NCBI GenBank assembly: GCA_016840065.1
Contig: JAEOTB010000099.1
Coordinates: forward strand, 1-19,223
Direction of reading: 5' to 3'
Source of the DNA: Candidatus Hermodarchaeota archaeon
GTDB taxonomy: Archaea > Asgardarchaeota > Hermodarchaeia > Hermodarchaeales > Hermodarchaeaceae
DNA: 19,223 nucleotides
The notes under the pieces were generated by a model, which was not told the origin of the DNA, made no database searches, and saw nothing but the letters and a program-made list of their open reading frames with translations. The position numbers were made by a program, and so were the translations under genes. How positions within the stretch are numbered: the first letter of the stretch is position 1; each line of letters opens with the position of its first letter. This document shows positions 1 through 19,223 of this stretch, piece after piece.

Positions 1-1494
1 TGATACATAGATCGTCAGGCTTTCCTTCTGGTAGGTGACGGTGTCGTTATCTTCGAAGACTAGCTGGGCTGGAGCCGACATGTAGGTGCCCTCGGTTGTG
101 AAGGTTACCTGATAGGTGTGGGAGTAGCTTTCACCGGGAGCCAGGCTTGTGATGTTCTGGCTTAGGGAGCCGCTAAGGGTGTATCTTCCTGTGCCATCGT
201 AGAGATTCCAGGCTAGTGTGTCGTTGATGTAGATGTTGTAGAGGGTCTCATCATCCTCGTTGGTGACATTGAGGGTGACTGTTGCCGCTTCGTCCGGTGC
301 CAAGGGGTCGGGTGTGATGGTCTTTTCGATGAAGAGGCCCGGTGGGAAGTCACCGGTGAAGTTGATCACGATGTTGGGTATTGAGGGTGTTGCATGCCAG
401 GTGCTGTTCCCCCGTTCCACCGTCTCTGGGACCGTGGGTCCTGTGGAGTTGATGATGGTCATGTCCCCTGGGGTGTAGTTGTGGATTATTGTATCTGTGG
501 GGAACAAGGTTACGAACTGAAGGGCATCTAGGCTTGTGCCAAGGTCGATGGTGCCGGTGCGCCCAGTGAACTCGTTCAAGTCGAAGATTTGGGGCTCATC
601 ACCGTAGAATTTGTCTCGGTGGCTACTCACCCAGCTAGCTGTTGTCATCGCTCCAGGAACCTGTCTTGATAAGGCGCGACTGGATTCATTTGTGAAGGAT
701 GAGGGGTTGACAACGCCGTAGAGTCCGAAGCCGCCTATAGAGTCTTCAGCGAGGGTTGGTGTGCAGAGCTCAGATGTACCGTCTCTTGTGGTTCCGAGGT
801 CCGCCATGAAAGTCTGGTAGGTGTCACGGCCTTCTGTTGGTGTACCTGAGTATCCATAGGCTTCGACTCCTAAGGTCATGGTGCCGATGGTGATGGGTGG
901 AAAGCCGATTACGCGTTCATAGGAGATTCCAAGGGCGTCCTCATATTCTAGGTGGATTGTGTTGCCCCATTCCAATGTCTGTAGTGGTGAAGCATCGCCT
1001 GTAAAGAAGATCAGGATCGAGTTGGGAGGGAGAAGGCCAAGGATAGTGGTGAAGATTGTACCCATTCCTTCGCCTCCTTCATCTAGGCTGGTGTTGAACA
1101 TGACTTGGAAGAAGTAGTTTAATGAGTCTTCATATTCGCCCCATCGGAACATGGCGGCTGAGAATAGGACCTGGGAATAGTGTTCGCCTCCGGTGTCCAG
1201 TCCTCCTATCCCGTCACCAGCTGATATCAGGGCGGCTGTTAGGGCGCCGTCATAGCTTATGATGAAGGTACCCACATCAGCTTCCCCAGTAAGGTTGAGG
1301 TCCTGACGTACAAGATGTTGGGGAGATGATTGGGTGAAGGAAACAGCTTCTTGTTGTGCGGGAGCCACGGGGTGTCCTGCGGCGATGGGAGATGTGAAGC
1401 CACTCAGGAGGAAGAGGAGGCTTAGGGCAAGTATGGCTAGGGTTTGTGGGCGCAGGAGTTTTCCGGCAAAGTTGGGGGTTGGATTTGTTTTCAT
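1..1494 (-). CDS. Large secreted/cell-surface glycoprotein with a DUF11/BatD-like Ig domain; 3' end truncated by the window edge
   Basis: Absent from the ORF track, translated by hand. ATG at 1494 is preceded by GTGAGGT, and there is no in-frame stop to position 1 (at least 498 aa). Signal-peptide-like N-terminus MKTNPTPNFAGKLLRPQTLAILALSLLFLLSGFTSPIAA. The distal part LFIEKTITPDPLAPDEAATVTLNVTNEDDETLYNIYINDTL...LAPGESYSHTYQVTFTTEGTY matches the DUF11/BatD-like beta-sandwich pattern. Many N-x-S/T sequons. Confidence 0.85.
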   Translation of the reverse strand, partial: MKTNPTPNFAGKLLRPQTLAILALSLLFLLSGFTSPIAAGHPVAPAQQEAVSFTQSSPQHLVRQDLNLTGEADVGTFIISYDGALTAALISAGDGIGGLDTGGEHYSQVLFSAAMFRWGEYEDSLNYFFQVMFNTSLDEGGEGMGTIFTTILGLLPPNSILIFFTGDASPLQTLEWGNTIHLEYEDALGISYERVIGFPPITIGTMTLGVEAYGYSGTPTEGRDTYQTFMADLGTTRDGTSELCTPTLAEDSIGGFGLYGVVNPSSFTNESSRALSRQVPGAMTTASWVSSHRDKFYGDEPQIFDLNEFTGRTGTIDLGTSLDALQFVTLFPTDTIIHNYTPGDMTIINSTGPTVPETVERGNSTWHATPSIPNIVINFTGDFPPGLFIEKTITPDPLAPDEAATVTLNVTNEDDETLYNIYINDTLAWNLYDGTGRYTLSGSLSQNITSLAPGESYSHTYQVTFTTEGTYMSAPAQLVFEDNDTVTYQKESLTIYVS

Positions 1495-1521
1495 TTCTTG
1501 TTTACCTCACATTATTTGGCT

Positions 1522-2142
1522 TCACGTGTTTTCGGGTTTTTTGATGAGGCGGCCTATGAAGCCGCCGATGAAGATGCACACAATTAGGATGATGAGGTTC
1601 TTCACGCCGTTGATGATGATTGGCATGAAGGTGCTCAGGATGAGGCTCAGTATGTTGGTTGGGTCTGCCATGATATCGGGCAGGCTAGCCATGTTCTCCA
1701 TGAGCAGGCTGATGATATCACCGATGACCGGGGAGCCCAGGATATCGAACATGCTAACATCAGGGGGGATTGCTCCCAGTAAGCCTGTGAAGTCAAAGGA
1801 TCCGATGTCTGAGACCATGGGGATGATTATGTTGGCAAAGCCGAGAACCATCAGTAAGAAGGCAACCGCGAAGATAATTATACCAATGCCTATGGATCCC
1901 CAGGTGGAACGGGCGAGGAGACCAGCTACTAGCCCTACGACAACCCACAGGATTAGCACTGTGGTGTAGGCGAAGGGGTCTGCGAGAAGAATGAAGAGGA
2001 ACATGAAGGCGAAGCGGAGCCAGGACCCGAAGAAGGGAGCCAGCCAGCTTACAAGGGCATTGTATTGGGGTGGGAAAAGGTAGAAGGCAAGGACAATGGT
2101 GAGCAAGAGACCTACAGTTATTCCGATGAGCTTACGTCCCAT
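1522..2142 (-). CDS. Hypothetical integral membrane protein (about 5-6 TM), probably co-transcribed with the downstream surface protein
   Basis: ORF 1522..2313 re-started at ATG 2142 (MGRKLIGITVGLLL), which follows GAGGA and avoids overlap with the next gene. Strongly hydrophobic. 27-bp gap to the next gene. Confidence 0.75.
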   Translation of the reverse strand: MGRKLIGITVGLLLTIVLAFYLFPPQYNALVSWLAPFFGSWLRFAFMFLFILLADPFAYTTVLILWVVVGLVAGLLARSTWGSIGIGIIIFAVAFLLMVLGFANIIIPMVSDIGSFDFTGLLGAIPPDVSMFDILGSPVIGDIISLLMENMASLPDIMADPTNILSLILSTFMPIIINGVKNLIILIVCIFIGGFIGRLIKKPENT

Positions 2143-2272
2143 ATGATTCATCCTCAGGAAAATAACTTGATAGTCTCTCCTCCCAGTTCTAAGCCTATTA
2201 AGCTTACTAAGTGTTGAAGGAGTAAGTGTTCCCATTGAGACCTTCGCAGATTCGATTCCGAAATCGTTGGAG

Positions 2273-3130
2273 CTAGTTCTCGAATGGCTCTGAGATTCCA
2301 ATCCGTCCTGCAATCCTTAGCAGAAACTTCCTCCGATGCTCATCTGTGACATCAAAGAGCACAATGGCTAGCAATGATAGTATTGTGTAAAGAGGCACAA
2401 CGACTAATGTTGCCATCAACACAATTACATAACTATTTCCGTAATGTGTTGAGATTACTATTGCGGTGAAAAAGAGGGAAACAATGGTTGTGAGCCCGGC
2501 GTACCCTTTTAGGAACCCAAGGTACCACCCTCCAAGACTGTTGATTTCCAGTAATTCACCGGTTTCCTTTGCTTTCTCTTTATTGGAAACCAAGATGCTT
2601 GTATCGAGTAAACTCCAAGCGGGCGCGAATAACGCGATGGAGAGACCCATCATCACGGGCATCCATGCAATAAGGCCCAACTCGATTGTGAATGTCTGGG
2701 TAACTGCAGGGTCAACAAACAAATCGAGTATTGCTGGATAATCTATCAAGATTAAGACGATGCTAATCGCGAGTAACGCTGGAAAGAAGCCACGAAAGAA
2801 CCCTTTGAATTTATCATCTTGTGTCGATGGACGCTCTTGGATGGCGTAGACCTTCTTTCGACCGATGATGTATTTGTGAAGATAGAGATAAACTGGTCCT
2901 AAGAGGTACCCGGAAACAAGTACACCTGCAACTGTTGCTAGTGTATTGACGGTAATGAAAAGGGCAACTGACTGTCCAAGGTTTAGCGTATTCGGGATGT
3001 ACCTAATAGCTTCAGCAAGGAATGAGGTACCTGCTTGATCTGTCAATAGGATTAGAGGGAGAACTATGGTGAGAATGTAAAGAATGAGGAGTATAATTAG
3101 CGGTATCCTGTATTTCTTGAAAAACGACAC
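2273..3130 (-). CDS. Hypothetical integral membrane protein (about 6 TM)
   Basis: 285-aa ORF with GTG start after AGGTGA. Alternating hydrophobic helices and charged loops. No family recognised. Confidence 0.75.
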   Translation of the reverse strand: MSFFKKYRIPLIILLILYILTIVLPLILLTDQAGTSFLAEAIRYIPNTLNLGQSVALFITVNTLATVAGVLVSGYLLGPVYLYLHKYIIGRKKVYAIQERPSTQDDKFKGFFRGFFPALLAISIVLILIDYPAILDLFVDPAVTQTFTIELGLIAWMPVMMGLSIALFAPAWSLLDTSILVSNKEKAKETGELLEINSLGGWYLGFLKGYAGLTTIVSLFFTAIVISTHYGNSYVIVLMATLVVVPLYTILSLLAIVLFDVTDEHRRKFLLRIAGRIGISEPFEN

Positions 3131-3352
3131 AGCTTTTCACCTAACCCAGTTTGCCATACATTCACCTATATATTCTTTTGATAATGTTTGTGAGGTCCTT
3201 GTTTTACTTGTAAAGAAAGCGTAAAATGGTTTTTTACTAGAGCTAGTATGTTTCATAGATGGTAAAGATAACATTGAAATATCACGGTACATTGGAGGAT
3301 ACTCTCTCGGGAAAGAGACGGTTAACCGGAATCCGTCCACGGAGGATTTGTG

Positions 3353-3820
3353 ATGTCTGAAAAAGTAGCCAAGTTATTTATCCTGGGTGCAAGCATTTTC
3401 TTCTTTCTGAACGCCATCTTCTTCCTTTCCGCTGCTGGCACTCTCATTCCTCAAATGATATGGCTTATCGCATTTTACCAACCTATCAGTATTACATACT
3501 TTGTACTCTCCATTGGTTATGTAATCTTCATTGGAGCAGGGTTTGTTATTCTAAGTGTATTGATAGCGTTTCCCATAGTCTTAGGCTATCTACTTGGTGT
3601 TCGTTGTTATCAATGGAGAAGCGATCCAGCTTCTCACCGTGTCAGTCTAGTCTTTGTGGGAATCATCGGTTTGTTAACTCTGTCACCCGTCGCTAGTCTC
3701 CTCGCGGTTCTCGCAGCAGCAACGAGTGGTGCGCCCCTCGAATTCAATGACTTTAACCTTGCAAGGATTGAGCTAACAGAAGGGCGACTAAAAACTGGCT
3801 TTCTGACTCTTGTTGGGTGA
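3353..3820 (+). CDS. Hypothetical membrane protein (3-4 TM)
   Basis: GGAGGA at 3341 precedes GTG 3350/ATG 3353. Hydrophobic 155-aa product, followed by a hairpin and T-tract. Confidence 0.65.
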   Translation: MSEKVAKLFILGASIFFFLNAIFFLSAAGTLIPQMIWLIAFYQPISITYFVLSIGYVIFIGAGFVILSVLIAFPIVLGYLLGVRCYQWRSDPASHRVSLVFVGIIGLLTLSPVASLLAVLAAATSGAPLEFNDFNLARIELTEGRLKTGFLTLVG

Positions 3821-3864
3821 GCTAGCGAGTAGGGCACAATACGCGAAAGTATACTGCACGAAAT

Positions 3865-3888
3865 CAGAGCATCGTATCTCTGTTTTTT
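3865..3888 (+). terminator. Hairpin plus T6 terminator candidate
   Basis: CAGAG-catcgtat-CTCTG followed directly by TTTTTT, 45 nt after the stop of 3353..3820. Confidence 0.5.
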
Positions 3889-4018
3889 ATCAAGATGCTA
3901 GAAGTAGGCTATCCGCTTGGTCTTTCGTCTGACTAGCAGGTGAATCTGGTTGAGACCTTCGCGGTGAGATACTACAAAGAAACTCGTGTATTCCAAGATA
4001 GGAAGAATCGATCCTGTT

Positions 4019-4063
4019 AAAAAAAAAGGGGAGAGGAGAAGAGGCGGTGTTTACCTCTTCCTC
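4019..4063 (-). terminator. Hairpin, pyrimidine tract and T9 terminator
   Basis: Minus strand reads GGAAGAGG-taaacaccg-CCTCTTCT (stem overlaps the end of the gene, TAA in the loop), then cctctcccc and T9. Confidence 0.6.
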
Positions 4064-5616
4064 TTGCATAGTACGAATTGGTGGAGCAGAAGCAACAGCA
4101 CCGCGACGACGATTATGAGGACCCAGTGGAAAATCATTGGGAGATTGGCTGTGAAGAAAGCTGCCCAGGCAGGTGCTTCGATGGTTACCGAGAAGTCCCC
4201 AGATATCACGTTCCCAACCGAGTCGGTCACGGTGACACGGAGCCCATAGACACCAAAAGGTAGCACCACAGCAATGGAGACAACACCATCGCTGCTAACG
4301 GCGAATCCGGTGTTGTTGAGCGCCCAGGCCACGCTGAAATAGGAACTCACGTTCAGGTCATAGGCAAGGCCGATACCGTAGGGCACTGTCTGGTCGGCGG
4401 GTGCCGGGTCCCAGGCCAGGGGATATTCGGTCTTTACCAGCCAGCCGTTATAATCGTCGTATGTGGGATCAGCTGCCTCGCCTGCGGCTACGATGTCGCC
4501 GTTGCCGCTTTCCACTAGGGCATAGAATTCCTCGTTGGGAGGTCCGCCGTAGCTGCTGTTCCAGAGCATGTTACCGCTAGAGTCTGTGCGGATAAGCAAG
4601 CCGTTGTCTCTGTCCCCTATCTCATTATAGCCGGCAAGGACGAAGCCGCCTTTACTGTACTCGATTAAATCCCTGGCGCCAACGTAGTCAGGTTCATCGT
4701 AGGTCATGTTCCATAAGAGGTTGCCGCTGACGTCGGTGCGGATGAGCCATGCGGCTGTGTCAACAGCAGCGTAGCTGTAAGTCATGCCTGCGATGGCATA
4801 TCCACCATCACTGCACTCGACAATCGAATTACCCCGATCCATACCTGCGCCACCATAGGTCTGGTTCCAGAGGTGGTTGCCATCCTCGTCGGTGCGGATA
4901 AGCAGCGCATCACTAGTGTAGCCAGTGATGGCATATCCGCCTCCGGAGACCTCCACCAGGTCAGCCCCTTGCTCATTGCCTGTACCGCCGTATGTTTTAT
5001 TCCATTCCATGTACCCAAGGTAGTCTGTGTGCACCAGGTACACATCGTCATTGCCGCCACCATAACTCGTGGTAGTCGCAGCGATGGTGTACCCACCATC
5101 AGAACACGCTACAACCTGAAGTGGGTCCGTTTCGAAGTATGCGCCACCGTAGGTGCGGTTCCATACAATGTTTCCGCTGGCGTCGGTGCGGATGAGCCAT
5201 AGGTCAGCAAGGCCAGCGCCGTAGCTATAGGTCCATCCTGCGAGGATGTAGCCGTCGCTCAATGCTATTACATCGTATAGGCGGTCAGTGCCAGTGCCGC
5301 CGTAGGTCTTGTTCCAGAGGTGGTTACCGTTTGCGTCGACGCGTACGAAGTATCCGTCTTTGCGGGTGGTCTCGATTGATCCAACCATGGCAAAGCCGCC
5401 GTCGCTGCACAGCGCCATACCTTGGAACCATTGTTCGCTGGTGTTGCCGTATGTCTTGCTCCAGGTTTCTGGTGGTCCAACCGTCCGGGTCACCATTGCT
5501 GGTGTGAGCCTGTCATTGGATGCCAAAGGCAAGCTGGACTGGGTTGTATCGATTAGGGGTGCGTTACAGAGAACCACCAAAAGGATTAGAGAAGATAGAA
5601 TGAGTTTCTTATTCAT
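4051..5616 (-). CDS. Membrane-anchored cell-surface protein: 7-repeat beta-propeller, Ig-like domain and C-terminal TM anchor
   Basis: Signal peptide MNKKLILSSLILLVVLC (ATG 5616 after GTGGGGG). Seven ~50-aa repeats W(N/S)xTYGG...SDGGY.IAG...WLIRTD.xGN. Ig-like segment WDPAPADQTVPYG..LAYDLN...LRVTVTDSVGN...F.VTI. TM helix and basic tail CKRKR. Confidence 0.85.
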   Translation of the reverse strand: MNKKLILSSLILLVVLCNAPLIDTTQSSLPLASNDRLTPAMVTRTVGPPETWSKTYGNTSEQWFQGMALCSDGGFAMVGSIETTRKDGYFVRVDANGNHLWNKTYGGTGTDRLYDVIALSDGYILAGWTYSYGAGLADLWLIRTDASGNIVWNRTYGGAYFETDPLQVVACSDGGYTIAATTTSYGGGNDDVYLVHTDYLGYMEWNKTYGGTGNEQGADLVEVSGGGYAITGYTSDALLIRTDEDGNHLWNQTYGGAGMDRGNSIVECSDGGYAIAGMTYSYAAVDTAAWLIRTDVSGNLLWNMTYDEPDYVGARDLIEYSKGGFVLAGYNEIGDRDNGLLIRTDSSGNMLWNSSYGGPPNEEFYALVESGNGDIVAAGEAADPTYDDYNGWLVKTEYPLAWDPAPADQTVPYGIGLAYDLNVSSYFSVAWALNNTGFAVSSDGVVSIAVVLPFGVYGLRVTVTDSVGNVISGDFSVTIEAPAWAAFFTANLPMIFHWVLIIVVAVLLLLLHQFVLCKRKR

Positions 5617-5735
5617 ATTAGCCCCCACTGAATATTCTTCGCATATATCGGCGTGAGGGCTTTTAAGCTGTATACACTAGAGCAACGGGTCTATCGCGTA
5701 TCCTAGGACTTCTTCTCCGTCCTTGGAGTAGCTTA

Positions 5736-6254
5736 TCAGAAGAAGGCTGTTCGCTTGGTCTTGGAGGTCTTTCTTGGCCGTAGTTTCTGAAGGGCCTTTG
5801 ATGCGCGGTCCCTTACCTTCTTGTCTAGGTCCTTTAGCAGTGGGGTTAGGAGGGGTTCTGCTTTGGCGTCTCCGATCTCTTCTAGTAGTTCGATTCCCGC
5901 TATCTGGACCTTGCTTCGGGGGCTCTCGAGGAGGGGTGCGATACGGGGGATTGCCCCTGCTCCTGATGGGACTTTGGATAGATGGCGGCGTAGTGCCCTT
6001 ACGGCGTCTGCTCTGAGGCTGGAATAGTCCTTTATCGCCTGGACCAGTCCTTGGATTAGGGTGTAGTCTGCGGTGTCGGTGGGGGGCTTCTTGCTGGCAA
6101 TCTTTACCAGTGCTTCGGAGGCGCTTTTTCTCCAGTCATTTCTTTTGCAGATGCTGAGTGCCATGACTAGCTCTTCGACGTTGCCTTCTTTCTCCAGTTG
6201 GTCGAAATCCGGGCTGAACTCAGGTAACTTATCATACTTGTCGTTCAACTCCAA
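5736..6254 (-). CDS. HEAT-repeat (PBS lyase-like) protein
   Basis: LEKEGNVEELVMAL, WRKSASEALVKI, VQIAGIELLEEIGDAKAEPLLTPLLKDLDKKVRDRASKALQKL are HEAT-like helical repeats. TTG start. Basic tail. Confidence 0.8.
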   Translation of the reverse strand: MELNDKYDKLPEFSPDFDQLEKEGNVEELVMALSICKRNDWRKSASEALVKIASKKPPTDTADYTLIQGLVQAIKDYSSLRADAVRALRRHLSKVPSGAGAIPRIAPLLESPRSKVQIAGIELLEEIGDAKAEPLLTPLLKDLDKKVRDRASKALQKLRPRKTSKTKRTAFF

Positions 6255-6282
6255 TCACCCTAATTTAACGCCTAAGTTCTAC

Positions 6283-6296
6283 GGTTAAAAACTTGT
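6283..6296 (-). promoter_or_regulatory. TATA-box-like promoter of the HEAT gene
   Basis: Minus strand ACAAGTTTTTAACC about 30 nt upstream of TTG 6254, typical archaeal spacing. Confidence 0.45.
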
Positions 6297-6333
6297 GGGA
6301 ATGAAATTGGAAGTATATTCCATTATGATAGGG

Positions 6334-6361
6334 AAAAAAAGAGGAGGGGTTCGCGGAACCC
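6334..6361 (-). terminator. Hairpin, CTCCTC and T7 terminator of the UPF0182 gene
   Basis: Minus strand GGGTTC-cgc-GAACCC (perfect 6-bp stem), then CTCCTC-TTTTTTT. Confidence 0.65.
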
Positions 6362-6401
6362 AGCACGAGGGCTTAGATTACGCGAACATGTCCAAGGGAA
6401 G

Positions 6402-9344
6402 TTATGGTGTTCGGATGGTCAGGTAGAAGTATTCGGTTTCTACGATTTCACCGTCTACTACTATTCGTAGTTCGAGGATGAAGGTCGCAAGATATACTCC
6501 GGCGTCTAGGCTGGTGGCGTTCAGTGTGATTGAACCGCCTGTGATGTCTAGGTAGTAGAGCTCGGTTTCACTGATGTTGTAGATGAACTGGCCTGAATCA
6601 ACGTGTGGTGTGATGTTTAGGTCGTGGAACCATACGTCGATGTCGTCGGTGTGCATGGCGAGTTGGATAGTCGCATTCACTGGTGATGCTGTAGAGTTCC
6701 CGTTCATAGCCACAAAGCTTAGGACAGCTTCTTCTCCGATGTCGACGTCGAAGGGATCAAGGCCTGCTTCGATGAACTCCACACCGCTCACTGTAGCATT
6801 GTAGCCGAAGAAGAAACTGGCGTATGCTTCAGCGGCTGTGCCTGCATAGGCTACTTGGGTGATATCCTCTGCGTCAACCAGACCCACAAAGGTCAGGGTT
6901 TCGACGAGGGAGTCGCCTGTGTGAGATTCAGCGTAGACGGGGAAGAGGTAGACTAGCCTTCCGCTTAGAGGTACGAGGAGCCGGTTACCAATCCGGTAGG
7001 GCTCGAGAAGGACCAGGTCAGAGCGTGCCTGCTGCTCGAAGCTCTCGATGGCTGCATCAACACCGAACAAGGGGCTAATGGATGTCTGGGTGACCGGGTC
7101 AACGGAGCCAGCGCGGGCAAAGATGGTTCGCCCCACCTCCGGGCCATTCACGAACAAATAGAACCCGGCGAGTTTTTGCGCTTCATGCCGTATGTACCTG
7201 GCAGCCTGGTAGCCGACCCATTTCAGTTGGCCGTCTTCTGGGAAGAGAACATAGTGTACGTCGGGTTGTGAGTGAGGTTTCTCAAAGAAGTCTGCTTGAC
7301 TCCTCCAAACCCAGGGGTCAGTGACGTGGTAGTAGAAGTCGACTGCGAGTTGGGCGTCGATGAGGTCTTCGGGGTATCTGAGTTGATCCTCGAGCCATGT
7401 GGGAGCATCATCCCAATCATACCATTCCTCATACATTGTCTCGATGAAGAAGCCTGCTGGATCTGCGTTGGGGTTGCGAACCCAGGTGATCTCGCCGTCA
7501 GCGCAGTTTACGATGGCGAAGCCAAGGAGTCTCAAGTAATCTGTTTGAGCATATTGGAGCTGAAGGTCGAAGGCGCTGTATATTGGTACACAATAGTAGG
7601 CTTCTTGACTGAGCCTGTCGAAGACAAGGTAGGGGTCGTAATCGGTGTACATGTAGGGTAGGAGAATGGTTTGCACTCGTTCAACGATATTGCGGTGCAT
7701 TAGGACGTTGGCTGTTGGGTCCGGGAAGGAGAACCAAGCGAAGCTTAGGTCGCCGATGGACCAGGCTAGTTTCTTCAGTGCTAGTTCGGCTCCTGAAAGG
7801 ATGTAGTCGGGTTCGCCCTCCCAGCTGTAAGCGCCGGTTTCTGGGGCGATACTGGTGTCAACGACTACAAACTCGTCGAAGCCGTCTTCGTAGGCATCTG
7901 GTGCTGCCTCCCCGTAGTAGATCGGGAAGTTTGCGTTTACGCCAAAGACGCTCTGGAACTGGCTTGGCGTGAGGAATTCACCGGTCTGGCTGCTGGCATC
8001 CAGTGCCGTCGCGCCCTCTGCGTGTGTGTAGAGAAGGTATTTGCTATGGAAGTCGTCCTGAGTGGGTGGTGAAAGCGAGTATGGTGCCATCCAGTATTCG
8101 CGACCCATCGAGTAAACGATATCCGAATCCGCCAGCGCCATCCAATTGGCTATAGTTTGACTTCGCATTTTGTTCCGACTGGCCGTGAAGTCCCAGAGTC
8201 TTGCATGCCCTAACATGTCACCGTCTGAGACGCCTGTATCATTGATCAGGGCTTTGTATGGAACCTCTTCCACGTCAAGCCCGCCTGCCCAGTTACTGAA
8301 ATGGAGTTCCTTAGTCATCAATGGGTCCCAATGACCCTCTTTCCACATGGCCCCTTGTAGGGGTCCAGATACTAGGTATCCAGTGTAGAGGCCTGGACCG
8401 ATTATCAGCACAGCGGTTGCTATTCCAAGAATCGCACCTAATTTGGGATTGAGGCGGGGTACATTGCCTGCCCGTCCATATTTTCCAAAGACGGTCAATC
8501 CGAAGAAGATGACGGTTAGGCCGCAGAAGAAGATGAACATGATTAGAAGCCAGAGGACGTAGAACTGTGTTCCGAGGTCGACTTCTAGGTAGGGAACATT
8601 GAGGAGTCCCCAGAAGAGCCCCAGAACTACTAGGAAGAAGATGGAGGCGAGAAGCCTGACTGATGGGCGTCGGGTAGCTCGACCAATTCTGGCAATGTAG
8701 TGGACAAGGTCAAGAGCAACGCGTACACCTATGACTGCGAGGAGCAGGGTCATGAAGATCATGAAGATGGTGTACTCGACTTCAATTGTCGCCACTAGAC
8801 CAGCTACTGTTGCCGTGGATGCGCCTGGAGTGAATATCAGTGTGATGGCTTGTTGGATGCTGCCCCAATTACCCACACCCGAAGCGGCGGCCTGGGTGAG
8901 GAGGGATAGAAGCCGCATCTGGTCAGTGAAGATGAAGGTGACAACAAGGTAGGTGATGCCGAACACAGCTAGCTTGTAACCAGCCACAAGGAGCTTGTGT
9001 GGTTTACGAGTATCTCCTCGGTTTTGTCCGAACCACAAGAGGTTGAGTACCTTCGATTCCCAGGGAAGTCCGGCAAGTGTGACGATGGCTGCGACGGGTA
9101 TTCCAACTCCGAAGAGGAGCCCGTTGATGGTGAAGGTCGCCCACCAGGAAACACCGGCTTTGTTGATGTACATTACATCAAGCATCTTCCAGTCTAGGAG
9201 GAGGTTCTGTACGGCGAATATGCCGCCTACGACGATGGCTGCTATCACTGCGATGGCGATTGCTACAACGAAGATTTTCCGTGGCATTGAGATTCTTAGG
9301 GTAGGTCTTTCTGATGAAGTTAGATTAGAAATAGTCTTTTCCAC
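6402..9344 (-). CDS. UPF0182 (COG1615) family membrane protein with an extra C-terminal Ig-like domain
   Basis: N-terminal multi-TM region followed by family motifs ARLWD, YTHAEG, IYYGE, RNIVERV..ILPY...DYDPYLV and QLRYPEDL...YYHVTDP. The start may instead be ATG 9287 (MPRKIF). Confidence 0.85.
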   Translation of the reverse strand: MEKTISNLTSSERPTLRISMPRKIFVVAIAIAVIAAIVVGGIFAVQNLLLDWKMLDVMYINKAGVSWWATFTINGLLFGVGIPVAAIVTLAGLPWESKVLNLLWFGQNRGDTRKPHKLLVAGYKLAVFGITYLVVTFIFTDQMRLLSLLTQAAASGVGNWGSIQQAITLIFTPGASTATVAGLVATIEVEYTIFMIFMTLLLAVIGVRVALDLVHYIARIGRATRRPSVRLLASIFFLVVLGLFWGLLNVPYLEVDLGTQFYVLWLLIMFIFFCGLTVIFFGLTVFGKYGRAGNVPRLNPKLGAILGIATAVLIIGPGLYTGYLVSGPLQGAMWKEGHWDPLMTKELHFSNWAGGLDVEEVPYKALINDTGVSDGDMLGHARLWDFTASRNKMRSQTIANWMALADSDIVYSMGREYWMAPYSLSPPTQDDFHSKYLLYTHAEGATALDASSQTGEFLTPSQFQSVFGVNANFPIYYGEAAPDAYEDGFDEFVVVDTSIAPETGAYSWEGEPDYILSGAELALKKLAWSIGDLSFAWFSFPDPTANVLMHRNIVERVQTILLPYMYTDYDPYLVFDRLSQEAYYCVPIYSAFDLQLQYAQTDYLRLLGFAIVNCADGEITWVRNPNADPAGFFIETMYEEWYDWDDAPTWLEDQLRYPEDLIDAQLAVDFYYHVTDPWVWRSQADFFEKPHSQPDVHYVLFPEDGQLKWVGYQAARYIRHEAQKLAGFYLFVNGPEVGRTIFARAGSVDPVTQTSISPLFGVDAAIESFEQQARSDLVLLEPYRIGNRLLVPLSGRLVYLFPVYAESHTGDSLVETLTFVGLVDAEDITQVAYAGTAAEAYASFFFGYNATVSGVEFIEAGLDPFDVDIGEEAVLSFVAMNGNSTASPVNATIQLAMHTDDIDVWFHDLNITPHVDSGQFIYNISETELYYLDITGGSITLNATSLDAGVYLATFILELRIVVDGEIVETEYFYLTIRTP

Positions 9345-9436
9345 CTTTTTGATAGTTAAGCTAATAGAGGGGCGGGTTTCCGCTTAAGTCTTTTGAGGAG
9401 GTGCCAGGAACTCGAAGTAAATCGTGTCCTTCAACT

Positions 9437-10606
9437 TCATCCTGATTGAGCGGCCAGTTGTGCCATTGCCTTGGCCTTGTTGCTGATATTTCGATAGATT
9501 AGCCCTGAAATGATAAGGAGTACAATCCCAACCGCTAGGATGTGGAACCAGTGCAAATTATACAGATATGTGTCGATTCCGTATAGGAGATAGGCGAGAG
9601 ATAACACAAGTGTGGTAAACATGTGGTTAAATATCGTCGAGGCGTTCGCGGGAATCATTCTTAGAGGGTGGTCAAAGTTCTTCAGGGTGAATCGACTAGC
9701 CATGACGGTTAAGGGAAAGCTTGAGAGGGCGATGAAAGTATAATATCTCATCGAGGGGAGGACGAGAGTTGTGAAGAGGGGAAGGACAAAGGGGAGGAGG
9801 GTCGCAACGAGGATGGTTATGTGAGCCGCAGCGAGGATGAGTACAAAGCCCTTCGCCGCTCTTTTCCTCCCCAATCGAACTACTAGGGTCCGTTTGCCTG
9901 ATTCCTTGTCAGCCTTGTAGTCGGGGAAACAGTTGATGTAGAGTACTCCCGTGATTAGTAGTGCAACGGGGATTGATGCGATGAGGGGCTCCCACATAAG
10001 AGGATTCCATAGGATGGTAACCCAGAGGAAAGGGTCCCACATGAATGGATCCGCCAGAAAGGGTTGGACCTGGACGTAGAACGAACCGAAGACTAGTAGG
10101 GTCCCGAAGCAGAGCCCGATTACGAATTCTCCGATACCCCTGCTGGCCAGCTTAAACGGAGGAGCAGTGTAGAAGAAGGCCGAGAAGATTCCAATTATTC
10201 CTAGGAATAGCACCATGAATCCTCGGATCAAGAAGAGGTAGAGCCCGATTACGGTTGCACTTGTCAGGAAGAGTAATGCGCCAGCTAGTACTGCGCGGGG
10301 GGATAGGTATCCGAGTTGGATTGTCCGGCTGCCACCACTGAAGGGTCGGATGAACTCTACATTGAGGTCATCAGTTGCCCCAGATTTTGAGTCAAAGTAG
10401 TCGTTGGCTACGTTCGCCCCTAAGTGGGCAAGGACTCCTCCAGCTAGGGTGAGCAGGAAGATTTCCCAGAGAAACATACCCGTGAGTGCCCAAGCCATGA
10501 CGTTTCCTAGCAGAATCGGTGCGACGGAGGCTGTCAAGAAGGGGAGACGAAGCTCCATCAACCATGCGCCAATCTTGCCTGGAGGTTGGTCAGTATCTGG
10601 AGTCAT
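9437..10606 (-). CDS. menA: 1,4-dihydroxy-2-naphthoate polyprenyltransferase (MenA/UBIAD1-type UbiA family)
   Basis: Motifs LRLPFLTASVAPILLG, NVANDYFD, YTAPPFKLASRGIGE and INCFPDYKADKESGKRTLVVRLG. ATG after AGGTG. Confidence 0.88.
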   Translation of the reverse strand: MTPDTDQPPGKIGAWLMELRLPFLTASVAPILLGNVMAWALTGMFLWEIFLLTLAGGVLAHLGANVANDYFDSKSGATDDLNVEFIRPFSGGSRTIQLGYLSPRAVLAGALLFLTSATVIGLYLFLIRGFMVLFLGIIGIFSAFFYTAPPFKLASRGIGEFVIGLCFGTLLVFGSFYVQVQPFLADPFMWDPFLWVTILWNPLMWEPLIASIPVALLITGVLYINCFPDYKADKESGKRTLVVRLGRKRAAKGFVLILAAAHITILVATLLPFVLPLFTTLVLPSMRYYTFIALSSFPLTVMASRFTLKNFDHPLRMIPANASTIFNHMFTTLVLSLAYLLYGIDTYLYNLHWFHILAVGIVLLIISGLIYRNISNKAKAMAQLAAQSG

Positions 10607-10621
10607 TCCGTTTACACCTGT

Positions 10622-11641
10622 TTAGTAGTCACGAACAAGGGTGAAGTCTGCTACTTGCTCGAGTAATGCTTGTGTTTGAAAGCCAAAGTCCTGGAGCGCT
10701 TGTTTTGCTTGAGTAACATAGCTCTGAGCGAGCTTGTATGTGAACTGGATAGCATCATACTTCTCAATGATTTGGAGTACGACTTCATAATCGCCTTTCG
10801 TGAGTGCTGCAAGGCACTTGTGGCGTTCTTTGTTGGTGCAGACCTCCAATGCGTGTACGAGAGGGTAATTGCCCCGCTTGAGTCGAAGATCCGATAGCGT
10901 TGACTTATTAGCAACTTGTTGTGATGCTTCGACATCTAGAATATCATCTCGTAATTGGAAAGCGAAACCAAGGCAACCGCCATATTCTACAAGAGCACGC
11001 TTTTGGGCTTCTGTAGCATTGCCTGTAATAGCTCCGATTTTTGCTGCCTCCTCCATGAATGCAGCTGTTTTCCGTTCTATCATGTAGAGGTAGTGCTCTT
11101 TGGTGAAGGTATCGTCATGGTCGGGGCTCATGAACAAGTCTGCTGCTTCGCCTTCAGCCATCCGTACACCTCCAGTGCCCATTGCTGCTATCATCTCAGG
11201 TGTGCCCTCTTCCCCAATGATTCGAAAGGCTTGAGCGATTAGCAGATCACCTGCTAGTAATGCAATATCTCTTCCAAACTTTTCATGAACGGTTCTTACT
11301 CCTCGGCGGATTTCATCACAATCAATGATGTCATCATGGATTAAACTGGCAGTTTGCAGCAGTTCCGCAGCTACAGTGATTGGAAGTACTCTTGCTATGT
11401 CGCCGCCAACTGCTTCGCAGCATAAAAGCGTGATTAGGGACCGAAGACGTTTTCCTCCAGCCTTGATGAGATGGTGAGCAGCTTCATACAGTATCGCTGG
11501 TTCTCCTCCATCTGTACTCAAGTATTGCTGAATTGTTTGGTCTATGAGAAGAATCCGTTTCTGGAATTCTTGACTCTGCTTTGATAAAGAGACTGAACTT
11601 TTCTCTGGAAGAGAGGGTTTACCCACCATTGTGTTTGGCAT
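10622..11641 (-). CDS. trans-polyprenyl diphosphate synthase, probably medium/long-chain (quinone side chain)
   Basis: GGKRLR, FARM TASLIHDDIIDCDEIRRG, KTAA and SARM FQLRDDILD. ATG 11641 follows GGTGA and is preferred over TTG 11662. 15-bp gap to menA. Confidence 0.9.
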   Translation of the reverse strand: MPNTMVGKPSLPEKSSVSLSKQSQEFQKRILLIDQTIQQYLSTDGGEPAILYEAAHHLIKAGGKRLRSLITLLCCEAVGGDIARVLPITVAAELLQTASLIHDDIIDCDEIRRGVRTVHEKFGRDIALLAGDLLIAQAFRIIGEEGTPEMIAAMGTGGVRMAEGEAADLFMSPDHDDTFTKEHYLYMIERKTAAFMEEAAKIGAITGNATEAQKRALVEYGGCLGFAFQLRDDILDVEASQQVANKSTLSDLRLKRGNYPLVHALEVCTNKERHKCLAALTKGDYEVVLQIIEKYDAIQFTYKLAQSYVTQAKQALQDFGFQTQALLEQVADFTLVRDY

Positions 11642-11660
11642 TGTATCACCGGGAGTATTC

Positions 11661-11686
11661 AATCAAATCGCAGGATATCTGATGTG
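11661..11686. promoter_or_regulatory. Operator candidate copy 1, AATCAAA-N10-TCTGATGTG
   Basis: Same 7-nt and 9-nt arms and spacing as 11785..11810. The core ATCAAA-N10-TCTGAT is a near-palindrome. Lies between the TATA-like element (~11697-11708) and ATG 11641. Confidence 0.6.
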
Positions 11687-11784
11687 TATGTTTGATATTA
11701 TATTTATGAGTGTAATTCAGGGTTAGATGAGCGGTGTTTTGTATTACGAACACGGGATTTTTATCCAAGTACTAGAACAACTCG

Positions 11785-11810
11785 AATCAAAGTTAGCAAA
11801 CTCTGATGTG
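11785..11810. promoter_or_regulatory. Operator candidate copy 2, AATCAAA-N10-TCTGATGTG
   Basis: Second copy, between the TATA-like ATTTTTAT (11757-11764) and tusA ATG 11817. Confidence 0.6.
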
Positions 11811-11816
11811 AAGTAA

Positions 11817-12074
11817 ATGGCAGACGTTGAACCCACAATTCAAGTAGACGCCCGTGATATGGCCTGCCCTGGTCCTATTACTGAGGTGGCCAGGGCATAC
11901 CGAAAGGCTAAGAACGGTGATATAATCGAGGTACTCGCCACTGACCCTGGATTCACTTCAGATGTAAGGGCTTGGGCTTCAGCCACTACAAACGAGCTCG
12001 TAATCGTTGAGGAAAAGGACGGGGTAATCAGAGCTCTGTTGAAGATCACTGCGAAAAGACAGCAGGGAAGATAG
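11817..12074 (+). CDS. tusA: TusA/SirA-family sulfur carrier protein
   Basis: VDARDMACPGPI (CPxP motif), then EVLATDPGFTSDVRAW. 85 aa. Confidence 0.9.
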   Translation: MADVEPTIQVDARDMACPGPITEVARAYRKAKNGDIIEVLATDPGFTSDVRAWASATTNELVIVEEKDGVIRALLKITAKRQQGR

Positions 12075-13274
12075 ATGAAACGGATCTTGATTCTGGGCGG
12101 TGGAACAGCAGGTACCATGACCGCGAACATACTTGCCAAGAGTCTTGGTCGAGAAATCAAGGACGGACAAGTTGAAATCACACTATTGGACAAGGATGGT
12201 CTCCACATCTTTCAGCCAAACAATCTTTATGTGGGCTTCAAAGGGATGAAGTCTGAGAAAGTGGTAAAGGATGAGAGTACTCTCCTCCACAAGCGCGTGA
12301 AGTTCTTTGTTGACCCTGCTGTAAAGATTGACCTAGATGAAAGAATTGTGACCACCAGGAAAGGACTAACTCGTAAATATGACCACCTGCTGATTTCCAC
12401 AGGAGCGAGCGTTACCCCCGATGAAATTCCTGGTTTTGCTAAGGCAAACCTTGATTTTCACTCAACGCCAGGGATGGCTAAGAGGATTTGGGAGAAGATC
12501 AACCAGATTAAACGTGGTAAGATTGTTGTTGGTGTCAGTGCCATTCCCCACAAATGTCCTCCCTCTCCGGTTGAAGCAGCATTACTTGTTGAGCAATTCC
12601 TTAAGAAGAAAGGCTTGAAGGATAAAGTCGAGATTCATTTCGTCACACCCCTTCCTAGACCATATCCCTCCGAAACTATCAATGATGTAGTCTCAAAGCT
12701 GTTTGAAGACCGAGGAATCATCACTCATCCCTTCTTCAATGTTGATAGTGTTGACCCTCAGAAACAGGTTGTCTATTCGATGGAGGGAACTGAAATCAGT
12801 TATGATGGCTTGTTTCTTGTTCCCTACCACAAAGCACCCCAGGCGATTATCGATTCTGGCATTGGCGATTCAGATGGCTGGATTCCCACAGACAAACACA
12901 CACTACTGGTTAAAGGTCGAGATGATGCCTACGCCCTTGGTGATGTAGCTGACCTCCCCACTTCAAAGTCGGGTGTCACTGCCCACTTGGAAGCTGTTGT
13001 AACGGCCAAAAACGTCGTAGCAGACATCACTGGTACTGGTGAGAAGTGCCGATTCACAGGCCGCACCCACTGCCCCATGGATGTCGCTTATGGTAAGGCA
13101 CTTTTTGTTATCACAACATATGAGAAACCAACCAGGAAGGTTAAGCCCACCCGAATCAATCTAATGATGAAGAAGATGTTTAGCATGATGTACTGGACAA
13201 CGCTGAAAGGCTCTCTTGAATTCATTTTTGACAGATTCTTTGGTGAAGATGCTAGAGACTGCTCGAAGCAGTAG
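12075..13274 (+). CDS. sqr: Sulfide:quinone oxidoreductase-like FAD-dependent disulfide oxidoreductase (type III-like)
   Basis: ILILGGGTAG Rossmann motif, YDHLLISTG, KCPPSPVE, YALGDVADLPTSKSG, distal THCP cysteine and an amphipathic C-terminal helix (MMKKMFSMMYW). ATG directly follows the tusA TAG. Confidence 0.75.
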   Translation: MKRILILGGGTAGTMTANILAKSLGREIKDGQVEITLLDKDGLHIFQPNNLYVGFKGMKSEKVVKDESTLLHKRVKFFVDPAVKIDLDERIVTTRKGLTRKYDHLLISTGASVTPDEIPGFAKANLDFHSTPGMAKRIWEKINQIKRGKIVVGVSAIPHKCPPSPVEAALLVEQFLKKKGLKDKVEIHFVTPLPRPYPSETINDVVSKLFEDRGIITHPFFNVDSVDPQKQVVYSMEGTEISYDGLFLVPYHKAPQAIIDSGIGDSDGWIPTDKHTLLVKGRDDAYALGDVADLPTSKSGVTAHLEAVVTAKNVVADITGTGEKCRFTGRTHCPMDVAYGKALFVITTYEKPTRKVKPTRINLMMKKMFSMMYWTTLKGSLEFIFDRFFGEDARDCSKQ

Positions 13275-13341
13275 ACCATCTACGTCTCGAAGCTGGATGT
13301 AATTGCTAGAAAGGGAATAAGGGTTGACAAACAGTACGGTG

Positions 13342-13611
13342 CTAGCCATATTGGTATGCTACACCAAATGATCCCCGTGGGTAGTTCCATTTGATGGCAT
13401 CTTTTTCGCAAATAATCTTACAGGTGCCACATTCGATGCAATCCTCATAATTGAAGACAAGTTTCCCGGCTTCTATCTTGAAGCATCCTGCGGGGCATCC
13501 TGCTAGACAGGGTTGATGGTCACATTTCTGACACCTATCTGTGTCTACTATTATGTGAGGTTCTTTGTCGAAATTAAATACGAGTCTACCAAGTTTTTCT
13601 TCGAGTTTCAT
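13342..13611 (-). CDS. fixX: FixX-type 4Fe-4S ferredoxin
   Basis: HIIVD..CQKC...PCLAGCPAGCF, YEDCIECGTCKIIC and the C-terminal signature WNYPRGSFGVAYQYG. Confidence 0.9.
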   Translation of the reverse strand: MKLEEKLGRLVFNFDKEPHIIVDTDRCQKCDHQPCLAGCPAGCFKIEAGKLVFNYEDCIECGTCKIICEKDAIKWNYPRGSFGVAYQYG

Positions 13612-13612
13612 T

Positions 13613-14899
13613 TTACAATCCTCTCACAAGTTTTACTGCATCAATGAGGAGACCAGGAATCGACGCCTCTCCCAGAACCATCTTTATCAGAAGGGTTAGA
13701 AGTTTGGGTCGGGGAACTCCTCTTGATGAAAACAAGGCTGTAACAAGGTTGTTTACGAGGGCGGGGTAGGTATTGTGTAATCGCGGACTTCCCAGGAATG
13801 CGGGTGCGTGTTGGAAAGTTTTCAGATCTTTCAGAACAAAGCTGTCCTTGAGGATTTGTTCATATCGTTTGAGGCTGTGTTTGGAGAAGTCACCAATTAC
13901 TTTAGCTCGCTCCACAGTTTGGGCAGCGGCAACACCGCTTGCAATGGCAAAGTTCATGCCTTCGAGGGCATAACCAACATTTAGTGTTAAACCCGCAGCG
14001 TCTCCAGTTACAAGGAGACCATCAGTATAGAGCTTTGTAACCGCCCCATAGCCCCCTTCAGGAACTAGATGTGCAGAATATTCGAGAAGGTCTCCATCAC
14101 GGAGGAATCTACTAACGCTCGGATATGATTTGAAGTGCTCAATGAGGTCAGGGGCTTTGACGGCTGCTTTGGAGAAAGCTGAAAGGTGAACGACGACTCC
14201 CAGTGAGAGGCTGTCAAGATTCGTATAAAGGAAGCCGCCTCCCGGAAATCCCTTGGTGCAGCCGATAAAAGAGTAGGCTGCTCCTTCTTCTCCGGATAGG
14301 TTGAATCGTTCCTCGATGACCTCCCGTGGGAGGTTGATTACTTCCTTGATTCCTAGTCCCATCTCGTGGGGGTTGTGGTCCTTTCTCAGTTTGGCTTCTT
14401 TGGCCAGGAGTGAATTAACTCCGTCGGCGGCGATGACTACATCGCTGAAGACTTCATCCCCTCCCGCGCAGACACCTGCTATCTTGTTGTCCTTCCAGAG
14501 AAGACCATCCACTCGGATTCCTGGAGCTAGCATGGCTCCTGCTTCTTCTGCTTGTTTGGCGAACCATTGGTCGAATTTGTATCTGTTAACAGAGAATCCA
14601 TCATGGGGAGCGGTTTTTGATGTTGTTCGTGTATGGTCCACTGTGACAGAGGATTTCCCCGAGAGAAATGTTAAGCAACGTGAAGTGATTCGCCTCTCAA
14701 GGGGTGCCTGCTCCCAGAAGTTGGGGATAAGGTCATGGAGAGCCTGACCGAACAGAATCCCCCCAGACACATTCTTCTCACCGGGGGTTCTACCTCTCTC
14801 AACTAGCATCACCTGCAGCCCAGACTTAGCCAAGGAATATGCTGCGGCACATCCTGCAGGACCTGCACCGACTACTATAGCGTCAAATCTATCGGTCAT
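13613..14899 (-). CDS. fixC: FixC-family FAD oxidoreductase (ETF:quinone oxidoreductase subunit)
   Basis: FDAIVVGAGPAG, ERG..PGEKNVSGG, APLERRIT, GGGFLYTN, EYSAHLVPEGG and GDAAG. ATG 14899 after GGAGG. 1-bp gap to fixX. Confidence 0.9.
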   Translation of the reverse strand: MTDRFDAIVVGAGPAGCAAAYSLAKSGLQVMLVERGRTPGEKNVSGGILFGQALHDLIPNFWEQAPLERRITSRCLTFLSGKSSVTVDHTRTTSKTAPHDGFSVNRYKFDQWFAKQAEEAGAMLAPGIRVDGLLWKDNKIAGVCAGGDEVFSDVVIAADGVNSLLAKEAKLRKDHNPHEMGLGIKEVINLPREVIEERFNLSGEEGAAYSFIGCTKGFPGGGFLYTNLDSLSLGVVVHLSAFSKAAVKAPDLIEHFKSYPSVSRFLRDGDLLEYSAHLVPEGGYGAVTKLYTDGLLVTGDAAGLTLNVGYALEGMNFAIASGVAAAQTVERAKVIGDFSKHSLKRYEQILKDSFVLKDLKTFQHAPAFLGSPRLHNTYPALVNNLVTALFSSRGVPRPKLLTLLIKMVLGEASIPGLLIDAVKLVRGL

Positions 14900-14934
14900 A
14901 AACCTCCACTCACTTGTCGTCCTCGAACTTGATG

Positions 14935-14953
14935 TTTTATTTATGTTCTTTTG
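14935..14953 (-). promoter_or_regulatory. BRE/TATA-like promoter of fixCX
   Basis: Minus strand CAAAAGAA-CATAAATAAAA about 36-54 nt upstream of ATG 14899. Confidence 0.45.
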
Positions 14954-15040
14954 ACCAACCACCGTCGAGAAGGAACACCTGAACGCAACAACTGCTGAGG
15001 ATCACTATCAGATGATTGGGTCAATTCCATGAGAGCGTTA

Positions 15041-15511
15041 CTAATCAAAACAGTCATGCCAATCCTTTGTATGGACATATTGGGCAAATTCTACAAGTAT
15101 CCTTTCCTGCCCCCTAGTTTCGATTGAGCAGGGACGATGTTGACGAATCACACGGAGTGCTTTCTCCCCATCCATCCTTTCGCTATGGATGATGTAGGCA
15201 GCAAGGAAAGTGCCGGTTCTGCCGCATCCTAAGTAGCAGTGAACGCAGACGGGTAGGCCCTTGTCGCGGCTGTCATCGACGAGTTCTATGAACCTCTGTA
15301 GCTGTTCTAGTGTTGGTGTTCCGTAGGGGGGGACATAGTAGTGGTGGTATGTGAGCCCGACGCTTGTGACGGTGGCTTCGTCGAGGGATTCGTCCATGGC
15401 TGTAACGAGTATGCGGATGCCCTTGTCGAATAGCCACTTGAGGTCTCTTCGTCCCCGGGGAAGGTTCGTTCCTGCTAATACCTTGGGAATTAGGTAACTG
15501 AAATTATCCAC
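15041..15511 (-). CDS. DUSP23-like dual-specificity phosphatase paralog A (general-acid Asp replaced by Pro)
   Basis: NFSYLIPKVLAG...P, P-loop VHCYLGCGRTG, C-terminal RQHRPCSIETRGQ. GTG after GGAGGG. Confidence 0.88.
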   Translation of the reverse strand: MDNFSYLIPKVLAGTNLPRGRRDLKWLFDKGIRILVTAMDESLDEATVTSVGLTYHHYYVPPYGTPTLEQLQRFIELVDDSRDKGLPVCVHCYLGCGRTGTFLAAYIIHSERMDGEKALRVIRQHRPCSIETRGQERILVEFAQYVHTKDWHDCFD

Positions 15512-15559
15512 TGTGGAGCCCTCCGATGAGTCGTTTCTTTTCCTTGTGTGATTCTGTGG

Positions 15560-15901
15560 TTAGGGTTCTTCGCCTTCACCGACGGGTTCTGTTCCTGTGT
15601 AGATTCGGCATCGGTCTGGGTTTACCAAGTCGATATAGGCGTATACTGGCCGTTCATTGCGTAGGAGGTCAATGAACCGTTCATAGTGGTCGGCTTCTAT
15701 GTACATTGTTGCTGTTTTACTCTTGGAGTCATAGGTGTTGCGGGGTTTTCGGCTTCGGGGGTGAAGGAAGAAGATTCGCATCGTGTCGCGTTTTGCACCA
15801 ATACAAGTGATTTGTGCACGCACTGTGACCCGATTGGGGTACTTCATTTCTCGGGCAAGGACAACAGAGTATCGTGTGATTTTGAACTTGATTTCCGTCA
15901 C
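15560..15901 (-). CDS. Conserved hypothetical protein (DLLRNE.PVY...TG.EPVGEGE motif)
   Basis: 113-aa ORF co-oriented within the phosphatase cluster. The C-terminal IDLLRNERPVY...TGTEPVGEGE motif resembles uncharacterised prokaryotic proteins I recall. No function known to me. Confidence 0.7.
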   Translation of the reverse strand: MTEIKFKITRYSVVLAREMKYPNRVTVRAQITCIGAKRDTMRIFFLHPRSRKPRNTYDSKSKTATMYIEADHYERFIDLLRNERPVYAYIDLVNPDRCRIYTGTEPVGEGEEP

Positions 15902-16000
15902 GTTATATCACATCTAATAATGCCTTCAAGGTTAAGGTAATCTGATAGTGCGACGTCTATCGTAAAAAGTGTTTAGCGCCTACTACCACACAATTTTTCT

Positions 16001-16501
16001 CTAGCTTCGTTTGGAGTGTGGCTTTCTCCGTCGAAGGCTTCTCGCGTATTCGTGGAGGAGGGCTCGCTGCTCTTTGTTGGGTTCACGCCAGCAGATGACC
16101 CGGTTGATGTGGCGTATCTTCCCACGCATAAGAGCGTACGCATCGTCGGCACTGAGGTTCTCGCTGTGGATGAGGTAGGCGGTGAGGAAGGTTCCAGCAC
16201 GTCCACATCCTGCTTTGCAGTGCACCAGAACTGACCACCCCTTGGCACGGTACTTGTCGACGAGCTTGACAAACCAGCGTAACTGATCGAGGGTGGGAGC
16301 TGTGTGATCGTCAACCGGGCAGTGATGAAGCTTCACCCCCTTGGGTTCAAGAAACTCTATTGCTCCTTCACTGAGGGGGTGCTCCGTGAGTGTTACCACC
16401 ACGCGGATTCCTTCCTTAATGATTCGTTTGTAGTGACCGCGTCGCTTAGGGATATTCGACCCTGCAAGGACCCCTTCTATTTGCCATCGAAAGTTCCTCA
16501 T
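16001..16501 (-). CDS. DUSP23-like dual-specificity phosphatase paralog B (CX5R-Ala P-loop)
   Basis: NFRWQIEGVLAG, PVDDHTAPT, VHCKAGCGRAG. Very basic. ATG is 3 nt after the stop of paralog C. Confidence 0.88.
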   Translation of the reverse strand: MRNFRWQIEGVLAGSNIPKRRGHYKRIIKEGIRVVVTLTEHPLSEGAIEFLEPKGVKLHHCPVDDHTAPTLDQLRWFVKLVDKYRAKGWSVLVHCKAGCGRAGTFLTAYLIHSENLSADDAYALMRGKIRHINRVICWREPNKEQRALLHEYARSLRRRKPHSKRS

Positions 16502-16504
16502 AGC

Positions 16505-16975
16505 TCACACCTTGGATCCTGCGAATTCACGTAATCTTTCTATTTGGGATTCGTTGGGCTCGCTGGAGGTCTGATAACCGGGTCGAAAGAGGCTACGAAC
16601 TTTAACCACGGCATCATCAACATCCATCCCCTTGTATATCAGGTAAGAAGCAAGGAATGTGCCAGTACGACCAACCCCCGCCCAGCAATGGACAGCGACG
16701 GGCCGCTTCTCTCCTTCATCACATAATCGTACGATTCTGATGAAATTCTCCAGCTGGGTTAATGTCGGTGGGTGAAAGTCCTCGACGGGAAAGTGGAAGT
16801 ATATCATTCCCAGTTTTTCCTCAAGGTACCTTACATCTTCTTTGCTTAGAGGATCTTCTGTCAAAGATACTAGGACTCGTATACCCTTACTGTGAAGGAA
16901 GTCGAGGTCCTTCAACCCCCTAGGGAGATTGGTTCCTGCAAGAAGCCCTGGTATTTGCCAACGGAAATTATCCAA
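16505..16975 (-). CDS. DUSP23-like dual-specificity phosphatase paralog C (canonical motifs)
   Basis: NFRWQIPGLLAG, PVEDFHPPT, VHCWAGVGRTG. TTG after GAGGT. Confidence 0.9.
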   Translation of the reverse strand: MDNFRWQIPGLLAGTNLPRGLKDLDFLHSKGIRVLVSLTEDPLSKEDVRYLEEKLGMIYFHFPVEDFHPPTLTQLENFIRIVRLCDEGEKRPVAVHCWAGVGRTGTFLASYLIYKGMDVDDAVVKVRSLFRPGYQTSSEPNESQIERLREFAGSKV

Positions 16976-17012
16976 TAGTATCTACCTCGGAGAACGATTA
17001 CCTACACGGAAC

Positions 17013-17030
17013 CCGATATACATATTTCGG
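17013..17030 (-). promoter_or_regulatory. BRE/TATA-like promoter of the phosphatase cluster
   Basis: Minus strand CCGAAA-TATGTATATC about 40-55 nt upstream of TTG 16975. It also forms an imperfect inverted repeat, CCGATATA-ca-TATTTCGG. Confidence 0.45.
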
Positions 17031-17096
17031 TTATATCTAGTGTCGCACAACAAGAGCCCTAGTTCTCACCTGACTCATCACCACACAGACACACAA

Positions 17097-17129
17097 GGGG
17101 ATGGAGGGGGAATGGGGGAGGAAGGGGGG
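17097..17129 (+). repeat. Four-G-run purine-rich mirror repeat (G-quadruplex/H-DNA-capable)
   Basis: GGGG-atgga-GGGGG-aat-GGGGG-aggaa-GGGGGG. Mirror symmetry about aat at 13 of 14 positions. Confidence 0.7.
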
Positions 17130-17265
17130 ATCCACAGGAAGGAGGTTGTGGTTCATCTCTTCGCGAATTTCTAAGGGTTCGAGTCAATTGATTTCCTCTG
17201 GTTCCTGTTTCTCCTATCATTTAGAATGAGACCTGTTATCAAGGCACCTAGCATATGTTTGTGTC

Positions 17266-17832
17266 TTACTTCTCTTCGGGGGTTTCATCGTAGTCTTGGG
17301 AGAAGGTCTTCTCTATCCAGCTCTTAACGCTCTGCCCCCTACCAGGACGAGCACCCCGGGTCGGGTCCTGCTCCCGCTGCTCAGCCATCTTCGGTGACAG
17401 GTCACGGACCTCTATTATGTCGCCCTCCTTGACCTCGAACTCATAAACCGTCTTGTAACCCATAGGGCGCTGGAAACCCATGTGAACATAATATTGCTGC
17501 ATGAAGTCTTTCCCTATCATTAGACGCCCTGTGAACTTGGTTTTGAGCCCGAGTCCTTCGTAGGCGTACTGGAAGAATCCTTCACTAGGACCTGCCTCTA
17601 TTCCATTGATCTTGGGGAATGTCTCGTTTCTTGTGTTGAACGCTAGGGTCTCTAGCCTTAGTTCTTCCTCTACGATCGCAAAGGTGAGTACATATCCACG
17701 CCAGCAGGCTGTGCATGACCCATGGGGTTCTAGCCCAAAGTCCTGAGGGGTTGGAAGTCCTTCGCCCTGCCTCCCTAGTAGAGCGTACTCTTCATCCTTG
17801 TACATGACATTATCAGGTATCTGTCCAGTCAA
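17266..17832 (-). CDS. Conserved hypothetical protein (CTACWRGY motif)
   Basis: Re-started at TTG 17832 after GAGGTG (MTGQIPDNVMYK). Motifs P.DFGLEP..SCTACWRGY and YVHMGFQ. Confidence 0.75.
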   Translation of the reverse strand: MTGQIPDNVMYKDEEYALLGRQGEGLPTPQDFGLEPHGSCTACWRGYVLTFAIVEEELRLETLAFNTRNETFPKINGIEAGPSEGFFQYAYEGLGLKTKFTGRLMIGKDFMQQYYVHMGFQRPMGYKTVYEFEVKEGDIIEVRDLSPKMAEQREQDPTRGARPGRGQSVKSWIEKTFSQDYDETPEEK

Positions 17833-17892
17833 GAGAACACCTCGAACAATCAAATGGATGGAGCACTACTAAAACATGTCCCTGCAATTCAG

Positions 17893-17920
17893 AAAAAAAA
17901 GAGGAGAGAGGGAGCCCCTT
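17893..17920 (-). terminator. Pyrimidine tract (CTCCTC) plus T8 terminator of the GNAT gene
   Basis: Minus strand AAGGGGCTCCCTCTCTCCTC-TTTTTTTT, about 60-87 nt after the stop at 17980. Confidence 0.6.
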
Positions 17921-17979
17921 ATCAGCATCACTGAATACCCCCAGTTATTTGATTCCGTGAAAGGTGTTTCAGGTGTTGT

Positions 17980-19176
17980 CTAGAAGTATAGGACGTTGTA
18001 GATTGGGAGTGTTGGAAACCAGCGTCGAAGAGTGTGTCTGGTCTTTTCTTCTGAGATGGCTAATTCGCCTTGAAACTCGAGTTCCTCTACTGGTTGGGTA
18101 CCATAAGCTAGGGCTGAGAAGCCTTGGATTGAGGTCTTCACCAAGGGTTGTCCTGAACTCTTCGTCAAGCGTAGGCGATTTCCTTTGGATTGGAGGGAGA
18201 ACACTCCATTATTCCATGGACAGTCGCCGTCGGTTAGCTCTAGGATAACGGTGTCGTCTCCTTCTCCGGGGAGGTTCTGAATAGCCTTTCTTGCGTCAAC
18301 TACTCGGACCATCCAGGGGGTTTTTCTTTCTGTCTTTATCCTGGTGTCACCGAACCAGTGTTCGACCTGAGCGTCGAAGGGTGCGTGGATTAGGATGTGG
18401 TCGATTTGGTCTTGGTGCTTGGCGAAGAAGCTGAAGAGCTTTTCCCGGGCTTCACGTGTCCTCCACAACACATCGATGACTGTTAGTGTTGCCTCCCAGC
18501 GACCTTTAACGCGTTCCCCCTTGATCCTGTATCGGCTTGCAGCTTGTATCTTCCCCTTCCTTTTGACCAGGACCACGATACTGTCTTTTACCCGTTGCTT
18601 CCACATGCCATCCGTGATGGATTTGAAGATGACGTAGCCGTGGTACTGGGTTGGACCCACCTCCCGTACAAAGGCTAGAAATTCCTCCTTGGTATCCACT
18701 GCTCTGAGCCGCTCAAAGGTCCAACCCTCTTTAGCTCCTCCACCCCTTGAATGGAGGAGTTTCTTTAGTGGACCTTGGACAAGATAGGGGGCAAGCGCAT
18801 TCACATAGCCAAACTTGGCGTAGAAACTCGCCTTGAAGGGGTCGAGCATACTGACGGACTGTCCCTTTTCGTGCATCTGCATGAAAGCCGCCTGCATAAG
18901 CCTACGAACATACCCTTTCGTTCTAGCCTCAGGATAGGTGGCTACACCCGCTATTCCCCCACAGTCCTTTAGCACACCCCTTACCGACTGCTGAAAATCA
19001 TGGACACGCGTAGAAGAAACCAACCGCCCACCCACAAAGACCCCCAAGGCCTCCTCCGCGACAATCTCATCAAGCTCCTCTTCCTTTACCTCCTGATCAG
19101 TCCAAAACGTATAGGCATAACGGTAAAGGTCCATAAGAGCACGACGCTCACCATCAGCAATCCTACGAATCTCCAA
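17980..19176 (-). CDS. Eis-family GNAT N-acetyltransferase (tandem GNAT plus SCP2-like domain)
   Basis: GGIAGVATYPEARTKGYVRRLM (acetyl-CoA motif A), LDPF..SFYAKFGY, WMVRVVD, DGDCPWNNGVF and a terminal Phe. Likely start TTG 19176 (MEIRRI) after GGTGG. Confidence 0.88.
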   Translation of the reverse strand: MEIRRIADGERRALMDLYRYAYTFWTDQEVKEEELDEIVAEEALGVFVGGRLVSSTRVHDFQQSVRGVLKDCGGIAGVATYPEARTKGYVRRLMQAAFMQMHEKGQSVSMLDPFKASFYAKFGYVNALAPYLVQGPLKKLLHSRGGGAKEGWTFERLRAVDTKEEFLAFVREVGPTQYHGYVIFKSITDGMWKQRVKDSIVVLVKRKGKIQAASRYRIKGERVKGRWEATLTVIDVLWRTREAREKLFSFFAKHQDQIDHILIHAPFDAQVEHWFGDTRIKTERKTPWMVRVVDARKAIQNLPGEGDDTVILELTDGDCPWNNGVFSLQSKGNRLRLTKSSGQPLVKTSIQGFSALAYGTQPVEELEFQGELAISEEKTRHTLRRWFPTLPIYNVLYF

Positions 19177-19223
19177 ACAAACCACCAAACAACCCAAAAT
19201 ACACCACCCCCAAATAAACCCCA

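Follow-up and report, generated by a model that had tools for sequence, protein, structure and literature searches.

A block of six adjacent genes in an Asgard archaeon is, with fair probability, a compact quinone island which combines tail assembly with electron entry from sulfide and flavoproteins, a reading based on protein families, motifs, and conserved neighborhoods. The block is a reduced and relocated copy of a larger island native to Hermodarchaeia. The window, that is, the whole stretch of DNA analyzed (19,223 nucleotides), comes from a Hermodarchaeial genome of the GTDB family shared with Ca. Hermodarchaeum yapensis, and the Asgard host which had been considered beforehand is thus borne out.

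Gene Content and Layout

The preliminary description had named six adjacent genes. All six ORFs were found at their coordinates and the families match that naming. The features are as follows:

9437–10606, minus strand: MenA-like prenyltransferase of the UbiA family, 389 aa (PF01040, 101.7 bits; top NCBIfam models all MenA)
10622–11662, minus strand: second trans-prenyl diphosphate synthase (PT) of the genome (PF00348, polyprenyl_synt, 205 bits)
11663–11816, no strand: divergent spacer between PT and tusA, 154 b, AT-rich, with TATA-like stretches read in the sequence and a putative promoter role
11817–12074, plus strand: TusA sulfur-carrier protein, 85 aa (PF01206, 73 bits, above cut-off)
12075–13274, plus strand: type III SQR-like flavoprotein, 399 aa, single copy (Pyr_redox_2; NF049943)
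13342–13611, minus strand: FixX ferredoxin-like protein, 89 aa, 8 Cys (NF011993 as top model; Fer4_ETF_QO)
13613–14899, minus strand: FixC, an ETF-QO-like flavoprotein (PRK10015, PRK10157)
9400–15085, no strand: the block as a gain/loss unit, with approximate breakpoints against same-genus genomes

The spacings fit the three transcription units proposed earlier, with menA and PT separated by 15 b, tusA and sqr abutting, fixC and fixX separated by 1 b, and the divergent spacer of 154 b. The grouping exceeds chance, because the region of ~9400–15085 is a discrete indel in comparison with same-genus genomes, and subsets of its genes recur across other Asgard families. The idea that the locus brings assembly of the quinone tail together with two dehydrogenases directed at quinones is supported.

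Relocation of a Larger Island

The DNA of the block, with all six genes, is absent from the three same-genus genomes compared, and in two species of the genus the flanks are joined directly. In G033 (contig C143), a match to window positions 6645–9396 is followed by 117 b and then by a match to 15081–15510. The same join in G022 (contig C209) connects 7072–9399 with 15087–15523. Terminal repeats and mobile-element genes were not found at the block.

In Hermodarchaeial relatives, a larger island is colinear with the block and has the order nuo-dsrE-tusA-sqr-GGR-(doxD)-PT-menA ... fixCX. For instance, locus L078 shows nuoBA and then dsrE-tusA-sqr-GGR-doxD-PT-menA. The relatives' island also carries GGR, nuo, dsrE, doxD, or carotenoid genes, and its middle differs among genomes, with nuo genes present in G110 and crt genes in G096. 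In the block, menA, PT, fixX, and fixC have the same order and strand as in the sister genus; tusA-sqr is inverted relative to PT-menA. No orthologue of the module GGR was found in this genome, where the best match is 32–37% identical. As to the conservation of the arrangement, subsets of it are kept in relatives, but the exact order of the six genes is unique to this genome.

G000, G079, and G033 are all empty at the ancestral site of the island (FucIso/124-aa gene). Since the larger island is missing from this site in the genus, the window holds a reduced and relocated copy. The block would be native to Hermodarchaeia, the larger island having presumably been lost from its ancestral position in this genus.

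Proposed Assembly of the Prenyl Tail

The MenA-like gene is present in a single copy. Its protein carries two lineage-specific insertions, is 45–56% identical to the members of an Asgard-wide family, and is placed within a Hermod-type clade of the tree (SH-aLRT 95). Like canonical MenA and UBIAD1, it shows the UbiA fold together with the two Asp-rich motifs, which are legible in the translation (NDYFDSKSGATDD and DYKADKESGKRTL), and its top models are all MenA. It differs from canonical MenA in scoring under all MenA equivalog cut-offs (144 vs. 264 bits; TIGR00751, 91 vs. 102), and in belonging to a family found in genomes that lack men and mqn genes. UBIAD1 is the sole PDB match and a weak one (27 bits), so no special link between Asgard archaea and eukaryotes is indicated.

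The PT most likely starts at the ATG at 11641 or 11629. Its first DDxxD motif (TASLIH|DDIID) has Ala at −5 and Ser at −4, both invariant in 11/11 MenA-linked orthologues examined. The other synthase of the genome (C2:6971-7984) is 32% identical to it and has Tyr at −5 (NYSLIL|DD). The best NCBIfam models of the PT are short-chain types, all under cut-off, and the paralogue scores about equally. Judging from the motif, the product is probably of medium or long chain, and the previous assignment as a long-chain enzyme fits the Ala at −5, in place of which the other synthase has Tyr. The PT would thus provide a polyprenyl diphosphate longer than C20, which the MenA-like enzyme may join to a head group of the naphthoquinol type.

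Head Group and Quinol Re-oxidation

The absence of ring synthesis near the locus, already mentioned in the preliminary description, extends to the whole genome (84% complete), in which MenB, MenD, and UbiE/MenG have matches only under cut-off and MqnA/D are absent. Neither MenB nor MqnA/D was found in any of the 54 Asgard genomes positive for the MenA-like family (0/54), nor in the closed genomes of other clades carrying it (0/3). The head group would either be acquired from neighboring microbes or stem from an undescribed biosynthetic route. Since MenG/UbiE was not found, the resulting membrane quinone would probably be unmethylated.

Group B Streptococcus reportedly has a partial menaquinone pathway with DHNA salvage, in which menA and a prenyl-diphosphate synthase occur without menFDHCEB. 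The window resembles it in having a MenA-type enzyme and a dedicated prenyl synthase with ring synthesis absent, and the product would similarly be a carrier of the demethylmenaquinone type dependent on neighboring microbes. The difference is that the ringless pattern is here found across archaeal and bacterial clades (54/54 Asgard genomes and three closed genomes). Moreover, the genes of the module are clustered with SQR, FixCX, GGR, and nuo, and the salvage is putative.

Regarding quinol re-oxidation, no member of the cytochrome bd, NrfD, NarI/HdrE/DsrM, or Ni_hydr_CYTB families was found in the genome. Nuo-like subunits A–D and H–M are present but dispersed, and this complex is the only candidate found for re-oxidizing the quinol. 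Same-genus species without the block retain an orthologous NuoH, which indicates that the Nuo-like complex may not need this quinone.

The module is therefore not "self-contained" as first proposed: it lacks a ring pathway, MenG/UbiE, and any recognized quinol oxidase (four families searched), and etfAB lie on other contigs. The missing ring pathway, the MenA-like scores under every curated MenA cut-off, the absence of the four quinol oxidase families, and the separation of etfAB from fixCX all count against a quinone island.

TusA and the SQR-like Flavoprotein

TusA has the active-site Cys-Pro (in DARDMACPGP) and is 67–73% identical to the SQR-adjacent TusA of the Hermodarchaeial relatives compared. 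The only other TusA of the genome is grouped with IscS, NifU, and DsrE.

The SQR-like protein begins with a GGGTAG FAD motif and scores 301 bits with the type III SQR model NF049943, against a cut-off of 525 set for the selenoprotein subtype which this model describes. Its top PDB match is human SQOR (E 3e-26), on whose first and second catalytic Cys PHKCPPSPVE and GRTHCPMDV are aligned, respectively. A second GxGxxG (dinucleotide) motif was not found in the sequence. With both catalytic Cys kept and no such motif, nothing points to the use of NAD(P)H, and the original SQR assignment appears to hold. The protein would oxidize sulfide at its two-cysteine site and pass the electrons to the quinone and the sulfane sulfur to TusA.

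A type III sulfide:quinone oxidoreductase of an archaeon is known from Caldivirga maquilingensis. The window protein shares with archaeal type III SQR the top model, the FAD motif, and both redox Cys. On the contrary, it is under the NCBIfam cut-off, and its gene stands in an operon-like string with tusA, and in relatives with GGR-PT-menA. Sulfolobales have a DsrE/TusA sulfur relay and the DoxD thiosulfate:quinone oxidoreductase. The island of the Hermodarchaeial relatives is similar, with dsrE-tusA-sqr and a DoxD/DoxX gene, whereas the window block has TusA only, without DsrE or DoxD.

It is very improbable that TusA and the SQR-like protein have a biosynthetic role and supply the sulfur for the head group in a quinone of the methionaquinone/caldariellaquinone kind. 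Such a role would explain the absence of the standard ring pathway, and enzymes for sulfur-bearing quinones are undescribed, methionaquinone being listed among the quinones without known enzymes (PMC13386864). In the sister genus and L078, tusA-sqr-GGR-PT-menA (with dsrE in some genomes) form one co-directional string; in the window, however, tusA-sqr is inverted. Also against this role, both catalytic Cys align with human SQOR, the top model is type III SQR, and SQR-like genes are likewise found in a family with a true MenB, f13. Moreover, sulfurtransferase genes beside sqr are usual for persulfide hand-off, as in the staphylococcal cst operon.

FixCX and EtfAB

The FixC ORF can be read up to a GTG at 14962; the alignments with relatives, however, begin at about residue 20–25, and the true start is likely the ATG at 14899 (M22), in agreement with the end coordinate given before. 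FixC scores 414 bits with PRK10015 (cut-off 466), 397 with PRK10157 (FixC), 117 with GG-red-SF, and 26.6 with ETFQO_UQ-bd (cut-off 27.7). In FixX, the Cys pattern is legible in the translation, and the scores are 70.5 bits for NF011993 (cut-off 166) and 27.9 for Fer4_ETF_QO. The search for etfAB was successful in that etfBA is present twice, with an N-terminal ferredoxin domain in EtfA, but both copies are unlinked to fixCX.

Archaeal etfAB-fixCX clusters are known, for example, Saci_0290-0293 (PMC10821996). As in the FixABCX/ETF:quinone oxidoreductase systems of Azotobacter vinelandii and archaea, this genome has a FixC-FixX pair and EtfAB, and another Asgard family (G102) has the orthologous operon menA-like > fixC > fixX > etfB > etfA. 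Here, on the contrary, fixCX is apart from etfAB and beside genes of quinone assembly and SQR, EtfA has the ferredoxin domain, and FixC is just under the curated cut-off. Electrons would pass from EtfAB through FixCX to the quinone. Their source may be acyl-CoA oxidation, or bifurcation of the FixABCX type, in which NADH would reduce both quinone and ferredoxin.

A quite unlikely alternative is that FixCX reduces the prenyl chain of the quinone, replacing the relatives' GGR with FixX as its ferredoxin, and is not an ETF:quinone oxidoreductase. The lack of a GGR orthologue and the membership of FixC in the GGR superfamily (GG-red-SF) agree with this, and in Methanosarcina GGR requires an adjacently encoded ferredoxin (PMC10821996). 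However, the FixC models far exceed GG-red-SF, FixX matches the ETF-QO 4Fe-4S domain, and the orthologue in G102 is co-directional with etfB and etfA. Furthermore, genomes of the sister genus hold the module GGR together with FixCX, 59–68% identical to that of the window (the same range for FixC).

Neighborhoods of the MenA-like Gene and Phyletic Pattern

At the 80 loci with a MenA-like gene, PT is adjacent in 43 and the module GGR in 37, and 20 loci have a Nuo subunit at a distance of up to 8 kb. Two bacterial genomes (L147, L155), one from Gemmatimonadota and the other a MAG of a sister clade, have the MenA-like gene within their nuo operons. In many Thorarchaeota nuo genes are directly downstream of it, and in this group CCG/FeS and FAD-oxidase genes come after it as well. 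Among 151 Asgard genomes, SQR-like proteins occur in 27 and FixC in 38, both limited to families which carry the MenA-like gene or, in f13, a true MenB (0/64 in the other genomes).

In the sister genus and family f6, the module is surrounded by carotenoid genes (phytoene synthase, CrtI-type desaturases, a LyeJ-like UbiA protein, and CruF), which allows a non-respiratory isoprenoid reading. In that case the adjacency would be historical, a remnant of deletion, with the MenA-like protein and PT producing a non-respiratory prenylated aromatic (an antioxidant or regulator allied to carotenoids), and SQR and FixCX acting independently. We regard this as unlikely, though deserving some weight: the middle of the island is variable, neither ring pathway nor quinol oxidase was found, and three same-genus species do without the block. 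Against it, neither PSY nor CrtI was found in this genome, and yet menA-PT is retained beside SQR and FixCX. The positions of the MenA-like gene within or directly before nuo genes and at the head of the fixCX-etfBA operon of G102, as well as the restriction of SQR-like proteins and FixC to families carrying MenB or the MenA-like gene, also favor a quinone island.

Type III SQR has been published for Heimdallarchaeia (PMC11193907), FixC has been described as ETF:Q oxidoreductase (bioRxiv 10.1101/2025.02.26.640444), and for Sif- and Jordarchaeia menaquinone has been presumed to be the acceptor of Nuo (PMC9723677). In view of these reports, the use of quinones by Asgard archaea is less surprising than was previously suggested.

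Gene Content of the Locus and Its Host

The six adjacent genes which the preliminary description had recognized in this DNA are all present as it had them. They fall, as it had stated, into three transcription units, with the polyprenyl (prenyl-diphosphate) synthase (PT) and tusA parted by a divergent, AT-rich spacer of 154 b.

Genes of the block and its flanks (cut-offs after "against")
9437-10606, minus strand: UbiA family, MenA-like, 389 aa; top NCBIfam models all MenA
10622-11662, minus strand: polyprenyl synthase (PT), 346 aa; PF00348, 205 bits
11817-12074, plus strand: TusA, 85 aa; PF01206, 73 bits
12075-13274, plus strand: SQR-like, 399 aa; Pyr_redox_2; type III SQR model, 301 bits against 525
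13342-13611, minus strand: FixX, 89 aa; top NCBIfam match FixX, 70.5 bits against 166
13613-14962, minus strand: FixC, 449 aa; PRK10015, 414 bits against 466; geranylgeranyl-reductase family, 117 bits
Flank, one side: UPF0182 membrane protein, HEAT-repeat protein, unannotated ORFs
Flank, other side: three tandem dual-specificity phosphatase genes and a GNAT/SCP2 acetyltransferase

The window is one entire contig (C100, 19,223 b) of a bin which comprises 2.59 Mb in 131 contigs (83.9% complete, 5.08% contamination), and no 16S rRNA was found in this bin. The window's genome belongs to the same GTDB family as G096, a sister-genus genome with a contig 100% identical to one of Ca. Hermodarchaeum yapensis. 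The host is therefore an Asgard archaeon of the family of Ca. H. yapensis, an affiliation that the preliminary description had left conditional. MenA-like, SQR-like, FixC, and FixX genes occur as one copy each in this genome.

The MenA-like Protein and the Adjacent Prenyl Synthase

The MenA-like protein scores 101.7 bits with PF01040 (cut-off 34.2) and thus belongs to the UbiA family. Both Asp-rich motifs of MenA (NDxxDxxxD and DxxxD...GK.TL) are seen in the translation, as ANDYFDSKSGATDD and PDYKADKESGKRTLVVRLG, and the motif columns are invariant in an alignment of 11 sequences. The protein stays under the curated MenA equivalog cut-offs (144 bits against 264 for the top model, NF004751, and 91 against 102 for TIGR00751), and many of its relatives carry the NCBI name MenA. 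Its sole PDB match is UBIAD1, at a weak 27 bits, which does not indicate a special Asgard–UBIAD1 kinship.

Two insertions, at residues ~183–206 and 283–294, distinguish the window protein from most of its relatives. Trp, Pro, and Phe abound in the first of them (FLADPFMWDPFLWVTILWNPLMWEP), and a Loki-labelled homologue carries an insertion in that position, too.

PT carries DDxxD motifs at residues 110 and 239. Its first Asp-rich motif reads TASLIH|DDIID, with Ala at −5 and Ser at −4, and these two residues are invariant in 11 MenA-linked orthologues (the window and ten more, from four differently labelled groups). The sole other synthase of the genome, the housekeeping paralogue (C2:6971-7984, 32% identical to PT), reads NYSLIL|DD, with Tyr at −5, the short-chain archaeal signature. 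The established chain-length rule, reportedly formulated by Ohnuma and colleagues, concerns small residues at −5 and −4 before the first motif; judged by this motif, the product of the window PT is probably longer than C20. PT lies under the cut-off of every long-chain equivalog (IspB, HepT, and solanesyl synthase), and its top models are short-chain ones (IdsA and GGPP synthase), likewise under cut-off; the HMM scores of PT and its paralogue do not discriminate chain length.

TusA, the SQR-like Protein, and FixCX

The TusA score of 73 bits is well over the PF01206 cut-off of 28.6, and the conserved Cys-Pro appears as MACPGP. The only other TusA of the genome adjoins IscS, NifU, and DsrE, that is, an Fe-S context, and its IscS and NifU neighbors rule out this second copy as part of a sulfur-oxidation relay.

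The SQR-like protein (PF07992, 66 bits) shows the N-terminal FAD motif GGGTAG at residues 8–13, and a second dinucleotide-binding motif is absent from its sequence. It aligns best with human SQOR among PDB entries (E 3e-26), and both of its redox cysteines (KC..P.E and ..CP..) align with the catalytic cysteines of that enzyme. The type III SQR model whose cut-off it does not reach (NF049943, 301 against 525 bits) is the selenoprotein-subtype exception model. The C-terminal stretch appears amphipathic, judging from its residues.

All top matches of FixC are under cut-off, that is, PRK10015 (414 against 466), PRK10157 (397 against 610), and ETFQO_UQ-bd (26.6 against 27.7). Since its relatives align from residue ~20–25 and residue 22 is Met, translation probably begins with the ATG at 14899, which is where the preliminary description had ended the gene. 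FixX lies 1 b downstream of FixC, has eight Cys, and finds its top model in NF011993.

Partner genes for FixCX, which had been proposed as a target for a genome-wide search, were located: etfBA occurs twice, on contigs C66 and C68, apart from fixCX. EtfA has an N-terminal two-cluster ferredoxin domain, and its top models are anaerobe-type ETFs. The two pairs (C66:50-2065 and C68:1246-3257) lie on short contigs and are ~95% identical in protein; such close similarity may stem from a recent duplication or from a mixture of strains in the bin. One of the pairs is next to methylmalonyl-CoA mutase genes.

Distribution and Neighborhoods of the MenA-like Family

A word-indexed protein search, in which 8,000 candidates were scored, gave 1,177 relatives of the MenA-like protein at E ≤ 1e-5, and 537 MenA-like loci were counted in the genome collection. 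The archaeal range of the family covers Thor-, Hermod-, Odin-, Loki-, and Sif-labelled archaea, and further Methanomassiliicoccales and other Thermoplasmatota, Bathyarchaeia, Methanofastidiosia, and Archaeoglobus MAGs. Bacterial members come from Anaerolineae and other Chloroflexota, Gemmatimonadota, Aminicenantes, KSB1, TA06, and Clostridia.

Among the best 80 of the 537 loci, the MenA-like gene adjoins PT in 43 and the geranylgeranyl-reductase paralogue of the module (GGR) in 37, and 20 loci have one or more Nuo subunits within 8 kb of it. Unbiased clustering of all neighbors in these 80 loci returned PT, GGR, nuo, CCG/FeS, FAD oxidase, and ccm genes, with no candidate for a ring-forming enzyme. 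Thorarchaeota usually have the order ccm genes, GGR, PT, menA-like, CCG/FeS protein, FAD-linked oxidase, and nuo. A member of Asgard family f21 (G102) has menA-like, fixC, fixX, etfB, and etfA on a single strand, so that its fixCX orthologue adjoins etfBA, and in family f6 fixCX is 7 kb away from PT-menA. In L147 (Gemmatimonadota) and L155 (an unclassified bacterial MAG of the same clade), nuoA-B-C-D-H, menA-like, and nuoI-J form one operon.

The position of these two genes within a complex I operon (L147:8001-8894, on the closed chromosome CP070758, and L155:8001-8909) is unusual for a cofactor-biosynthesis gene.

The phyletic sample comprised 151 Asgard genomes, 72 of them of high quality. 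The MenA-like gene was found in 54 of the 151 and in 29 of the high-quality ones. Within this sample, SQR-like (27 genomes) and FixC (38 genomes) proteins are restricted to MenA-like-positive families or to f13, the one family with MenB above cut-off, and none of the three proteins occurs in the 64 genomes of the remaining Asgard families. As the sampled genomes are mutually related, this is a pattern over about seven families and not a statistical test. Taken together, these gene neighborhoods point to a membrane quinone as the most plausible MenA-like product.

The Missing Ring Pathway

The preliminary description had found no naphthoate ring-synthesis genes in the window and had suggested looking for men and mqn pathways in the genome. 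The search (at 83.9% completeness) gave the same picture: MqnA/D is absent, and MenB (159 bits against 343), MenD (61 against 244), and UbiE/MenG (72 against 158) are represented by generic relatives under cut-off. Across the 151 Asgard genomes, MqnA/D has one marginal match in a single genome, and MenB-like genes (E ≤ 1e-60) are confined to families f9, f13, and f18; neither was found in any of the 54 MenA-like-positive genomes. Six family-carrying genomes outside this sample likewise lack both MenB and MqnA/D above cut-off. Three of the six are closed chromosomes (Thorarchaeota, Methanobacteriota-labelled, and Gemmatimonadota), and the others are Ca. H. yapensis, an Archaeoglobus MAG, and an Anaerolineales MAG. 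A Bathyarchaeia genome, searched for MqnA/D, has none. The searches worked in control genomes, and the MenA-like clade is thus an orphan for the two known ring pathways.

The Archaeoglobus homologues are uninformative as an anchor to a known menaquinone producer, since MqnA/D was not found in the one MAG tested whereas A. fulgidus is reported to have it (PMC5244752). Patchy men genes have been recorded in Asgard work and are left unexplained there (PMC9723677 and its supplement).

At six Anaerolineae/Chloroflexota loci, L139:8001-9500 among them, the MenA-like gene precedes that of a 4HBT-family thioesterase, a family which shares its fold with DHNA-CoA thioesterases. Neither MenB nor MqnA/D is present in the single genome tested from this set.

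Every part of the locus is in a described family. Type III SQR is known from Heimdallarchaeia (PMC11193907), FixC is described as an ETF:quinone oxidoreductase in a cultured Hodarchaeales strain (bioRxiv 10.1101/2025.02.26.640444), and Nuo and ETF are described in Hermodarchaeota (PMC8163825). No description was found in the literature of the physical linkage of PT-menA with tusA-sqr, fixCX, and nuo, of the orphan status of the MenA-like clade, or of the within-genus presence and absence of the island.

The earlier interpretation of the locus as a self-contained quinone/sulfur redox module is partly supported. Across the phylum, Nuo-like, SQR, and ETF:quinone enzymes are physically linked to the prenylation half of quinone synthesis, and the ring-forming half is missing in every tested genome. 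These enzymes are part of Asgard energy models, in which the source of the quinone is usually left aside. The combination of a linked prenylation half and a missing ring half leads to two alternatives: the ring is possibly obtained by precursor uptake, with partner bacteria as the source, or through an undescribed route or carrier. A dependence on the ring precursors of partner bacteria would fit a syntrophic lifestyle. On the side of the second alternative, the clade extends over Asgard archaea, Thermoplasmatota, Bathyarchaeia, Chloroflexota, Gemmatimonadota, and other anaerobes, and it is connected with nuo, SQR, and FixCX genes in genomes without the men or futalosine pathway. It might, as a speculative reading that we consider rather unlikely, mark an unrecognized membrane electron carrier whose head group is either made by an undescribed third route or is no standard naphthoquinone. 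If so, quinone-type electron transport would operate in many sediment anaerobes for which current models assume no quinone, relatives of the eukaryotic ancestor among them. The locus makes the origin and identity of the head group a testable question.

Nuo Subunits and Quinol Re-oxidation

Of the terminal quinol oxidoreductases, which the preliminary description had proposed as a further target, four families were searched for in the window's genome (cytochrome bd, NrfD, NarI/HdrE/DsrM, and Ni_hydr_CYTB), and no member of these four was found. Nuo-like subunits A–D and H–M are present, scattered over contigs C75, C15, and C4, and a group-4-hydrogenase-like set is on C99. The NuoH of C15 has orthologues of 90–92% identity in same-genus species without the block. 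In the sister genus, the nuo operon adjoining the module represents a separate paralogue (39% identical), which the window's genome does not have.

A Larger Island in the Sister Genus and the Origin of the Block

In the sister genus, the same genes are found in one larger region. For instance, a single contig of G110 holds larB-larC-larE, a fucose-isomerase-like gene, menA-like, PT, GGR, SQR, TusA, DsrE, and a nuo operon, and beyond the latter FixX-FixC and genes of 124, 428, 299, and 183 aa. Ca. H. yapensis (G096) has a bacterioruberin-type carotenoid cluster and a photolyase in the middle of the region, in place of the nuo operon. In a further relative (L078) the order is nuoB-nuoA, dsrE-tusA-sqr-GGR-doxD-PT-menA, fucose-isomerase-like, larE, larC, and larB.

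The window's genome carries the lar and isomerase-like genes on contig C122, directly followed by genes of 124, 430, 299, and 184 aa. The same direct join of lar/isomerase to the 124-aa gene is present in the same-genus genomes G079 and G033, and the whole segment (~25 kb in G110) is therefore gone from the ancestral site throughout the genus. The menA-like, PT, FixX, and FixC genes of the window keep the order and strand of the sister genus, GGR and everything in the middle of the region are lost, and tusA-sqr is inverted. The block is therefore a reduced copy in a new location.

In a tree of 81 MenA-like family members, the window protein falls in a Hermod-type clade of nine (SH-aLRT 95), nested in an Asgard clade of 44 (SH-aLRT 96). 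The nucleotide identity to the sister genus is 66–68% for the block, equal to that of the flanking UPF0182 gene (67–68%). This placement and this equality rule out a distant horizontal transfer, and the block is native to the lineage.

Fucose-isomerase-like and larB, larC, and larE genes, the latter three for nickel-pincer cofactor synthesis, adjoin the ancestral island site and are conserved in Hermod-type genomes (e.g., L078:7724-12838 and G000 C122:34088-38411, the latter in the window's genome). In the window's genus, the isomerase-like gene has the opposite orientation. A bacterioruberin-type carotenoid set (phytoene synthase, two CrtI-type desaturases, a LyeJ-like UbiA protein, and CruF) lies beside PT-menA in several Asgard genomes of the sister genus and family f6 (L074:7396-12935 and L071:7164-13059), and none of its genes is in the window's genome.

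Gain and Loss of the Block within the Genus

The whole window was searched as DNA against three same-genus genomes (G022, G033, and G079) and two of the sister genus. G033 matches window positions 6645-9396 (UPF0182) and, 117 b further on, 15081-15510 (the first phosphatase gene), and G022 shows the same flank-to-flank join. These two junctions are direct evidence that the block is absent at this site. The DNA of ~9400–15085 has no match anywhere in the three same-genus genomes, nor do MenA-like, SQR-like, and FixC in protein searches; since each of these genomes is ~80% complete, the absence of the genes is likely and not proven. Both flanks are 79–84% identical in nucleotides to the same-genus genomes, so the contig belongs to this lineage, and contamination or misbinning is ruled out. 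Terminal repeats, direct or inverted, which would indicate a mobile element were not found, and neither an integrase nor a transposase lies within or next to the block.

The block may have been relocated in the ancestor of the genus and then lost by the other species, or it may have been re-acquired from an unsampled close relative. Its presence and absence within one genus provides a natural comparison between sister species that have it and those that do not.

Positions 14990-15040 (translated ...TAEDHYQMIGSIP*) weakly resemble the C-terminus of the gene next after UPF0182 in G079 (E 0.003 in nucleotides and 0.02 translated). They could be a remnant left by insertion of the block, which would favor an insertion in the window's genome.

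The tandem phosphatase genes after the block lie at 15041-15511, 16001-16501, and 16505-16975; their number varies among species of the genus, and G022 has an extra paralogue at the junction. The ORF at 4051-5628 (525 aa) has no Pfam match. The region 4000-5400 matches many separate contigs in G033 and in G067, of the sister genus, at 63–91% identity, and thus represents a multi-copy gene family or a repeat.
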